In this document: one piece after another, positions 1 to 64,000 of the stretch
Layout of the letters: each line of letters begins with the position of its first letter
Position numbering within the stretch: position 1 is the stretch's first letter
Source: Bacteroidales bacterium UBA4070
GTDB taxonomy: Bacteria > Bacteroidota > Bacteroidia > Bacteroidales > VadinHA17
Reading direction: 5' to 3'
NCBI GenBank assembly: GCA_002383485.1
Contig: DFYY01000012.1
Coordinates: 101,717-165,716 of the forward strand
DNA length: 64,000 nucleotides
Notes under the pieces: model-generated
The model's input: the letters and a program-made list of their open reading frames with translations, nothing else
Told to the model about the DNA's origin: nothing
Databases searched by the model: none
Program-made: the position numbers and the translations under genes

Positions 1-360
1 GGAACACGCATAAGGAAAGTCCTTGGTGGTGCCATGAGACAGGCCGGGTATATAGCCTCAGCAGGCATCTATGCACTCAGGAACAACTTACTCCGTCTGA
101 CCGATGATCACAGGAACGCTGCCTCCCTGGCCGAGGCATTGAAGGAGTGCAGCATGACGGAGACGATACATTACGGCGGGACTAATATTGTTATCTTCAC
201 CCTTAAGCCTCCGGCAGCAGCATCAGACTTCCTCGAAAAGATCAGGCAGCACGGGATACTGGCTCTCAAAACGGGGGAGAGGAGCATAAGAATGGTCACC
301 CATCTGGATGTCAGCGACGAACAGATCAGGGAAGCATGTGAGATCCTGGCTACCCTTTGA
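1..360 (+). CDS. ltaE: low-specificity L-threonine aldolase, C-terminal part (5' end lies outside the window)
   Basis: Frame 1 is open from base 1. GGAMRQAGYIASAGIYAL...DDH..A..LAEAL...VTHLDV resembles the C-terminal region of PLP-dependent threonine aldolases. Confidence 0.75.
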   Translation, partial: GTRIRKVLGGAMRQAGYIASAGIYALRNNLLRLTDDHRNAASLAEALKECSMTETIHYGGTNIVIFTLKPPAAASDFLEKIRQHGILALKTGERSIRMVTHLDVSDEQIREACEILATL

Positions 361-718
361 AGGTAAAATAGATTGCTCCCAGAATGCAGAGGAAGGCAAA
401 AAGATGATTCAGCCTGAATGTCTCAGTCCGGAAGAAGAGGAGCGTAAATACAACAAAAACAGAGATTGATATCACCTCCTGGATGATCTTCAGTTCAACC
501 AGTGAGAAAGGTCCGCCGGTGCCGCGGTAGCCAATCCTGTTTGCCGGTACCTGGAAGAAATATTCAAACAGCGCTATTCCCCAACTGGCAAGAACTATGC
601 CGGCCAGACCCAGGAGTGCATTCTTCGACACGTTCTGATACTTGAGATGACCATACCAGGCAACCGTCATGAAGGAGTTGGAAACAATGAGCAGGAGGAT
701 TGACCAGAGACCTTTCAT
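350..718 (-). CDS. DMT-superfamily small membrane protein (DUF486-like)
   Basis: 122 aa with four hydrophobic segments. The N-terminus ...VSNSFMTVAWYGHLKY is typical of DUF486. It overlaps the upstream GNAT stop by 4 nt. Confidence 0.7.
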   Translation of the reverse strand: MKGLWSILLLIVSNSFMTVAWYGHLKYQNVSKNALLGLAGIVLASWGIALFEYFFQVPANRIGYRGTGGPFSLVELKIIQEVISISVFVVFTLLFFRTETFRLNHLFAFLCILGAIYFTFKG

Positions 719-1194
719 AAAACCTTGCGATAGACCAGTTTCGGATCTCCCGGGCCATAGAATTCGCGAAGCGTTGCCTCGAGTTCATAGCCGTTTTTCA
801 GGTAAAAATGACGGGTGGGTTCATACAGCGGTCTTCCCGAAGTCTCGATCCAGGCTATTTTGCCACCGACGGACCTGATACGGTCCTCGGTCTCGCGCAG
901 GATCACCGAGCCATAGTGCTTGCTGCGGTGTTCCTGCTGTATTGCCAGCCAGTATATGTCCCATGAGTGCACTGATGAGGGATTGGGGCCAAAATTGGCA
1001 AACCCGATCACCTCTCCGTTTTCAGTCAGCTTAATCCAATAGTATCCGCTCTTCTCTTCTCCGTGTTCAAGGGTCTCGTCAGCAAGCGACAGTGCAACTT
1101 CTATTTCAAAATCATAGAAGAACCCTGAAGAGGCCAGTATCTTTTCAAATGCAGGCCTGTCGGCCGGGGTTATTTCAAAGGAAATTTCAGGCAT
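715..1194 (-). CDS. GNAT family N-acetyltransferase
   Basis: 159 aa. A GNAT acetyl-CoA-binding-like core (WLAIQQEHRSKHYGSVIL) is followed by YLKNGYE. Confidence 0.8.
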   Translation of the reverse strand: MPEISFEITPADRPAFEKILASSGFFYDFEIEVALSLADETLEHGEEKSGYYWIKLTENGEVIGFANFGPNPSSVHSWDIYWLAIQQEHRSKHYGSVILRETEDRIRSVGGKIAWIETSGRPLYEPTRHFYLKNGYELEATLREFYGPGDPKLVYRKVL

Positions 1195-1207
1195 GGGAGG
1201 GCTGTTG

Positions 1208-2176
1208 TCACTTGTTTAAATCGTTGATGATATGGCTTATTATTTCGGAGTGCGAATATCCTGCATGGGTGGCTGCGGAGATGAATCCGCTGTCAGGAGA
1301 GATGCAGGGATTGGCATTGACTTCAAGCACATAAACGTTTTCATCTGCATCCACTCTCATATCCACGCGGGCATAACCCTTGAGTCCGAAAGTACTCCAG
1401 CAGGCGAGTACGGCATCCCTGATATTCCTGCTCAGTCTGTCGCTCAGGTCATCCGGGAAGTTACGCATGCTGTTGTCATACTGGAAGGTATCCTCCTCCC
1501 ACTTGGCCTTCCAGCTCACTATCCTGGGCATATCTTCAGGATACCCGTTGAAGGTCATCTCGGCTGGCGGAAGGACCTCGGGACCGTCAGGACCGGCCTT
1601 GACGCTTACATTGAACTCCCTGCCGTCTATGAAATCCTCTATAAACCAGTGGCGGTCATTCTTTTCCTTTACTATTTCAGGAACAGTGCCGTCAAACGTG
1701 AAGACTGACTCTTCGGTAATGCCGAGAGAGCCGTCTTCCCATACCGGTTTGAGGATATACTTCCTGCCCGGCACAAGCTGATCGGTCTCCGAGACTCTGT
1801 AGCCTCCGGCAACCGGAATGCCGTGTGCTTTCATTATCCTTCTGGCCAGCACCTTGCTGCCGGTGACAAAGGCAGCCTCCACCGGACAGCCGGTATATGG
1901 GATGTGGTGCATGTTCAGCAGGGCGGGTATGAAATAGAGTATCTCAGCCTTTTGGCCCACAGACTCAACAAGATTGAACACAAATTCATAACCTTCATCA
2001 GCTATGCCGGCTATCTCATTGAAGAAGTTTTCAGTTATGCCTCTCCGTTCAACCCTGTATCCGAGGGTCGTAAGGGTATTGTCGATAAAATTTACCTGGT
2101 CAAGGACATCGAGCTCGTCAGGAAGGGCATCTTCAGCCGGTTCATTGTAAATTACAAGGCACCTTTCGCTCTTCAT
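1208..2176 (-). CDS. ATP-grasp ligase, D-alanine--D-alanine ligase-like (paralog 2)
   Basis: 322 aa. Has a Ddl-like pre-ATP-grasp N-domain, an ILKPVWEDGSLGI ATP-grasp segment and a C-terminal YVLEVNANPCISP motif. Shares an ATGA start/stop overlap with the upstream gene. Confidence 0.8.
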   Translation of the reverse strand: MKSERCLVIYNEPAEDALPDELDVLDQVNFIDNTLTTLGYRVERRGITENFFNEIAGIADEGYEFVFNLVESVGQKAEILYFIPALLNMHHIPYTGCPVEAAFVTGSKVLARRIMKAHGIPVAGGYRVSETDQLVPGRKYILKPVWEDGSLGITEESVFTFDGTVPEIVKEKNDRHWFIEDFIDGREFNVSVKAGPDGPEVLPPAEMTFNGYPEDMPRIVSWKAKWEEDTFQYDNSMRNFPDDLSDRLSRNIRDAVLACWSTFGLKGYARVDMRVDADENVYVLEVNANPCISPDSGFISAATHAGYSHSEIISHIINDLNK

Positions 2177-3147
2177 GACAGTCCGTAGCGTTTCTTGGCA
2201 GAATCCATGATCATCTCCATGAGAGTGCAGTAATCCATGCTGTTAAGGCGTGACAGCATTGGCAGGTCAGAGTGCACCGGGTTCAGACCGGCAAGCGGAT
2301 TGGCCTCTATGAAGCACATCCGGCCGTGGCGGTCCGCTTTCATGTCAACGCGTCCTGCATCGACTGCCCCCAGTGCACGCCATGCTCCAAGGGCTACAGC
2401 ATCGCACTCACTGCGTAAATCTTCGTCGTAAACACTGTACTTAACGTAATTCTCGTAATTCTCCTTTACCTCCACCGAGTAGGGAAGGTTATCCCTGCAG
2501 ATGACCTCCATTCCACCTGTCACCTTCGCCTCTGCGCCATTGCCTGTAACTCCAACCGTGAATTCCCTGCCGGGAAGATATTCCTCTACCAGCACAGGCT
2601 GGTTGTAGGTTGTCAGCAGTTCCTGTACAAGTGCTACCAGTGATTCACGGTCACGGACAAGGCTCCTGGTGGTAATGCCCTTGCCGGTTCCTTCTGCAGC
2701 AGGCTTTACAAAAAGCGGAAATTCGAGGGTTGACAGATTGTCAAGATCATGCACTGAATTTGCCACGATGCCCGGGCATACCGGCACTCCGGCGGCAGCT
2801 ACGATGAGCCTTGTGAGGTATTTATTGAGAGAGACCCCCATAACAACCGGTCCGCTGAATACGTATGGAATCCTGTACTGGTCCAGCAGAGCCGGCACTA
2901 CGGACTCACGTCCGTCACCACAGAGTCCTTCGGCGATATTGAAGACCATGTCCCAGCGTTCACCGGCTGCCAGCTTTTCAACCAGCTGAAAGATATTCCC
3001 GATGCGTACTGTCTGGTAGCCCTGACGTATAAGCTCATTCTCAAGGGCGACCACTGTTTCCTCCTTGTCAAACTCAGCTGTCTCATCCATGGTATAACCG
3101 CGCTCGAGGTACCACGAGCGGAGGTCATACGTAAGTCCTATCTTCAT
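2173..3147 (-). CDS. ATP-grasp ligase, D-alanine--D-alanine ligase-like (paralog 1)
   Basis: 324 aa. Features are an MKIGLTYDLR-type N-terminus, LFVKPAAEGTGKGI, and FIEANPLAGLNP at the C-terminus. Confidence 0.8.
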   Translation of the reverse strand: MKIGLTYDLRSWYLERGYTMDETAEFDKEETVVALENELIRQGYQTVRIGNIFQLVEKLAAGERWDMVFNIAEGLCGDGRESVVPALLDQYRIPYVFSGPVVMGVSLNKYLTRLIVAAAGVPVCPGIVANSVHDLDNLSTLEFPLFVKPAAEGTGKGITTRSLVRDRESLVALVQELLTTYNQPVLVEEYLPGREFTVGVTGNGAEAKVTGGMEVICRDNLPYSVEVKENYENYVKYSVYDEDLRSECDAVALGAWRALGAVDAGRVDMKADRHGRMCFIEANPLAGLNPVHSDLPMLSRLNSMDYCTLMEMIMDSAKKRYGLS

Positions 3148-3154
3148 TCCTTAC

Positions 3155-4399
3155 CTACTTTTTGTTGGGGTAAGTGTAGCGGTTATTTTTATAGTTTCTC
3201 AGGACCCATTTTTCAGGGCCGCTTTCCACCACATAATGGGGCAGGATGGGTATCTTGCCGCCGCCACCGGGGGCGTCAACCACGAACTGCGGTACTGCAT
3301 AGCCGCTGGTATGGCCACGGAGGTTCTCTATAATATCAATACCCGTCTCAATTGTGGTTCTGAAGTGGCTTGAGCCCGGTATCAGGTCACACTGGTATAT
3401 GTAGTAAGGTCTTACGCGCACTGAGAGAAGCTTGTGCATGAGACTCTTCATGGTGGCCGGGTCATCATTTATACCCTTGAGCAGGACGGTCTGGCTTCCC
3501 AGCGGCATCCCTGCATCGGCAAGCATCTCGCATGCCCTGCGGGTCTCGGGTGTCATCTCATCAGGATGGGTGAAGTGAACGCTGAGGAAGAGCGGGTGGT
3601 ACCTGCGGAGCATGTTCACCAGCTGCGGTGTGATTCGCTGCGGCAGTACTGCCGGCACCTTGGTGCCTATCCTCAGTATCTCGATATGCTTTATGGCCCT
3701 CAGGCTGGAGAGCAGGTATTCCAGTTTGCTGTCATTCATTGTCAGCGGATCACCTCCGCTGATAATGACATCACGTACCTCGGTGTGTTCCCTGAGATAC
3801 TCGAATGCCAGTTCCCATTCTCCCCTGGTGAGATGACCCAGCTTCCCGACTGAATGGGAACGGGTGCAGTACCTGCAGTAGGAGGAGCAGAACTGTGTCA
3901 CTGTAAAAAGGGCCCTGTCCGGATAACGGTGTATGATCCCGGGAACCGGACTGCTGCCCATCTCATTCAGAGGGTCAGCCTTTTCGGCCTCGGTTACCAG
4001 CAGCTCATCACTGGTAGGAATCATGGTTCGACGCAGCGGTGACCATGGCTCTGAATCATAGATGAGCGACAGGTAGTAGGGGGTGATCCTGAGCGGCAGC
4101 CTGCCCTTCAGACTGTTGAGGGTATGTATCTCATCATCTGTCAGTGTCATGACACGAGACAATGCCTCAGCAGTGGTGAAAGAATTGCGCAGTTGCCAGC
4201 GCCAGTCATTCCAGGATTGTGAATTTGCAAGAGGGAAGTAGCGGCGTATGAATTCCGAACTCCGGTTGCTAACTAAACGATCGTGGGATCCGATCTGCGG
4301 GAAGATCATGGTACCCGCGCCAGGTTCTTCGTCAGAAGAACAACCCATGAGGCGGCTCTCAACACGAGCAGCCGTTGCCTCTTTTCTGTTAGCGTTCAT
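3155..4399 (-). CDS. kamA: KamA-family radical SAM aminomutase (lysine 2,3-aminomutase-like)
   Basis: Carries the CSSYCRYCTR (CxxxCxxC) radical SAM cluster motif, YIYQCDL..HFRT, and the VVDAPGGGGK PLP-lysine motif. The start is uncertain because internal Met codons exist. Confidence 0.85.
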   Translation of the reverse strand: MNANRKEATAARVESRLMGCSSDEEPGAGTMIFPQIGSHDRLVSNRSSEFIRRYFPLANSQSWNDWRWQLRNSFTTAEALSRVMTLTDDEIHTLNSLKGRLPLRITPYYLSLIYDSEPWSPLRRTMIPTSDELLVTEAEKADPLNEMGSSPVPGIIHRYPDRALFTVTQFCSSYCRYCTRSHSVGKLGHLTRGEWELAFEYLREHTEVRDVIISGGDPLTMNDSKLEYLLSSLRAIKHIEILRIGTKVPAVLPQRITPQLVNMLRRYHPLFLSVHFTHPDEMTPETRRACEMLADAGMPLGSQTVLLKGINDDPATMKSLMHKLLSVRVRPYYIYQCDLIPGSSHFRTTIETGIDIIENLRGHTSGYAVPQFVVDAPGGGGKIPILPHYVVESGPEKWVLRNYKNNRYTYPNKK

Positions 4400-4777
4400 A
4401 CTTCGGTAAAATGAATTACCTTTTTTTCTGGTTGTTAATTATTCGTTTTGGTTATTAAAATGTTTCATAAAATTTTCGCTAAGTTATTAATTGGTTAACC
4501 TGCGGTTTCTACTCAGGACAAAAGATATTAACATGCTAAAACTGCATTATAATATCTGGTTTTCAATTTCATAACCTGTCTGAACCTGAGTTATTCACAG
4601 CTTCTTTTCAGGTGCTGAAACTGATGCCCGTAATTTGAGGCGCAAACTTAAATCAAAATCTGACATACGGATATTTTTCAGCCATTATTTTCATGTTATT
4701 TTTAATCATCTGATCACGCTGCACGGCACATAACTGTGTATGTCCTGCATCTTCAGGCGTATTCATCACATAATCAA

Positions 4778-5101
4778 TCAGTTTATCCATTGTCGTCGTT
4801 GCTGCGTGCATCCTTGTATCTGAGCTGGCATAGTAAGGGGATTGGCCCGGTAATCGAGATCATACCTCCAGAAGACCGGGGTATGGTCACGCGTGATTAT
4901 GGGATGGAGGTACCTGTCGAAGATGCCGTTGCCGCCTTCCTTCTTTGCATTGGGCCTGTTTATGAGCTTCTCCTTATCATCAAACAGCTGCCTGACCTGG
5001 ATGTCAAATTCCTTTTCTGTCATAAATTCCGGGGATTGTTTCCGGAACAAATATAACGGATAACGCAAATGGTGGCGCGTGATTGTTTTAACCGCATTCA
5101 A
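4778..5101 (-). pseudogene. N-terminal remnant (~85 aa) of a GH130 beta-mannoside phosphorylase
   Basis: ...EGGNGIFDRYLHPIITRDHTPVFWRYDLDYRANPL matches the conserved N-terminus of GH130 mannosyl-glucose/GlcNAc phosphorylases. After that point similarity is lost and the ORF stops. Full-length enzymes are far longer than this 107-aa ORF. Confidence 0.55.
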
Positions 5102-5146
5102 TTGTCAAAACTTTTATAAATTGCCTTAGGATAAAGGCTGAACCCC

Positions 5147-5466
5147 ATGAAAAAGACCCTGATAATCATTGCATCCGTAATGCTTTTTATTGCCGCTTCG
5201 TGCGGTAGCAGGCCCTCCTCCGGAAACTACATGGTTGTTGGCTATGTGGCCGGATTCGGAAATTTCAATTTTTCTGCTATTGATGCTGCAGTGTGTGCGG
5301 GAGCATCTTGACTCCCTGTCAGCGGAAAAGGGGAGGAAGAAGAACTATCTCCTTACCGAAGTACGTCAGGGAAAAAAGACTGGGCGGTGTTATGTTCTGG
5401 GAATACCCCGAGGATATTGACGGTATGCTCCTTAACTCGATAACCAAGGGTCTGGGGAAACAGTAA
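5147..5466 (+). pseudogene. GH18 glycosidase remnant: lipoprotein signal plus N-terminus (5147-5311) and C-terminus (about 5341-5466) in different frames, with the middle deleted
   Basis: The N-terminal piece is MKKTLIIIASVMLFIAASCGS..YMVVGYVAGF, then a stop. In frame 1, ...YVREKRLGGVMFWEYPEDIDGMLLNSITKGL stop has the GH18 C-terminal LGGxMFWE signature. Confidence 0.55.
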
Positions 5467-6369
5467 TCAAATAAAGAAAAAGGCTACTCCCGCCACGCTG
5501 ATGATTGCTCCGGCAATCTCCACCGCAGTGATCTTTTCCTTGTAAATCCATGCCGCCGGGGCGAGGATCAGTACCGGAACTATTGCCATGATTGTTGATG
5601 CTATCCCGGCCTGTGTATGTTTTACAGACAGCAGAGAAAAGGATATCCCCAGGAACGGTCCGAAGAATGCTCCCAGCGTCAGGGCTTTCATTACAGGAGG
5701 ATTTTTTATTGCCGACGCCACATTGCCCCATCTGCGTAAGGCAGTGATTATGATGGAAAATCCTATTACCCCGGCGATGATCCTTATCTGGGTGGAGGCA
5801 AATGGATCATAGCCTTCCATCCCGTATTTGCTGAGCACTATGCCAAGCCCCTGCCCCAGGGCGCCGATGAATGCAAACAGCAGTCCCGCCGGAGCTATCT
5901 TGAATGACAGCCTTTCACCCCTTACCGGTTTATTGAAGATGGCAAGGCTGATCCCGAAGATTACTATGATCATCCCGGTTATCTGCATTATATTCAGCGA
6001 CTCCCCGAGGATGAAATAACCAAAGATGGCAGCCAGCGGTGGTGCAAGTGTCATTATGAGCATTGAGAACCGAGAGCCGATGAGCGGGTATGACCGGAAC
6101 AGGTAGTAATCTCCCAGCACCAGCCCGATCACTCCCGACAGTGCCAGCCAAAGCCAGTTGTGCATGCTTGCATCTACTGGCAGGAAGTGACCGCGTGAGA
6201 TGAGAGTATAGAATCCTATAAAGAAGAAGGCCAGGCTCAGCCTGAGTATGTTGACCGTGAGTGAGCCCACCTTCCGGCTGGCAGATTCAAACGCGAGTGC
6301 GGTGATAGTCCAGAAGATCGCCACTGCCAGAGCGGCAAATTCACCTGTATGGGAAGCAATGTAGTCCAT
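5467..6369 (-). CDS. EamA/DMT family transporter
   Basis: Ten hydrophobic segments forming two EamA-like halves. I chose the ATG start at 6369 (MDYIASH...). The ORF track extends it to a TTG at 6393. Confidence 0.8.
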   Translation of the reverse strand: MDYIASHTGEFAALAVAIFWTITALAFESASRKVGSLTVNILRLSLAFFFIGFYTLISRGHFLPVDASMHNWLWLALSGVIGLVLGDYYLFRSYPLIGSRFSMLIMTLAPPLAAIFGYFILGESLNIMQITGMIIVIFGISLAIFNKPVRGERLSFKIAPAGLLFAFIGALGQGLGIVLSKYGMEGYDPFASTQIRIIAGVIGFSIIITALRRWGNVASAIKNPPVMKALTLGAFFGPFLGISFSLLSVKHTQAGIASTIMAIVPVLILAPAAWIYKEKITAVEIAGAIISVAGVAFFFI

Positions 6370-6510
6370 GCCCGTAAAAAATATAAGCGACAAAAATAAA
6401 CAATCGCTGTTACCAACTTCTCAATCCTGCAGGTTTAACCGAAATTTTTTCTTCAGTGCATTTCAATTATTCAATTATGTCTATTTTTAATAAACCTAAA
6501 TCAAAACATC

Positions 6511-6822
6511 ATGGATGCAAAGACTAAGGCCTTAGTATCACACCTGTTTGTCATCGGGTGGATTATTGCCCTGATTGTCAATTCAAACAAAAAGGAGGAG
6601 CTTGCCAGTTACTACATCAGGCAGAATCTCGGCTTCATAATAGTCTGGCTGGGACTTACGATTCTGCGGGTATTACCTGTTGTTGGTCCGGCTGTCTGGG
6701 CTGTCGGAAGCATCCTGCTGTTCGTAGGCTGGTTGATGTCATTCATCTGGTCAATACAGGGTGAAATGAGGCCTGTTCCCTGGCTGGGTGACAAGTTTCA
6801 GGCATGGTTCAGGGGATTCTGA
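6511..6822 (+). CDS. small integral membrane protein (DUF4870-like)
   Basis: 103 aa with three hydrophobic segments. LVSHLFVIGWIIALIV..KK resembles DUF4870-type proteins. Confidence 0.5.
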   Translation: MDAKTKALVSHLFVIGWIIALIVNSNKKEELASYYIRQNLGFIIVWLGLTILRVLPVVGPAVWAVGSILLFVGWLMSFIWSIQGEMRPVPWLGDKFQAWFRGF

Positions 6823-6906
6823 TCTCAATGCTCTGCCTTTTCCGGACCCCGGTTGAAATTCAGCATGCCGGGGGAGATTGACAAGCAATGTAATATTATG
6901 CAGTCA

Positions 6907-6937
6907 CCTGCCGTTTTTACTTAATTGTAACGGCAGG
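6907..6937 (+). terminator. hairpin downstream of 6511..6822
   Basis: A 9-bp stem (CCTGCCGTT / AACGGCAGG) is followed by ATTTT. Confidence 0.4.
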
Positions 6938-6999
6938 ATTTTCCGGGCTTTCAACCATGGTAAAGTCTGTTATCTTTGTGCGTGTTTTGATTTTGTGAA

Positions 7000-7788
7000 T
7001 TGTCGGAAAGAGAAGAGATACTGAAAGGATATAATCCTGTGGGCCTTGACGGCATCGCCTGTGTCAGGTATATGAACCGCATTGACACCAAATACCTCTT
7101 TTCAGCCGGCAAGCTGACGGACCTGCTCAGGAAGGTACGGCCATACTACAGTACCCTTGAGATAGCCGGACAGCGCGAGTTCTCCTACAAGACAGTTTAT
7201 TTCGATACCCCTGATCTGCTTTTCTATATCCAGCATGTTACCGGGAAGCTCAACCGTACCAAGGTAAGGATCAGAACCTACGAGTCAAACGGTCTTACAT
7301 TCCTGGAGGTGAAACAGAAGTCGAACAAGGGCCGCACCTCCAAGTCGCGCGTCGAAAAGGAACCCGGAGACATGAATCACGTCGAACAGTCAAGGGAATT
7401 TCTTGATGAATTGATCTCTCCCCGGGCAGTATCGCTCAAGCCGGTCATAAATACTGCCTTTACGCGCATCACACTGGTCAGTCTCGAAAGAGCAGAGAGG
7501 ATCACCATCGATTACAATATCGGATGGAACAACCTGAAAGGCGACAGCGTCAGGATGCCTTTTCTGGCTATTGCAGAGATCAAGAGCGGGAAGTCAACCT
7601 CCATGTCTCCGTTTTTTGCCAGGCTGAAGGAGCTTGGTGTACGCAGTACAGGATTCAGCAAGTATGCAACCGGAATGGCCCTTGTCAACAAGGCTCCCAG
7701 ACAGAATAATCTTAAACCGAAATTTTTACTCATTAACAGGATAAGGGATGAATATTACAGGAATGACGCTGCCCGTCAGCAGCACTGA
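7000..7788 (+). CDS. VTC domain-containing protein (polyphosphate-polymerase-like, triphosphate tunnel fold)
   Basis: NRIDTKY...YKTVYFDTPDLLFY...RTKVRIRTYE...FLEVKQK...AIAEIK matches the pattern of bacterial VTC (PF09359-type) proteins. A TTG start is assumed because there is no upstream in-frame ATG. Confidence 0.75.
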   Translation: MSEREEILKGYNPVGLDGIACVRYMNRIDTKYLFSAGKLTDLLRKVRPYYSTLEIAGQREFSYKTVYFDTPDLLFYIQHVTGKLNRTKVRIRTYESNGLTFLEVKQKSNKGRTSKSRVEKEPGDMNHVEQSREFLDELISPRAVSLKPVINTAFTRITLVSLERAERITIDYNIGWNNLKGDSVRMPFLAIAEIKSGKSTSMSPFFARLKELGVRSTGFSKYATGMALVNKAPRQNNLKPKFLLINRIRDEYYRNDAARQQH

Positions 7789-7804
7789 ATTGGCTAACCA
7801 GGAG

Positions 7805-8449
7805 ATGTTCAGCTTTTCGGGAATGCCGGAACTGCTGTTGCGGTTTGGCATCAATCTCGTGGTCATGCTCATCATTGTGCGCTGGCTTTATTATACCACT
7901 ACCAGGAGGAAAGACTACCTGTTCACCTACATGCTTATCTCCAGCGTGGTGTTCCTGCTCTGTTATCTCCTGGAGAGCGTCAGTTTGCAGATAGGATTTG
8001 CACTCGGTCTTTTTGCCATCTTCGGTATTATCAGGTACCGGACCAATCCCATGCCAATCAAGGAGATGACATATCTCTTCCTGGTCATCGGGATATCAGT
8101 TATAAATGCCCTTACAGCCGGTACAAGCATGATTGAAATAATCTTTGCCAATCTTGCTGTAATACTCATCACCCTGGGTCTGGAGAAGATTTGGCTCCTC
8201 AGACATGTCTCATCCAAGGCTATTGTCTACGAAAAGATCAATCTCATCGTGCCGGAAAAATATGATGAACTGATAGCTGACCTCCGGGAACGTACCGGGT
8301 TAAAAGAGATAAAGAAGGTTGAAATTGGTGCTATCAACTTCCTGAAGGATACCTGCAGGATGATTATTTATTATGAGGACAAGGGACGTTCAATCAACCT
8401 TGCTGACCAGAACGGATTCATAAAACCGGATGATAATGACGATGATTAA
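7805..8449 (+). CDS. DUF4956 domain membrane protein
   Basis: Has an N-terminal membrane part (LLRFGINLVVMLIIVRWLYY...) and a soluble C-terminus. This family is the usual neighbour of bacterial VTC genes. I chose the ATG at 7805 because the longer ORF from 7748 overlaps the VTC gene. Confidence 0.7.
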   Translation: MFSFSGMPELLLRFGINLVVMLIIVRWLYYTTTRRKDYLFTYMLISSVVFLLCYLLESVSLQIGFALGLFAIFGIIRYRTNPMPIKEMTYLFLVIGISVINALTAGTSMIEIIFANLAVILITLGLEKIWLLRHVSSKAIVYEKINLIVPEKYDELIADLRERTGLKEIKKVEIGAINFLKDTCRMIIYYEDKGRSINLADQNGFIKPDDNDDD

Positions 8450-9113
8450 AAGGGGAACGGTTATACTGTTTGCATTGCTGCTCTCCGCGATTGCGGCGGG
8501 GCAGACTACTGACTATGGGATATGGTATGAGGCGAAGGCTGACAAGAAGATATGGCAAGGACTACGGGCCGACTTTGAGACAAGCATCAGGACCAATGAG
8601 AATGCGCGTAACATAGAAAAGTTTTACTTCGAGCCGGGATTGAGATATAAGTTCAATGACTACTTCAATGCAGGCATTTATTACAGGTTCATCGGGCAGG
8701 AGGAGAAGGACGGCAAATACCATGCACGCCACCGCTGGTTCGCACAGATAAAGGCCTCAGCACCCTCCGTTGCGAGGTTCACCTTTGGTATCAGGTATCG
8801 TATTCAGCAGCAGTTCATGACCTACATCGAAGATCCGGAAGATGAAGATCCGCAATGGTACCAGAGGGTAAGGCTTGAACTTGACTATGATATCAGGGGG
8901 ATTCCCCTCAGGCCCTATGTGAAGACTGAGACGCAACTGCTGCTTTTCGATCCGAACGAATATACGGTTGATAAGTGGAGGACGATGTTCGGAGTAGAGT
9001 ACACCCTGAACAAGAAGCACACATTCGGGCTGGAGTATATCTATAACGACAGCCGGGTGACCAAACCCCCTTTTGAGAACCTGCTGGGTATTACCTATTC
9101 AGTCAGTCTGTAA
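8430..9113 (+). CDS. DUF2490-like outer-membrane beta-barrel protein
   Basis: Has a signal peptide (ILFALLLSAIAAGQ), alternating aromatic beta-strand patterning, and a C-terminal ...GITYSVSL. Confidence 0.6.
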   Translation: MIMTMIKRGTVILFALLLSAIAAGQTTDYGIWYEAKADKKIWQGLRADFETSIRTNENARNIEKFYFEPGLRYKFNDYFNAGIYYRFIGQEEKDGKYHARHRWFAQIKASAPSVARFTFGIRYRIQQQFMTYIEDPEDEDPQWYQRVRLELDYDIRGIPLRPYVKTETQLLLFDPNEYTVDKWRTMFGVEYTLNKKHTFGLEYIYNDSRVTKPPFENLLGITYSVSL

Positions 9114-9227
9114 CATACTCTGTTGTGGCAGAACGATTCAGGTCGGTTCCGGAAACCGGGCCAACTTTTTTCTTATATTTGCCGTGAATTTCAGCCACTG
9201 GCTGTTCTTTTTTTTAGAATATATGAT

Positions 9228-10142
9228 ATGAGTAAATGGACATCTGACCTGATCGGAGAACTTAAAGGCAGGAGAATATTAATAACCGGTGCAAACCACG
9301 GTATCGGCTTTGCAGCAGCCGGAACGCTGGCGTCAAAAGGGGCGGACCTGGTGATTGCCGTGAGGAATACGGACAAGGGTGACAGGGCTGCAGCGAAGAT
9401 CAGGGAGAAGCACCCGGATGCTTCCGTTGAGGTTATGCATCTCGATCTGGCCGACCTCGAATCTGTCAGGCAGTTTGCTGTCAGCTTTGCTGCCCGTTTT
9501 GACAGGCTGGATGTGCTGATAAACAATGCCGGTGTGATGATTCCGCCATACAGCAAGACCAAAAATGGGTTTGAGCTGCAGTTCGGGACCAATCATCTCG
9601 GACCTTTTGCATTGACTGCGCATCTTCTGCCGCTGTTGCTGGCCACTCCGCTGTCACGTATAGTAACAATCAGCAGCATTGCTGCGCGCAGGGCAAAAAT
9701 CCGGTTTGACAATCTTGACGGCTCCAAGGGTTATAGCCCGATGACTTTCTACCGTCAGAGCAAACTCGCCAATCTTTTGTTTGCCATGGAATTGCAGAAC
9801 CGGTTGGAAGTTGCAGGGGCATCAACCATAAGCGTTGCCTGTCATCCCGGTATCAGTGTCACCAATCTTCTGTCCCGCGGTTCGGGAAAGGAGACGGGTA
9901 GGATCATGAAAGCCATGATGGGTATAGTAGCCCAGCCCGCATCCAGGGGAGCTCTTCCTACTCTATATGCTGCAACTCATCCCGACCTGCGAGGCGGAGA
10001 GTACATCGGTCCTGACGGCCCCGGGAACACAAAGGGCTATCCTGTGCTGACGAATGACCCCGCCAGGCTGTACAGGCCCCATCTGGCTGCAAAGCTTTGG
10101 GAGGTGTCAGAGGCCATGACTGGGGTACGGTACACCATCTGA
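9228..10142 (+). CDS. SDR family oxidoreductase
   Basis: TGANHGIGF Rossmann motif, NNAG, and a YxxxK-like YRQSK. I chose the ATG at 9228. Confidence 0.85.
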   Translation: MSKWTSDLIGELKGRRILITGANHGIGFAAAGTLASKGADLVIAVRNTDKGDRAAAKIREKHPDASVEVMHLDLADLESVRQFAVSFAARFDRLDVLINNAGVMIPPYSKTKNGFELQFGTNHLGPFALTAHLLPLLLATPLSRIVTISSIAARRAKIRFDNLDGSKGYSPMTFYRQSKLANLLFAMELQNRLEVAGASTISVACHPGISVTNLLSRGSGKETGRIMKAMMGIVAQPASRGALPTLYAATHPDLRGGEYIGPDGPGNTKGYPVLTNDPARLYRPHLAAKLWEVSEAMTGVRYTI

Positions 10143-10169
10143 GGCAAGAGTGAAACACATAATTGCATG

Positions 10170-10217
10170 CATTGAACATCGCTCGTAGAGCGATAAGAAT
10201 TGCAAAATGCATCCCCC
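10170..10217 (+). repeat. 48-nt intergenic element with a GTA-loop hairpin (copy 1)
   Basis: CATTGAACATCGCTCGTAGAGCGATAAGAATTGCAAAATGCATCCCCC. The hairpin ATCGCTC-GTA-GAGCGAT lies at 10178-10194. It is 40/48 identical to the reverse complement of 38274-38321. Confidence 0.75.
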
Positions 10218-10407
10218 TAAATACCAGTCCTCCACCAGCTTCCCTGACCAACCTCCGCCGCAGGCTTTTGAGCTGGCGACTGCCAACTATAGACTGAAGA
10301 CTGAAAACTGCGGCCCGGGTTTTGTGCACTTTACATTAAACAATCCGGCCTGTTTGTTGTTTTATTCTCAGAACCAGAAATGTTTAACAAAAACAGAGAA
10401 TATAACA

Positions 10408-10941
10408 ATGGAAACAACAAAATGGGTGATAGATCCCGCACACAGCGAAATACAGTTTAAGGTAAAGCACTTGATGATTACCACGGTGACAGGCAGTTTC
10501 AAGGAATTCAAATCCGAGGTTGAGACCAGCGGAGACGATTTTACCACAGCAAAAATCAGTTTCGAGGCAAACACAGCATCCATATTCACCAATGCAGAAC
10601 AGAGGGATGCTCATCTCAGGAGCGCTGATTTCTTTGATTCAGAGAATTTTCCGGTACTGACCTTCACCGGCTCAGGACTTGAAAAGATTGACGATGAAAA
10701 CTACAAGCTGGCCGGTGACCTTACAATCAGGGGAGTCACAAAGCCTGCAGTGCTTGATGTTGAAGTCGGAGGGGTAGGCAAGGATCCCTGGGGAAATACA
10801 AAGTCCGGGTTCAGTATCAGCGGCAAGATCAACCGTAAGGACTGGGGACTTAACTGGAATGCAGCTTTGGAAGCCGGCGGTGTACTTGTCAGTGATGATG
10901 TCCGTATCTTCTGCGAGGTTCAGTACGCAAAGCAGTCCTGA
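10408..10941 (+). CDS. YceI family periplasmic protein
   Basis: WVIDPAHSEIQFKVKHLMITTVTGSF...LTIRGVTKPV is the YceI-like signature. I chose the ATG at 10408. Confidence 0.85.
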   Translation: METTKWVIDPAHSEIQFKVKHLMITTVTGSFKEFKSEVETSGDDFTTAKISFEANTASIFTNAEQRDAHLRSADFFDSENFPVLTFTGSGLEKIDDENYKLAGDLTIRGVTKPAVLDVEVGGVGKDPWGNTKSGFSISGKINRKDWGLNWNAALEAGGVLVSDDVRIFCEVQYAKQS

Positions 10942-10994
10942 TCCTGGCATCAGAAGCAACTGCAACACTTTTTAGAGATTACACATTTGAACTG

Positions 10995-11023
10995 CCGGAG
11001 GCTTTAACACGCCTCCGGTTTTT
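10995..11023 (+). terminator. rho-independent terminator after the yceI-like gene
   Basis: An 8-bp stem (CCGGAGGC / GCCTCCGG) is followed by TTTTT. Confidence 0.65.
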
Positions 11024-11150
11024 ATTTTTTACATAACCCAATCTATTATTTCTTTTCGTCCCCTGGACTCGCAAAAAATATTGTAGCAAAGTTTGAGACA
11101 ATTCAGAAAGCCGGCAGTCTTTATTGTACAATCCACCAACAAATCTGACC

Positions 11151-11993
11151 ATGAAGCAATTTTTCGGACTTCTATGCAGCCTGCTTTTGGTAAATGTATT
11201 ATCAGGACAGGTCCCTGAGACCCTTGTCCGGGCAAAAATCATGACACTGGGTGTTTTCCATTTTGCCTATCATAATCTTGATGCAGTCAAAACAGAAGAG
11301 AAAAACCAGATTTCCGTGCTCGAAGAACCTTACCAGTCAGAGATAATTGCTATCTGCGGAGCCATTGAAGAATATAATCCTACTATAATTGCCGTCGAAG
11401 TGCTCCCCGAACAGCAGCGTAGGATTGACTCTCTGTTCATACTGTACAAATCCGGGAACCTGATATTGGGAAAAGATGAGGTTGATCAGCTTGCGTTCCG
11501 GACAGGCAAGGATTTGAACCTGGATAAGATCCATTGTGTCAACGACTTCGGAAAACATTACAATGAGATACTTGCAATTTTCAATGACAGCATCAGGTCG
11601 GCAAAATTTGAAGACTGGTTTATGAAATCCAGGGATTCAATATACGGCACATCGCCAACAGGTGAAAGAATATCCGGAATAATTGATGCCCTGTACGAAT
11701 GCAACAAGCCTGAGGTCATCAAGGAGAGTCTGGCGATCTATCTATTAAACCCGTTTAAATACGAGGAGAATCCCGGTGATTTTACAGGTGTTGACTTTGA
11801 AACCGGGAGATGGTTCAACAGAAATCTGAGAATATTCCGGAACATCCAGCGGATACCACATACAGCAGACGACAGGATTTTACTGATAATAGGAGCCGGG
11901 CACCTGAATCTGCTTAACATGTTCTTTGGCGTTTCACATGAATTTGAATTCGTTTCGCCCTTGCCTTACCTGGAGGAAGCAAGGAACAATTAA
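11151..11993 (+). CDS. secreted protein, DUF5694-like
   Basis: Has a signal peptide (MKQFFGLLCSLLLVNVLSGQ). MTLGVFHFAYHNLD and GAGHLNLL resemble DUF5694/TraB-GumN-like proteins. Confidence 0.55.
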   Translation: MKQFFGLLCSLLLVNVLSGQVPETLVRAKIMTLGVFHFAYHNLDAVKTEEKNQISVLEEPYQSEIIAICGAIEEYNPTIIAVEVLPEQQRRIDSLFILYKSGNLILGKDEVDQLAFRTGKDLNLDKIHCVNDFGKHYNEILAIFNDSIRSAKFEDWFMKSRDSIYGTSPTGERISGIIDALYECNKPEVIKESLAIYLLNPFKYEENPGDFTGVDFETGRWFNRNLRIFRNIQRIPHTADDRILLIIGAGHLNLLNMFFGVSHEFEFVSPLPYLEEARNN

Positions 11994-12065
11994 TTGCTGT
12001 TTTTGATAGGGTAGACTCACTTTTGCAGATCATATAGAAAAGAAAACATCATTTAATCTGCCATT

Positions 12066-12596
12066 ATGAAAAGACTATTTGTTTTGTTTGCATGCACTCT
12101 GCTTGTTTCAGCATCCTCGACAATCCTGTCCGAATTGAAAGGGCAATCGCCGGCTAACAGGGATACAATCATTCTTGCTGCCCGTGAAATAATTAATGAG
12201 ACCACCTATTGCGGACTTGCTACAGTTGACTCTTCGGGCCAGCCTCAGGTCCGGACCATGAATCCTTTTCCTGTCATGGAAGATCTGGTTATCTGGTTTG
12301 GCACCACCCGTTCGAGCCGCAAAGTCAGGGAGATCAGGGAAAATCCAATGGTCTCTGTTTATTTCGCAAATCATCTCGTTGCCAAAGGGTATGTTACGAT
12401 AAACGGGTCAGCCCTGGTCATCGATGACAAAGAGTTGCTTGTTAAGATGAAGCGTGAATACTGGAATGGCATTCCCGGATGGCAGGAAAACTTTGTACTC
12501 ATTAAAATTATTCCAGAAACAATTGAGGTAATAAACTATAAGCACGGGTTGCATAATGATCCTGAAACCTTCAAAGCCCCGGCTGTTTCGTTGTGA
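12066..12596 (+). CDS. pyridoxamine 5'-phosphate oxidase-family protein with signal peptide
   Basis: ...LATVDSSGQPQVRTMNPF...WFGTTRSSRKVREIRENPMVSVYF follows the PNPOx-like split-barrel pattern. Confidence 0.7.
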   Translation: MKRLFVLFACTLLVSASSTILSELKGQSPANRDTIILAAREIINETTYCGLATVDSSGQPQVRTMNPFPVMEDLVIWFGTTRSSRKVREIRENPMVSVYFANHLVAKGYVTINGSALVIDDKELLVKMKREYWNGIPGWQENFVLIKIIPETIEVINYKHGLHNDPETFKAPAVSL

Positions 12597-12785
12597 AATG
12601 AACCAAATTGGAGCGCGGTGAAGGAAATGCGATGGAGAGCATTGCCGGCTGCATGGAAACACTCCCCGCTCTAAAAAGGATAATTGTCAGCCTCCTATAC
12701 CGGGAAATTATATCGCACACTAAACAATTTATGACTCCAGCCGTATAATTGTAAAATGATCTGCAAACAGTAAGCCGGTAATCAT

Positions 12786-13850
12786 ATGAAATACGTAAAT
12801 GTCCTGTTGCTGCTATTGCTTCCATTGGCTGCATGCAATAAATACGACGATGATGACCAACCTGATGATTCAATGTATTTTCCTTCAGGTAATGAATGGG
12901 ATACAAGGTCAGTCTCAGGTTTGGGCTGGAATGAAAGTGCCGTTCAGCCTTTAAAGGATTTCCTGATTCAGAAGAATACCAGATCCTTCATGATTCTTGT
13001 AAACGGACGGATTGTGATGGAGGAGTATTTTAACGGACATATCGCAGCAACAACCTGGCAATGGAACAGCGCCGGAAAAACATTGGTTGCTGCAGCAACA
13101 GGCATAGCCCAGCAGGAAGGATTGCTGGATATTAATGATAAGGTTTCTGATTATCTGGGTACAGGTTGGACCAGTGAACCGGCCGAAAAGGAAAATTTAA
13201 TAACGCTCAGGCATCTTCTCTCAATGACCTCCGGCATCAATGATGCAAACAACCTCGTAATTAAACAGAACCTGACATATCTTGCCGATGCAGGGACCAG
13301 GTGGTCTTACCATAATGTATTTCAGCTTTTGATGGATGCGGTTGCGTATGCCGGCAGCCAGGAGTTTGAATACTACTTCAATGCCAGACTGAGGGATAAA
13401 ATCGGGATGGAAGGCTACTGGAACAAAGGGGTGATATTTACAATTTATCACAGTAACACCCGCAGTATGGCAAGGTTTGGTCTTCTGGCGCTCAATAAAG
13501 GAAAGTGGAAGGATGAACAGGTATTGAATGAATCATTTTTCACCGAAAGTACCAGCCCTTCGCAAAATATAAATCCCTCTTACGGATACCTCTGGTGGCT
13601 GAACGGTAAGACGAGATTCATGGTTCCCGGATCTCAGAATGTCTATCCGGGCAGCCTTGTGCCAGATGCTCCTTCAGATATGTTTGCAGCCATGGGAGCA
13701 GAAGATCAGCGCATATATGTGATCCCCGGCAAGAATATGGTAGTTGTCAGGATGGGAGATGCATCTGATCCGCAGAATCCCTCTTTTGCTGTTTCCGGTT
13801 TTGACAACGATCTCTGGGAAAGAGTCAATGCTTTAATAAATGTCAAATAG
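12786..13850 (+). CDS. serine hydrolase (beta-lactamase/transpeptidase-like) lipoprotein
   Basis: Has a lipoprotein signal (LLLLLPLAAC), an SxxK motif (SAGK), and a ...YLWWLNG segment. Confidence 0.75.
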   Translation: MKYVNVLLLLLLPLAACNKYDDDDQPDDSMYFPSGNEWDTRSVSGLGWNESAVQPLKDFLIQKNTRSFMILVNGRIVMEEYFNGHIAATTWQWNSAGKTLVAAATGIAQQEGLLDINDKVSDYLGTGWTSEPAEKENLITLRHLLSMTSGINDANNLVIKQNLTYLADAGTRWSYHNVFQLLMDAVAYAGSQEFEYYFNARLRDKIGMEGYWNKGVIFTIYHSNTRSMARFGLLALNKGKWKDEQVLNESFFTESTSPSQNINPSYGYLWWLNGKTRFMVPGSQNVYPGSLVPDAPSDMFAAMGAEDQRIYVIPGKNMVVVRMGDASDPQNPSFAVSGFDNDLWERVNALINVK

Positions 13851-14007
13851 TCACACATTCGGGTAGGAGAAGTTTGCTGATCCCGATAAGGCTCGCGGAT
13901 TGAGATTAGATGACCGTGTGGTCCAGGTTCCTCAGGTTGATTTCAATGTCCAGCGTGAATTCTAATCAGCAAATAACTACCAGATTGTCATCCAGCCGTC
14001 AGGCTGA

Positions 14008-14538
14008 TCAGAATATCAGTGTAAGTGCAGTATATTTGATAAGCAGCCCGATAACAGTACAAATGAGTGTGTTGCGGATGTTGAGACGCAGCATTCCTGC
14101 AGCAAGGGAGATAACCGGAGAGGAGAGGGGCAAGGCATTGAACACGATTATCGTCAGGTTACCGTACTTTTCAATATTGGCTTCAGCCTTTTCATAACGT
14201 CTGCGGCCGATCAGGTTATCTATGAACCTGTTGCTGACTCCAAGCCCGATGGCATAATCAATTGCCTGCGAGAAAAGCGCGGTTCCTATTGCCACTGCAT
14301 TCAGGGCGAAAATGTTGACATCCCCGCTGAGATAGTAGACAAAAGCAATTTCCACAGGCATGAAGAGAAAGAAGAGATAGCCGCAGGCGTTCACAATGGC
14401 AAATGACAACAATCCGCCATCTCCTGTCCCGTTATAGATATCGCGCCCGACCGTCACGGAGGCAATGAAAACTGCAATGCAAACCAGCAGGATGGCAATA
14501 AAGATTCTTATTATCTCAGCTTTGCTCTTTCTGGCCAT
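14008..14538 (-). CDS. VTT/DedA (SNARE-associated)-like membrane protein
   Basis: 176 aa, multi-pass. Motifs are FMPVEIAF...Y.LG and ...IVFNALPLSSPVISLAAG. Confidence 0.65.
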   Translation of the reverse strand: MARKSKAEIIRIFIAILLVCIAVFIASVTVGRDIYNGTGDGGLLSFAIVNACGYLFFLFMPVEIAFVYYLSGDVNIFALNAVAIGTALFSQAIDYAIGLGVSNRFIDNLIGRRRYEKAEANIEKYGNLTIIVFNALPLSSPVISLAAGMLRLNIRNTLICTVIGLLIKYTALTLIF

Positions 14539-15005
14539 TACCAGTGGCTGTAGGGTTTGACTGACAGATATGAATTATAATATCTTGGGTCGGCTGTCAC
14601 TTCCTCTCCAAGCCAACCGGGTTTTTCAAACATCTCATCGGCGGATTCAAGCTCTATCTCGGCCATCACAAGCCCTTTGTTTTCAGCACCGAATACATCC
14701 ACTTCGAAGATATGGTCTCTGAACGGCACCAGATAGCGTGTCTTCATAACGGCAAAGGGTTGACAGAGCCTGAGCAGTTCCCGTGCATCATCAACCGGTA
14801 TCTCCTTTTCCCATTCATACCTTCCGATACCGGTATCAAAAGGCTTGCCCTTTACAGTAATGTACCCCCTGTCGCCACTGATCCTCACCCTGACGGTTCG
14901 ATCAGGATCATGAGCAAGATATCCCTGAACAATATCAGTAGCTTCCGTGGAATCAGCCATGAATTCACCACGGACAAGAAATTTTCTCTCTATTTCAAGT
15001 GCCAT
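14538..15005 (-). CDS. CYTH domain protein (triphosphate tunnel metalloenzyme)
   Basis: Carries the MALEIERKFLV signature ExExK, plus ...RVRI...ITVKG...EWE..I. It overlaps the next gene by 1 nt. Confidence 0.8.
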   Translation of the reverse strand: MALEIERKFLVRGEFMADSTEATDIVQGYLAHDPDRTVRVRISGDRGYITVKGKPFDTGIGRYEWEKEIPVDDARELLRLCQPFAVMKTRYLVPFRDHIFEVDVFGAENKGLVMAEIELESADEMFEKPGWLGEEVTADPRYYNSYLSVKPYSHW

Positions 15006-15107
15006 AGTTGTCCCGATAAAGATATAATTTCAGATGGGATAACAATAAAAGTTTTTTTTCTTCCTCCCGATCACCGTATATTATTTTTGTTTAATTTTGC
15101 CTCCGAA

Positions 15108-15182
15108 ATGATGAGAACATTAGCAACATACAACTATTCGTTTTATTTTTTCTTTTACCGCAGGGCAAAAGGGACTGAATAG
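15108..15182 (+). CDS. candidate 24-aa Phe/Tyr-rich leader peptide (MMRTLATYNYSFYFFFYRRAKGTE)
   Basis: Nine of twelve consecutive codons are Tyr or Phe. A TAttTTTG box lies at 15082-15089, 19 nt upstream. The terminator hairpin and pheA follow. Caveat: the region is T-rich. Confidence 0.5.
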   Translation: MMRTLATYNYSFYFFFYRRAKGTE

Positions 15183-15220
15183 TTGTATATCTGTATGAGA
15201 AATAGAATATGATGAAAAAG

Positions 15221-15247
15221 GTCCCGTGAAAGCGGGACTTTTTTTTT
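15221..15247 (+). terminator. attenuator-type intrinsic terminator between the leader ORF and pheA
   Basis: GTCCCG-TGAAAG-CGGGAC followed by nine T residues. It ends 11 nt before the pheA ATG. No plus-strand gene upstream needs terminating other than the leader. Confidence 0.6.
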
Positions 15248-15258
15248 GCACAACAGAG

Positions 15259-16143
15259 ATGACACAGGAAAAAAAGAAAATAAGCGTCGCCATCCAGGGT
15301 ATCAGGGGCTCATTCCATGAGATAGCTGCGGTTGAGTATTTCAGGGACAGTGAGATATCAGCCGTGCCATGTGAAACATTCAGTGATCTATTTACATTAC
15401 TTTCCGATGGCAGGGCTGATTACGGCATCGTTGCCTTCGAGAATTCGGTTGCTGGCAGCATACTGCCCAACTATGAGCTTTTGCGCCGCTCCGGCTTGCC
15501 CGTTACAGGAGAGATATGTCTTCGGGTCAGGCAGAACCTTGTGGCGTTGCCCGGCCAGCAGTTGTCGGATATCAGGGAGATCCATTCTCATCCGATGGCC
15601 ATTCAGCAGTGTTCCAGCTTCGTCAATGAGATGAGGCAGCGCGGGGTGAAGGTGGTGGAGGCCGTTGACACTGCCCTCAGCGCCAGGATAATAAGTGAGG
15701 AGCATCACTACGGTTCGGGTGCTATAGCCAGCAGCAGTGCAGCCGGAATTTACAGCCTCGCGATACTGAGGGAGGAGATTGAGGATGACAGCCTGAATTT
15801 CACCCGCTTCCTTATTATCTCAGGCAGCAGCACCGCTGCAGAAGAAAGAGCGAAGCCGGCAGGCCCCGACAAGGCGATGGTCTGCTTCTCCCTTCCCCAT
15901 AAGGTAGGCTCACTCTCGCAGGTACTGTCGGTGCTGACATACTACCAGATCAGCCTGACCAAGATTCAGTCACTGCCTATTGTCGGGAGACCGTGGGAGT
16001 ACATGTTTCATATTGATCTTATATACAGCGATTACACCCGTTACCGCATGGCACTGGATGCCATCAGACCGCTTACCGAAGGACTCGAGACAGTGGGTGA
16101 ATTCAGGCACGGCCTGATGCCTTACGAAACGGGAACAAATTAA
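15259..16143 (+). CDS. pheA: prephenate dehydratase
   Basis: IAIQGIRGSFHE..., the ..FENSVAGSI.. motif, and a C-terminal ACT-like domain. Confidence 0.85.
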   Translation: MTQEKKKISVAIQGIRGSFHEIAAVEYFRDSEISAVPCETFSDLFTLLSDGRADYGIVAFENSVAGSILPNYELLRRSGLPVTGEICLRVRQNLVALPGQQLSDIREIHSHPMAIQQCSSFVNEMRQRGVKVVEAVDTALSARIISEEHHYGSGAIASSSAAGIYSLAILREEIEDDSLNFTRFLIISGSSTAAEERAKPAGPDKAMVCFSLPHKVGSLSQVLSVLTYYQISLTKIQSLPIVGRPWEYMFHIDLIYSDYTRYRMALDAIRPLTEGLETVGEFRHGLMPYETGTN

Positions 16144-16158
16144 ACAGGCAGTGATATT

Positions 16159-17349
16159 ATGGATAAGCCACTGATTACAGCAGCATCACGCACCGGACTG
16201 GTGACCGAATATTATTTCTCGGCCAAGCTGGCTCAGATTGAGCGAATGCGGCAGGAGGGAGCCGATATCATAAACCTGGGCATCGGGAGCCCTGACATGG
16301 CTCCTGCATATGGGGTATCAGCAGAGCTTGCACGCAGTGCTTCGGTTAGCAGCAACCACGGATACCAGGGATACAGGGGCATACCCACGCTGCGCCAGGC
16401 TTTTGCTGAATGGTACGGAAAGTACTTCGCGGTGACACTGGATCCTGCCTCGGAGATTCTTCCGCTTATAGGCTCGAAGGAAGGCATAATGCATATCAGC
16501 ATGGCTTTTCTTGATCCGGGCGATGAAGTGCTGGTGCCTGATCCGGGTTACCCGGCATATGCCGCTGCAGCCAGCCTGGCTGGCGGTGTGGTCAGGAAGT
16601 ATGACCTCACAGAAGAGACTGGATGGTTACCCGATATCCGCGCCATTGAAGCAGCTGGTACAGAGAAAGTTAAGATCATGTGGATCAATTATCCCCATAT
16701 GCCCACCGGGGCCAAAGCAACGAGGGAGCTGTTTCATGAGCTTGTGGGTTTTGCCCTCAGGAACCATATCCTGCTCTGCAATGACAATCCGTACAGCTTC
16801 ATACTTAACAGTGACCACCTGAGCATTTTGTCGGTGCCGGAAGCAAGAGGTACGGCACTTGAGATGAACTCACTCAGCAAATCACACAACATGGCCGGAT
16901 GGAGGATCGGCATGCTGGCAGGACACAAACGCTATATTGATGATGTTCTGAAAGTCAAAAGCAATATGGATTCAGGCATGTTCAAACCTCTCCAGGAGGC
17001 AGCTGTGCTGGCACTGGCATCCCCGGATGAGTGGTATACGAAGCTGAATGAAGTCTACATCCGCCGCCGCAGGTACGTCGGAGAGATAATGGATGAGCTC
17101 GGTTGCAGCTACAACCCCTACCAGTCGGGACTGTTTCTATGGGGCAGGATACCTGACACATATGGCGATGCCGGGGAACTGACAGAGGAACTCCTTCACC
17201 GGAATCATCTGTTTGTTACACCCGGATCGGTGTTCGGTGACAATGGCCTGAGATACATAAGACTTTCGCTCTGCGCTGAGGAGGAGATAATGATCAAGGC
17301 TCTGCAGCGGATAAGAAGCGGAGCAAAGAAAAAAGTAACAACAAACTGA
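16159..17349 (+). CDS. class I/II PLP-dependent aminotransferase (likely aromatic/aspartate)
   Basis: INLGIGSPD..., NYPHMPTG, and SLSKSHNMAGWRIG, where the Lys is the PLP-binding residue. Confidence 0.85.
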   Translation: MDKPLITAASRTGLVTEYYFSAKLAQIERMRQEGADIINLGIGSPDMAPAYGVSAELARSASVSSNHGYQGYRGIPTLRQAFAEWYGKYFAVTLDPASEILPLIGSKEGIMHISMAFLDPGDEVLVPDPGYPAYAAAASLAGGVVRKYDLTEETGWLPDIRAIEAAGTEKVKIMWINYPHMPTGAKATRELFHELVGFALRNHILLCNDNPYSFILNSDHLSILSVPEARGTALEMNSLSKSHNMAGWRIGMLAGHKRYIDDVLKVKSNMDSGMFKPLQEAAVLALASPDEWYTKLNEVYIRRRRYVGEIMDELGCSYNPYQSGLFLWGRIPDTYGDAGELTEELLHRNHLFVTPGSVFGDNGLRYIRLSLCAEEEIMIKALQRIRSGAKKKVTTN

Positions 17350-17355
17350 AGGATA

Positions 17356-18207
17356 ATGTCTGCAAATATCTGTATAACAGGACTGGGACTTATAGGAGGA
17401 TCGATGGCGCGAAACCTGAGACTCAATGGTTACATGGGAAGGATAATTGGGGTTGATGCCAATCCCCATCACTGTACAATTGCAATGTACCGCGGACTGG
17501 CTGATGAGTTCCTGCCACTCGAAGAAGCTGTTGAAAAGTCAGATATCATCATCCTTTGTGCACCTGTTGATGTCAACTGCCGGCTGCTGCCCGGAATCCT
17601 CGACATGATTGCCGGCACCGGCAAGGTGGTCGCGGATATGGGTTCAACAAAGTCTGATATTGCCGCTGTGGCCGACAGACATCCGGCACGCGGAAGGTAT
17701 GTTGCCGCTCACCCTATGGCCGGCACCGAGCACTCAGGACCGGCGGCGGCAGTAGACAGGCTCTTCAGTGAAAAGATAGCCATAATCTGTGACCCTGAAA
17801 AAAGCGATGATGACGCACTGGAACTCATCACCGCGCTCCTGCAGTCGTTTAACATGAAGATCCAGTATATGGACTCCGGGGAACATGATGTGCATGTGGC
17901 CTATGTGTCTCACATCTCTCACATCACCTCCTTTGCGCTGGCACTGTGCGTCCTCGAGAAGGAGAAGGACACCCGCAATATAATGTCCCTTGCCGCCGGA
18001 GGCTTCGAGAGTACCGTACGTCTTTCAAAGAGCAATGCCGAGACATGGGCTCCCATATTCGCGGACAATGCCGGACCGATACTGGAAGTGATCGATACAT
18101 ATATAGACAAGATGAATCTTTTCAGAAAGCATATCGAAAGCGGTGACCGTGAATCGCTCAGGCAGCTGATGACCGCGGCCAACCGGATAGGGAAAATCCT
18201 TAAATAA
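17356..18207 (+). CDS. tyrA: prephenate dehydrogenase
   Basis: ITGLGLIGGS Rossmann motif, ..AAHPMAGTEHSG.., and HDVHVAYVSHISH. Confidence 0.85.
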   Translation: MSANICITGLGLIGGSMARNLRLNGYMGRIIGVDANPHHCTIAMYRGLADEFLPLEEAVEKSDIIILCAPVDVNCRLLPGILDMIAGTGKVVADMGSTKSDIAAVADRHPARGRYVAAHPMAGTEHSGPAAAVDRLFSEKIAIICDPEKSDDDALELITALLQSFNMKIQYMDSGEHDVHVAYVSHISHITSFALALCVLEKEKDTRNIMSLAAGGFESTVRLSKSNAETWAPIFADNAGPILEVIDTYIDKMNLFRKHIESGDRESLRQLMTAANRIGKILK

Positions 18208-18222
18208 AACTCTGACTATACA

Positions 18223-19350
18223 ATGAACACAGACAGTCTTATCATGACCACCACAAGAACAAGGAACAGCCTCAATATAGAGCCTGTGGAGGAGTGGCCG
18301 GTTTTCAAGAAACGGCCTCTTGTTATAGCCGGGCCGTGCAGTGCCGAGAGTGAGGAGCAGGTTATGTCCACTGCTGCCGCTTTGGTGGCGTCCGGCCGGG
18401 TTGATATCTTCCGTGCCGGCGTATGGAAACCCCGTACCCGGCCGGGCCAGTTTGAGGGAGTAGGCATCACGGGGCTCAAATGGCTCCGCCGTGTGAGGGA
18501 TCAGTTCGGCCTCCCGGTATCAGTGGAGGTGGCTACGGAAAAGCATGTATATGAAGCCCTGAAGCACGGAATGGACGCCGTCTGGATAGGAGCAAGAACC
18601 AGCGTTAATCCGTTTGCACTCCAGGAAATTGCAACAGCCCTGAAGGATTCAGACGTTATGGTGTTCGTGAAAAATCCCGTTAACCCGGACCTTGAGCTTT
18701 GGATCGGCGCCATTGAACGCCTTAGCCATGCCGGCATCACCCGGATTGCAGCCATACACCGTGGTTTCTCCAGCTGGGAAAAGAGTTCCTTCCGTAATCA
18801 GCCCAGGTGGCAGATAGCAGTGGAGCTCAGACAGCGTCTGCCCGGCGTTGGCATGTTATGCGACCCAAGTCATATGGGAGGCGACACTGCATTCATCGGT
18901 GATCTGTCGCAGAAGGCAATGGACCTCCAGTATGACGGTTTGATGATAGAGACACACATTGATCCCCCCAGTGCCCTCAGCGACAGGAAACAGCAGATCA
19001 CTCCCGTGGAGCTGATGAAAGTGCTGGGGAACCTGGTACTCAGGTCTCCGACCACAGATAATCCGGAGTTTCTTGAGACCATCGAGGATCTGCGCAGTCA
19101 GATTGATGTGTATGACAATCTGCTTCTGGATATTCTTGAGAGCAGGATGCAGGTGGCAGAAACAATAGGCCGTTACAAGAAGGAGCATAACATCACCATT
19201 CTACAGAGCAGCCGGTGGAGGGAGGTGAAGGACAATGCAGTGGACAAGGGCGTCAGAAAGGGTTTGACACCTGAGTTCATCCAGGCGATCCTGGAGGCCA
19301 TTCACCAGGAATCGATCACCCACCAGATGAAAGTGATGAAAGATGAGTAA
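18223..19350 (+). CDS. bifunctional 3-deoxy-7-phosphoheptulonate synthase / chorismate mutase type II
   Basis: The N-terminal DAHPS-like part has IAGPCSAESEEQ, FRAGVWKPRT, LCDPSH and ..ETH. The C-terminal CM_2 domain has LRSQIDVYDNLLLDILESRMQV...I. Confidence 0.85.
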   Translation: MNTDSLIMTTTRTRNSLNIEPVEEWPVFKKRPLVIAGPCSAESEEQVMSTAAALVASGRVDIFRAGVWKPRTRPGQFEGVGITGLKWLRRVRDQFGLPVSVEVATEKHVYEALKHGMDAVWIGARTSVNPFALQEIATALKDSDVMVFVKNPVNPDLELWIGAIERLSHAGITRIAAIHRGFSSWEKSSFRNQPRWQIAVELRQRLPGVGMLCDPSHMGGDTAFIGDLSQKAMDLQYDGLMIETHIDPPSALSDRKQQITPVELMKVLGNLVLRSPTTDNPEFLETIEDLRSQIDVYDNLLLDILESRMQVAETIGRYKKEHNITILQSSRWREVKDNAVDKGVRKGLTPEFIQAILEAIHQESITHQMKVMKDE

Positions 19351-19392
19351 ATTAGCAGTTGAACCGGGCCGCTGAGGCCACATTCTGACTTT

Positions 19393-20643
19393 ATGAATAT
19401 AACCGTCAGTCCGTCAGGAATTAACGGAACAGTTGAGGCGCCTTCAAGCAAAAGCCTGACTCAGAGAGCTATAGCTGCAGGATTACTGGCAGGGGGGACC
19501 ACTGTGATCCGGAATCCGACATATTGCAATGACTCTATTGCCGCGATGGCAATGGCTGGCGAGCTGGGTGCATCGGTTCAAGGGGAGCCTGACAGGATAA
19601 TCATCAGGGCCGGCCGGAAGCCCTCCGGGCCTGTGACGCTGAACTGCTCGGAGTCGGGGCTCGCTTTGCGTATGTTTGCCCCGGTAGCCGCTCTGGTCTC
19701 AGACAGTGTGACGCTCACGGGAAAAGGTTCGCTCATGCGCAGACCAGTGACTATGATCGGGCAGGCGCTGAGTCAGCTGGGAGTCACGGTTGAGACAACT
19801 GAAGGGATGTTACCCGTGAAGCTCTCCGGGCGGCTTAGGGCAGGCAGGGCTTTTATTGACGGTTCTGCCGGATCGCAGCTGCTGACGGGGCTGCTGATGG
19901 CACTTCCTCTTGCAGAAGGGGAGAGCAGGCTTGACGTGGCCAGTCTCACCAGTAAGCCATACATCGGGCTCACTCTCGGGTTGCTGGCAGAGTTTGGCAT
20001 CCCGGTTGTGAATGACAGTTTCAGATCATTTATCATCCCCGGGAATCAGTTCTACAGGGCACATGAGTACACTGTGGAGGGCGACTGGAGCGGGGCTGCA
20101 TTCCTTCTGGTTGCCGGAGCCACGGCAGGCAGGGTGACTGTTGACGGACTGAATCCTCACAGTATGCAGGCTGACAGGGCAATACTTAGGGCATTGGATG
20201 AGGCCGGTGCTGCTCTCATCACAGGTCCCGGCGGTATTACCTCCTCTTTGTCAGAGCTCCGGGCGTTTACTTTTGATGCCACCGATTCTCCTGATCTTTT
20301 CCCCCCGCTGGCAGCGCTGGCCGCACGTTGTGAGGGCACCAGCAGAATCATGGGTGTGGGCAGGCTAAGGCATAAGGAGAGCGACAGGGCGGAGGCTATC
20401 GCCGGTGTGCTGGAGGCCATGAAGATCACCGTCCGCATCAGCGGAGATGAGATGCTCATCACGGGAGGCAGGTTGGAGGGAGCGGTGGTCTCCTCACATA
20501 ATGACCACCGCATAGCGATGATGGCTGCAGTGATGGCTGCCGGCGCCACAGGTCCGGTGACGGTAACGGGAGCCGAAGCAGTGGCAAAATCATATCCCGG
20601 CTTCTATGATGATCTCGTCAGCCTTGGTGCAAGAATCTACTGA
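19393..20643 (+). CDS. aroA: 3-phosphoshikimate 1-carboxyvinyltransferase (EPSP synthase)
   Basis: PSSKSLTQRA, LRHKESDR, and HNDHRIAMMAAV motifs. Confidence 0.9.
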   Translation: MNITVSPSGINGTVEAPSSKSLTQRAIAAGLLAGGTTVIRNPTYCNDSIAAMAMAGELGASVQGEPDRIIIRAGRKPSGPVTLNCSESGLALRMFAPVAALVSDSVTLTGKGSLMRRPVTMIGQALSQLGVTVETTEGMLPVKLSGRLRAGRAFIDGSAGSQLLTGLLMALPLAEGESRLDVASLTSKPYIGLTLGLLAEFGIPVVNDSFRSFIIPGNQFYRAHEYTVEGDWSGAAFLLVAGATAGRVTVDGLNPHSMQADRAILRALDEAGAALITGPGGITSSLSELRAFTFDATDSPDLFPPLAALAARCEGTSRIMGVGRLRHKESDRAEAIAGVLEAMKITVRISGDEMLITGGRLEGAVVSSHNDHRIAMMAAVMAAGATGPVTVTGAEAVAKSYPGFYDDLVSLGARIY

Positions 20644-20657
20644 AGCGCTCCTGTCAT

Positions 20658-21659
20658 CTATCTTGGCCTTATTTCCCGGCGCATAAACAGTAAATAGGAT
20701 ATCACGAAACTTGTAATAGTGCCTGCCACCAGGCCTGTAACCTGCGGCCATACAAGCAACAAACTCTGCCCCAGAGGCAACGGTCCCGGGATGGCGCCTA
20801 TCATCTGTTCCATGGTCAGCGGACCCAGGCTGCGCACAGAAGGCATCAGCAATGTTGTGGTAGCCTCGCTGTAGAGCTGGTTGGGCATGATTCTCATCAG
20901 TGTCAGTCTGAGTTGCTCAACGGCGATCAAATGAGACGGCGGGGCAACAGCCGATGGCTCAAGCGACTTTATGATCAGGTTGACTATCAACGGGTAGAAC
21001 ACCGTAAAGAACAGCCAGACTGCGATGGCGGACAGCGCTGCAGTGGCAGGCTGCCTGAACAGCACTGAAAAGAGTATTGAAAGGTTGAGCCAGAATGCAA
21101 CATACAGGATGCTCAGCAGAATGAAAAGGACCATTCTTACAAACTCTTCGGCAGTGGGAGGGATACCAAGTGCGACGAGGCCGGCTCCCATCACAATCAG
21201 ACCAAGGGCAAGAAGCATTGCACTGATAACTGTAAGGGCCCCTGCAAACTTGGCGTTAATAATATAGTCACGGTGTATTGGCTGTGATAATATCCTGCTG
21301 AGCGTTCCCCTGTTGTGTTCCGAGTTAATGGCATCAAATCCCAGGCCGATACCCAGCAACGGTCCAAGAAAACTGATGAAAACCACGAATGAAGGCATTG
21401 TACCGTCAGTAATTGTAAAAATCTTCAGGAAGAAGAAGGCTCCTTCGGGATCATTGGGTTTTACCGCCTGAGACATGTTTGCCAGGGCTGTATACAGTGA
21501 CCCAAGGCAGGTGAGAGCTATTAATGCGGTGAGGATCAGAAATCTCCAGCCGGTAAGGTGATCTGCCATCTCTTTCTCCATGATTACACGGAACGGATGT
21601 CTGACCCTGTCTCTTTGCCGGTCGAAGTATCCGGTTAATGTCATAATACTCCTATTCAT
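20658..21659 (-). CDS. ABC-2 type transporter permease
   Basis: Six or more hydrophobic segments, NosY/ABC-2-like. The ATG at 21659 overlaps the ATPase stop by 8 nt (ATGAATAG). The ORF track extends to 21707. Confidence 0.7.
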   Translation of the reverse strand: MNRSIMTLTGYFDRQRDRVRHPFRVIMEKEMADHLTGWRFLILTALIALTCLGSLYTALANMSQAVKPNDPEGAFFFLKIFTITDGTMPSFVVFISFLGPLLGIGLGFDAINSEHNRGTLSRILSQPIHRDYIINAKFAGALTVISAMLLALGLIVMGAGLVALGIPPTAEEFVRMVLFILLSILYVAFWLNLSILFSVLFRQPATAALSAIAVWLFFTVFYPLIVNLIIKSLEPSAVAPPSHLIAVEQLRLTLMRIMPNQLYSEATTTLLMPSVRSLGPLTMEQMIGAIPGPLPLGQSLLLVWPQVTGLVAGTITSFVISYLLFMRREIRPR

Positions 21660-22638
21660 GTTTATCCCCTCCTTCAAAATAACGGTAATAGATGTCATCA
21701 AGACCATATTCCCTTTTGTTCAGCGAAGTCAGCCGTGCCCCGGAGCCTATTATGACAGCGGCTATCTCACCGGTAATGTCTTTTGAACAGGCCAGATGCA
21801 GGATGCCGTTTTCTTCCCTGATTTCATTTACCCCCTCGATGCCAAGGAGTGCATCCCTGATCTCGTTTCTTTTTTGCCCGGCTGTGTCTACCTCGCCGGG
21901 TTTCCTGACCGGGAGATCAATTCCTGCCTCAATTGCATAGGGTGACTTTCCGAAGAGCTGTGAGGCAAGGCTCTGAATGTCACCCACGGCAAGCAGTCTG
22001 CCGCCGACGAAGAGGCCCACCCTGTCGCACACCTGCTGAACCTGGTGAAGGTGATGAGAGGAGAACAATACTGTTATCTTCTGTTCGCGGCTAAGCTCCA
22101 CAATCAGATCGAGAAATTCCCTGACACCGGCCGGGTCTATCCCAAGAGTAGGCTCATCAAGTATTATCACCTCCGGGTCCTTTATAAGCACATCGGCCAG
22201 GCCCAGCCTCTGTCTCATACCCCGTGAATATTTGCCGGTTTTCTTATGTTTTTCATTCGCCAGTCCCACTCTCTCCAGCAGCTTTTCAGCCCTGGCCTCT
22301 GCATCTATTACGGAGAGACCGTTCAGACATGCAGTATAGATCAGGTTATCGAGTCCTGACATGTCATCATAGAACCCGACCTCCTCGGGAAGGTATCCCA
22401 CTCTTTTCTTTACCCCCACGGGGTCAGCGGAAGGATCAATTCCGCAGACCCTGGCCGTGCCGGCGTCAGGCTCGGTCAGTCCCAGCATCATCAGGATTGT
22501 TGTGGATTTACCGGCTCCGTTGGGGCCAAGCAGGCCGAAAATCTCTCCCCTGGATACAGTGAGGGTGAGATTGTCAACTGCTGTGAACTGACCGTACTTC
22601 CGGGTCAGTCCCGTCAGTTCTATTATATTCCCGGCCAC
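21652..22638 (-). CDS. ABC transporter ATP-binding protein
   Basis: Walker A GPNGAGKST, the signature YSRGMRQRL, Walker B VIILDEPT, and a C-terminal extension of about 100 aa. The GTG start at 22638 lies 4 nt after the upstream stop and is preceded by GGAGG. Confidence 0.85.
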   Translation of the reverse strand: MAGNIIELTGLTRKYGQFTAVDNLTLTVSRGEIFGLLGPNGAGKSTTILMMLGLTEPDAGTARVCGIDPSADPVGVKKRVGYLPEEVGFYDDMSGLDNLIYTACLNGLSVIDAEARAEKLLERVGLANEKHKKTGKYSRGMRQRLGLADVLIKDPEVIILDEPTLGIDPAGVREFLDLIVELSREQKITVLFSSHHLHQVQQVCDRVGLFVGGRLLAVGDIQSLASQLFGKSPYAIEAGIDLPVRKPGEVDTAGQKRNEIRDALLGIEGVNEIREENGILHLACSKDITGEIAAVIIGSGARLTSLNKREYGLDDIYYRYFEGGDKHE

Positions 22639-22640
22639 GG

Positions 22641-23792
22641 CTACCTCCTTCCGTATTTCCGGAACAGATACAAAACAATGCCTATGCCGGCAAGTATAAC
22701 AATCACCCCTGTCCAGCCCCACAGCAAGGGTGTCTTGACAGATATACGGAATGAGGCCTTTGAAGATGCCTCGGGCGTGCGAGCCTCGAGGTTGGTCACA
22801 TAGTCTCCGGGAATAGCTTTTTTGTCTGCCCTTATCATTGCTGTGACGGTTGTCTCCCTTCCGGCAAGGATGGACCCGATTTGCTTCGGATCAAAGGTTA
22901 CCTCCCAGTTGACCGGTGCGGCATGGGTAAGCTGAATGTCTGACAATACGGACGTACCAGTGTTTTTTACAATCAGGTCAATCTTCTTTTCCCTTCCCGC
23001 TACAATATCAGTACTGAGCAGGCCGGCAGGGGTGGTGAGTTCGATCTTATATGTGCCGGTAATGACTGCTTCGAGCTTCATCTCACCTGAGGATGATCCG
23101 GATACTGCCCTGACAGGGATTGCATAATTACCCTCCTCCACCTGTTCGGTAGGTTTAACCTCAATTGTGACATTCACTGTGCTGTTGGGTTCCACATCCA
23201 CGGAGGTAACCTGTTTCCCGTTTGCCCTGAATGTGATTATCCAGCCTCTCGGCACTTCACCCTGCAGTGAATATGTCTGAGCCTCGGCCGTACGGTTTCT
23301 GAGGTCTGCGCTGTAATTAAAGGTGGAGCCAGCGTGTCCCTCCATATTTGACTGCCTCGTGCTGAATTCGGTTTTGTATGTCCCCTGCTCGGAGATATTC
23401 ACCGTCAGAGGAAGTGTGTTACCTTCGCCGGCCACAAGATAGATCCTGTAGTTGCCCTTGTTGACCTGGAACGGAACTTCCACCTTCAGTGAAATGCTTT
23501 TTTTTTCACCCGGAAGCACTGCTACCTGACGTACATTCCAGGCACCGGCCTTGAGGGTATAGCTCCAGTTGCGAGGCAGATTTGTCACCGTAAGATCAAG
23601 GGTCTCCAAATCTTTACTGTTGTTGATGACATCAACAGTGTAGTCAATCGATTCCCCGGGGGGAACAGATATCTTTGTAAAGGGGGTGTAGAGCAGGATG
23701 CTGTCTTTTTCAGCGGCTGTTGCTGTGCCGGAGACTATTATCCCATATAAAAGGATTAAAAAAACAGCAGTCAGTTTCTTCATTGTTGACAT
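22641..23792 (-). CDS. secreted NEW3/CARDB-like repeat protein with a C-terminal membrane anchor (COG1470-like)
   Basis: Has a signal peptide and three roughly 100-aa beta-sandwich-like repeats (...PGE...V.V.N.G...; NYAIPVRA; GDYVTNLEA). The C-terminal TM segment is WGWTGVIVILAGIGIVLYLF. Confidence 0.55.
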   Translation of the reverse strand: MSTMKKLTAVFLILLYGIIVSGTATAAEKDSILLYTPFTKISVPPGESIDYTVDVINNSKDLETLDLTVTNLPRNWSYTLKAGAWNVRQVAVLPGEKKSISLKVEVPFQVNKGNYRIYLVAGEGNTLPLTVNISEQGTYKTEFSTRQSNMEGHAGSTFNYSADLRNRTAEAQTYSLQGEVPRGWIITFRANGKQVTSVDVEPNSTVNVTIEVKPTEQVEEGNYAIPVRAVSGSSSGEMKLEAVITGTYKIELTTPAGLLSTDIVAGREKKIDLIVKNTGTSVLSDIQLTHAAPVNWEVTFDPKQIGSILAGRETTVTAMIRADKKAIPGDYVTNLEARTPEASSKASFRISVKTPLLWGWTGVIVILAGIGIVLYLFRKYGRR

Positions 23793-24223
23793 AAGAATTT
23801 CCTCCTGTATTTTTTTATATTTTTATACAGAATGCAAATTTATAAGCCCGGGATCGAAATTTACAAGAGGGTTGTACCAGTGTCTGGGCTTTCTGTGCCG
23901 GCGCGTTTGTAATAAGTCAGATTTTTTGAATTGAATCTGAATAAATTAAGCCCATAACATCTTCGTTGTTAAATTTTTCTTAAAATTAAAAGCTGTGATC
24001 ACGGCCTGTGACAGGAGCAGGACCCAGTTCGGTCCGGCGTTTGACAATTCGCCGATCATGAACTACGACAGTACCATGACCACTTAACGGGCCTATCCTG
24101 ACAACTGGATAAACATGTTCCGCAAGACGAACACCAACAGCCTTACAACTGCCATTGCCGGTCCTGAATTCACACCATAACCCCTGAAAGCAGAAGGTCC
24201 CAACGAAAACCAAAAACAAAGAA

Positions 24224-24394
24224 ATGAAATTGAAAATGAGATTTTTACCTGTATTAACTGCAACTTTCCTCTTTGCAGGTGCTGCCAGTGCACAACACAG
24301 CAATTCTCCTGCAGGCCATGTAACCCGGGGGATCCAGCTTGGGCTCTTTTACCTTTTCGGCCACGATGCCGAACGGGCTATCCGCAACCTCTAG
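24224..24394 (+). pseudogene. 56-aa signal-peptide ORF, probably the N-terminal remnant of a larger TPR-type secreted protein
   Basis: MKLKMRFLPVLTATFLFAGAASAQ...GIQLGLFYLFGHDAERAIRNL then a stop. It ends 4 nt from the convergent mnmE stop. It is below the ORF-track length cutoff. Confidence 0.3.
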
Positions 24395-24398
24395 CAGG

Positions 24399-25826
24399 TT
24401 ATTTACCTATACAGAATTTGGAGAAGATCTCTCCGAGGATATCCTCGGGCGATATCTTTCCTGTTATCAGCCCCAGGTGATAGATGGCCTGCCTGACATC
24501 AGTGGCTATCAGTACTGTGGGTATCCCGTCACGGAATCCGTCAAGCACCCTCTGAAGACTCTCAGAGACATTCCTTAGCGCCTCGTAATGCCTTGCATTT
24601 GTCACAATGAATTGCGGATTGTCAAGCCTGCCTGTCTCAACTGAGGCCGTAAGCTGTTTCTTCAGATCATCAATGCCCGTTGAATCCCTTGCTGAAACTA
24701 ATATCACAGGGAAGGGGCACAGGCTCCTCAGTTCCTTCCTCAGTGATGAAGCAACGCTTCGTGTAATAAGGTCAGACTTGTTGGCGATCAGTATTATTCT
24801 GGCTTCTGAAGTGCCAGTCATCTCACTTACTGCACCGGCAAAGTCAGAGATGTCCACGGCGCTGTCTGTTGCCTCTGCCACTGCCAGTACGATATCAGCT
24901 GCTCTCAGCTTGTTCCGTGTGCGCTCCATACCGAGCTCCTCAATCTCATCCCCTCCGTGCCTCAGCCCGGCAGTGTCAATGAACCGGAACAGGAGTCCTT
25001 CAACGTGCAATACCTCTTCAATTGTGTCACGCGTAGTACCGGGGATATCAGACACAATTGCGCGCTCCTCATCGAGCAGAACGTTGAGCAGCGAGGACTT
25101 GCCCACATTGGGTCTGCCCGCAATGACAACCGGGATGCCTTTCCTGATGGCGTTGCCGAGCCTGAATGAAGATGCCAGTCTGTCAACCATCTCTTTAATC
25201 CTAATGACTGTCTCAGTCATTGCAAACCGGTCGGCAAACTGCACATCCTCCTCGCTGAAATCGAGTTCAAGCTCAATCAGCGATGTGAAGGTTATCAGTT
25301 CCTTCCTCAGTTGCTCGATTCCCTCAGAAAAGCCTCCCCTCAGCTGGGTGGCTGCCAGACGGTGCGCCGCCTCTGAATCGGCAGCTATCAGATCAGCTAC
25401 CGCCTCGGCCTGGGAGAGATCTATCCTGCCGTTCATGAATGCCCTCATGGTGAACTCGCCGGGCATGGCAGGCTTTGCACCCTGCTCAATGAGCAACTCC
25501 ATGATCCTGCGCTGGATGAAAGGTGATGCATGATGGCTTATTTCTGCAGCATCTTCTCCTGTATATGAGGAGGGAGACCTGAACAGTGTCACAAGCACTT
25601 CATCAATGAAATCTTCATCCTTCTCAAAACTTCCGAAATGGACCGTGTATCCCCTGGCAGCGAGAATGTCCTTCCGGGTAGCCGGAGTAAAGAGTGAGTC
25701 AATGACAACAAAGGTGCCCGGACCGCTAACGCGTATTATTCCAATTGCTCCGCCAATACCGGTTGCCGGCGCTGCTATCGTTGTGTCACTCTGTACCTTC
25801 ATCAGCATCAATTTGTATGATGGCAA
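24399..25826 (-). CDS. mnmE: tRNA modification GTPase MnmE
   Basis: DTIAAPAT.., G1 GRPNVGKSS, DTAG, NKSD, and the C-terminal FCIGK motif. The start could instead be Met7 or Met9 (25808 or 25802). Confidence 0.9.
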   Translation of the reverse strand: MPSYKLMLMKVQSDTTIAAPATGIGGAIGIIRVSGPGTFVVIDSLFTPATRKDILAARGYTVHFGSFEKDEDFIDEVLVTLFRSPSSYTGEDAAEISHHASPFIQRRIMELLIEQGAKPAMPGEFTMRAFMNGRIDLSQAEAVADLIAADSEAAHRLAATQLRGGFSEGIEQLRKELITFTSLIELELDFSEEDVQFADRFAMTETVIRIKEMVDRLASSFRLGNAIRKGIPVVIAGRPNVGKSSLLNVLLDEERAIVSDIPGTTRDTIEEVLHVEGLLFRFIDTAGLRHGGDEIEELGMERTRNKLRAADIVLAVAEATDSAVDISDFAGAVSEMTGTSEARIILIANKSDLITRSVASSLRKELRSLCPFPVILVSARDSTGIDDLKKQLTASVETGRLDNPQFIVTNARHYEALRNVSESLQRVLDGFRDGIPTVLIATDVRQAIYHLGLITGKISPEDILGEIFSKFCIGK

Positions 25827-25888
25827 AGATAATGATTGAGGGTAAGTTATATTATGCTATTTTAGAGGCTGGATTAACATAAATTGAT

Positions 25889-27148
25889 ATGAGAACATTG
25901 ACTACGGTTTCAGTTATCGCCGGCTTGCTTTTCCTGACGGGATGCGCCGGAAACTTCAACAAGCTGACTTCTGAAGAAGCTGAGCAGGGGTGGGAACTGC
26001 TGTTTGACGGCAAAAGCCTGGATCAGTGGCGATTGTATAACAGCGAGGGCACCGGCACCTGGGGTGTTGAAGACGGATGTCTCACTGCAGACGGCACCGG
26101 CAGCGACAGCACAGGTTATATAATCAGTAAAAAGGAATATGCCAGTTTTGATCTGAAGTTTGACTGGAAGATTGCACCCGAAGGCAACAGCGGTGTAATG
26201 TACCATGTGGTTGAATCTGACAGGTTCAATACACCCTATCTGACAGGTCCTGAATACCAGCTTATTGATGATGCAGGCTGGCCCGGAGATCTGGAAGAGT
26301 GGCAGAAGACCGGTGCAGATTACGCAATGTACCTGCCGGATACTGCGAAGAAGATACTTAATGAACCCGAAGAATGGAACAGTTCGCGAATTCTCTTTGA
26401 TAACGGTCACGCAGAATACTGGCTGAACGGTGAGAAGATTATTGAGTTTGAAGCCTGGACCCCTGAGTGGTTTGCCCTTAAGAACAGCGGCAAATGGGCC
26501 GGCGCTCCCGAATACGGACTGGCCGCCACAGGGCACCTGAGTCTTCAGGACCACGGCTCAAGGGTGTGGTTCAGAAACATGAAAATTAAGGAACTGCCTG
26601 CAAAAGAAAGCGGCCCGGTTGCCCTCTTCAACGGTTATGACCTTTCGGGATGGACACAGTACGGAACGGAGAAGTGGTACGTTGAAGACAGCCTCCTTGT
26701 CTGCGAAAGCGGTCCGGACAAAGGCTATGGTTATCTTGCCACTGACATGTACTATAAAGACTTCGACCTTTCGGTCGATTTCAGACAGGTATCTGACGGC
26801 AACAGCGGCGTTTTCTTCAGGTCGGTGATAGATGGCACCAGGATTTCAGGCTGGCAGGTAGAGGTGGCTCCCGAAGGAAATGACACAGGCGGCATCTACG
26901 AGTCATACGGAAGAGGCTGGCTTGTACAGATCCCTGACGAAAAGGAAAATATTCTTCTGCCCGGAGAATGGAACCGGATGAGAATTAAAGTTGTCGGTCC
27001 GGATGTCACCGTATGGCTCAATGATACCGAGATGACACGGTTTAATGACCCTGTTATCGGAAAGGCCAATGGCAGAATTGCACTCCAGATCCATGACGGT
27101 GGAGGGATCAGGGTGCTATGGAAAAACCTCGTTATACAACCTCTTTAA
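25889..27148 (+). CDS. lipoprotein with two DUF1080 (3-keto-disaccharide hydrolase-like) domains
   Basis: Lipobox LTGC. Two repeats of W....G.W.VEDG.L......Y....Y..F.L..D.....GNSGV... Confidence 0.8.
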   Translation: MRTLTTVSVIAGLLFLTGCAGNFNKLTSEEAEQGWELLFDGKSLDQWRLYNSEGTGTWGVEDGCLTADGTGSDSTGYIISKKEYASFDLKFDWKIAPEGNSGVMYHVVESDRFNTPYLTGPEYQLIDDAGWPGDLEEWQKTGADYAMYLPDTAKKILNEPEEWNSSRILFDNGHAEYWLNGEKIIEFEAWTPEWFALKNSGKWAGAPEYGLAATGHLSLQDHGSRVWFRNMKIKELPAKESGPVALFNGYDLSGWTQYGTEKWYVEDSLLVCESGPDKGYGYLATDMYYKDFDLSVDFRQVSDGNSGVFFRSVIDGTRISGWQVEVAPEGNDTGGIYESYGRGWLVQIPDEKENILLPGEWNRMRIKVVGPDVTVWLNDTEMTRFNDPVIGKANGRIALQIHDGGGIRVLWKNLVIQPL

Positions 27149-27199
27149 GCTGCCCTGTAATAATCGGGCCGGAGTGATCCCGGGATCCTGAAAAAAAAT

Positions 27200-27243
27200 C
27201 TACGAAGCCCCGATGCCGGATATTCAGGCACGGGGCTTCGTAG
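27200..27243. terminator. 13-bp-stem hairpin between convergent genes
   Basis: CTACGAAGCCCCG ... CGGGGCTTCGTAG, with an A8 run on the left. On the minus strand that run becomes a T-tract after the hairpin. Confidence 0.5.
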
Positions 27244-27284
27244 TTATATAAGATGTTGCTGATCTGAAACTAAGAGCGAACTGA

Positions 27285-27656
27285 TTATCTCGTCAGGCTC
27301 TCAACCGAAAAAGTATTGTCAGCAATGGTTGCAGAGGTGTTAACCTGGTCAAATTTGACCCTGGAACTTCTTCCGTTAAGATGATTTGTAGCGACCATAT
27401 CCGTCATGACATAACCTTCCTTACCGGCAATTGGCTGGGTGGCCACAATCTCTATCGTCTTGAACAGTTCGTTGTCTAAGTTGTAAAAGTCGATCTTCTT
27501 TGTTTTAAGGCTGCCCGTCTCGAGGTATGTCACCTTTCTCGAAAAACCGTATTCATCGGCTTTATCCATCAGTTGCACGGGATCTGACTGCTGTGCCAGC
27601 ATGGCCTGCAGTGACAGCACCGATACTGCTGACAATAGGAATAACATCATTTTCAT
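27285..27656 (-). CDS. short LolA-like outer-membrane lipoprotein-sorting protein (possibly internally deleted)
   Basis: The signal peptide MKMMLFLLSAVSVLSLQA and a C-terminal ...DNTFSVESLTR resemble the two ends of LolA-like (PF17131-type) proteins. At 123 aa it looks too short for that family. Confidence 0.45.
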   Translation of the reverse strand: MKMMLFLLSAVSVLSLQAMLAQQSDPVQLMDKADEYGFSRKVTYLETGSLKTKKIDFYNLDNELFKTIEIVATQPIAGKEGYVMTDMVATNHLNGRSSRVKFDQVNTSATIADNTFSVESLTR

Positions 27657-28041
27657 TGTTTCTTCTGTTTTTATTGTTTGGTTTCTGATTTGTCTCAATG
27701 AATGAAGGCTTGAAATAAAGCATGAATGCCGGCATGACTATTATGGCGTAGAGAAGGCAGGATCCTATGGCCAGAAGAGTCAGGTATCCGAAGAATCTGA
27801 TGGACAGGAACCCGGAGATAAAGGTGGCCGAGAATCCGGCCATCACGCTCAACGCATTGATAACAATGCTTCGCCCGGTTGTCCTGTAAGTGGCAAGGAT
27901 AGCTTCAGGGTGCGAAATTCCCTTTTTCAGTTCAATCTTGTATCTCCAGAGGAACTGGATGGTAAAGTCAACCCCGACACCAATCATTATTGAAGACAGC
28001 AGTGCGGTGGCAGCGTCGATGGCTACGCCTGTAAGATCCAT
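27562..28041 (-). pseudogene. C-terminal fragment of an MMPL/RND-superfamily exporter
   Basis: ...SSIMIGVGVDFTIQFLWRY...TGRSIVINALSVMAGF...MPAFMLYF is the last transmembrane bundle of MMPL-type exporters, a family far larger than this 159-aa ORF. There is no N-terminal part. The reading frame runs on into the next gene. Confidence 0.6.
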
Positions 28042-28995
28042 TAACGAAGGAGAAGAAGTTCCGGCCGTGCTTCTCGTTGAGGGCTTCGGTTATGTAATGT
28101 CTCGGTATCCCGGTTCTCCTTGAAAGGTCTGCAATTGAAAGGTCCCCGTTAAGAAAGGGTTTCTCTTCATCCATATACTTGAGCAGGGTTGTCAGGTATT
28201 CCTCGGCCTGCTCGTCACGCAACCCGCTCCTGGCATACCTTTCAGTTCCGTTAGCCGGGACAACTGTCTCCTCTTCTGTGCTTACATAAGGATAATCGAG
28301 CATTTCGGGCTGCCGGATTGCATAAAAACTGTAGGCAAACGAGAAGAAGGCAATCATGAAGAATGTAAGTACGTATGGATCAAAGGGAAGCAATCCGGAG
28401 AAAATATCAATTCCTCCAAGTATAAAGACAATAACATAGCCTGCATAAAATGTTATGGAAAGGATTTTCATCCAGTTAAGGGACAGCTTTGCAGAGGTGA
28501 AGGAGATCATATCCCTGAGTCGTTTCTGGTGATCCCGTATTTCAAGGAAAGAGAGGCCGCTGTAGACTGTAACCGACAGAAAGAAGCAGATGCCGTAGAC
28601 AATTCTGAGTGGTATGAACCTGTCTATGACCAGGAATCCGCTCAGGTCATCCAGAACAGGTTCTTCACGGAATATAACCGAGACGGCAAAGAAGACGAGA
28701 AGAGGAATGAAATGAAATGAAGTGCATTCCAGGGTGAGAATCTGAGCAGGGGTCTTGTCATGTGCCTGATGTACAGCCAGAGGAGAGGGCCGTAGGTAAA
28801 AGCGAGGAAGGGGAATGAATACATGTCCAGCACTGTACGGTTGATCAGGGCAAAGATCATTTCTATGCAGAAGAGGAAAACCCATGCAGTCATTATCCTG
28901 TTTGCGGTGGTAAAAGGTTTTCGCGTTGCGATAAGAAGTCCTGCGAAAAACGATTGGGTAATTCCTATATATAAGACTGGTTCAATGAAATCCAT
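28042..28995 (-). pseudogene. membrane-anchored AraC-family regulator, frameshifted and 3'-truncated
   Basis: Two overlapping ORFs (28642-28995 and 27968-28885) together make an N-terminal multi-TM domain plus the first half of an AraC HTH (LSIADLSRRTGIPRHYITEALNEKHGRNFFSFVN). The second HTH half is missing, and the sequence joins directly onto the MMPL fragment. Confidence 0.6.
28706..28720. repeat. (AATGA)3 pentanucleotide repeat at the AraC frameshift site
   Basis: Removing one 5-nt unit joins ...ALHFI to PLLVFFAVSV... in a single frame. Confidence 0.8.
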
Positions 28996-29081
28996 GTCTG
29001 TCAGAATATTCAGCTAAATTAACAAAAGGATTAAAAAATACGTTACATTTGAGATATCAGGCACATAAAGAAGATCGCAAT

Positions 29082-29954
29082 ATGAGTATTTTGCTTAACT
29101 CGGAGTCGAGGGTGATCATTCAGGGCTTCACCGGCAGTGAAGGAACATTTCATGCCGCTCAGATGATCGAATACGGCACAAAGGTTGTTGGCGGAGTAAC
29201 ACCCGGAAAAGGAGGTCAGACACATCTCGGACTGCCGGTATTCAACACCGTGAGGGAGGCAGTCAGAGCCACCGGTGCTGATACCTCAGTGATATTTGTA
29301 CCACCGGCATATGCGTCCGATTCGGTTATTGAGGCTGCTGAAGCCGGTATAATGCTGATTGTAGCAATAACCGAAGGGATTCCGGTTGCCGATATGGTGA
29401 GGGTCAAGAAGTTCCTGCGTGACTATAATGCCACGCTCATCGGTCCGAACTGTCCCGGCGTCATCACGCCGGGCGAGGCCAAGGTGGGCATAATGCCCGG
29501 ATTTATCCATAAGAAGGGAAGGATAGGGGTGATATCGCGGTCAGGGACTCTTACTTACGAAGCAGTTGACCAGCTCACCAAGCTGGGCTTGGGACAATCA
29601 ACATGCGTTGGAATAGGCGGTGATCCGGTGATCGGGTCCACCTCACTTGACATACTCAGACTGATGATGAATGATCCCGGAACGGATGCCATTGTGCTTA
29701 TTGGTGAGATTGGGGGTGTGATGGAGGCAGACGTTGCCTACTGGGTAAAGGATAACGGTACCAAACCGGTTATCGGATTCATTGCCGGTCAGACGGCGCC
29801 CAAAGGCAGACGCATGGGTCATGCAGGTGCCATAATAGGCGGCGCGAATGACACTGCCGAAGCCAAGATGAGAATAATGGCCGAGTGCGGCATACACGTT
29901 GTGAAATCGCCGGCCGATATTGGGTCGATGGTGGCAGAGGTGCTGCATAAATAA
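29082..29954 (+). CDS. sucD: succinate--CoA ligase subunit alpha
   Basis: [26 protein letters not shown], and GHAGAI, where His is the phosphohistidine. Confidence 0.9.
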
Positions 29955-29986
29955 ATTCCTATATTTGTCCCCAAAATTTTACGAAA

Positions 29987-30733
29987 ATGAGATTACTCGA
30001 AGGAAAGACAGCAGTGATCACAGGCGGATCACGCGGCATAGGCAAGGGAATCGCGATGCGTTTCGCTGCCGAGGGTGCCAACATAGCCATCACCAACATA
30101 ATCGACAATGAGGAGTTTGCGGATGCAGTGAGAGAGATAGCTGCCCTCGGAGTGAAGGCAAAGGGATATGTTTCGGATGCTTCAGTCTATGCCGATGCCG
30201 AGAATGTTATTGATAAGATTGTGAATGACTTCGGCAGTGTCGATATTCTTGTCAACAATGCAGGAATAACCCGTGACACTCTTCTGATGAGAATGACCGA
30301 GGAGCAGTGGGATCAGGTGCTGACAGTGAACCTGAAATCGGTCTTCAACCTTACCAAGGCTGCTATTAAACCGATGATGAAGCAGAAAAACGGTTCAATT
30401 ATCAACATGAGTTCAGTGGTTGGTGTAAGCGGTAATGCCGGGCAGGCAAACTACTCAGCCTCCAAGGCCGGTATTATAGGATTCACCAAGAGTGTTGCGA
30501 AGGAATTGGGCTCGCGCAATGTAAGGTGCAATGCCATCGCTCCCGGATTCATCCTGACCGAGATGACAAGCAAGCTGCCGGAAGATGTGAAGAATGACTG
30601 GATAGCGAAGATCCCTCTAAGGCGCGGAGGACTGCCTGAGGATGTGGCAAATGCGACTCTGTTCCTGGCCTCAGACCTCTCATCATATATCACCGGACAG
30701 ACACTTCATGTCTGTGGTGGCATGGCGATGTAA
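29987..30733 (+). CDS. fabG: 3-oxoacyl-[acyl-carrier-protein] reductase
   Basis: TGGSRGIG, NNAGIT, YSASKAG, and the FabG-typical C-terminus GQTLHVCGGMAM. Confidence 0.9.
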   Translation: MRLLEGKTAVITGGSRGIGKGIAMRFAAEGANIAITNIIDNEEFADAVREIAALGVKAKGYVSDASVYADAENVIDKIVNDFGSVDILVNNAGITRDTLLMRMTEEQWDQVLTVNLKSVFNLTKAAIKPMMKQKNGSIINMSSVVGVSGNAGQANYSASKAGIIGFTKSVAKELGSRNVRCNAIAPGFILTEMTSKLPEDVKNDWIAKIPLRRGGLPEDVANATLFLASDLSSYITGQTLHVCGGMAM

Positions 30734-30867
30734 AATAATTTGGGAATTGATTAATTTATTATATTTGCACCGGCAGGGCGCTATTCCCTCAAGCACGAGG
30801 AAATGCAGCGAGACATAATTATTCCACACTTATTTCTTAGGCGCCCTGCTTTTTTTATTGTATATAT

Positions 30868-30939
30868 GCCTCCTTAGCTCAGTGGTAGAGCAGCTCACTC
30901 GTAATGAGCAGGTCGTGGGTTCAACTCCCATGGGAGGCT
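30868..30939 (+). tRNA. tRNA-Thr (anticodon CGT)
   Basis: A manual cloverleaf fits. The acceptor is GCCTCCT/GGGAGGC, the D arm GCTC..GAGC, the anticodon stem GCTCA/TGAGC with loop CTCGTAA, and the T arm GTGGG-TTCAACT-CCCAT. Confidence 0.85.
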
Positions 30940-30949
30940 CGGAGAAAAG

Positions 30950-31049
30950 AAGACAGCAGGCAACAGGCAATAGTGGATTAGGTTGGCCATCAAGAATTGT
31001 AGAACAGAGGCAAAAGAACAATAATATTCCCCGTAGGGGATAAAGAATT
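30950..31049 (+). repeat. composite intergenic element (copy Y) between tRNA-Thr and tRNA-Gly
   Basis: A GGCA-word module (GCAGGCAACAGGCAATAGTGG) is followed by AATTGTAGAACAG, the hairpin TCCCC-GTA-GGGGA (31028-31040), and AAGAATT. The order and spacing match 38119-38242. Confidence 0.65.
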
Positions 31050-31055
31050 AAAGAG

Positions 31056-31128
31056 GCGGGAATAGCTCAGTTGGTAGAGCATCAGCTTCCCAAGCTGAGG
31101 GCCGCGAGTTCGAATCTCGTTTCCCGCT
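31056..31128 (+). tRNA. tRNA-Gly (anticodon CCC)
   Basis: A manual cloverleaf fits. The acceptor is GCGGGAA/TTCCCGC, the anticodon stem TCAGC/GCTGA with loop TTCCCAA, and the T arm GCGAG-TTCGAAT-CTCGT. Confidence 0.85.
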
Positions 31129-31282
31129 CAGACAAAAAGCAGGCCACGCCAGTGACCCCTTTTTACCTGATAGTCAGGTATCTGTTCCGGCAGGTCAGTA
31201 TCCGGCTTTGCGGTCCTCCGGAACCGGAGCATCCAGCCGTGTACCGCACCTCTTGCAGTAAATGGCATCATCATCATGCCTG

Positions 31283-31497
31283 TCATACATGCATGCGGAG
31301 TATATATTCGAGAAGGAAGACTACTGTGATAAACCATTCAATTGTATGTATAACAATCCCGAACTGCTCCCGGATGGATGTAATACTGTCCAGGAGTACA
31401 AGTAATACGCTGAGAAAGATCAGCACAATAATTGTTACATCAAATAGTTTGCCTTCGCGGGTGTGATCTTGTAGATTCTGTTCTTGTTAAATGCCAT
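31283..31497 (-). pseudogene. N-terminal remnant of a voltage-gated-type ion transport (Ion_trans) channel, frameshifted and truncated
   Basis: MAFNKNRIYKITPAKANYLM stops. In the next frame, LFDVTIIVLIFLSVLLVLLDSI...IEWFITVVFLLEYILRMHV stops. This is the S1-S2 pattern of bacterial Kv/Ion_trans proteins. The remaining segments are absent. Confidence 0.5.
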
Positions 31498-31514
31498 TGC
31501 TTCAAGGGGCTGAT

Positions 31515-32447
31515 TCAGAACTGTCTCAGCAAAGCAATACGTTTTTCAATTGGCGGATGGGTCCTGAATATTGAACCGAACTGAAAAGAGACAGGTCTCT
31601 CTTTCTTTGGTTCCGGATTATCAATGAACATCTGTGCCACATCATTGCGCCTGACAGCTTCAATTGTAGGATCGGCTGAGATCTTCTCCAGTGCTGAAGC
31701 CAGGGCAAGCGGATTCCTGGTCATGTTTGCAGAGCCTGCATCGGCCATATATTCGCGCTGGCGCGAAATGGCGAACCGGAAGACGGAGGAGAGGAAGTAC
31801 CCGACTGCGGCAAGCAGCAGTGCAATTATCACAGCCCTGCCGTCTTTCCTGTTGCTGCCACCGCTGAAACGGGTGGTGCGAACCAGTGCTTCAGTGATAA
31901 AGGCAAAAATGCCCACGAAAATTATGGATACGATGAGGAGCCTCACATCCCGGTTACGGATGTGAGTCAGCTCATGAGCAATCACAGCTTCGAGTTCAGC
32001 GTCATCCAGTTTGTCAATTATGCCTCGCGAGAGGGAGACAGTAAAAGTAGGAGTGTTTATGCCGCTTGCAAAGGCATTCAGGGAGTCGTCATTTATTATG
32101 TTGATTTTTGGCATCGGCATACCACTTCCAATGCACAGGTTTTCAACCAGGTTATAAACGCGCTTATTCTCCTTCCTTGCAAGCGGAACGGAGCCTGTAG
32201 CCTTTTCAATCATGGTGGTGTGTGAAAACCAAGCTATTGCAAACCATATCGCCACTACGACGAGAACCCATGGTACGGAACTCATAAACAACTGGTTGGC
32301 CATCTCATACTTTGCACCGGAGGCCGGCTGAAGGAGGAAGATGAAGAGCCATACCAATCCCAGCAGCACCACGGGAAAAAGAATGAGCAAAATGACAGAT
32401 TTGAAGTTATTGCTCCATATCTGACTGTTAAGCCCGGTGTACTTCAT
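31515..32447 (-). CDS. M48 family metallopeptidase (HtpX-like)
   Basis: Two N-terminal TM segments, the HELTHIRNRD (HExxH) motif, and a C-terminal THPPIEKRI. Confidence 0.85.
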   Translation of the reverse strand: MKYTGLNSQIWSNNFKSVILLILFPVVLLGLVWLFIFLLQPASGAKYEMANQLFMSSVPWVLVVVAIWFAIAWFSHTTMIEKATGSVPLARKENKRVYNLVENLCIGSGMPMPKINIINDDSLNAFASGINTPTFTVSLSRGIIDKLDDAELEAVIAHELTHIRNRDVRLLIVSIIFVGIFAFITEALVRTTRFSGGSNRKDGRAVIIALLLAAVGYFLSSVFRFAISRQREYMADAGSANMTRNPLALASALEKISADPTIEAVRRNDVAQMFIDNPEPKKERPVSFQFGSIFRTHPPIEKRIALLRQF

Positions 32448-32452
32448 TCCGG

Positions 32453-33007
32453 TCAGAAGTTCAGTTTTGGCGTCTCCTCTGCCTGTGCCCTGGCTTCAGC
32501 CAGGTCGTACATTGTCTCGCGTTTGAAACCGAACATCCCTGCAACAAGGTTTGACGGGAAGGTCTCAACGGCGTTGTTGAGTTCTTTTGTTGCCGAGTTG
32601 AAGAACCTGCGGGCAGATGCCAGCTTGTTCTCGATGTCAGAGATCTCCTCCTGCAACTGGATGAAGTTGGTGCTTGCCTTCAGGTCAGGATAGGCTTCCA
32701 CGGCTACCCTCAGTCCCTCAAGGGCTGAAGAAAGTTTGCCGTCAGCGGCGATCTTCTCGTCGATACCCTTTGCCTGCATAGCGTTGGCACGGGCATTGGT
32801 GATATCGGTCAGGACAGTGCTTTCGTGCTTCATGTAGGCCTTGACTGCCTCCACAAGCTGTGGTATAAGGTCAAGCCTCTGTTTCAGCTGCACATCGATA
32901 TCCGCAAATGCATTCTCCCTGTTGTTCCTCAGCCGCACGAGGCGGTTGTAAAGGCTTACTGCCAGCAGGGCCAGGACAGCAATGATGATTAGCAGTGCAT
33001 AGAACAT
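32453..33007 (-). CDS. LemA family protein
   Basis: An N-terminal TM segment followed by YNRLVRLRN...AF..IDVQLKQR.DLIP.LV is the LemA signature. It pairs with the M48 gene, as is common. Confidence 0.9.
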   Translation of the reverse strand: MFYALLIIIAVLALLAVSLYNRLVRLRNNRENAFADIDVQLKQRLDLIPQLVEAVKAYMKHESTVLTDITNARANAMQAKGIDEKIAADGKLSSALEGLRVAVEAYPDLKASTNFIQLQEEISDIENKLASARRFFNSATKELNNAVETFPSNLVAGMFGFKRETMYDLAEARAQAEETPKLNF

Positions 33008-33072
33008 CTCTCTTTATATTTATCTATTAGTCAGTAAAAATAATATTTTAAAACATATTTTCTGCCATATTT

Positions 33073-33726
33073 TCACATCTCCTCTCCTGCGTTCCATTCC
33101 ATGAAGAACTGGTCGAGGTAGCGTACCATATAGTCATGCCTCTCGTCAGCAAGCCTGCGGCCGGTGGGAGTGTTCATCAGGTCCCTGAGGAGCAGCAGCT
33201 TGTCATAGAAGTGATGGATAGTTGAAACTGATTTCGAGCTGGTTCCCGGGAGCAGCGGAGGGTCAGTGATCTTCACGCGGTGGTCATAGATATCATTGCC
33301 TTTGAATCCTCCGTAATTGAAGGCCCTGGCAATGCCTATGGCACCCATTGCATCGAGCCTGTCGGCATCCTGCACTATCTGCAGCTCAATGCTCGCCGGA
33401 TCAGCTCTTCTCCCCTTTGAAAAGGAGATGTTTTCATTGATACTGATCACCTCACTGATCACTTCGCTGCTTATTCCAAGTGTGCCCAGTAATTTTCGTA
33501 TCTCTTCCGGTCCGTCATGTGCGGCAAATTTATGGTCACCCACATCGTGCAGCAGCGCCCCCAGTTCAACCGTCAGCCTGTTACCCCGCCCTTCACAATC
33601 GCGGATATACAGGGCCATCCTTACCACCCTTTCAATATGTGACCATCCGTGGCCGCTGTCATGATTCTGCATCGCCTTCATGACAAACCTGCTCACCTCA
33701 TCAATAATCTCCCTCTCATCTTTCAT
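33073..33726 (-). CDS. HD domain phosphohydrolase
   Basis: GHGWSHIERV ... LLHDVGD ... DADRLDA. I chose the ATG at 33726. The longer ORF would overlap the cinA promoter region. Confidence 0.8.
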   Translation of the reverse strand: MKDEREIIDEVSRFVMKAMQNHDSGHGWSHIERVVRMALYIRDCEGRGNRLTVELGALLHDVGDHKFAAHDGPEEIRKLLGTLGISSEVISEVISINENISFSKGRRADPASIELQIVQDADRLDAMGAIGIARAFNYGGFKGNDIYDHRVKITDPPLLPGTSSKSVSTIHHFYDKLLLLRDLMNTPTGRRLADERHDYMVRYLDQFFMEWNAGEEM

Positions 33727-33798
33727 CTGTTCATATCTGATTAAGTGATACAAAATATTGATAATTTTGCCTCCTTCATCATAGGAGGCAAGTAAGAT

Positions 33799-35043
33799 AT
33801 GAACAGCGCAGAGATCATCACCGTAGGGGACGAAATCCTGATCGGACAGACCGTTGACACCAACTCGGCATGGATGGGTATGCAACTCAGCATGAGAGGG
33901 ATAAGGGTCAACCGCATTACATCGGTTTCAGACAGGAGGGAGGAGATAATCAGCGCCCTCAATGAGGCGCTGGGCCGGGCGCCGCTGGTGCTGATGACCG
34001 GAGGACTGGGCCCCACCAGTGATGACATTACAAAGGAGACCCTGGCGGAATATTTCGGTACCAGGCTGGTTATGGATTATGAGGTTCTGGCAGAGATTTC
34101 TGAGCGTATCGCAAAGCGAAACCTGGAGATGAACGAAAACAACCGTCGGCAGGCGCTGGTGCCGGAGTGCTGCAGGGTACTTGCCAACCGTTCAGGTACT
34201 GCACCCGGGATGCTGTTTGAGAAAGACGGAAAGATCATTGTCTCCATGCCCGGTGTGCCCTTCGAGATGAAGCACATCATGCAGATACATGTCCTTCCCA
34301 TGCTGGAATCAATGTCCGGAGGGAGGACAATTGTTCACCGGAATATTATGACTTACGGAACCTTCGAAGCAAAACTTGCCGAGAGGCTCGAAGGCTTCGA
34401 ATCGCAGTTGCCCGACAGTGTCAGGCTGGCTTACCTGCCAGCACACGGGGTGATCAAACTTCGCCTTACCGGGTCGGGAGATGATGGGGAAAATGTGCGC
34501 TGGACCGTTGAGGAGCAGGTAAGGAAACTCTATGAAATCATCCCGGACGTGATTTACGGTGAGAATGAAGTGACGCTTGAGGAGACCGTTGGCAGATTGC
34601 TGCTTGACAGTAAATTAACACTGTCAACAGCAGAGAGTTGTACAGGTGGAAGGATTGCCTCGCTCATCACATCGGTTCCCGGCAGTTCAGCATGGTTCAC
34701 CGGATCGGTTGTTGCCTATGACAATTCAGTCAAGACAGGAGTGCTCGGTGTCAATCCGCAGACTATCAGCAGGTTCGGGGCGGTTAGCGAGGAGACTGCC
34801 AGGGAGATGGCAGAGGGGATGCTTCGCCTTGCGAAGACAGACTATTCAATTGCCGTGACGGGAATCGCAGGACCTGAAGGAGGCACACCGGAAAAGCCGG
34901 TCGGAACCGTATGGATCGCACTTGCATCCCGTAATGGCGTAACAGCTGAGAGACACAGGTTTGCAGACGACCGTGCAATCAATATATCACGCTCTGCCTA
35001 CACCGCTCTCAACCTTCTCAGAAAGCAGATAATCAGTCGTTAA
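33799..35043 (+). CDS. cinA: competence/damage-inducible protein CinA (MoCF-binding domain plus nicotinamide-nucleotide amidase domain)
   Basis: AEIITVGDEILIGQ..DTN, TGGLGPT.DD, and a C-terminal ..AESCTGG..A...T.VPGSS. Confidence 0.9.
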   Translation: MNSAEIITVGDEILIGQTVDTNSAWMGMQLSMRGIRVNRITSVSDRREEIISALNEALGRAPLVLMTGGLGPTSDDITKETLAEYFGTRLVMDYEVLAEISERIAKRNLEMNENNRRQALVPECCRVLANRSGTAPGMLFEKDGKIIVSMPGVPFEMKHIMQIHVLPMLESMSGGRTIVHRNIMTYGTFEAKLAERLEGFESQLPDSVRLAYLPAHGVIKLRLTGSGDDGENVRWTVEEQVRKLYEIIPDVIYGENEVTLEETVGRLLLDSKLTLSTAESCTGGRIASLITSVPGSSAWFTGSVVAYDNSVKTGVLGVNPQTISRFGAVSEETAREMAEGMLRLAKTDYSIAVTGIAGPEGGTPEKPVGTVWIALASRNGVTAERHRFADDRAINISRSAYTALNLLRKQIISR

Positions 35044-35163
35044 ACACGCATTATTCCCGGGTGTTGGAAAAAAATGCGTCTATTATTTGTTTAATAGAAT
35101 AAAAATCACGTATTTTGCGAACCGATTTTTGGAGTTTTCAGAACACGTAAAAACAGGATAATA

Positions 35164-35403
35164 ATGTCAAAGGTTTGTCAGGTCACCGGAAAGAAAGCAG
35201 TGGTAGGGAACAATGTCTCCCACTCGAAGAGGAGGACCAAAAGAAAGTTCATGGCCAACCTGTTCACGAAGAGATATTTTCTTCCGGAGGAGAACAGGTG
35301 GATCACCCTTAAGGTGTCAGCAGCAGGAATGAGAAACATCAACAAGAACGGGCTTGCATCGGTTCTTAAGGAAGCAAAGGAAAAAGGATTCATTATCAAC
35401 TAA
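35164..35403 (+). CDS. rpmB: 50S ribosomal protein L28
   Basis: [11 protein letters not shown]...GNNVSHS..RTKR.F..NL. Confidence 0.95.
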
Positions 35404-35421
35404 TTTTAAACCGGAGAGAAA

Positions 35422-35610
35422 ATGGCAAAGAAGAGCAAAGGCAACAGGGTACAGGTTATCCTTGAATGCACTGAGCATAAGGAATCCGGACAACCGGGCA
35501 CCTCGAGATATATCACCACAAAAAACCGTAAAAATACTCCTGACCGTCTGGAGAGAAAGAAGTTCAATCCTATTCTCAAGAAGGTGACAGTACACAGGGA
35601 GATCAAATAA
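35422..35610 (+). CDS. rpmG: 50S ribosomal protein L33
   Basis: [18 protein letters not shown]...YITTKN.KN.P.RLE.KK..P. Confidence 0.95.
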
Positions 35611-35620
35611 ACAGTGAGTC

Positions 35621-35776
35621 ATGGCAAAGAAAGTTGTAGCAACACTTAAGTCAGGAACCGGCAGGTCATTCACCAAGTGCATCAAGGTGGTGAAGTCGGA
35701 GAAATCCGGAGCATATCAATTCAAGGAAGAAGTTGTTCATAACGACCACGTTAAGGACTTCTTTACGAAGAAATAA
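35621..35776 (+). CDS. DUF4295 family small protein (51 aa)
   Basis: MAKKVVATLKSGTGRSFTKCIKVVKSEKSGAYQFKEEVVHNDHVKDFFTKK. This small basic protein conventionally follows rpmB-rpmG in Bacteroidota. It is not in the ORF track because it is under 60 aa. Confidence 0.7.
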   Translation: MAKKVVATLKSGTGRSFTKCIKVVKSEKSGAYQFKEEVVHNDHVKDFFTKK

Positions 35777-35805
35777 GATCAGTAATGCTGATCGTGTGAT
35801 ACAGG

Positions 35806-35834
35806 GAGACGCCAATAAGTGCGTCTCTTTTTTT
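35806..35834 (+). terminator. rho-independent terminator of the rpmB-rpmG-DUF4295 unit
   Basis: GAGACGC-8 nt-GCGTCTC followed by T7. Confidence 0.7.
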
Positions 35835-35860
35835 ACTTTTGAGGTATCAACAATTGAGTA

Positions 35861-36826
35861 ATGGCTTTATTCGGATTATTCAGGAAAGAGGAGAAGGAGA
35901 TTCTTGACCGCGGCCTGAGCAAGACGCGTGAAAGCGTTTTCTCGAGGCTCACCAGGGCTGTGGCCGGGAAATCGAAGATCGATGACGAGGTGCTTGACAA
36001 CCTTGAGGAGGTCCTCGTCTCCTCCGATGTAGGGGTTGAGACAACGCTGAGAATCATTGAGCGGGTCTCAAATCGTGTGGCTCGTGACAAGTATGTAAGC
36101 ACCTCTGAGCTCAATACACTATTGCGTGAGGAGATAGCCGGCCTTCTGGAGGAGAACAGCAGCACCCATGATGTTTCATCGGGATTTGATGCTCCGCTCC
36201 CCACCAAACCATATATAATTCTTGTTGTTGGTGTCAACGGTGTAGGTAAGACAACCACGATAGCCAAGCTGGCTTACAACTTCAGGCTGGCCGGGCGCAG
36301 CGTGCTCCTGGGGGCAGCTGACACCTTCCGTGCAGCAGCCATTGAACAGCTGAAGATATGGGCTGAGCGTGCCGGGGTGCCGATGGTCAGCCAGCAGATG
36401 GGCGCCGATCCTGCTTCCGTTGCCTATGACACAGTCAAATCAGCCGTTGCCGCCGGAACGGATATAGTAATCATAGACACCGCCGGCCGACTCCATAACA
36501 AGATCGGACTGATGAACGAGCTCTCCAAGATACGGAGGGTAATGGAGAAGGTCATTCCTTCAGCGCCTCATGAGGTCCTGCTCGTTCTTGACGGGTCAAC
36601 GGGGCAGAATGCGTTTGAACAGGCTAAGCAGTTCACTTCTGCCACCGAGGTCAATGCCCTGGCAATAACCAAGCTCGACGGCACTGCCAAGGGTGGCGTG
36701 GTAATAGGCATATCTGACCAGTTCAGGATACCTGTAAAATATATCGGGGTTGGCGAGAAGATGGAAGACCTCAGGATCTTCAACCGTTATGCTTTCGTTG
36801 ATTCACTCTTCAGTAACCGTAAATGA
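35861..36826 (+). CDS. ftsY: signal recognition particle-docking protein FtsY
   Basis: VGVNGVGKTTT, DTAGR, TKLDGTAKGG. Confidence 0.95.
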   Translation: MALFGLFRKEEKEILDRGLSKTRESVFSRLTRAVAGKSKIDDEVLDNLEEVLVSSDVGVETTLRIIERVSNRVARDKYVSTSELNTLLREEIAGLLEENSSTHDVSSGFDAPLPTKPYIILVVGVNGVGKTTTIAKLAYNFRLAGRSVLLGAADTFRAAAIEQLKIWAERAGVPMVSQQMGADPASVAYDTVKSAVAAGTDIVIIDTAGRLHNKIGLMNELSKIRRVMEKVIPSAPHEVLLVLDGSTGQNAFEQAKQFTSATEVNALAITKLDGTAKGGVVIGISDQFRIPVKYIGVGEKMEDLRIFNRYAFVDSLFSNRK

Positions 36827-38121
36827 GCAGGGGAAACAGGGTCAATATCGTCACCCTGGGCTGTTCCAAGAATACAGTCGATTCACAGAAGCTGATGCGT
36901 CAGCTTCTGGCTGGCGGATACAGGGTTGAGGCTGATTCGGCCGGTTTCGCCGATATTACAATCATAAATACGTGCGGATTCATCCATGATGCGAAGGAGG
37001 AGAGTGTTGACACCATCGTCAGGTATGCCGAAGCGATCCGCAGTGAGGGCCGGGGCAAGCTGTTTGTGATGGGATGCCTCGTGGAGAGATACCGGAACGA
37101 ACTGCAGGATGAACTGCCGGAGGTGGATGGATGGTTCGGTGTTAACCGGCCACAGGAGGTGATCTCCCGGCTTGGACTTGCTTACCGTCCGGAACTGAAT
37201 GGCGAGAGGATACTGACCGGCCCGGCCCACTACGCCTACCTTAAGGTATCTGAGGGTTGCGACCGCACCTGTGCTTTCTGTGCCATACCGGACATACGGG
37301 GCAGATATATTTCTGCGCCGCTGGACGAGCTGGCAGATGAAGCCCGGCTTCTGGCTGACCGCGGGGTGAAAGAGCTGATACTTATAGCGCAGGACCTGAC
37401 GCTGTACGGCACTGACCTGTATGGGCGGCAGATGCTGCCTGAACTTGTCAGGCGACTCTCTGATATTGAAAGTCTCGGCTGGATAAGACTTCACTATCTC
37501 TACCCCTCTGATTTCCCCATGGAAATACTGGAAATGATGCAGGATAACCCGAAGATATGCAGGTATATAGACCTGCCGATACAGCATATCTCTGACAGTG
37601 TGTTAAGGATAATGAGGCGCGAACATGACAGCACCTCCACACGGAAGCTTCTGTACGATGTCCGCCGCATGGTGCCTGACGCAGCCGTCCGGACAACAGT
37701 TATTGCGGGTCACCCGGGCGAGACTGACAAGGAGTTCCAGGAGCTGCTTGATTTCATCGGAGAGTACCGGTTCGACAGGCTGGGCGCTTTCCGCTACTCG
37801 CATGAGGAGAATACCCACGCCGCACTGAATTATGCGGATACTATCCCTGAAAAGATCAAGGAGAAAAGGGTTGCGAAGATAATGGAGCTGCAACAGGAGA
37901 TATCCGCTGCCAGAAATGCTGCGCTTGCGGGCAGCGTGATGAGAGTGATAGTAGACAGGAGGGAGGGGTTGTTCCTCGTGGGCCGGAGTCAGCACGACTC
38001 GCCCGAAGTTGACCAGGAGATCCTGATTACAGACGCTAAAAATATTGAACCCGGCACCTTCATTGATGTGAAAATAACCGGGTCCAGCGAGTTCGATCTG
38101 TATGCTGAGTTCAGGCAATAG
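36823..38121 (+). CDS. rimO: ribosomal protein S12 methylthiotransferase RimO
   Basis: MTTase N-domain (LGCSKN..DS), radical SAM motif CDRTCAFC, and a C-terminal TRAM domain. ATGA overlap with ftsY. Confidence 0.9.
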   Translation: MSRGNRVNIVTLGCSKNTVDSQKLMRQLLAGGYRVEADSAGFADITIINTCGFIHDAKEESVDTIVRYAEAIRSEGRGKLFVMGCLVERYRNELQDELPEVDGWFGVNRPQEVISRLGLAYRPELNGERILTGPAHYAYLKVSEGCDRTCAFCAIPDIRGRYISAPLDELADEARLLADRGVKELILIAQDLTLYGTDLYGRQMLPELVRRLSDIESLGWIRLHYLYPSDFPMEILEMMQDNPKICRYIDLPIQHISDSVLRIMRREHDSTSTRKLLYDVRRMVPDAAVRTTVIAGHPGETDKEFQELLDFIGEYRFDRLGAFRYSHEENTHAALNYADTIPEKIKEKRVAKIMELQQEISAARNAALAGSVMRVIVDRREGLFLVGRSQHDSPEVDQEILITDAKNIEPGTFIDVKITGSSEFDLYAEFRQ

Positions 38122-38242
38122 GCTCAGACAATAAGTAATAGGCAGTAGTGTTGACAAAAGATGCCGGTAGGGCATAAAAAATTGTAGAACAGCGGTATAG
38201 TTTTACCAGAGATCCTCGTAGAGGATCGAGAATTGTATAACC
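38119..38242 (+). repeat. composite intergenic element (copy X) immediately 3' of rimO
   Basis: TAGGC...AATAGGCAGTAGTGTTGACAA...GCCGGTAG... is followed by AATTGTAGAACAG, the hairpin GATCCTC-GTA-GAGGATC (38211-38227), and GAGAATTGTATAACC. Confidence 0.65.
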
Positions 38243-38273
38243 GTGTTACTCACATAACCCGGGGCGGGTGCGT

Positions 38274-38321
38274 GGGGTCCACATTTTACAATTCTTGTCG
38301 CTCTACGAGCGATTTCCAATG
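38274..38321 (-). repeat. 48-nt intergenic element with a GTA-loop hairpin (copy 2, inverted)
   Basis: The reverse complement is CATTGGAAATCGCTCGTAGAGCGACAAGAATTGTAAAATGTGGACCCC, 40/48 identical to 10170-10217. An ATGCATCCCCC word also occurs inverted at 38333-38343. Confidence 0.75.
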
Positions 38322-38362
38322 AATGACAAATCGGGGGATGCATCGTTTAACAACTGCCCGGC

Positions 38363-40924
38363 CTATTCTTCCGCCTGGTCCTCCGCCGCCGGTTCCTCCT
38401 CATCCTTCTTGCCAAGAACCCTGAAAGACAACTCCTCCTTGCCTTTGGAATAGCCTGCGCTGATTACTGCTCCTTCTGACACGGCAGTCTTTATAATCAC
38501 TTCTGCGAGGGGATCCTCAAGGTACTTCTGGATGGCCCTCTTGAGGGGTCTTGCCCCGTACTGAACGTCGAAACCGCGGTCTGCCATGAAGTCGCGCGCC
38601 TGTGCACTGAGCCTGATCTTGTATCCAAGAGCTGATATCCTGTCAAACAGACCCTTCAGTTCGATGTCAATGATCTTGTCAATATCCTCCCTTGTAAGCT
38701 GGTTGAACATGATCACATCATCAATCCTGTTCAGGAACTCAGGTGCGAATGTCTTCTGCAGGGCTTTCTGCAAAATACTCTTATTCTGCTCGTTACGGGT
38801 AACCCTCTTTGTCGAGGTCTCGAAACCGACACCTGAACCGAACTCGGTGAGCTGGCGGGTGCCGATATTGGATGTCATTATAACTATTGTATTACGGAAG
38901 TCGACCCTGCGACCCAGGCTGTCCGTTAACTGACCTTCGTCAAGCACCTGCAGAAGGATATGGAACACATCCGGATGTGCTTTCTCAATCTCGTCGAGCA
39001 GCACCACTGAGTAGGGTTTACGGCGTACCTTCTCGGTAAGTTGTCCGCCCTCCTCGTAACCGACGTATCCGGGAGGCGCCCCGACAAGGCGCGATACGGA
39101 GAACTTCTCCATATACTCACTCATGTCAACCCTGATAAGGTTGTCAGTGGTATCAAAGAGGAATTTTGCAAGCACCTTTGCCAGCTGCGTCTTGCCCACG
39201 CCGGTGGGACCGAGGAATATAAATGTGCCTATCGGCTTGTTCGGATCCTTCAGTCCGGCCCTGTTACGCTGTATTGACTTGACTATCTTGGCAATAGCCT
39301 CATCCTGCCCGACTATGCTGGTTTTCAGTTCCTCTGCCATCTGAAGCAGTCGGGTCCCCTCGGTCTGTGCTATTCTCTGCACGGGGACCCCCGTCATCAT
39401 TGCAACAACCTCGGCAACCTTTTCTGCGTCTACCACCTCGCGATTTTGAGCAAGTTCCTTTTCCCATCGCTTCTTTTCAGCTTCTATCAGGTCAAGAATG
39501 TCACGCTCTTTGTCGCGGAAGCTGGCGGCACGCTCGTAGTTCTGGTTCTTGACGGCGCTGCTCTTTTCCTTCTTGGTATCCTCGAGCTGTTTCTCCAGGG
39601 CCAGTATCTTTTCCGGGACCACTATGTTGGATATATGTACCCTTGACCCCGCTTCGTCAAGCGCGTCGATGGCCTTGTCAGGCAGGTTCCTGTCGCTTAT
39701 GTACCTGTTGGTCAGCTTCACGCAAGCCTCTATGGCATCGGGGGTATAGCTTACGTTATGGTGTTCCTCGTAGCGCTCCTTGATATTGTTGAGGATGTCA
39801 ATAGTCTCATCGATGGAGGTCGGATCAACAAGTACCTTCTGAAACCTGCGTTCAAGTGCGCCGTCCTTTTCAATATGCTGTCGGTACTCATCCAGGGTGG
39901 TGGCGCCGATGCACTGAATCTCGCCCCTGGCCAGAGCCGGCTTGAGCATATTGGCGGCATCGAGTGAGCCGCTGGCTCCGCCCGCACCTACAATCGTATG
40001 TATTTCGTCAATGAAGAGGATAATATTGTCATTCTTGGCCAGCTCATTGAGGATGGCTTTCATCCTCTCCTCGAACTGTCCCCGGTATTTCGTGCCCGCG
40101 ACGATGGATGCCAGGTCAAGTGCAACAACACGCTTGTTGAAGAGCACCCTGGAGACATTTCTCTTGGTGATACGCAGCGCGAGGCCTTCGGCAATGGCTG
40201 ACTTGCCTACTCCGGGTTCGCCAATCAGGACCGGGTTGTTTTTCTTGCGCCGCGACAGTATCTGTGCCAGCCTTTCTATCTCGCGCTCCCTGCCAACCAC
40301 CGGGTCAAGCCTGCCTTCCTCGGCAGCCTTGGTAAGGTCAATGCCGAAGTTATCAAGCACAGGGGTCTCCGATGAGCTTCGCTGGGCCTGCTGGCCTCCC
40401 TGCTGCGGCCTGTTGGGACCTGGATTGGAAAACATACCCTCATCATCCTCATCACGGGGAAAATCTGCCTGTGCGGCAGGATTGCCCGCTTCGACTGCCT
40501 TTTTGACAAGACTGTAATCAATGTCAAGTTCAGTAAGGAACCGGGTTACCAGGTTGCTCTCGTCCCTGAGTATGGCCATAAGCAGATGCTCGGTGTCTAT
40601 CACCCTCGTTTTCATCGCCTTGGCTTCGATATGAACCAGCCTGAGCACCCGTTCGGTGCTCTTGAGAAGAGGCAGTATGTCATTGTCTGCCATTGCGATC
40701 GGCTTATCGGCCTTGATGCTCTTTTCAATTGATCCCTTCAGCATAAGGAGGTCTACACCGTTGTTTAGCAGTATATCTACAGCAACCCCTTCGCCCTCGC
40801 GAAGAATTCCCAGAAAAAGGTGTTCAGGGCTGATATGGCTGTTGCCAAGCCTGATCGCTTCCTCCTTGCTGTAACCGAGGATATCATTGACTCTCTGTGA
40901 GAAATGTGCGTCCATCATATTCAT
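38363..40924 (-). CDS. clpC: ATP-dependent Clp protease ATP-binding subunit ClpC-type (AAA+ class I)
   Basis: Two Clp_N repeats, two Walker A motifs (GEPGVGKSA and GPTGVGKT), a UVR-like linker (NYERAASFRDKE), and a GVGF loop. Confidence 0.9.
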   Translation of the reverse strand: MNMMDAHFSQRVNDILGYSKEEAIRLGNSHISPEHLFLGILREGEGVAVDILLNNGVDLLMLKGSIEKSIKADKPIAMADNDILPLLKSTERVLRLVHIEAKAMKTRVIDTEHLLMAILRDESNLVTRFLTELDIDYSLVKKAVEAGNPAAQADFPRDEDDEGMFSNPGPNRPQQGGQQAQRSSSETPVLDNFGIDLTKAAEEGRLDPVVGREREIERLAQILSRRKKNNPVLIGEPGVGKSAIAEGLALRITKRNVSRVLFNKRVVALDLASIVAGTKYRGQFEERMKAILNELAKNDNIILFIDEIHTIVGAGGASGSLDAANMLKPALARGEIQCIGATTLDEYRQHIEKDGALERRFQKVLVDPTSIDETIDILNNIKERYEEHHNVSYTPDAIEACVKLTNRYISDRNLPDKAIDALDEAGSRVHISNIVVPEKILALEKQLEDTKKEKSSAVKNQNYERAASFRDKERDILDLIEAEKKRWEKELAQNREVVDAEKVAEVVAMMTGVPVQRIAQTEGTRLLQMAEELKTSIVGQDEAIAKIVKSIQRNRAGLKDPNKPIGTFIFLGPTGVGKTQLAKVLAKFLFDTTDNLIRVDMSEYMEKFSVSRLVGAPPGYVGYEEGGQLTEKVRRKPYSVVLLDEIEKAHPDVFHILLQVLDEGQLTDSLGRRVDFRNTIVIMTSNIGTRQLTEFGSGVGFETSTKRVTRNEQNKSILQKALQKTFAPEFLNRIDDVIMFNQLTREDIDKIIDIELKGLFDRISALGYKIRLSAQARDFMADRGFDVQYGARPLKRAIQKYLEDPLAEVIIKTAVSEGAVISAGYSKGKEELSFRVLGKKDEEEPAAEDQAEE

Positions 40925-41158
40925 TTTGCGGATTTCATGTAAATATGTCAGTTAAGCTGACATAAATACATAAAACGCCAGATTTCAAAGTTAATTCTAT
41001 TGTAGATAAGAGAAAGCAAGAATTGTGCCCAATTTTTAACATTGAATGTTAACAAATAGAGGCAGGAAAAGGTTAAAAAACCGGCCTTTTTGATTATTTT
41101 CGGGGATTAATTTCAGGAATTGCTAACATAAATATAACACATTAATTTTCAATCTGAT

Positions 41159-43657
41159 ATGTCAGATCAAGCAAAAATAATCAAAGTCAATATTGAGGAG
41201 GAGATGAAGTCAGCCTACATCGATTATTCGATGTCGGTCATTGTGTCAAGGGCATTACCCGATGTGCGTGACGGTCTGAAGCCGGTGCACAGGAGGGTAC
41301 TCTTCGGTATGTCAGAGCTTGGAGTGCTCTCAAACAGGGCTTATAAGAAATCAGCAAGGATAGTAGGGGAGGTGCTTGGTAAATATCATCCTCACGGTGA
41401 TTCATCAGTTTATGACGCCATGGTGCGCATGGCCCAGGAATGGTCATTGCGCTATCCGCTCGTTGACGGGCAGGGCAACTTCGGATCAATTGACGGTGAC
41501 AGTCCTGCCGCAATGCGGTACACAGAGGCTAAGCTTAAACGCATTGCAGAAGAGACTCTGTCAGACATAGAAAAGGGGACTGTTGATTTTCAGCCCAACT
41601 TCGATGATACGCTGCAGGAGCCGACGGTGCTTCCGACAAGAATCCCGACACTCCTCGTAAACGGCGCCTCAGGTATTGCCGTAGGGATGGCCACCAACAT
41701 GCCACCCCACAACCTCTCCGAATCGGTTGATGCAATCATTGCATACATCGAGGACCCGGAGATAACAGTTGAAGGTCTGATGCATCACATCAAGGGACCT
41801 GATTTCCCCACCGGAGGTATAATATATGGTGAACAGGGGATCAGGGAAGCCTTTGAAACCGGCAGGGGCAGGATTATTGTCAGGGCAAGGACAGAGGTTG
41901 AACTGACACACTCCGGAAGAGAGTGCATCGTGGTCACCGAGATTCCCTACATGGTGAACAAGGCTGAGATGATCAAGAGGATAGCCGATCTGATCAATGA
42001 AAAGAAGCTGGAAGGCATATCCTACATCAATGACGAATCCGACAGGAACGGGATGCGCGTGGTCATCATCCTCAAGAAGGAGATGCCCGCAAACATCATC
42101 CTGAACCACCTTTACAAGCACTCCCAACTGCAGACATCATTCAACGTCAATAACATCGCACTTGTAAAAGGTCGGCCCAAAACACTCTCACTCAAGGAGA
42201 TCATTGACAGCTTCGTCAAACACAGGCATGAGATTATCGTGCGCAGGGCGAAGTTTGATCTTGACCAGGCAGAGAAGAGGGCTCACATACTCGAAGGACT
42301 TATAATTGCAAGCGATAACATCGATGAGGTAATTGCCATAATCAGGTCCTCACCCAACGCCGATGTGGCAAGGGAGCGGCTGATTGAGCGGTTCAGCCTT
42401 TCCGACCTCCAGGCCAGGGCCATTGTGGAGATGCGCCTGAGGCAACTGACAGGACTCGAGCAGGATAAGCTGCACGCTGAATATGAGGAGGTCATGAAGC
42501 TCATCGAATACCTGAAGAACGTCCTGTCTGATGAGAAGCTGCAGATGCAGATCATCAAGGATGAGCTCCTTGAGATAAAGGAAAAATTCGGCGACAAGAG
42601 GCGCACGGAGATAATTCCCGCTGCCGGCGAGTTCAACCCGGAAGATTTCTATGCCGATGATGAGATGGTGATCACAATATCACACATGGGTTATATCAAG
42701 CGTACGCCTCTGACCGAGTTCCGCCGCCAGAACAGGGGTGGGACAGGAGCAAGGGGCGGTTCCACCAGGGAAGAGGATTTCATTGAGCATCTCTATATTG
42801 CAACAATGCATAACACAATGCTCTTCTTCACAAGGAACGGTAAAGTCTACTGGCAGAAGGTCTATGATCTTCCCGAAGGTACAAGAACCAGCAAGGGGAG
42901 AGCGATGCAAAACCTCATAAATATTGAGCCGAACGATAACGTAATGGCCTTCATTAATGTGAAAACGCTTGATGATAAGGAGTATATAAATAATAATTTC
43001 ATTGTGCTCTGCACCCGGAAAGGAGTTATCAAGAAGACCTCTCTTGAATCGTACTCAAGGCCCAGGGCCAACGGCATCAACGCCATTACAGTAAGGGAAG
43101 GTGATGAACTGCTGGAGGCCAGAATGACCAACGGCAGCCATGAGATCATGCTGGCAGTCAGGTCAGGCCGTGCCGTCAGATTCAATGAAAAAACGGTGAG
43201 ACCGATGGGTCGTACAGCATCAGGCGTACGCGGTATTACACTTACGGGAGAAGATGATGAGGTGATCGGAATGATAACCGTCGAAAATGAATCGGCCGAT
43301 GTGCTCGTCGTCTCCGAAAACGGTTACGGCAAGAGATCATCAATAGGCGACTACCGCATAACAAACCGCGGCGGAAAGGGAGTAAAGACAATCAACATCA
43401 CTGACAAGACCGGGAAACTGATCGCTCTCAAGGATGTGAATGACCAGTATGACCTGATGATAATTACCCAGGCAGGAAATATTTTGAGGATTCCCGTGAG
43501 CGCCCTGAGGGTAATGGGAAGAGCCACCCAGGGTGTCAGACTGATAAATCTCAGAGAAAATGACTCGATTGCTTCAGTGGCTTATGTTGAAGTAAATGAG
43601 GAGGATACATTTACAGAAACCGGTTCGGAGGAACAGTCGGAGGAGAGTGCTGAGTAA
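41159..43657 (+). CDS. gyrA: DNA gyrase subunit A
   Basis: [31 protein letters not shown] with the catalytic Tyr, and C-terminal beta-pinwheel repeats. Confidence 0.97.
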
Positions 43658-43731
43658 TTTGGCAAATTATTTGAAGAATAGATACTAAATTTTTATTTTT
43701 GAAACAACATTAAAAAGCAAATTATCCAGAC

Positions 43732-44877
43732 ATGAAGAAGATCACACTCTTATTACTGGCAGTAATTATCTCCGCCGCTTCAGTGGCACAGAAGGGGAAA
43801 ATTACCGCTGCAGAAACATTCATCAGGGAAGGTGCTTTCGACAAGGCCAAGGAAGCCATCGAGGCTGCAATAGTTCACCCCAAGTCAATGGGCCTTGCAA
43901 AGACCTATTATGTAAAGGGAAAACTCTGCCAGGCTGCATTTGATTCGGGTGACCCCAAATTCATCGCACTCTATCCTGACATTCTGATGGAAGCCTACAA
44001 CAACTTTGAAAAGGCTGTACAGATTGATCCCAAGCTGAAGAATACAATTATTCGTGACAATGCTTACGCTCTCCTGGGCAACTCATTCCTGAACGACGCC
44101 ATCGCGAAATTCAATGACAAGAACTTCAAGGGAGCAATGGAGTCATTTGAAAGAAACGTTAAGGTTGCCGGCAGCGAACTGTACGTCGGGATGGTTGACA
44201 CACTTGTGATCTTCAATGCCGGCCTTGCTGCCTACAACGCGGAGATGTATCCTGAGGCAATCATACATTTCCGTACCTGCACCACGTCAGGCACAGAGGA
44301 CACCAAACCTTACATCTTCATGAGCGACAGTTACCTGAAGATGAAGGATACCGTGAACGCCGAGGCAGTGCTGATGGAAGGCTACAAGGCATATCCTGAC
44401 ACACTGGATATCATACTGCAGGCTACCCAGTTCTATCTGGATGCAAACAATTCGGAAAAAGCGTTTGAATTCGTACATAAAGCCATGGAGAAGGATCCAG
44501 AGAACCATATTCTCTATCTTGTCGAGGGAAGCCTTCACATGAAACTCGAGGATTATCAGAAGGCTATCGAGAGCCTGAAGACATCGCTTACCAAGAATCC
44601 CACACAGTTCGAAAGCAACTACAATATCGGTCTCTGCTACGTTTCAATAGCAAATGAGATGCTCAATGAGGCCAACATGATTGCTGACAACAAGCAGTAT
44701 GAGATTGCAAAAGACAAGGCATACGAGGAGATGAAGAAGGCCGTTCCATATTTCCTGGAGGCAGAAAAGGCAAACCCGACTTCTGTAGCCACCCTGGAAT
44801 TCCTTCGCGAGATCTACCTTAAGCTCAAGATGATGCCCGAGTTTGAGGCATACAAGACAAAGGTTGAGAATCTGTAA
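43732..44877 (+). CDS. TPR-repeat lipoprotein/secreted protein
   Basis: Signal peptide followed by repeated A..Y...A....P...-type TPR-like helices. Confidence 0.65.
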   Translation: MKKITLLLLAVIISAASVAQKGKITAAETFIREGAFDKAKEAIEAAIVHPKSMGLAKTYYVKGKLCQAAFDSGDPKFIALYPDILMEAYNNFEKAVQIDPKLKNTIIRDNAYALLGNSFLNDAIAKFNDKNFKGAMESFERNVKVAGSELYVGMVDTLVIFNAGLAAYNAEMYPEAIIHFRTCTTSGTEDTKPYIFMSDSYLKMKDTVNAEAVLMEGYKAYPDTLDIILQATQFYLDANNSEKAFEFVHKAMEKDPENHILYLVEGSLHMKLEDYQKAIESLKTSLTKNPTQFESNYNIGLCYVSIANEMLNEANMIADNKQYEIAKDKAYEEMKKAVPYFLEAEKANPTSVATLEFLREIYLKLKMMPEFEAYKTKVENL

Positions 44878-44902
44878 GCTTTCAACGGAATAAATATAAA
44901 AG

Positions 44903-44927
44903 GCACCCGCAAAGGTGCTTTTTTTTT
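44903..44927 (+). terminator. rho-independent terminator
   Basis: GCACC-CGCAAA-GGTGC followed by T9. Confidence 0.65.
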
Positions 44928-45326
44928 GTCCGGTGCCACGAAGGAGCAGGGGACAGACGCTTGCAGAAGCAACATGAAAATCTAGCTGGTTATGTGATTG
45001 CCTGATGTTCTATTTAACATAATATTAATTATAGGCAATCATGGATATTTGAATCCATTACCGCAAAACCGCATTACTTCTTTGTGTTCCTCATGTCGAA
45101 GGCCGGAATGTATCCGTTAAAGTGGCCAGCGACCTTAATAAACAATTGGTCATAAAAATTGTTCCCGGTCTATACTATTAAATTACCTTCACATTCCAGC
45201 ACCACTCTGCCATAGCAAGCGGATAATTTTTGTAGCTTTACAGGTATCCCAGATATATATTCAATATATTGATATACTGCTTATTAAATAGATAAGATAT
45301 TCTTAACCGAAGAACATTACAAGGCC

Positions 45327-45995
45327 ATGATAAGCATTGATCCTTCAACCCTGAAATTTCTCTCAGACCTGCGCCGGCACAATGACCGGACCTGGTTTGC
45401 GGAGAACCGTACCCGATACGAGGCTGCACGCGACAATTACTCCCGGTTCGTGCAGGCTGTCATAGATGAGATTGTCAGATTTGATCCTATCCTTAAAGGC
45501 CTCGAAGCCAAAAGCTCCATCTTCAGAATAAACCGTGACATAAGGTTCACCCACGATAAAACCATATACAAGACGAATTTCGGCGCTTTCATGGTACGTG
45601 GCGGCAGGAAGAACAGCGACAGGTTTCCGGGCTACTACCTGCACATTGAACCGGGACAATCCTTTATCTCGGGCGGAGCATACGTACCTCCGGCTCCATG
45701 GCTGAATGCCATACGGGAGAATATTGCGGAGAACGGCGACAGGCTCGTGAAAATTATCAACAACAGGGAGTACAGAAAATATTTCAATGGCCTCGGAGGC
45801 GAAAAACTGAAACTGCCACCCCGTGGCTATGCAAAGGATCATCCGCACATTGAGCTTATCAAGATGAAAAGTTTTCTTCCAGAGAGGTCTCTGAGTGATG
45901 ATGAGGTTACAGCACCCGATTTCTTTGAGACAGTCACCGGTGCCTTCAGGGCGATGAAGCCGGTAATCGACTTCCTGACTGTTGACAGGCATTGA
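45327..45995 (+). CDS. DUF2461 (TIGR02453) family protein
   Basis: FLSDLRRHNDRTWFAENRTRYE...IFRINRDIRF..DK..YK.... Confidence 0.8.
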   Translation: MISIDPSTLKFLSDLRRHNDRTWFAENRTRYEAARDNYSRFVQAVIDEIVRFDPILKGLEAKSSIFRINRDIRFTHDKTIYKTNFGAFMVRGGRKNSDRFPGYYLHIEPGQSFISGGAYVPPAPWLNAIRENIAENGDRLVKIINNREYRKYFNGLGGEKLKLPPRGYAKDHPHIELIKMKSFLPERSLSDDEVTAPDFFETVTGAFRAMKPVIDFLTVDRH

Positions 45996-46041
45996 CAGGG
46001 ATTTTTCCGGACGACGGCACTGTATACTTGACCCACCCGGA

Positions 46042-46158
46042 CCGCCTGAGAGTTTCCGGAAACCCCTCCGGCTGAGGAAGAATTGCCGGATACCACTTCG
46101 GCTGCCGAAGAATTGCCGGACATCCCCAGACTGAGAAAGAGCTGCCGAACAACAATCC
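46042..46158. repeat. degenerate tandem repeat of about 30 bp, four units
   Basis: The best two units are CGGCTGAGGAAGAATTGCCGGATACCACTT (46069-46098) and CGGCTGCCGAAGAATTGCCGGACATCCCCA (46099-46128). The flanking units are more diverged. Confidence 0.7.
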
Positions 46159-46239
46159 TGACCGGCTCCACATTTTGCAGTACCATGTGCAGGAATGCTA
46201 AAAAACATTATCTTTCGCTAAATATTAAGAAAACGTAAA

Positions 46240-46773
46240 ATGAAAAAACTGCTTTTCACTCTTCTCCTGGCAGCACTTATACTGCCATTTGCTGCTGCAC
46301 AGGGCAAACTCGAGGTCGGACAGAAAGCTCCTGAATGGGTTCTGACTGACGCTTCCAGGCAGGAATTCACAATGAATTCATGGCCTGGCAAGGTGCTGCA
46401 GATAAACTACGTGGATCCTGACAATGACGACCTGAACGATCCGTTCAATGACGCCATCGACAAGGCTGTTGATATCGACAAGATCATCGACAAGAACGCA
46501 TTCAAGGGTTTCGGGATCGTTGACCTGCAGTCGACCAAGCTGCCTGACGGGTTGGTACGCGCCATCGCAGGCAGGAAGGCAAAAAAGTATGATACTACCA
46601 TACTGTTTGATTACATGGGACTTCTGCATGAAAAATGGGGAATGCCGATGGACAGTTATACGATTGTTATAGTGGACAAGAACCGCATAGTCCGCGGTGT
46701 ATATAAGGGCAAGATTGCCGACGGTGACATCCCTGGCATTATTGAGATGATAACCAAACTTACAAAGGAATAG
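46240..46773 (+). CDS. periplasmic thioredoxin-fold protein, YtfJ-like
   Basis: Signal peptide, then G.KAPEW.L.D....F...SW.GKV..INYVDP, with no CxxC motif. Confidence 0.5.
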   Translation: MKKLLFTLLLAALILPFAAAQGKLEVGQKAPEWVLTDASRQEFTMNSWPGKVLQINYVDPDNDDLNDPFNDAIDKAVDIDKIIDKNAFKGFGIVDLQSTKLPDGLVRAIAGRKAKKYDTTILFDYMGLLHEKWGMPMDSYTIVIVDKNRIVRGVYKGKIADGDIPGIIEMITKLTKE

Positions 46774-46795
46774 ACACTGACAAACAGACCATTAT

Positions 46796-46824
46796 AAAAA
46801 AACCGGCTTGCGCCGGTTTTTTTT
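46796..46824. terminator. bidirectional terminator between convergent genes
   Basis: A7-CCGGC-TTGC-GCCGG-T8. Confidence 0.75.
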
Positions 46825-46842
46825 GCTTTCTGCCGTACAGTA

Positions 46843-47316
46843 TCAAGCCGGAACGCGGATCTCCGGTTCCTGATAATCCTGGTTCAGCTTGAACCGTATC
46901 CGCAGAACGCCTTCATTAAAATCGGCTGAAGTAATTGAAAACGAACCAATTTCGGATGTATTTGAAACATGCTGTCCGATGCACGGACATGCATCAAAAT
47001 TCCCGATTGTGATGATGCGTATCATCTCTCCTGCATCATCAGGCAGTTTGCCTGTATAGTACTTCTCATCAGCCTCCCTCCTGCTGACAATCTCCTCTCC
47101 CACCGGTATGCTTAATTTGATTATCTCATTTACTGTCCTTTCAACTGCCCTTACCTCTTTGTCAGACAGGCCTTTCCTGATGCGGTAGTCGCATTTGCTC
47201 TTTTTGCTTTCAATGTGACTGTTGAATGATCTCCCGCAATGATACATCTTGTCCATCACCGAGTTGAGTATGTGTTCGGCGGTATGCATTGCGCTGTTAT
47301 AATCTTTTCCGGGCAT
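46843..47316 (-). CDS. AlaX-like tRNA editing domain protein (tRNA_SAD)
   Basis: HTAEHIL (HxxxH) and CPCIGQH (CxxxH) zinc motifs. Confidence 0.8.
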   Translation of the reverse strand: MPGKDYNSAMHTAEHILNSVMDKMYHCGRSFNSHIESKKSKCDYRIRKGLSDKEVRAVERTVNEIIKLSIPVGEEIVSRREADEKYYTGKLPDDAGEMIRIITIGNFDACPCIGQHVSNTSEIGSFSITSADFNEGVLRIRFKLNQDYQEPEIRVPA

Positions 47317-47444
47317 GGTGATACTGATATTCCGAATAAAGAAACGTTTGTACGGGGTTTATATTTTACCCTTGATGCAGGTAAATTCCGGCTGAACTGC
47401 AAATGTCATGATTAATGCGTGATTCAGCCCTATGCCCTTTGACT

Positions 47445-47566
47445 GGAGTCATGAGCGCCGTTACCTTTTTCTTGTCCTGACCACCCATTCCTTCTCCGAG
47501 GCACGGGAGTCATGAGTGCCGTTACCTTTTCCTTGTCCTGTCCACCCATTCCTTCTCCGAGGCAAG
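47445..47566. repeat. 61-bp tandem duplication (two units, 57/61 identical) covering the 3' end of 47522..48865
   Basis: Units at 47445-47505 and 47506-47566. The second encodes ...ASEKEWVDRTRKR plus the stop and 16 nt. The first is a downstream copy that would encode ASEKEWVVRTRKR plus a stop. Confidence 0.9.
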
Positions 47567-48865
47567 GTAGCTTAGCATCTGGGACCAGTCGCCTGTCATG
47601 GCCCTGTATTTCTGTGCTTCCCTGTCAAGAGCTTCATCGCATCTGTCGAGAGCCTTTCCTGCTTCGGCCCTGCGTCCAAGCCTCAGCAGTAGCAGTGCTT
47701 CCTGCTTGTATGCTCCGGGAGAAGGCTCCTCCATGGTTCCTGTAACTGAGCGGACTACTGCGAGTGCATTTTCATCTTCCTGATCGGAGCCTGACAGCTT
47801 CATCATAGCCTGTGAGAGAAGCACCAGGTCGTCAGGGGAGACTGCTCCTGACGCGATGTTCCTTTCAAGAAGCCTGCGGCAGAGCAGATACTGCGACTGG
47901 TTGTAGGCGCTGAACGCATTATATGAGATCACCGGCGCAATCATTTTTTCGTATTCACCAGAGAACCAGACAACCGTATCAGGGTAGGAAGCTGCTCTCG
48001 TGGCGGCATCAGGGAAGAATCCGTTTGTGGAGCCGAGGTAATAATTGCCCATCAGTTCCCCGGCTGCAAGAACTTTTCTGAGCATGGAAGCCAGGATGGC
48101 AGGATCAATCCTGTAAAATTTCAGCACAGACACTGCACACAGATCTGCCACCAGCTCCTGTTTGGTGGTATATCTGATAAGATTCCCCAGGGCAGGCTCT
48201 TTCCCAGTAAGCAGCAGGTTGTTGTAGTTGCTCAGGTGATGGTCAAGTGCAAAGTGTGCAACCTCCTGTGCCATCAACGCCATCAGTTCAGCCTCGCTGT
48301 TCACGGCAGTGATCATTCCCGTTGTGATCACCATGGTGCCGTCGGGCCCGACCCATGCATCCGGCACAATATCCGAGAGTATCCTGAGGCTAAGTATTCC
48401 CGGGCGTTTGTCTGAATTCCGGACCGGATAGACCATCCTCAGGAGACCGTAGAGCCTTGCTTCAAGATAGCTGTCAATATAGAATGAATTGTTCTGGTCT
48501 GCCCTGCTGATGAACTCCCTCATCATCTCCTCCATTGCATAGCGAAGGTCATAGCTGTACCCTGATTTCAGCAACCCGTCATATATCTGGGACCCGAGCA
48601 TTTTAACCTGCCAGAGCGATTCAATGTCAGTCGGAACAATATCATACTTCCTGAGTTCAGGATAGAGGATGGTCTCAATTATTCCGGTCACTGAGTCTGG
48701 TGCGGTCTGGACTGCCAGCCGGCCGAGGGGCCGGATAACGCTGTTAATTGTAATCACTTCACCGGTGGTGCGGTTTGTTCCTTTCAGGCTGACAGGTATC
48801 TGGCCGGATGCCTCACCAGAGGCTGACAGAAGCATGATGATCAGCAGGATGGCGGTTTTCTTCAT
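47522..48865 (-). CDS. secreted protein with an M48-like fold region (degenerate QEVAH in place of HExxH) and a C-terminal TPR-like region
   Basis: Signal peptide. ...ELMALMAQEVAHFALDHH... resembles M48 active-site context, but the first His is Gln. Confidence 0.5.
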   Translation of the reverse strand: MKKTAILLIIMLLSASGEASGQIPVSLKGTNRTTGEVITINSVIRPLGRLAVQTAPDSVTGIIETILYPELRKYDIVPTDIESLWQVKMLGSQIYDGLLKSGYSYDLRYAMEEMMREFISRADQNNSFYIDSYLEARLYGLLRMVYPVRNSDKRPGILSLRILSDIVPDAWVGPDGTMVITTGMITAVNSEAELMALMAQEVAHFALDHHLSNYNNLLLTGKEPALGNLIRYTTKQELVADLCAVSVLKFYRIDPAILASMLRKVLAAGELMGNYYLGSTNGFFPDAATRAASYPDTVVWFSGEYEKMIAPVISYNAFSAYNQSQYLLCRRLLERNIASGAVSPDDLVLLSQAMMKLSGSDQEDENALAVVRSVTGTMEEPSPGAYKQEALLLLRLGRRAEAGKALDRCDEALDREAQKYRAMTGDWSQMLSYLASEKEWVDRTRKR

Positions 48866-48974
48866 GGCAGCATCACTTTAAGATTATTGTTTTCAGGACA
48901 TTGGGTAATCAACAAAGATCGTGCTAAACGGCAGTTTCTATGACTGTTTTTTTGACTGGCTATTGCCTTCGGTG

Positions 48975-49799
48975 TCAGAGTTCTTTTGCATCCTCGATAT
49001 CGCGCCCCATGCTCTTTTTCAGCTGGTACAGATCCTGTTTCATGGAGGCGACGGTGCGGAGGAGCTGTTTCTCTGGCAGTACCGGCTCGGGCAGTTCGTC
49101 ACTTATATAATGTACGAACTTCCAAAGTTCTCTCACATCGCTGATATGGACTTCATAGGGTTCATAGAGCGGATTGAGGGAGAATAGCACCAGCCTGCCG
49201 CTTTTTTCTATGTTGTTTTCAACCACCTTGAAGACGATGCCGTCATTTGACGTAAGGATTATATATGCCTGTCCGCTTCTGATGTCATGCCAGTCCTGCA
49301 GAAACTCACCGGTAACCCACGCCTTGTCAGGGATGGGCAGCATTGAATCGCCCTTCAGCTGGAAGGTTCTGTACTTGCGGTTTGATGACAGGAACGGCAG
49401 GTTGAATAGCGGGAGCTCTCCGATGAATTCCGGATCGGCATAACCGGTTGTATAACCTGCCTTGGCCTTCTCGCTGACCAGTTCGATGTTCTCCCGGTTG
49501 TCAGGGGCCACGGTGGTGGCAAGCACCCTCAGGTTGCTCCCTTTTATATATGCATCATATCCCCTTTCGAGCTCCCCCATCTGGCTCCCGGAGAGGCGGG
49601 TCAGGTCAACCTTGAGCATGGTGTCAAGCGATATGTTGTAGTATCCGGAGAAGGCTACCAGGGCCTCTATTCCCGGCTGTGCCACACCGTTCTCATAACC
49701 GCTGAGGGTTGAACGCTTCATCTGCAGGGCCGATGCCACATCATCCTGAGTGCGTCCCCTGCGCTTTCTCAAAAATTTTATGTTCGATGCGAAGTACAT
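48975..49799 (-). CDS. LexA-like repressor: XRE-type HTH fused to an S24 peptidase domain
   Basis: N-terminal HTH (FLRKRRGRTQDDVASALQMKRSTLSGYENG). The C-terminal S24 domain has LKGDSMLP (Ser) and IVFKVV (Lys). It is divergent from dinB-dnaE2. Confidence 0.8.
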   Translation of the reverse strand: MYFASNIKFLRKRRGRTQDDVASALQMKRSTLSGYENGVAQPGIEALVAFSGYYNISLDTMLKVDLTRLSGSQMGELERGYDAYIKGSNLRVLATTVAPDNRENIELVSEKAKAGYTTGYADPEFIGELPLFNLPFLSSNRKYRTFQLKGDSMLPIPDKAWVTGEFLQDWHDIRSGQAYIILTSNDGIVFKVVENNIEKSGRLVLFSLNPLYEPYEVHISDVRELWKFVHYISDELPEPVLPEKQLLRTVASMKQDLYQLKKSMGRDIEDAKEL

Positions 49800-49810
49800 A
49801 TTGAAAAATT

Positions 49811-49852
49811 TGATTATATTGTAATCATAAGTTTGATTAATTTCTAATCAAA
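49811..49852. promoter_or_regulatory. two operator-like palindromes, TGATTA-N5-TAATCA
   Basis: TGATTAtattgTAATCA at 49811-49827 and TTTGATTAatttcTAATCAAA at 49832-49852, with centres 23 bp apart. The second overlaps a minus-strand TAtcTTTG box (49849-49856) upstream of the lexA-like ATG. Confidence 0.55.
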
Positions 49853-49894
49853 GATAAATTAAGTTTTTGAAATAACAAGCAGAAAATGAAAAAA

Positions 49895-49970
49895 AGTCTG
49901 AAAGTCTGAGAGTCAAAAAAATCTAAGACATCAGACCTTCAGACGGAGCGAAGCGACAGACCTTCAGACC
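49895..49970. repeat. low-complexity AGTCTGA / CAGACCTTCAGAC repeats upstream of dinB
   Basis: AGTCTGAAAGTCTGAGAGTC at 49895-49914. CAGACCTTCAGAC occurs twice (49932-49944 and 49957-49969), inverted relative to the first block. Confidence 0.75.
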
Positions 49971-49978
49971 TCTTAACC

Positions 49979-51223
49979 ATGGATTCACGCAGCATATTAC
50001 ATCTTGACCTCGACACCTTTTTCGTGTCGGTGGAGAGGGTTCGTGACAGCCGGCTCAACGGCCGTCCCGTGATCATCGGCGGCAGCTCGGACCGCGGGGT
50101 GGTCTCGAGCTGCAGTTACGAGGCGCGCAGGTTCGGTGTCAGCTCGGCCATGCCGATGAAGATGGCCCGTGCCATGTGTCCCGAGGCAGTTTACATCCGC
50201 GGTGACATGGAGATGTACACGAAGTATTCGAGGATGGTGACTGACATCATCGCCGACAAGGCGCCGCTCTATGAGAAGGCATCGGTGGATGAACACTACA
50301 TTGATCTCACGGGGATGGAACGCTTTCACGGCTGTGCACGATGGGCACATGAACTGCGTGACACGATTATAAATGAGACGGGATTGCCCATCTCGCTGGG
50401 ACTGTCAGTCAACAAGACCGTCTCGAAGATTGCTGCCGGCGAGGCCAAGCCCAATGGTGAGCGGGAGGTGGTGCAGCAGCAGGTCCTCCCCTTCCTTGAT
50501 CCCCTCTCCATCAGGAAGATACCGATGATAGGACAGAAGACCTATCACACGCTGCGTTCGATGGGCATCTCCACGATAAACACCCTGCGGAACATCCCCG
50601 CGGAGATGCTGGAGTCGCTCATGGGCCAGAATGGCATGGAGATATGGAAGAAGGCCAACGGCATTGACAACACGCCGGTAATCAGCTACTCCGAACAGAA
50701 GTCGATCAGCACCGAGCATACCTTTGACCGTGACACAACTGACACGGTGATGCTCAACCAGCTGATAGTGAGCATGACCGAGAAGCTGGCATATGAGCTG
50801 CGGCGCCAGGAGAAGCTGGCATCGTGTCTCACGGTGCGGATAAGATACTCTGATTTTGACACTCACACGCTGCAGCAGCGGATACCCTACACTGCCTTTG
50901 ATCATGTGCTCATCAGCGAAGCGCAGAGTCTCTTCCGGCGTCTCTGGCAGCGGAGGATGCTCATCAGGCTTATCGGGGTGAAGGTGAGCGGCCTGGTGCG
51001 GGGTGTTCAGCAGCTGAACATGTTTGAGGACACGCCTGAGATGGTGAGTCTCTATATGACTATGGACAGCCTGCGTGGCCGTTTCGGACGGTATGCCATC
51101 CGCCGGGCGGCCGGGGTGATGACCGCCGCGGAGCGCAGCGAGCGCGAGCTCAGAAAGGCGTCGGAACTGCTGACGGAGAAGTCACGCATGGAGGAACGGT
51201 TGAGGGGATGGCACTATTATTAG
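49979..51223 (+). CDS. dinB: Y-family DNA polymerase (DinB/Pol IV-like)
   Basis: LHLDLDTFFVSVE and ASVDEHYIDLT keep the catalytic acidic residues. SLGLS.NK..SKIA is also present. Confidence 0.85.
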   Translation: MDSRSILHLDLDTFFVSVERVRDSRLNGRPVIIGGSSDRGVVSSCSYEARRFGVSSAMPMKMARAMCPEAVYIRGDMEMYTKYSRMVTDIIADKAPLYEKASVDEHYIDLTGMERFHGCARWAHELRDTIINETGLPISLGLSVNKTVSKIAAGEAKPNGEREVVQQQVLPFLDPLSIRKIPMIGQKTYHTLRSMGISTINTLRNIPAEMLESLMGQNGMEIWKKANGIDNTPVISYSEQKSISTEHTFDRDTTDTVMLNQLIVSMTEKLAYELRRQEKLASCLTVRIRYSDFDTHTLQQRIPYTAFDHVLISEAQSLFRRLWQRRMLIRLIGVKVSGLVRGVQQLNMFEDTPEMVSLYMTMDSLRGRFGRYAIRRAAGVMTAAERSERELRKASELLTEKSRMEERLRGWHYY

Positions 51224-51229
51224 AAATTT

Positions 51230-51290
51230 GCGATTTTCGATTGGCGATTTTCGATTTTTTCCAATTCGCAATTCGCAATTCGCAATTCGC
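51230..51290. repeat. repeat-only spacer between dinB and dnaE2
   Basis: (GCGATTTTCGATTG)x2 at 51230-51257, then (AATTCGC)x4 at 51263-51290. The two halves are partly complementary. Confidence 0.85.
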
Positions 51291-51302
51291 ACATCTTCAG
51301 AC

Positions 51303-54300
51303 ATGTATATAAACTGTCACTCATATAACAGCCTGCGATACGGCACCCTCACGGTGGAGCACCTTTCTGAGCTCGCTGCAGCTGCGGGCGTGGAGCGACT
51401 GGTGCTGACTGACATCAACAATACTACCGGTGTACCCGATTTTGTGCGAGAGTGCCGCAGCCGCAACATCACCCCGGCCGCCGGGATCGAGTTTCGCGAC
51501 GGCAACAGGCTGCTGTATATCGGCATAGCCCGCAATAACGAGGGTTTCCGGGAGCTTAACGAGTTCCTCACGCATCATAACATCACCGGCGAGCCGCTCC
51601 CTCCCCGTCCTCCCTCCTTGCCCAACGCCTACGTCATCTACCCGGCCGGCGGCGGAATGAGCGGCGGCGCCGCGGTGCGGGAAAACGGTCCCACTGGCTC
51701 ATTCAACGTCAGCGCGGTGCCGCGTGACAGCTGCTCCGGCAGCGGAGCCGCCGGAGCAGCCTCTGCCTCAGGACACCCCCGCATCCCCCCCGCCACAATG
51801 CGGGATAATGAATACCTCGGCATACGCCCCTCCGCCGCCGGCCGCCTCCTAACAGCATCAAAAAAGGATCTGTCGAAATACGTTATCCTCCAGCCTGTTA
51901 CAATGGAATCACCTGCTGACTACCCCATACACCGCAGCCTGCGCGCCGTGGATAACAACCTGCTCCTCAGTCGCCTTACCCCGGAGATGACCGCTCTGCC
52001 CGATGAATACATCACCTCCGAAACTCAGACAGCAAGCCCCTTCAGCATGTGGCCGCAGGTCATCAATAACACGCGCAGGTTGCTGAACGACTGCTCACTG
52101 GAGATAGACTTCACCACCCCGAAAAACAAGAAGATATATTCTGCAAGCAGGTATGATGACAAGCTGCTGCTGGAGAAACTGGCATGGGACGGCATGAAGT
52201 ACCGCTACGGACCAAACAACAGGACGGCACAGGAACGGGTCAGGCACGAACTGGAGATCATTGACCGCCTCGGCTTCTCATCCTATTTTCTCATAACATG
52301 GGACATCATCCGCTACTCGATGGCTTGCGGTTTTTACCACGTGGGACGAGGCAGCGGAGCCAACTCCGTCGTTGCCTACTGCCTGAAGATCACAAATGTT
52401 GACCCCATCGATCTGAACCTTTACTTCGAGCGTTTCATCAACCCGAAAAGGACATCGCCGCCCGATTTCGACATAGACTATTCCTGGAAAGAACGTGATA
52501 CTGTCACGGAGTACATCTTCCGCCGTTACGGCCACCGTCACACAGCTCTCCTGGGTACCATCAACACTTTCCGCGGCAAGTCAATAGTCCGCGAGCTGGG
52601 AAAGGTGCACGGCCTGCCCGTGGAAGAGATTGACGCCCTGATCAGCAGTCCTTCTGCTGAGAGCAACAGAGGTGATATCCAGAATCTTATCTTCGAGACC
52701 GGGAACAGGATTGCCGATTTCCCAAATCTCCGGAGCATCCATGCCGGCGGGGTGCTCATCTCGGAAGAACCGCTCTGCTGTTACACGGCCCTCGACATGC
52801 CGCCAAAGGGATTCCCCACGACGCAGTGGGACATGTATACCGCTGAAGAGCTTGGATATGAGAAGCTTGACATACTAAGCCAGAGGGGCATCGGGCACAT
52901 CAGGGAGAGTGCAGAGATTATCCGCGCCAACTGCGGCGTGGATGTTGACGTGCATGCAATACAGAAGTTCAAGAATGATCCGCTCGTGAAGGATCACCTT
53001 CGTCGCGGCGACGCCAAGGGGTGTTTTTATATTGAGAGTCCCGCCATGCGGGGGCTGCTCAAAAAGCTGCAGTGCGATGATTACCTGACACTTGTGGCTG
53101 CCAGCTCGGTCATTCGTCCGGGGGTGGCACGTTCAGGGATGATGCGGCAGTTCATCTACCGCTTTCATAACCCGGACAAATTCGAATACATCCACCCGGT
53201 GATGAAGGATCTGCTCAGCGAGACCTTCGGGGTGATGGTCTACCAGGAGGATGTGCTTAAGGTATGTCACCACTTCGCAGGCCTTGACCTTTCTGATGCT
53301 GACACGTTGCGCAGGGCAATGAGCGGCAAGTACCGGTCACGCAGGGAGATGCAGAAGATCACCGAACGGTTTTTCAGCAACTGCCTCGACAAAGGTTACC
53401 CTGATGAGATCACGAAGGAGGTGTGGCGTCAGATTGAGTCGTTTGCGGGCTACTCCTTCTCCAAGGCTCACTCTGCCTCCTATGCCGTGGAGAGCTTTCA
53501 GAGCCTCTGGCTCAAGTCGCACTACCCGCTGGAGTTCATGGTGGCGGTGATAAACAACTTCGGGGGATTCTACCGCACATGGGTCTACCTGCAGGAGGCC
53601 CGCCGCGAGGGTGCGGTCATAGAAGCACCCTGCATCAACCGCAGCACATACAAGACCACCATATATGGCGAAACCATATTCATTGGACTGGTTCACATCC
53701 AGGGACTGGAGACAAACCTGGCAAAGGCAATCATTGCTGATCGCGATAAGTATGGTAATTTCAACGGACTGGAAGATTTTATATCACGTATTGGTTCAGG
53801 TATTGAGCAGACGGTGATCCTGATACGTACCGGGGCGTTTCGCTTCACCGGGAAGAGCAAGGCGCTGCTTCTGTGGGAGGCTCACCTGCTTATAAACAGG
53901 GGTAAGACCGAGACTGCCCGCACCCTGTTTAACCCGGAGCCGAAAAAGTTCACAATGCCGCCCTTCGAACAGTCGCGCCTTGAAGATGCCTATGACGAGA
54001 TAGAGTTGCTGGGCTTTCCGGTAACACGGACATGGTTTGACATGCTTCAGACGAAGTACCGGGGCGAGGTCTCCGCCTCCGGGATGCCGGGCGTCCCCGG
54101 CCGCAGTGTGAGGATGGTAGGACACCTGGTTAATGTAAAGTATATCAAGACGATGAAGAATGAATGGATGAACTTCGGATGCTTCATTGACCACGAGGGT
54201 GATTTTTTTGACACGGTCCATTTCCCGCAGTCGCTGGCCGGCTGGCCATTTCGTGGCAGCGGCACATATCTCATCCAGGGCAAGGTGGTTGAAGAGTTCG

Positions 54301-54365
54301 GAAGCTGTTCCGTGGAGGTGGAGAAGATGGCGAAGTTGCCGGTGCAACCTGATCCAAGGTATTGA
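51303..54365 (+). CDS. dnaE2: error-prone DNA polymerase III alpha-type subunit (DnaE2-like)
   Basis: PHP N-domain (HSYNSLRYGT...LTDINN), a pol III alpha core (DFDIDY..., VIRPG, FSKAHSASYA), and a C-terminal OB region. I chose the ATG at 51303. Confidence 0.85.
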   Translation: MYINCHSYNSLRYGTLTVEHLSELAAAAGVERLVLTDINNTTGVPDFVRECRSRNITPAAGIEFRDGNRLLYIGIARNNEGFRELNEFLTHHNITGEPLPPRPPSLPNAYVIYPAGGGMSGGAAVRENGPTGSFNVSAVPRDSCSGSGAAGAASASGHPRIPPATMRDNEYLGIRPSAAGRLLTASKKDLSKYVILQPVTMESPADYPIHRSLRAVDNNLLLSRLTPEMTALPDEYITSETQTASPFSMWPQVINNTRRLLNDCSLEIDFTTPKNKKIYSASRYDDKLLLEKLAWDGMKYRYGPNNRTAQERVRHELEIIDRLGFSSYFLITWDIIRYSMACGFYHVGRGSGANSVVAYCLKITNVDPIDLNLYFERFINPKRTSPPDFDIDYSWKERDTVTEYIFRRYGHRHTALLGTINTFRGKSIVRELGKVHGLPVEEIDALISSPSAESNRGDIQNLIFETGNRIADFPNLRSIHAGGVLISEEPLCCYTALDMPPKGFPTTQWDMYTAEELGYEKLDILSQRGIGHIRESAEIIRANCGVDVDVHAIQKFKNDPLVKDHLRRGDAKGCFYIESPAMRGLLKKLQCDDYLTLVAASSVIRPGVARSGMMRQFIYRFHNPDKFEYIHPVMKDLLSETFGVMVYQEDVLKVCHHFAGLDLSDADTLRRAMSGKYRSRREMQKITERFFSNCLDKGYPDEITKEVWRQIESFAGYSFSKAHSASYAVESFQSLWLKSHYPLEFMVAVINNFGGFYRTWVYLQEARREGAVIEAPCINRSTYKTTIYGETIFIGLVHIQGLETNLAKAIIADRDKYGNFNGLEDFISRIGSGIEQTVILIRTGAFRFTGKSKALLLWEAHLLINRGKTETARTLFNPEPKKFTMPPFEQSRLEDAYDEIELLGFPVTRTWFDMLQTKYRGEVSASGMPGVPGRSVRMVGHLVNVKYIKTMKNEWMNFGCFIDHEGDFFDTVHFPQSLAGWPFRGSGTYLIQGKVVEEFGSCSVEVEKMAKLPVQPDPRY

Positions 54366-54371
54366 AAGTTA

Positions 54372-54414
54372 AAAGTCCGTAAAGTCTGTAAAGTCGAAAG
54401 TCTGAAGGTCAGTC
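54372..54414. repeat. AAAGTC-type low-complexity repeats just after the dnaE2 stop
   Basis: AAAGTCCGTAAAGTCTGTAAAGTCGAAAGTCTGAAGGTCAGTC. It contains GTCTGAAGGTC, the reverse complement of GACCTTCAGAC found upstream of dinB. Confidence 0.75.
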
Positions 54415-54471
54415 TTCAATTATTCAGCTACTATGACTGCCGACTGTGGACCCGCTATTACCTAATGCCCG

Positions 54472-56646
54472 CTAATTGTCTACCCTTATTACCCGGGTGA
54501 TGCCCTTGACAGACTGTATCTTCTTGATGATTCCGTATAGCACGTTGACGCTCGGCACCAGCAGCTCGGTGCGCCCCTCGAAGAGGCCGTTGTTCATGCT
54601 GTATGTGAAGTTTTTGACCGCCACGCCCCGGTACTCGGCAAGAATTTCAGAGATCCGCGCCACGATCCCCAGGTTCTCGACACCTGTCAGCCTGACAGAG
54701 GTGAGGAATCCTCTCGAGGCATCAAGCCTGGTCCAGCGTGCCCTTAGAACCCTGTAGGGGAAGCTGGATATCATGAAATCGGCATTCGGACAGGTGGCTC
54801 GGTGGATCTTGATCCCCTCAAGCACAGTCACGAACCCGAAGATGCGGTCGCCGAACACCGGGTTGCAGCATTTGGCAAGCTTATAGTCGAGTCCTTCAAC
54901 CTTCTCATCTATAACAAGATAATCGCCGCTGGCCGTAGTGACCTCCTCCTGGGTGTGAATCTCAGGAGCCCTGGCGTGGCTCTCCTCAGGGTGTTCTTCT
55001 GCCTTGAGAAGGACTTTCTTGATCTGAAGGAGGTCAATCTCACCGATGGCGATGCTGAAATAGAGATCCTGTGATGTTTTAAATCCGTACTCGGTCAGCA
55101 GTCTGACCACTGTGGCATCACCGTACGGTATCTTCCAGTTCTTCAGTCTGCGGGTAAGTATCTCCTTGCCTTCGGCTGCCAGCTTGAATTTCTCCTCGTT
55201 GAGAGCCTGTCTGATCTTCGTGCGGGCCTTGTTGGTGATTACAAACGACAGCCAGTCGCGTTTAGGAGTCTGTTTCACGGATGTGATGACCGATACATGG
55301 TCTCCGTTCTGAAGCTTCTGCTTAAGCTGCACATTTCGGCCGTTAACCTTTCCCCCGATGCATTTGGAGCCCACCTCGGTGTGAATGTCAAAGGCGAAGT
55401 CGAGCAGTGTTGCTCCAACGGGCAGTTGCCTCACCTCGCCCCTGGGGGTAAAGACGAAGACCTCGTCGGCATATAGTCCGGGACGGATATCGCCGAGAAG
55501 GTCGCTTCCCTCCTTTTCGGATGCTCCGAGCACCTCACGCATCTGTGCCATCCATGCATCGAGTCCTCCTTCGCCCCTGACACCCTTGTAACGGAAATGG
55601 GCAGCAAGGCCTTTCTCTGCTATCTCATCCATACGCCTGGTGCGGATCTGCACCTCCACCCACTTGCCGGTGGAAGTAGCTACAGTTGTGTGAAGCGACT
55701 CATACCCGTTAGTCTTGGGCACCGATATCCAGTCGCGCATCCTGCTCGGGTCAGGCTGATAAATATCGGTAATCACCGAGTATACCTGCCAGCAGGAGGA
55801 TTTCTCATGAGCCGGGTCAGCATCGATAATGATTCTTATTGCGAAGATATCGAAGACCTCTTCGAAGGCGACACCTTGGCGCTTCATCTTCTGCCAGATG
55901 GAGTGGATTGATTTGGTGCGGCTCTTGAGTTCATATTTCATGCCCAGTGCATTGAGCTTCTCCGTAACGGGAGCGGAAAATTCTCTGATGAGTCTGTTCC
56001 TGGATGTTGTAGTTTGCTTTAACCGAGACTCAATTACATTGTATTCAGCCGGTTCCATGAGTTTCATGGCCAGATCTTCCATCTCCGATTTGATGTTGTA
56101 ATAACCCAGTCGGTGTGCCAGGGGTGCGAAGAGAAAATAGGTCTCCGATGCTACAGGAAGCCTCTCCTTTTCCGACAGCCAGTCGAGGCGCCTCATGACA
56201 AGGAGTCGCTCTGCGAGAGCTATCAGAATGACCCTGCCATCGTCTGCCAGTGACAGCAGCAGTTTCCGAAAGTTTTCCGCCTGACCGGAGAAGTCCCTGC
56301 CTCTGAGGGCGGTGACGCGTGACAACCCTAAGATGACCTCTTTTATTGACGGGTCATTGAGGGTGTCAATTCTCTCCCAGGCTTCCGATCCTTCCCTGAT
56401 GCCTGAGAGCATGGCGCTGATAACGGCGGAGGTGCCCAGCCCGATAGCTGAGGCGGTCACTCTTGCCAGCTCGAGGTAATAGAGTGGCAGAGGTTCACCA
56501 AGGTACTTGGTATCTGACGGGTAGTATGTCCTTGCGATATCCGTGGCAAGGCTCAGCGCCTTCCTGTCCGTGTCGGAGACCGGGGCAGGAAGGGCTTTGA
56601 GCACCAGGCTCTGCCTGCTGCGTATCTGTGCTGCCAGTTCAGCCAT
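54472..56646 (-). CDS. bifunctional (p)ppGpp synthetase/hydrolase, RelA/SpoT family
   Basis: HD domain region, RelA_SpoT synthetase region (DIFAIRIII, YESLHTTV), TGS and ACT-like C-terminal domains. Confidence 0.9.
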   Translation of the reverse strand: MAELAAQIRSRQSLVLKALPAPVSDTDRKALSLATDIARTYYPSDTKYLGEPLPLYYLELARVTASAIGLGTSAVISAMLSGIREGSEAWERIDTLNDPSIKEVILGLSRVTALRGRDFSGQAENFRKLLLSLADDGRVILIALAERLLVMRRLDWLSEKERLPVASETYFLFAPLAHRLGYYNIKSEMEDLAMKLMEPAEYNVIESRLKQTTTSRNRLIREFSAPVTEKLNALGMKYELKSRTKSIHSIWQKMKRQGVAFEEVFDIFAIRIIIDADPAHEKSSCWQVYSVITDIYQPDPSRMRDWISVPKTNGYESLHTTVATSTGKWVEVQIRTRRMDEIAEKGLAAHFRYKGVRGEGGLDAWMAQMREVLGASEKEGSDLLGDIRPGLYADEVFVFTPRGEVRQLPVGATLLDFAFDIHTEVGSKCIGGKVNGRNVQLKQKLQNGDHVSVITSVKQTPKRDWLSFVITNKARTKIRQALNEEKFKLAAEGKEILTRRLKNWKIPYGDATVVRLLTEYGFKTSQDLYFSIAIGEIDLLQIKKVLLKAEEHPEESHARAPEIHTQEEVTTASGDYLVIDEKVEGLDYKLAKCCNPVFGDRIFGFVTVLEGIKIHRATCPNADFMISSFPYRVLRARWTRLDASRGFLTSVRLTGVENLGIVARISEILAEYRGVAVKNFTYSMNNGLFEGRTELLVPSVNVLYGIIKKIQSVKGITRVIRVDN

Positions 56647-56651
56647 GGTTA

Positions 56652-57473
56652 TTATTTAAGGGGTGAATTGGGCTCCCTCTTCATCTCGAGGTAGTAGGCA
56701 TAGTCAACCAGCGCGGGGGTGACTCTCTGCAGCAGTGCCGTGAACCTGCCGGCCCACGTCATGATCTTGTTTCTCTTCTTCTTCCGGATACCCTTGAGAA
56801 TCCAGCGTGCGACAAACTCAGGTGACATCATCTTCTTCTCTTCCCTGGGTGAGCTTCCCTGTTCTGTACCATCGGCAAGAAGAGCGCGTTTACGGACTTC
56901 TGAAGTGGTGAATCCCGGTGCAATTATCATCACATGAAGTTTCTTCTTAAGGTTCTCAATCCTTATAGTCTCAAGAAAACCGTGAATTGCAAACTTGGAG
57001 GCTGAGTATCCGGTACGACCCGGCAGACCGTGAAATCCTGCGGTTGAAGAGACACCGACGATCGATCCCCTGTTCTTCACGATATAGGGAAGTGCATACT
57101 TTGTACAATAGACTGTACTCCAGAAATTAACATCCATAAGTCGCTTTAATACAGAGATATCCACATCGTCAAATAAAGCTCTCATTGATATTCCTGCATT
57201 ATTGATCAGGATATGGATTGTGCCGAATTTTTCAATGGTTTTTTGCACCAGTATGCGGCACTCCTCCTCATTGGCGACATCAGTTGTGCATGAGAGGGTT
57301 TCCGCGCCCATGGCAATTATTTCCTGCTCCAGTTCAGCCAGTCGTTCAGCTGAGCGGGCTGCGAGCACCACCTTGCTGCCATTGCGGGCAAATTCCAGTG
57401 CCGTGGCTCTGCCGATACCTGAAGAAGCACCGGTGACAATCACTACTTTATCGCGGAATATATTGCTTTTCAT
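56652..57473 (-). CDS. SDR family oxidoreductase
   Basis: TGASSGIGR, NNAG, YSASK. Confidence 0.85.
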   Translation of the reverse strand: MKSNIFRDKVVIVTGASSGIGRATALEFARNGSKVVLAARSAERLAELEQEIIAMGAETLSCTTDVANEEECRILVQKTIEKFGTIHILINNAGISMRALFDDVDISVLKRLMDVNFWSTVYCTKYALPYIVKNRGSIVGVSSTAGFHGLPGRTGYSASKFAIHGFLETIRIENLKKKLHVMIIAPGFTTSEVRKRALLADGTEQGSSPREEKKMMSPEFVARWILKGIRKKKRNKIMTWAGRFTALLQRVTPALVDYAYYLEMKREPNSPLK

Positions 57474-57567
57474 ATGCTTTCAGACGAAGGATAAATATAA
57501 TAACATTTTGCCGTTACCGGGTCCGGTGATTAAATTTTTACAATTTTCGGTAAAAGTGAGGATTTTT

Positions 57568-57598
57568 TTTGACAGGAGATTTTTTTGTCCTACATTTG
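57568..57598 (+). promoter_or_regulatory. Bacteroidota-type promoter for tRNA-Lys
   Basis: TTTG (57568-57571), then 19 nt, then TAcaTTTG (57591-57598). It ends 20 nt before the mature tRNA 5' end. Confidence 0.55.
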
Positions 57599-57617
57599 CA
57601 CTCTCAAAAATTGGACT

Positions 57618-57690
57618 GATTCAGTAGCTCAGCTGGTAGAGCACATCCCTTTTAAGGATGGGGTCCTGGGTTCGAGCCCCAGCTGGATCA
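57618..57690 (+). tRNA. tRNA-Lys (anticodon TTT)
   Basis: A manual cloverleaf fits. The acceptor is GATTCAG/CTGGATC with one G-U pair, the anticodon stem CATCC/GGATG with loop CTTTTAA, and the T arm CTGGG-TTCGAGC-CCCAG. Confidence 0.85.
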
Positions 57691-57693
57691 CAT

Positions 57694-57717
57694 GGCAGCC
57701 GGAAGGCTGCCTTTTTT
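57694..57717 (+). terminator. terminator after tRNA-Lys
   Basis: GGCAGCC-GGAA-GGCTGCC followed by T6. Confidence 0.7.
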
Positions 57718-57802
57718 ATTTCCGGATGGCTCGAACCGCCAGCCCTGCAATCCGGCTGCTTCGCTGGAATGACCCACCGGGTCATTCCTTTACGCTCGCA
57801 CC

Positions 57803-57851
57803 GGTTCGAGCCCCAGCTGGATCACATGGCAGCCGGAAGGCTGCCTTTTTT
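57803..57851 (+). repeat. 49-nt perfect direct repeat of the tRNA-Lys 3' part plus its terminator
   Basis: Identical to 57669-57717 (GGTTCGAGCCCCAGCTGGATCACATGGCAGCCGGAAGGCTGCCTTTTTT). Confidence 0.9.
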
Positions 57852-58041
57852 TGAGGGGAAGCTGTATATTAAAGTATTGTTTTACAGTCCTTTATGCTCT
57901 ACGTGCATCAACGGTGCAGTGCATACCCCTTAGCCAGCAAAACAAATACTTACCCGTAGGGATTATAGAATTGTATAGACATCTGTAATAAACAAAGGTC
58001 GACCCGACAGGACGACCCTTATGATCTTAACGCCGTTAAAG

Positions 58042-58512
58042 TTATTTTGAAAGCACCGGTATCTGCCTGCTGATAGATTCCTCGAGGGAGATCAGTGTTT
58101 CCGTGCGCATGATACCGGGGATGGCCTGTATCTTTTCAGTCAGCACTTCACGGAGATGCTCATTATCATGTGTGTAAACCTTGATAAACAGCGAATAATT
58201 ACCTGTTGTGTAATGACATTCAATAACTTCAGGAATATCCTTCAGCTTGTTGATCGCCTCCTTGTATTTGCCCGGATTATCCAGGTAAAGGCCAATGTAG
58301 GCACATGTTCTGAATCCCACCATAATCGGATCCACCTTGAATTCCGATCCCTTGATTACACCGATCCTGATCAGTCTCTGAACCCTTTGATGAATGGCTG
58401 CACCAGAGACATTGCAGTCGCGCGCAACCTCAAGATAGGGTATCCTTGCATTCTTGGTAATGATATCCAGGATCTTCCTATCCAGATTGTCAATTTGCAA
58501 ATTTTCTGCCAT
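58042..58512 (-). CDS. Lrp/AsnC family transcriptional regulator
   Basis: LDRKILDIITKNARIPYLEVARDCNVSGAAIHQRV, plus a C-terminal RAM/AsnC_trans_reg domain. Confidence 0.9.
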   Translation of the reverse strand: MAENLQIDNLDRKILDIITKNARIPYLEVARDCNVSGAAIHQRVQRLIRIGVIKGSEFKVDPIMVGFRTCAYIGLYLDNPGKYKEAINKLKDIPEVIECHYTTGNYSLFIKVYTHDNEHLREVLTEKIQAIPGIMRTETLISLEESISRQIPVLSK

Positions 58513-58583
58513 GATTACTTTCTATAATTTAGTCAATGAATATAATTCTGCCCCTAAACTTGCAAATTTAAAGCAAATCAGAT

Positions 58584-59498
58584 TCAAATCCTATTTATAA
58601 TACCGGTAATTCTGCTTACAGAATCAAAATCTTTTTCAACAAGGAATTTTTCAATTCCATTGACAACCCGGACAGCAGTATCCGGTTGAATGAAGGAGGC
58701 AGTTCCCACCTGCACGGCAGAAGCGCCGGCCATTATGAACTCGAGTGCATCATCGGCATTCATAATCCCTCCCAGCCCGATAACGGGAATAGCGACAGCC
58801 CTGGCTGCCTGCCATACCATCCTCAGTGCCACCGGTTTGATGGCGGGGCCCGACAGACCTCCGGTTATCGTGGAGAGTTTCGGTTTCATTGTTTTTACAT
58901 CGATGGCCATCCCGAGGAGTGTATTCACAAGAGATATCGCCTCCGCCCCCTCTTCTTCAGAAATACGTGCGAATTCCGTAATGTCTGTCACGTTCGGAGA
59001 GAGCTTGACAATGAGTGTCTTGCTGTATGCCTTGCGGACTGCCGAGATTACTTCCCTGGCGGAGGATGGGTTTGTGCCGAAGATCATGCCTCCCCTCTTG
59101 ACATTGGGACAGGAAATATTCAGCTCTATCGCCGGGATTGCCTGAAGGCGGTCGAGGCGACGGGAGAGTTCAACGTATTCTTCAATAGTATTGCCGTTGA
59201 CATTGACAATTACATGCGTGTCATATTCAGCAAGACGGGGATAAATGTTCTTTTCGAAATAATCTATTCCCTTATTCTGGAGGCCCACGGCGTTGAGCAT
59301 CCCGGCTGCTGTCTCTGCCATCCGCGGATAAGGATTTCCCTCACGCCATTCCAGGGTGGTTCCCTTGACTATGATGGCTCCCAGTGCGGATAGATCCATG
59401 AAATCTTCAAGTTCCGAACCGTAACCGCATGTTCCGGAGGCGAGCATAACCGGATTTCGCAGCTCCAATGACCCTATCTTTATCCTGAGGTCTGCCAT
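58584..59498 (-). CDS. pyrD: dihydroorotate dehydrogenase, class 1B catalytic subunit
   Basis: [36 protein letters not shown]. Confidence 0.9.
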
Positions 59499-60259
59499 TT
59501 CAGATCGTTTATGTTAAATACCGGGCCGTCAGTGCAGGAGGAAAGGTTCCCGGAAGTTGTTGGCACAGTGCAGCAGAGACATATCCCCATCCCGCATGCC
59601 ATGAGGTTTTCAAGTGAGACCTCACAAAAAATCTCTCTCTGCCTGCAGAGGGCTGCTACTGCCTTCATCATCGGCTCCGGACCGCAGCTGTATACTTTGT
59701 CCCACTTGTCGCCCCTGAATGCAGGGATGTCAGTCACAAATCCCCTGTGGCCTTCCGAGCCGTCCTCCGTGGAGAGCCATACAGGGCCCAGGGCGCTGAA
59801 CTCCTCATAGCTGAGAATCCTCGACCGGTTGCGAAAACCGAGCGCAAAGTGAGGCTGTACGCCTGATTCCTTGATCTTCCTGCCGAGATAGAGAAGCGGT
59901 GCCATACCGCATCCGCCTCCCGTGAGAAGGACTTTCTCGCCTGTTACAGGAAGGGTAAACGAATTGCCAAGCGGGTATAACAGGTTAATAGTCTCTCCCG
60001 GTACAAGTCTCGAGAGTCGTTCAGTTCCCGGACCCGCTATCTGGACCAGTAACGAGAGTGTATTTGTTTTGTAGTCGACATCATGAACCGACAGCGGGCG
60101 GCGGAGGAATGTGGAAGGGCTGTCTGTCACCAGGGCCTGCACGAACTGTCCCGGCTTTATTTCCGGCAATCCCCCGCCCGAGCGGACTTTTAACACAAAA
60201 AAGCTGTCAGTCAGCTTTTTATTTTCGGTAACCGTTAGATATTCGACCCGCTTTTTCAT
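59480..60259 (-). CDS. pyrK: dihydroorotate dehydrogenase electron-transfer subunit
   Basis: FAD/NAD-binding domain (RRPLSV), GGGCGMAPL, and the C-terminal 2Fe-2S motif [10 protein letters not shown] chose the ATG at 60259. Confidence 0.85.
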
Positions 60260-60304
60260 CAGGAACCCTTTGCCTGCAAAAATAGACAATTTGGGGATAC
60301 GGCG

Positions 60305-60748
60305 TCAGGATGGTGTGTATTCAGTAAATGATTTGTCGGAATAGAACATTACTATCCGTGTCAGTCGCCTGGCAGAGGTTTCGGAATCCAACCCGGTTTT
60401 CGGTCTCCCCGCTAATGGCATTTCCCTGCTCTCCTGAGCATCCGGTAAATCCGGCAGTATACCGGGCGGATCAGGTATTGTTTCTCTGTCAGACAAGCCC
60501 TGAGGCATCTCTGTATCAAACAGGGAGGGCTGGGATGCATACCTGTACATTGAGCCTCTGCCAAACAACAGCCATTCAGCTGAAAGCGCCGGATATTTAT
60601 GCAGCATCTTGATTACGAAATCGAGGCTGGGATTGTTTCTTCCCGAGAGTATATGAGAGATTCCTGACGGTTGAACTCCTATTTCCTCGGCAAATTGAGC
60701 ATAACTCTTGTTCTCGTTCTGTAAAAACGCCTGTATTCTTTCTTTCAT
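60305..60748 (-). CDS. XRE-family helix-turn-helix protein
   Basis: N-terminal HTH (KSYAQFAEEIGVQPSGISHILSGRNNPSLDFV) with a Pro/Ser-rich C-terminal half. Confidence 0.75.
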   Translation of the reverse strand: MKERIQAFLQNENKSYAQFAEEIGVQPSGISHILSGRNNPSLDFVIKMLHKYPALSAEWLLFGRGSMYRYASQPSLFDTEMPQGLSDRETIPDPPGILPDLPDAQESREMPLAGRPKTGLDSETSARRLTRIVMFYSDKSFTEYTPS

Positions 60749-60764
60749 ATTACTTAAATCAGTC

Positions 60765-60823
60765 TTACAAATGTAATGACAATGTTGTTTACATATGTAA
60801 TGTTATTTTATGTACATTTGTAA
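60765..60823. promoter_or_regulatory. three TTACA-N2-TGTAA palindromes at 24- and 23-bp spacing
   Basis: TTACAAATGTAA at 60765-60776, TTACATATGTAA at 60789-60800, GTACATTTGTAA at 60812-60823. Read on the minus strand, the first gives TAcaTTTG 17-28 nt upstream of the HTH gene ATG. Confidence 0.55.
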
Positions 60824-61107
60824 TCGATCTGACAAGTAGTCCTGAAATATGGCGTACCATTACCTGAAAATGTACCTGATTTATTGCATAATTATCAGTA
60901 TCATTACTTCAGTTTAGAACCTATTATTTACTGATTAAGTGTTATTTAAGTCTAATAAATCAATAATTTCTAATCAAACCTGCACGTTAACTGGTCCGGA
61001 ATATCAATCCTTAATGCAGATTAATTACATAAAACATTGATAAATAAGACTATATAAAGATTCATTTCGCTTGTCAATTAAATATTACATTGATAACCGT
61101 TCGTTAT

Positions 61108-61165
61108 TTACATTTGTAATTACAAAGTGCAATTCTTTCTCTTTTCAATGCGTTTACATCTGTAA
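61108..61165. promoter_or_regulatory. two further TTACA-N2-TGTAA palindromes
   Basis: TTACATTTGTAA at 61108-61119 and TTACATCTGTAA at 61154-61165, 46 bp apart. Confidence 0.5.
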
Positions 61166-61408
61166 TCGGGAGGTCTCGTGTGTTGTATTGATTGGATTGA
61201 CCCGGAGCTGGTAGGTAATTCTTCCCTCCTTTTTCGTTAAGTCGCTGAGAATTGATTTTTTTTCTCCGGGCCAGGCCTTCTATTGAATTATTGAAATCTG
61301 GAAACATAATTTAAAACATCTTTTCCGGAGTAATCTTTTGATTATCTTCATCCGCTTGAAGTATTACCCACATTTATTTTCACTGAAAATCGGGATAAAA
61401 GCAGACTT

Positions 61409-62644
61409 ATGGTAAAAGGCAGATTCTCTTTGGCCATGCACTGGCAGATACTGATCATGCTGGCGCTTGGTGGTTTGTTCGGTTACTTCTTCCCCCACCT
61501 TACGAAATACACAAACTGGATTGGAGAGGTATTTCTCCGGGGACTGAACATGGTTATCGTGCCGCTGATATTCTGTTCAATAATGACAGGTGTGGCCAGT
61601 GTCGGAACTGCAGAAAACCTCGGACGACTAGGATTGAAGACGATGGGCTATTATGTCCTTTCCACCCTGATTGCCATTCTTACAGGATTTCTTTTTGTAC
61701 AGCTTATAAAGCCAGGCGTCGGAGCTGACCTCGGGCTGCAGGTACCACTGGAGGATATATCGGTGGGTAAGGAAAGTTTCGGGCAGACACTGATCAACAT
61801 TGTGCCTACCAACATTATAAAGGCGATGTCAGAGGCTCACATGCTCTCCATAATCTTTTTTGCCATACTGGCGGGATTCTTCGTCACCCGTGTTGGTGAG
61901 AAGTCCCGGGTTCTGCTGGTTGATGTGGTCAATGCCATTCTCGACGTGATCATGAAGATCACTCTCTTTGTAATCAAGTTCACTCCCTTTGGAGTATTCA
62001 GCATAATCGCGAAGGTGCTTTCACAGCAGATAAACAGCGGTAACCAGGTCGGAGAGATAATAAGCAGCATGGGAATTTACTTCCTGACTGTGGTACTGGG
62101 TCTGACGGTACAGGGATTCGTTACCCTGCCGCTACTGGTGAAGCTCCTGGGCGGGGTCAACCCGATCAAGCACATGAAGAACATGTCCACCGTTATTCTC
62201 ACGGCATTCTCCACTTCCTCGTCAAATGCCACCCTGCCACTTACCATGGAGACTGTCGAGACAAAGAACGGTGTTTCGAATAAGATAGCAAGCTTCACGC
62301 TACCCCTGGGGGCGACGATCAATATGAACGGAACGGCCCTTTACGAATGTGTGGCAGTAATATTCATCGCACAGGCATACGGGATCGATCTTACCATTGG
62401 CCAGCAACTGATAGTGATATTCACTGCTTTGCTTGCAGCCATTGGATCTGCCGGGATACCCATGGCCGGACTGGTAATGATGGCAGTCGTGCTGAATGCC
62501 GTCGGACTGCCACTGGAAGGCATAGGACTTATCCTGGCTGTTGACCGTATCCTCGACATGTTCCGCACCGCTATCAACGTATACGGTGATACATGCGGTG
62601 CAGTGATAATTGCCAAGTCGGAAAAGGAGGAACTACTTGTATAG
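61409..62644 (+). CDS. dicarboxylate/amino acid:cation symporter (DAACS/GltP family)
   Basis: ...FSTSSSNATLP..., ...GATINMNGTA..., ...DR..DM.RT..NV.GD motifs. Confidence 0.85.
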   Translation: MVKGRFSLAMHWQILIMLALGGLFGYFFPHLTKYTNWIGEVFLRGLNMVIVPLIFCSIMTGVASVGTAENLGRLGLKTMGYYVLSTLIAILTGFLFVQLIKPGVGADLGLQVPLEDISVGKESFGQTLINIVPTNIIKAMSEAHMLSIIFFAILAGFFVTRVGEKSRVLLVDVVNAILDVIMKITLFVIKFTPFGVFSIIAKVLSQQINSGNQVGEIISSMGIYFLTVVLGLTVQGFVTLPLLVKLLGGVNPIKHMKNMSTVILTAFSTSSSNATLPLTMETVETKNGVSNKIASFTLPLGATINMNGTALYECVAVIFIAQAYGIDLTIGQQLIVIFTALLAAIGSAGIPMAGLVMMAVVLNAVGLPLEGIGLILAVDRILDMFRTAINVYGDTCGAVIIAKSEKEELLV

Positions 62645-62698
62645 GCAATAGGCACCAGGCAGTTGGCAGTAGTGTTGGCAATGATATATAGCCGGTAA
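62642..62698 (+). repeat. GGCA-word element immediately 3' of the symporter stop
   Basis: TAGGCAATAGGCACCAGGCAGTTGGCAGTAGTGTTGGCAA...GCCGGTAA. It shares GGCAGTAGTGTTG (62665-62677) and its overall layout with 38119-38170. Inverted modules lie at 62764-62793. Confidence 0.65.
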
Positions 62699-62730
62699 AC
62701 CTGTTAATTATTTAGCAGACGCACATCATA

Positions 62731-62760
62731 AAAAAGGGGCTCCGTCCGGGAACCCCTTTT
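62731..62760. terminator. bidirectional terminator between convergent genes
   Basis: AAAAAGGGGCTCC...GGGAACCCCTTTT. Confidence 0.7.
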
Positions 62761-62801
62761 CACAATTGCCTATTGCCTGCTGCCTGGTGCCTGTAATAAT
62801 C

Positions 62802-63338
62802 TCATTCACAGTTGCCGCCGCAGCCGCTGCTCTTGCTGCCGCAGGTTGAGCATCCGCCTGACGACGGTCCCATCAGCTCCTCAGGGGTGGCCTCACGGAC
62901 ACCCACAACCTTGCCGGTAAAGTGCAGATCGGTTCCTGCCAGTGGATGATTGAAATCCATCTTTACGAAAGCGTCGCCAATCTCCACGACCATACCGTTC
63001 ATCCTGTTACCCTGTGAATCCATCATCGGTACCGTGTTGCCGACATAGCATATCTCACTTCTCAGAACACCTTCATCCTCAAAGATATTACTCGGTAGGC
63101 TGATTACCATTTCTTCGCGGACATCTCCGTAAGCATCTGCCGCCAGCAGACTGAAATCAAAGGCAGCACCCTCTTCCAATCCTTCGATGTTTGCCTCAAA
63201 GGCAGGAAGCAGGCGGCCTGCACCAAATACAAAACCCATTGGAGATGTCTCCTCTACTGTCTCTATAACCCTGCCGTCCCTGTCGCTCTCATGAAGTGTA
63301 TAAGCCAGTGAGGCAAACCTGTTGTTCTCAACTTTCAT
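62802..63338 (-). CDS. slyD: FKBP-type peptidyl-prolyl isomerase, SlyD-like, with a Cys-rich C-terminal tail
   Basis: FKBP core with an IF-domain insertion (...MNGMVVEIGD..V.MDFNHPLAG). The tail is GGCSTCGSKSSGCGGNCE. Confidence 0.8.
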   Translation of the reverse strand: MKVENNRFASLAYTLHESDRDGRVIETVEETSPMGFVFGAGRLLPAFEANIEGLEEGAAFDFSLLAADAYGDVREEMVISLPSNIFEDEGVLRSEICYVGNTVPMMDSQGNRMNGMVVEIGDAFVKMDFNHPLAGTDLHFTGKVVGVREATPEELMGPSSGGCSTCGSKSSGCGGNCE

Positions 63339-63378
63339 AACTATATAATTTTATTGTTATTATGATATTTCATATGAA

Positions 63379-63945
63379 TTAAAAATAGAACTCGATCCGG
63401 ATCTCCGGAGTATCATACAATCCGTATTCATTTCCGGTAATGCTCCAGAGGAAAGTGATGTTCATGCTGGATTTCCTGCCAGTCGGCTGAGAGATCCCGG
63501 CCCCTGCCAGGAAGCTTCCGTAATACACACGTCCGGAATTTTCGGGAGCAGTCGTGAAAAATGACCTTTCGAGGCTGAGAGCCTCATACTCGCCGTGAAC
63601 GAAGATCCCCGAGTTCCAGCCTATAGGGATGATGTTGTTAAGGTCCTGTATCAGAGTCATCTGAAGCATGGCACGTCCGCCATAGATGGAGGTTCTGCCA
63701 TATGGATCCCTGTAGTACTGAAATGACGGTCCCGCCCCTACGGCAAGTCGCGGCAGGAGCCATACCCCGGCCAGCGGGGCAACCTCGATATTTGTAACTG
63801 TTCCGAACTGAAGTCCGAAGGATCCGCCAAAAAAGAGTCGTTGCTTCAGCGGAGGGTTCTTCTGAGGCTTTTTTGTCTCAGGAACCTGCCCTGCAGCGGA
63901 GGCAAATATCACCAGTAACAACGTAATTGACAGGATCTTCTTCAT
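63379..63945 (-). CDS. putative outer-membrane beta-barrel protein
   Basis: Signal peptide MKKILSITLLLVIFASAAGQ, alternating hydrophobic strands, and a C-terminal ...IRIEFYF. Confidence 0.5.
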   Translation of the reverse strand: MKKILSITLLLVIFASAAGQVPETKKPQKNPPLKQRLFFGGSFGLQFGTVTNIEVAPLAGVWLLPRLAVGAGPSFQYYRDPYGRTSIYGGRAMLQMTLIQDLNNIIPIGWNSGIFVHGEYEALSLERSFFTTAPENSGRVYYGSFLAGAGISQPTGRKSSMNITFLWSITGNEYGLYDTPEIRIEFYF

Positions 63946-64000
63946 TTGATGCAGTAACCTCATTTAGAGGCTACAAATAAAATCAAAAAAACGTACATTT

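Follow-up and report, generated by a model that had tools for sequence, protein, structure and literature searches.

A cassette of five genes in Bacteroidales bacterium UBA4070, encoding a KamA-type aminomutase, two ATP-grasp ligases (here named AG1 and AG2), a GNAT acetyltransferase and a DUF486 permease, is on balance likely to be a self-contained biosynthetic module for a small amide compound derived from β-lysine. It lies within a 64,000-nucleotide stretch of DNA, referred to here as the window. An earlier note on this DNA had called the genes a candidate uncharacterised pathway, and had argued that an aminomutase, two ATP-grasp ligases and an acetyltransferase point to an acylated or oligomerised β-amino-acid product. 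Literature searches turned up no account of this cassette, and the comparisons presented here support the note's reading. Two of the outcomes that it had named as refuting were checked, and neither occurred: the aminomutase stands apart from EpmB, and the genes are conserved together far outside this genome, with the core of the set recurring in other phyla.

Organisation and conservation of the operon

The five open reading frames are packed on the minus strand (Table 1), with gaps in order of 7, −4, 13 and −4 nt, matching exactly the positions and spacings first noted from the sequence. The start of AG2 overlaps the stop of AG1 (ATGA), and the start of DUF486 overlaps the stop of GNAT. The convergent gene reported to follow the operon is also present, and overlaps the DUF486 gene, the last of the operon, by 11 nt.

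Table 1 Features of the cassette and its surroundings, in window positions
Feature	Position	Strand	Evidence
KamA-family radical SAM/PLP aminomutase, lysine 2,3-aminomutase type, 414 aa	3155..4399	-	Pfam Radical_SAM + LAM_C
AG1, Ddl-fold ATP-grasp ligase, 324 aa	2173..3147	-	Pfam Dala_Dala_lig_C
AG2, second Ddl-fold ATP-grasp ligase, 322 aa	1208..2176	-	Pfam Dala_Dala_lig_C
Small GNAT N-acetyltransferase, 159 aa	715..1194	-	Pfam Acetyltransf_1
DUF486 / DMT_6 small membrane protein, accessory permease, 122 aa	350..718	-	Pfam DMT_6, E = 8.5e-41
Intergenic DNA upstream of KamA (promoter/leader)	4400..4652	-	Conserved blocks in upstream alignments
C-terminal end of threonine-aldolase/GntG-like PLP enzyme, convergent ORF	34-360	+	

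The earlier note also described a 378-nt stretch free of open reading frames ahead of the first gene. About 253 nt of this is truly intergenic, but the other 125 nt or so belongs to the remnant of a GH130 pseudogene, which extends into a 107-residue open reading frame at 4778–5101 and has lost about 820 bp internally. When the upstream regions of related loci were aligned (22 close and 28 more distant ones), conserved blocks emerged, among them TAAGTTTGCGCCTCAAA at 4634–4650, TGTTAATATC at 4524–4533, and a palindrome, GGTAA-N6-TTACC, at 4405–4420, whose end lies 5 nt ahead of the KamA ATG. No Rfam match was found in the upstream region. Its RNAalifold energy is weak (−4 to −6 kcal/mol), and the blocks are therefore probably promoter or operator sites at the DNA level.

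The layout bears on the idea that the cassette makes a ribosomal peptide resembling microviridin, with the two ligases, the GNAT and the transporter acting on a small precursor peptide. The gene set does resemble mdnB/C/D/E, but the narrow gaps leave no space for a precursor gene, and the conserved short upstream frames consist only of the GH130 C-terminus and of frames running across the conserved promoter DNA. No conserved short reading frame with Thr/Ser/Lys/Asp/Glu core motifs was seen beside the cassettes. The ligases moreover have the Ddl fold and are not of the RimK-like graspetide type, and KamA enzymes require a free α-amino acid. We regard this explanation as barely credible.

Of the 71 informative Bacteroidales loci, 70 have KamA, AG1 and AG2 in colinear order. 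Outside this group, 36 metagenome loci had enough flanking sequence for comparison: the arrangement KamA-AG1-AG2-GNAT occurs in 21 of these, KamA-AG1-AG2 in six, KamA-AG1 alone in four and AG1 alone in a further four. Their flanks are unrelated (274 open reading frames fall into 239 clusters). Colinearity in the Bacteroidales and in 21 of the 36 distant loci with unrelated flanks is not a matter of chance, and the five-gene arrangement is a real operon. Two MAGs, one of Pirellulales and one of Myxococcota, contain the full cassette, as do Desulfovibrio mangrovi and an Oleidesulfovibrio-like contig. Every adjacent pair is fused somewhere, as KamA::AG1, AG1::AG2 (24 cluster representatives) or AG2::GNAT (six metagenome loci). 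Some relatives have AG1::AG2 and a GNAT with no KamA nearby. Taken together, the colinear order, the unrelated flanks, the recurrence across phyla and the gene fusions indicate that KamA, AG1, AG2 and GNAT are functionally linked.

The five genes are not all conserved to the same degree. The order KamA-AG1-AG2 is kept in Bacteroidales, Desulfovibrio, Pirellulales and Myxococcota, but the GNAT is present in only 50 of the 71 Bacteroidales loci (70%), being missing from 30% of these close relatives, and DUF486 directly follows the cassette in 43 of the 71 (61%), being missing from 39%. The conserved core is thus KamA with AG1, usually together with AG2, and the GNAT and DUF486 are frequent accessories rather than invariant members.

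The aminomutase

The first gene of the operon contains the two motifs read from it earlier, in the forms FCSSYCRYCTR and VVDAPGGGGK. When aligned with the structure of Clostridium subterminale lysine 2,3-aminomutase (LAM; PDB 2A5H, E = 3e-129), CSSYCRYC matches C125, C129 and C132, all conserved, and the lysine of GGGGK matches K337. The two aspartates are the equivalents of D293 and D330, as anticipated by the earlier argument that Asp at both specificity positions favours a basic substrate, and R134 is also kept. We take D293 and D330 of LAM to bind the ε-ammonium group of the substrate, and Arg134 its carboxylate. Cassette KamAs of five other lineages keep this trio as well, along with the cysteine cluster and the K337 equivalent.

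Membership of the KamA family is clear (346 bits on the NCBIfam subfamily model TIGR00238, whose cut-off is 199). Among the NCBIfam equivalogs the best-scoring model is AblA (TIGR03820), although the score of 470.7 bits lies under the cut-off of 525.4 and only model positions 3–359 of 417 are matched. The protein has the residues expected of LAM and falls short of the full-length LAM/AblA equivalog. Its N-terminus is extended by about 50 residues, and the last 55 or so positions of the model are lacking. Five other cassette KamAs score 447–489 bits on the same model, and the C-terminal part is absent from these too. The missing LAM tail, together with scores below the AblA cut-off, counts against a β-lysine amide as the product. 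Assignment as a glutamate or arginine 2,3-aminomutase was rejected, on scores of 424 vs 650 bits (TIGR04368) and 376 vs 600 bits (TIGR04468) and because both specificity positions are Asp; glutamate 2,3-aminomutase has Lys and Asn in place of the Asp pair. Judged from these residues and scores, the window KamA is a lysine-type aminomutase.

Grouping with EpmB, in an organism lacking another EpmB, was one of the outcomes that the earlier note had set as refuting its proposal. The protein is nearer to LAM (about 53% identical to the C. subterminale enzyme) than to E. coli EpmB (about 33%), and its 248 bits on the EpmB model TIGR03821, against a cut-off of 369 and 471 on AblA, led us to reject this identity; EpmB also has Glu at the position of D330. 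These results bear on a possible role in protein modification, in which β-lysine would be placed on a carboxylate or amine of a protein, by analogy with EpmA/EpmB acting on EF-P or RimK on S6. Among the uses that bacteria make of KamA-family enzymes, the β-lysylation of EF-P is the best known; there, too, the enzyme provides β-lysine for an ATP-dependent ligation. RimK, LysX and TTL are ATP-grasp enzymes that modify proteins. Against this, the window KamA is like LAM, and the cassette ligases are of the Ddl type rather than the RimK/LysX type, whereas EpmA is a LysRS paralogue and not an ATP-grasp enzyme, with a protein as its target. None of the loci examined has efp, epmA or a gene for a small carrier protein within the operon or beside it, and permeases within the operon indicate a small molecule. 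Protein modification is accordingly considered very unlikely.

The ligases and the acetyltransferase

AG1 and AG2 are 26% identical to one another (BLASTP). An AlphaFold2 model of AG1 was obtained with high confidence (pLDDT 94, pTM 0.91), and its best matches in the PDB are all D-alanine–D-alanine ligases (Ddl), with TM scores of 0.79–0.83 at 23–26% identity. Both ligases share the three-domain ATP-grasp fold of Ddl and VanA/VanG, and the residues that handle ATP, Mg and the transition state are all conserved: equivalents of K97, K144, E180, K215, R255, D257, E270 and N272 are kept in the AG1 and AG2 families. The implied chemistry, attack of an amine on an acyl-phosphate, would also be shared. 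They differ from Ddl in score, at 131 bits for AG1 and 110 for AG2 on the best Ddl model in NCBIfam, roughly half of its cut-off of 243, and in the D-Ala pocket (H63, Y216, S281/L282). In AG1, H63 is replaced by Glu and L282 by Asp, and Y216 falls in a gap; in AG2, H63 is again Glu, and Y216 is replaced by Trp, L282 by Gly and G276 by Cys. New acidic residues thus appear at the H63 equivalent in both ligases, and at the L282 equivalent in AG1. MAFFT and hhalign disagree on the residue equivalent to E15, and mapping of the N-terminal substrate subsite is not reliable. From the alignments, AG1 and AG2 look active, yet they do not look like Ddl.

It might be supposed that these enzymes make an alternative dipeptide, containing D-Ala or β-lysine, for peptidoglycan or another envelope polymer, with subsequent acetylation by the GNAT. 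Among known families, Ddl is indeed the nearest in both sequence and fold, and the homologous GNAT structure PDB 2R7H was deposited as a 'putative D-alanine N-acetyltransferase'. However, both ligases fall far under the cut-off of every Ddl and Van model, their pockets are altered, and cell-wall genes such as Mur ligases or racemases do not recur beside the cassette; their genomic partner is instead a lysine aminomutase, to which they are tightly linked and sometimes fused. 2R7H is a GNAT from a Desulfovibrio-group bacterium, solved by structural genomics, and the fold alone is known. It matches the window GNAT over its full length (E = 2e-31, about 40% identity), and a protein 99% identical to it is encoded within a KamA-AG-AG-GNAT cassette. 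No support was found for the deposited name, which may rest only on gene context, that is, on the Ddl-like annotation of the neighbours. A cell-wall role is, in our view, decidedly unlikely.

In NCBIfam the GNAT has only weak matches to RimI and AAC(6') (E ≤ 0.01), and none to AblB at the same threshold. AblA and AblB make the compatible solute Nε-acetyl-β-lysine in methanogens, green sulfur bacteria and some Bacillota, and the similarity to the cassette is evident: the smallest osmolyte pathway known consists of an aminomutase and a GNAT, the window KamA is of the LAM type with the lysine-binding Asp pair and scores best on AblA, and the GNAT comes later in the operon. The cassette could thus simply produce N-acetyl-β-lysine. 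AblB-type acetyltransferases, however, have some 270–290 residues, whereas the GNAT here, at 159 residues, belongs to a different and much smaller family. In every locus the ligases stand between KamA and GNAT, and in some lineages they are fused to each; KamA with AG1 also occurs without any GNAT. We consider a plain AblA/AblB pathway highly improbable; KamA, as described above, also falls short on the AblA model.

A parallel for the pairing of ligase and acetyltransferase is found in Ngg, a GNAT and ATP-grasp protein that makes the acetylated dipeptide solute NAGGN (N-acetylglutaminylglutamine amide). The two activities cooperate there within one fused protein, as may be compared with the AG2::GNAT fusions in relatives of the cassette. 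The ligase domain of Ngg, though, comes from a different ATP-grasp branch and uses glutamine, its pathway has no aminomutase, and it requires the amidotransferase AsnO, which is absent here.

A possible pathway and its product

The following pathway is proposed, as read from residues, fusions and gene order. KamA, with its conserved catalytic and specificity residues, would convert L-lysine to β-lysine. AG1, whose link to KamA is the tightest, would take this β-lysine directly as one of the two substrates for an amide bond made with ATP through an acyl-phosphate, as suggested by the KamA::AG1 fusions and by the loci that have only KamA and AG1. Carnosine synthase provides an example of an ATP-grasp enzyme that activates a β-amino acid. 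AG2, a divergent paralogue, would add a second amide bond to the product of AG1, as suggested by the constant gene order and by genes in which AG1 and AG2 are fused, and the small GNAT, in view of the AG2::GNAT fusions, would acetylate a remaining free amine. The expected product would be an N-acetylated pseudo-di- or tri-peptide built around β-lysine. In other phyla the GNAT has an enzyme of the histone-deacetylase family as its neighbour, or such an enzyme is fused to a GNAT-like domain; this suggests that the acetyl group can be removed. The ligases may not be strictly tied to β-lysine, given the relatives that have AG1::AG2 and GNAT without KamA and the four of 36 distant loci with AG1 alone.

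The permease, which is translationally coupled here, would transport either the product or a precursor through the inner membrane. It is a clear member of the DUF486 family (PF04342, DMT_6; 138.9 bits against a cut-off of 25, residues 7–120). In distant lineages it was found once, between AG2 and GNAT (locus L161), and some distant relatives have an MFS transporter in its place, inside the operon at loci L086 and L148. Ddl-type active sites are closed and suit small substrates. This, the presence of DUF486 even where the GNAT is lacking (11 of the 43 Bacteroidales loci that have it) and the MFS genes within operons all favour a small molecule that crosses the membrane.

A larger product is also conceivable, with the two ligases alternating, in a manner similar to cyanophycin synthesis, to build a polyamide containing β-lysine for nitrogen storage or as a cationic polymer, capped by the GNAT. 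Two different ATP-dependent ligase activities acting together do recall cyanophycin synthetase, β-lysine with its two amines and one carboxylate could branch or polymerise, and NtrC-type sigma-54 activators lie directly upstream in Desulfovibrio-like and other loci. On the other hand, AG1 and AG2 each consist of one compact Ddl fold with its lid loops and have no primer-binding or extra domains, the associated membrane proteins are transporters of small solutes (4-TM DMT, or MFS), and no cyanophycinase-like hydrolase recurs nearby. A polymer therefore seems unlikely.

For the small acetylated β-lysine amide proposed here, the leading candidate roles are those of a solute that protects against stress or of a cationic metabolite for export, with 'osmolyte' being only one of several possible roles. 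The same gene set, found in several phyla, probably makes an undescribed small molecule that contains β-lysine.

Conservation and fusion of the cassette genes

The five genes of the cassette, with the spacings of 7, −4, 13 and −4 nt that the earlier note had read from the sequence, are recovered unchanged in the ORF listing. The convergent ORF that overlaps the DUF486 gene by 11 nt encodes the C-terminal part of a threonine-aldolase/GntG-like PLP enzyme. The GC content of the operon (0.49–0.56) shows no clear difference from the surrounding coding DNA. Public annotations name both ligases "D-alanine--D-alanine ligase" and label the aminomutase either "KamA family" or "lysine 2,3-aminomutase".

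Coordinates of the cassette and associated features. L numbers denote comparison loci elsewhere; all other positions are in the window.
Feature	Locus	Position	Strand	Length	Basis
KamA	window	3155–4399	minus	414 aa	ORF listing; Pfam Radical_SAM + LAM_C
AG1	window	2173–3147	minus	324 aa	ORF listing; Pfam Dala_Dala_lig_C
AG2	window	1208–2176	minus	322 aa	ORF listing; Pfam Dala_Dala_lig_C
GNAT	window	715–1194	minus	159 aa	ORF listing; Pfam Acetyltransf_1
DUF486	window	350–718	minus	122 aa	ORF listing; Pfam DMT_6/DUF486
Convergent ORF	window	34–360
Palindrome GGTAA-N6-TTACC, just before KamA start codon	window	4405–4420
Conserved box TGTTAATATCTTTTG	window	4524–4533			Intergenic region alignments
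Conserved element GTGAATAACT	window	within 4400–4652			Intergenic region alignments
Conserved element TTTAATAACTTAGCG	window	within 4400–4652			Intergenic region alignments
Conserved box TAAGTTTGCGCCTCAAA	window	4634–4650			Intergenic region alignments
TAnnTTTG-like element TAAGTTTG	window	4643–4650
GH130 remnant	window	4653–5101	minus		Homologue comparison
EamA/DMT transporter	window	5467–6393	minus	308 aa
VTC-domain protein, DUF4956, DUF2490	window	7000–9113	plus
2R7H-like GNAT	L095	8001–8531
NtrC-type activator	L095	2874–4310
NtrC-type activator	L177	1857–3293
NtrC-type activator	L092	3892–5349
NtrC-type activator	L133	2108–3550
Histone-deacetylase-family enzyme	L177	7629–9386
Histone-deacetylase-family enzyme	L108	8451–10193
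Histone-deacetylase-family enzyme	L178	5505–7001

A pattern scan of species-representative genomes identified 301 stretches encoding relatives of AG1, the best 80 of which are all from uncultured Bacteroidales. Enough downstream sequence for gene-order counts was available for 71 of these 80 loci. KamA, AG1 and AG2 are colinear in 70/71, followed by GNAT in 50/71 and DUF486 in 43/71; both accessory genes are present in 32 loci and neither in 10, while in 11 DUF486 directly follows AG2 without a GNAT. The earlier note had treated the genes as one functional unit, and the neighbourhood is indeed conserved, both in Bacteroidales and in Desulfovibrio, Pirellulales and Myxococcota.

When 50%-identity cluster representatives were searched exhaustively with HMMER, 491 clusters were obtained at E ≤ 1e-30. 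Many of the representatives are 650–730 residues long; 24 are AG1::AG2 fusions, in the same order as in the operon, and one is KamA::AG1, followed in its locus by an MFS transporter and an AG2-like gene. A further 19 are double ATP-grasp proteins of another type (for example P0254 and P0265), in which both halves match AG1 with higher scores than AG2, and one protein of 980 residues (P0356) has leucine-rich repeats joined to a Ddl-like domain. The full order of KamA, AG1 and AG2 (separate or fused) and GNAT is found in a Myxococcota MAG, a Pirellulales MAG, one further lineage and Desulfovibrio mangrovi, in whose complete genome it lies at about 3.558–3.564 Mb (CP104208.1). A WOR-3 bacterium has KamA and AG1 alone, followed by an esterase and DUF4126. 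AG1::AG2 and GNAT without an adjacent KamA occur in an Acidobacteriota MAG and on one other contig.

Distant relatives of AG1, used as seeds for a scan of metagenomes, added 80 loci, 36 of them with enough flanking sequence for gene counts. These comprise KamA-AG1-AG2-GNAT (21/36), KamA-AG1-AG2 (6/36), KamA-AG1 (4/36), AG1-AG2-GNAT (1/36) and AG1 alone (4/36). Among the 80 loci, six have an AG2::GNAT fusion and one more has KamA::AG1. The 274 ORFs in the flanks fall into 239 clusters, and the module therefore travels by itself. One locus of a distant lineage, L161, carries DUF486 between AG2 and GNAT, so that the association with DUF486 is not limited to Bacteroidales. Outside Bacteroidales, a gene of the histone-deacetylase family directly follows the cassette in six metagenome loci, in D. 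mangrovi and in Woeseia, and the encoded enzyme is often fused with a GNAT-like N-terminal domain; in three loci, an MFS-HEAT transporter follows KamA-AG1. It is clear that the five genes exist, and that they are co-inherited and pairwise fused across phyla.

Active sites of the aminomutase and the ligases

The window KamA lies well within the KamA family (346 bits, against an NCBIfam cut-off of 199), and falls under all the function-specific NCBIfam cut-offs: 470.7 bits for the AblA/lysine model (cut-off 525.4), 424 for glutamate (650), 376 for arginine (600) and 248 for EpmB (369). It aligns with LAM (PDB 2A5H), the only solved relative, with E = 3e-129. This alignment, and an alignment of nine sequences including E. 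coli EpmB, show that the window KamA keeps R134, D293 and D330 as well as the cluster cysteines and the PLP lysine (K337). D293 and D330 are the residues that hold the lysine epsilon-ammonium in LAM; glutamate 2,3-aminomutase has Lys and Asn at these positions. The pair of aspartates that the earlier note named as binding the substrate epsilon-amino group is thus the pair found in the alignment, and on the evidence of these residues the window KamA has a lysine-type active site. A place among the EpmB enzymes would have counted against the pathway proposed there; the identity is approximately 53% to LAM and 33% to EpmB, and KamA therefore does not group with EpmB.

Five other cassette KamAs (from an Oleidesulfovibrio-like contig, the Pirellulales and Myxococcota MAGs, the WOR-3 bacterium and one further lineage) score 447–489 bits with the AblA model, matching only about the first 360 of its 417 positions, and have N-terminal extensions. 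The cassette KamAs were considered as a separate clade, but their mutual identity across phyla (40–55%) is no closer than that to LAM (49–53%). They are distinguished only by a shared architecture, namely the N-terminal extension, the absent C-terminal tail and the uniformly sub-threshold AblA scores. By sequence comparison, they are LAM-type enzymes with a common architectural quirk, and not demonstrably a clade of their own.

AG1 and AG2 share 26% identity. Their only PDB matches are Ddl (E = 1e-20 and 1e-15, respectively), and their NCBIfam scores are about half of the Ddl cut-offs. The AlphaFold2 model of AG1, based on 69 sequences, is confident (pLDDT 94, pTM 0.91), and its top structural matches are all Ddl (TM 0.79–0.83, 23–26% identity). 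In an alignment of 88 AG1-type and 40 AG2-type sequences to E. coli DdlB, both families keep K215, R255, the lysines that bind ATP, and D257, E270 and N272 as Mg ligands; both enzymes are therefore probably active. Both ligases have the Ddl fold with intact ATP-grasp machinery.

The D-Ala pocket has changed. The equivalent of H63 is Glu in both ligases, that of L282 is Asp in AG1 and Gly in AG2, that of Y216 is a gap in AG1 and Trp in AG2, and that of G276 is Cys in AG2. We infer that the acidic residues new to the pocket, among them E73 and D294 of AG1, would be suited to a substrate of cationic character. At the N-terminal subsite, MAFFT and hhalign place the equivalent of Ddl E15 differently, and an early idea that AG2 has no ammonium-binding acid was dropped.

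The window GNAT has weak similarity to RimI and AAC(6') and no match to AblB in NCBIfam. PDB 2R7H is a homologue along the entire protein (E = 2e-31). A protein 99% identical to 2R7H is encoded on a contig with the order NtrC-type sigma-54 activator, KamA, Ddl-like, Ddl-like, GNAT, and the neighbours of this gene are cassette ligases next to a lysine aminomutase. The deposited name of 2R7H, "putative D-alanine N-acetyltransferase", may have been guessed from such Ddl-annotated neighbours. By gene order, the cassette of Oleidesulfovibrio alaskensis G20 should be Dde_3041–3044, with Dde_3040 as its activator, consistent with 2R7H being, as we take it, Dde_3044. In a published gene table (PMC8836040), Dde_3047 is given as a Ser/Thr phosphatase, which agrees with the SpoIIE gene three genes downstream. 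The DUF486 protein is a confident DMT_6 match in Pfam. To our knowledge this family has no known substrate; at abstract level, all literature matches to DUF486 were DUF4861 or DUF4867, through prefix matching.

The upstream region

The ORF-free stretch of 378 nt described upstream of KamA in the earlier note stands in part: 4400–4652 is truly intergenic, while the remainder belongs to a GH130 remnant (beta-1,4-mannooligosaccharide phosphorylase family). In 21 related loci an intact GH130 gene (438 aa) lies directly upstream of KamA, ending about 254 nt before it. In the window only residues ~38–104 (4829–5029) and ~379–434 (4668–4835) of this homologue are left, with a stop codon at 4653–4655, which implies an internal deletion of approximately 820 bp. 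Beyond the remnant is a full-length EamA/DMT transporter, and 41 related loci have a homologue in the corresponding place; this linkage may be synteny only, or may mark a second carrier tied to the cassette. Further on are three consecutive genes for a VTC-domain protein, DUF4956 and DUF2490 (outer-membrane beta-barrel-like), the first two of which have homologues near the cassette in some related loci.

The intergenic region is nearly as conserved across related Bacteroidales as coding sequence, and has blocks conserved among loci with 66–94% identical proteins. The box furthest from KamA includes a TAnnTTTG-like element, of the kind known for Bacteroidota promoters. The palindrome next to the start codon reads GGTGAAAA/TTTTCATC in a more distant group, with both arms altered. 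A riboswitch or leader RNA was considered and rejected: the region upstream of KamA has nothing relevant in Rfam at E ≤ 1, and the consensus energy from RNAalifold is no lower than −4 to −6 kcal/mol, with a single short hairpin/palindrome. The conserved blocks are accordingly taken to be promoter or operator DNA. The TGTTRATA box, with 4 matches in the window where 1.3 are expected, shows no enrichment (a count of 4 was also reached in 3 of 100 shuffles), and a scan for sigma-70-type promoters and terminators gave no excess over shuffled controls.

In the Desulfovibrio group and some other lineages, an NtrC-type sigma-54 enhancer-binding protein is encoded directly upstream of KamA. Three of the four tabulated activators have a recognisable receiver domain; that of L092 has none in Pfam. 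No comparable activator adjoins the cassette in the window.

Proposed pathway and significance

On the basis of these observations, we propose that KamA would produce beta-lysine, which AG1 would take directly; the KamA::AG1 fusions and the loci with KamA and AG1 only make this the closest linkage. AG2 would form a second amide bond, GNAT would acetylate a free amine, and DUF486, which is translationally coupled in the window, would transport the product, or one of its precursors, through the membrane. The association with histone-deacetylase-family enzymes suggests that the acetyl group is removable, and hints at an acetylation/deacetylation cycle on the product. Precedents for such a pathway are AblA/AblB, Ngg (NAGGN) and carnosine synthase.

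The ligases could instead build a cyanophycin-like polymer or an envelope dipeptide, modify a protein, or act on a microviridin-like RiPP (for which the search for precursor peptides was negative), or they could be passengers beside plain AblA/AblB chemistry. All five are less likely, since as a group they have against them the pattern of fusions, the absence of wall, efp and precursor genes, and the altered D-Ala pocket. A small molecule fits the closed Ddl-type site and the small-solute carriers better than a polymer or protein target does.

The most far-reaching interpretation, to which we give slightly less than an even chance, is that the cassette makes a new class of metabolite, a beta-lysine-centred pseudo-tripeptide built by two Ddl-derived ligases, with one amine reversibly acetylated and with transport by DUF486 or MFS proteins. 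It would be widespread in anaerobic Bacteroidota, Desulfobacterota, Planctomycetota, Myxococcota and others, with the deacetylase part in several phyla. Such a pseudo-tripeptide could act as a new solute, compatible or for ammonia stress, or be secreted as a cationic peptide or metal binder; the evidence fits either an intracellular protectant or an exported metabolite.

No description of the aminomutase/ATP-grasp cassette, nor the locus tags predicted for it in G20, was found by full-text literature searches. Two papers, on the Pelobacter genome and on the Na+ riboswitch, deal with ordinary ablA/ablB, and the cassette genes go unmentioned in the D. vulgaris sigma-54 regulome paper. The enzyme families are all known, and their combination is not; presumably the product is new as well.

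We know of few fates for beta-lysine in prokaryotes, namely the osmolyte N-acetyl-beta-lysine, EF-P modification, lysine fermentation and a few antibiotics, and the cassette would add a further one. It is common: species-representative genomes contain about 300 matches, the protein clusters number in the hundreds across several phyla, and the carriers include anaerobes of digesters, peat, sediments and soils. The cassette is real and widespread, and the question is directly testable, because it is present in cultured, genetically tractable relatives of Desulfovibrio. The pathway would also give a function to a large group of genes annotated "D-alanine--D-alanine ligase", to the orphan structure 2R7H and possibly to DUF486.

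Follow-up and report, generated by a model that had tools for sequence, protein, structure and literature searches.

The intergenic region upstream of the aromatic amino acid operon of Bacteroidales bacterium UBA4070 very probably contains a ribosome-mediated leader-peptide transcription attenuator, which would sense charged tRNA-Phe and tRNA-Tyr and control the operon pheA-aminotransferase-tyrA-aroG/CM-aroA. The evidence observed directly consists of the sequence features of this region, their conservation, the covariation between them, and the agreement of the codons in the leader with the genes of the operon. Positions are given for the window, which is the whole stretch of DNA analyzed here (64,000 nucleotides of the contig DFYY01000012.1).

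The operon comprises five genes on the plus strand (15259-20643), recognized by Pfam matches, short gaps and a gene order kept in relatives. The first gene encodes a prephenate dehydratase of 294 aa (pheA, 15259-16143), fully covered by homologues of equal length. It is followed by a class I/II aminotransferase (16159-17349), a prephenate dehydrogenase (tyrA, 17356-18207), a DAHP synthase-chorismate mutase fusion (18223-19350) and an EPSP synthase (aroA, 19393-20643), all on the plus strand. Upstream, a CYTH-domain gene identified with Pfam is encoded on the minus strand (14538-15005). This gene is divergent from pheA, and therefore the terminator described below ends no upstream gene and can act solely on transcripts begun in the intergenic region of 253 nt.

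The leader ORF, MMRTLATYNYSFYFFFYRRAKGTE, was recognized by reading of the sequence and by its conservation. It consists of 24 codons on the plus strand (15108-15182), with the ATG at 15108 and a TAG ending at 15182; re-reading of 14700-15500 agrees with the coordinates given in a preliminary description of this DNA. An alternative in-frame start is present at 15111. A longer mechanical ORF in the same frame (14712-15182) was rejected, since it lacks conservation and runs across the CYTH gene, which is encoded on the opposite strand. Eight aromatic residues are encoded in the leader (Y8, Y10, F12, Y13, F14, F15, F16 and Y17), and they fall in the sensor codons Y-N-Y-S-F-Y-F-F-F-Y (15129-15158, plus strand), that is, 8 Phe/Tyr in the 10 consecutive codons from Y8 to Y17. 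The preliminary description counted Tyr or Phe in nine of twelve consecutive codons, a miscount by one, and cautioned that T-richness inflates Phe codons by chance. The T content of the leader region is 35%, but the run is not explained thereby. In dinucleotide-preserving shuffles with the target of 8 F/Y inside a 12-codon window, the target was reached in 0/2000 shuffles of the 253-nt intergenic region (mean 2.3, maximum 7) and 0/5000 shuffles of the ORF body (mean 3.1, maximum 7), or 0/7000 together. Among 26 aligned close relatives, the run codons have T at position 1 in 26/26, while position 2 is restricted to T or A and position 3 to T or C. Every change is therefore a Phe-to-Tyr swap or synonymous, a pattern that fits the signature of selection on Phe/Tyr codon identity.

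The preliminary description proposed comparing the pheA upstream regions of related genomes. From species-representative genomes, 80 loci (L001-L080) were collected through alignment of dehydratase homologues. Bacteroidales MAGs make up nearly all of them, and those closest to the window bear the label Rikenella or Rikenellaceae. The 400 nt before each match were extracted by script, and 78 loci were usable. An in-frame short ORF rich in F/Y (sometimes W), followed by a terminator, precedes the dehydratase in ~68 of the 78. These positive loci belong to Bacteroidales, with the addition of one MAG labelled Lentisphaeria. Their leader ORFs are 15-35 codons long, and the N-termini, lengths and C-termini vary widely, while the frame, the aromatic run and the terminator persist. 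The stop codon is 3-43 nt from the terminator (18-43 nt in 66/68), and the terminator is 11 to ~150 nt from the start of the dehydratase match.

The conservation of an ORF that could be translated raises the explanation that it encodes a functional small hydrophobic peptide, incidental to pheA. Against it, only the aromatic run and the codons overlapping region 2 (see below) are conserved, and the remainder, the length and the C-terminus vary. The C-terminal codons follow the sequence of the terminator arm and not a peptide motif, and the ORF invariably accompanies a terminator and the dehydratase. A functional peptide is thus regarded as extremely unlikely.

The leader of the positive locus labelled Lentisphaeria (L061) is MTATRSYFYFSVYFFAFAKRGV, an F/Y leader which stands with a covarying antiterminator and a terminator ~240-125 nt before the dehydratase match. 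The loci from Kiritimatiellae and Victivallales (L063 and L074) are without leader, antiterminator and terminator. Mis-binning, gene transfer or a wider distribution could account for the occurrence of the element in L061, outside Bacteroidota. In another MAG, labelled uncultured Bacteroides sp. (L069), a tandem pair of leader-plus-terminator units precedes the dehydratase (2248-2480 of the locus). The first unit consists of MKRIFEYSYFYFI with its stop codon and then GAAGTCCCG...CGGGACTTTTTT, and its antiterminator is weak. The second consists of MSPNVFAYYFFYFFWTRSGPGKL with its stop codon and then CCCGGTC...GCCGGG-T9, and its antiterminator is clear (GACCGGGA with CCCGGTC).

The codon cluster in the window matches the products of the operon, Phe and Tyr, and this correspondence extends to the relatives. 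Operon content was determined by searching all loci with the five window proteins (tblastn). The dehydratase gene is solitary in 12 loci, where its neighbours are ilvD or a PhoU-like gene past long gaps. Before a solitary pheA, the leaders are of the Phe-only type: their best 10 codons include 5-7 F and 0-1 Y. An example is MNRSIISNGFFFFFFGYPEKGL, and the Tyr count is ≤1 in 12/12. In 56 loci the dehydratase gene heads an operon with aminotransferase, prephenate dehydrogenase and/or DAHP synthase-chorismate mutase, and the Tyr count is ≥2 in 54/56 of these leaders. Fisher's exact test for Tyr content against operon content gives p = 1e-11, with kinship among the loci ignored. Related leaders ending in GLICY are found in both groups: the one in L028, where pheA is solitary, has Y = 1, and those before the operons of L031 and L067 have Y = 3-4. 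The Tyr difference is therefore not only an effect of lineage. Such a match would be expected of a product sensor, but not of a structural RNA or a functional peptide. The earlier suggestion that a Phe plus Tyr leader suits an operon making both amino acids thus extends to a pattern: Phe-only leaders precede solitary pheA, and mixed leaders precede multi-gene operons.

The intrinsic terminator (15214-15247, plus strand) was identified by MFE fold, RNAalifold and conservation. It is composed of a 5' arm with the core GGUCCCG (region 3, 15214-15227), a loop (15228-15231), a 3' arm (region 4, 15232-15245) and a U9 tract (15239-15247). The core of the hairpin, GTCCCG (15221-15226) and CGGGAC (15233-15238) followed by nine T, was already noted in the preliminary description, together with the pheA ATG 11 nt past the T run; the hairpin and T run were found again at 15221-15247 and are kept in relatives, and the ATG was located at 15259. 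The generic terminator scan reported the minus-strand reading of the hairpin only and missed the plus-strand terminator, which was located by direct reading and MFE fold. The stem (15214-15245) with its U9 tract thus represents a terminator that serves no upstream gene, as required of an attenuator.

Start sites in Bacteroidota rely on unstructured upstream RNA, not on Shine-Dalgarno sequences. With the U tract ending just 11 nt before the pheA ATG, this lends some weight to the explanation that the hairpin mainly occludes the translation start of pheA. The hairpin scores as a terminator on the minus strand too, which counts for a related explanation, that it is a constitutive partial terminator or insulator. 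However, the GC-rich stem with 8-9 U is a canonical intrinsic terminator and is kept in nearly all loci, and the variable spacing between terminator and dehydratase means that occlusion of the start site is not conserved. In the gene map of the window, no gene on either side is directed towards the hairpin, and an insulator has no need of the competitor helix described below, which covaries and lies at a fixed distance from the sensor codons. Occlusion or insulation is accordingly considered very unlikely.

Two further strands complete the attenuator structure. Region 1 (15128-15159, plus strand) is the 5' strand of the anti-antiterminator, identified by MFE fold, pairing in the alignment and RNAalifold. 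It is divided into an outer part (15128-15140) and an inner part (15149-15159) that includes Phe/Tyr codons. Region 2 (15164-15188, plus strand) extends over the end of the leader ORF, including its last codons and the stop codon (15180-15182), and its core GGGACU (15171-15176) is the partner of the terminator 5' arm; this pairing is the antiterminator. In the MFE fold, the outer 1:2 helix is formed by 15128-15140 (codons T-Y-N-Y-S) and 15176-15188 (the last codon, the stop and the next six bases), and the inner 1:2 helix by the Phe/Tyr codons at 15149-15159 and 15164-15174 (AAAAGGGA). In this ribosome-free fold, the 1:2 helix buries GGGAC (15171-15175). All elements of the structural model in the preliminary description survived testing; the model lacked the 1:2 helix. 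The outer helix of the antiterminator (15171-15176 with 15220-15225) has only 6 bp. The masked nascent folds described below add inner helices (15182-15213, plus strand), in which 15182-15188 pairs with 15207-15213 and 15190-15194 with 15202-15206. The z-score of the 156-nt leader fold is -4.6.

Pairing was quantified in the 26-sequence alignment of close relatives, with the same structure slid by 1-3 columns as controls. The fraction of cells paired was 91.6% for the 1:2 helix (slid controls 45-53%), 86.4% for the antiterminator including its inner helices (15171-15176:15220-15225 and 15182-15194:15202-15213; controls 40-52%), and 93.4% for the terminator (controls 47-70%), where the aligned structures have an advantage over the slid controls as they were derived from the window sequence itself. 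The antiterminator core (15171-15176:15220-15225) is 99% paired, invariant or compensated, and its inner helices are 81% paired with weak covariation. Most pairs are invariant in this close group and covariation is modest; the block speaks for conservation more than for covariation. Unguided RNAalifold recovered both the 1:2 helix and the terminator. Sequestration of region 2 by the 1:2 helix is thus seen in the window and the 26 close relatives, and in distant loci 1:2 pairing is predicted in only about half, a raw count uncontrolled for background.

The pairing of the U-rich run with the purine tract AAAAGGGA constrains the same bases as the codons do. It could explain part of the conservation if the leader were a translation-independent RNA switch, responding to a protein, tRNA or small-molecule ligand, with the F/Y codons as a by-product of a U-rich pairing strand in a T-rich region (35% T). 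Such a strand, however, has no reason to vary with the genes beyond pheA as the Tyr content does. The changes in the run are codon-phased and limited to F-to-Y or synonymous ones, and the ATG, open frame and stop are retained in ~68 loci despite varying N-terminus and length. No match to a riboswitch or T-box of Rfam was found in the leader or in the whole window, which also counts against an RNA switch. This possibility is judged very improbable.

Covariation in the distant loci is the decisive evidence for the predicted antiterminator. In each locus, the best partner of the terminator 5' arm was searched for between the aromatic run and the terminator. In most loci, 11-13 nt separate the last aromatic codon from the start of the partner, which overlaps the final codons of the leader. 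The pair of partner and arm is GGGACU and GGUCCC or AGUCCC in most loci. It is replaced by UCCGGGA and UCCCGGA in L037, L043 and L044, CUCGGGA and UCCCGAG in L050 and L052, GCGGGGU and GCCCCGC in L061, UUUCGGGAU and AUCCCGAAA in L066, L078 and L080, GACCGGGA and UCCCGGUC in L070 and L079, GAGACC and GGUCUC in L030, and GCUUUCGGGA and CCCGGAAGC in L076. In a permutation set with one locus per arm class (23 arm classes), the mean duplex dG of partners with their own arms was -11.1 kcal/mol, versus -8.5 +/- 0.4 kcal/mol with permuted arms, and 0/20000 permutations were as low. The GGGAC:GTCCC antiterminator put forward in the preliminary description is therefore invariant or compensated in close relatives and covaries with the arm in distant ones, and it shares a strand with the terminator, as expected of an attenuator.

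Ribosome-masked folds of the full leader at equilibrium were tried as a test of switching and abandoned. The terminator was always preferred, with or without a ribosome mask, and the states were indistinguishable. The equilibrium preference for the terminator implies that the switch must be kinetic, and folds of the nascent transcript were therefore used instead. The nascent transcript was ended at 15231, where the 5' arm and loop have been made and the 3' arm is absent. With the ribosome mask at any one of four F/Y codons tried (15141, 15147, 15153 and 15156), the GGGACU:GGUCCC antiterminator forms and is closed over the inner helices. With the mask on the stop codon, the antiterminator is lost. 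Without a ribosome, the nascent fold shows little difference in energy between the antiterminator and the 1:2 structure. Counted from the first base of the last Tyr codon, the region 2 core starts 15 nt downstream; its start is 9 nt and its end 4 nt before the leader stop codon, a geometry that matches E. coli trpL. With an assumed footprint size, a stalled ribosome would free region 2 and a terminating ribosome would mask it. The masked nascent folds thus reproduce in a model the ribosome geometry proposed earlier, in which a stall frees the antiterminator and arrival at the stop masks it, and the alternative-structure folding suggested in the preliminary description as a check yields a predicted switch.

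A Bacteroidota-type -7 box, TAATTTTG (consensus TAnnTTTG), is present at 15092-15099 on the plus strand. The box is conserved and occupies this position in most loci, and T15092, A15093, T15096 and T15097 of its TAnnTT (15092-15097) are invariant among the 26 aligned close relatives. The promoter box of the preliminary description, TATTTTTG at 15082-15089 on the plus strand, does exist in the sequence as a perfect consensus match, but its alignment columns are variable and it is missing from L001, L002, L005, L008, L009 and L011; the conserved box lies 10 nt further downstream. The box at 15082-15089 might act as a secondary promoter or match the consensus by chance. In the pheA promoter of Flavobacterium psychrophilum, the supplement of PMC9723704 places the mapped transcription start site (TSS) 5 nt past the G of the box. 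By the motif and this spacing alone, transcription in the window is predicted to start near 15104, 4 nt 5' of the leader AUG.

The spacing of boxes was scanned in the 60 nt 5' of the leader ATGs of L001-L080. The distance from box to ATG is bimodal, with 4-11 nt in 35/64 loci and 15-24 nt in ~20. In L030, L035, L045, L053, L028 and L029, a spacing of 4-7 nt separates a perfect box from the ATG. The spacing of 4-11 nt suggests a 5' UTR of 0-7 nt, and that many of the sensor ORFs may be leaderless or nearly so. The bimodality suggests two possible designs of sensor ORF, one nearly leaderless and the other with a 5' UTR of ~11-20 nt. By comparison, a 5' UTR <10 nt occurs in only ~3.7% of B. thetaiotaomicron mRNAs (PMC7366714).

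Taken together with the attenuator architecture, these features lead us to infer the start of transcription, the translation of the leader and a response to amino acid supply. The -7 box at 15092-15099 would direct transcription from a few bases 5' of the leader AUG. With an ample supply of Phe and Tyr, the ribosome would pass the eight F/Y codons, reach the stop at 15180 and cover GGGACU (15171-15176). With region 2 covered, the terminator (15214-15247) would form, and transcription would stop 11 nt before pheA. With Phe or Tyr in short supply, the ribosome would stall at 15129-15158, covering region 1 and leaving region 2 free. The free region 2 would then pair with GGUCCC (15220-15225) before the 3' arm exists, and RNA polymerase would read into the operon. 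If the leader is not translated, region 1 would pair with region 2, and termination would be the default.

The proposed attenuator resembles E. coli pheL-pheA (RF01859) and trpL, hisL, leuL and thrL in several respects. Its short ORF has cognate codons in tandem, its four regions form 1:2, 2:3 and 3:4 helices that exclude one another, an intrinsic terminator stands right before the first biosynthetic gene, and the stop codon is placed for a terminating ribosome to mask region 2. E. coli pheL is Phe-only and controls pheA alone. In contrast, the sensor in the window mixes Phe and Tyr, and its predicted control covers both branches and the genes of the common pathway. It also differs from pheL by a Bacteroidota-type promoter, the lack of a Shine-Dalgarno sequence, and a 5' UTR of probably 0-7 nt. 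The Rfam model RF01859 (Phe_leader) aligns to the window at full length with 40.7 bits and E = 2e-5, against a gathering score of 55. The scores in the close relatives L003 and L001 are 37.8 and 35.0 bits, and no match to RF01859 was obtained in eight more distant loci. The window element is thus outside the curated RF01859 family, though the architecture is alike.

An attenuator of this kind has already been proposed in Bacteroidota, for pheA of F. psychrophilum. Leader-peptide attenuation of pheA-aspC3 was predicted in that species (Guerin et al. 2021, PMC9723704, SI D9, Table S7), and the supplementary entries report a mapped TSS, a 170-nt 5' region and condition-dependent read-through. These entries give a prediction and expression profiles, without covariation analysis; the profiles lend indirect support to the read-through expected when the cognate amino acid or charged tRNA is limiting. 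The element is likewise upstream of pheA-aminotransferase in the same phylum, and its leader MNTNNTFYSNNSFYFYWNIGRDCYMVI has the S-F-Y-F core in common with the window leader. The GGGA-bearing GGGATTGT, ~10 nt past the last aromatic codon, has its complement in the 5' arm of the terminator (ACAATCCC), and this terminator has a U9 tract as in the window. The two elements differ in class (Flavobacteriia and Bacteroidia), and the likeness is one of design. The supplement gives a mapped 5' UTR of ~20 nt, versus the 4 nt predicted in the window, and the leader stop is further downstream of region 2 than in the window. What the Bacteroidales loci add is sequence-based: the breadth of distribution, the covariation, the apparent tuning of sensor codons to operon content, and an inferred short 5' UTR.

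The Bacteroid-trp leader (RF01692; Weinberg et al. 2010, PMC2864571) is another predicted leader-peptide attenuator of an aromatic operon in Bacteroidota. It differs from the window element in having Trp codons and preceding trp genes, and no match to it was found in the leader at E up to 10 or in the whole window at the gathering threshold. Beyond the F. psychrophilum supplement, the literature found on a Phe attenuator in Bacteroides was limited to a general remark on short ORFs of B. thetaiotaomicron, and the supplements for B. thetaiotaomicron contain no prephenate dehydratase entry. Further afield, leaderless polycysteine short ORFs described by Canestrari and colleagues in 2020 reportedly attenuate Cys genes in mycobacteria. 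They resemble the window leader as cognate-codon-rich sensor ORFs at or beside the transcription start, but differ in phylum, amino acid and a mechanism that is reportedly not terminator-based. Attenuators in Bacteroidetes/Chlorobi are reportedly mentioned by Vitreschak and colleagues in 2004.

At the gathering threshold, the only Rfam matches in the whole window are tRNA-Thr(cgt) (30868-30940), tRNA-Gly(ccc) (31056-31129) and tRNA-Lys, the first two being close together. A perfect 49-nt direct repeat occurs at 57669-57717 and 57803-57851, with starts 134 nt apart. The repeat contains the 3' end of tRNA-Lys(ttt) (gene 57618-57691) and a terminator hairpin, GGCAGCCGGAAGGCTGCC-T6, and resembles the trace left where an element has entered, or has been cut out of, the 3' end of tRNA-Lys. 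No other leader-peptide attenuator was found in the window by a crude scan, whose finder also missed the pheA terminator.

The textbook picture of attenuation is unchanged by these results. They provide a well-supported annotation of cis-regulation for the principal aromatic amino acid operon in an uncultured lineage of Bacteroidales that resembles Rikenellaceae. Classical ribosome-mediated attenuation is predicted to be widespread in Bacteroidales, a group with unusual promoters and without initiation driven by Shine-Dalgarno sequences. Whether the loci belong to a Bacteroidota-wide family of aromatic attenuators absent from Rfam, with a leaderless or near-leaderless sensor ORF and a Phe:Tyr mix evolutionarily tuned to operon content, is a close call, and we lean slightly to the doubtful side. 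The ~68 covarying examples could seed an RNA family model that is missing from current annotation. The likely near-leaderless start bears on transcription-translation coupling in Bacteroidota, and the match between sensor codons and operon content offers a clean natural experiment in the tuning of attenuators.
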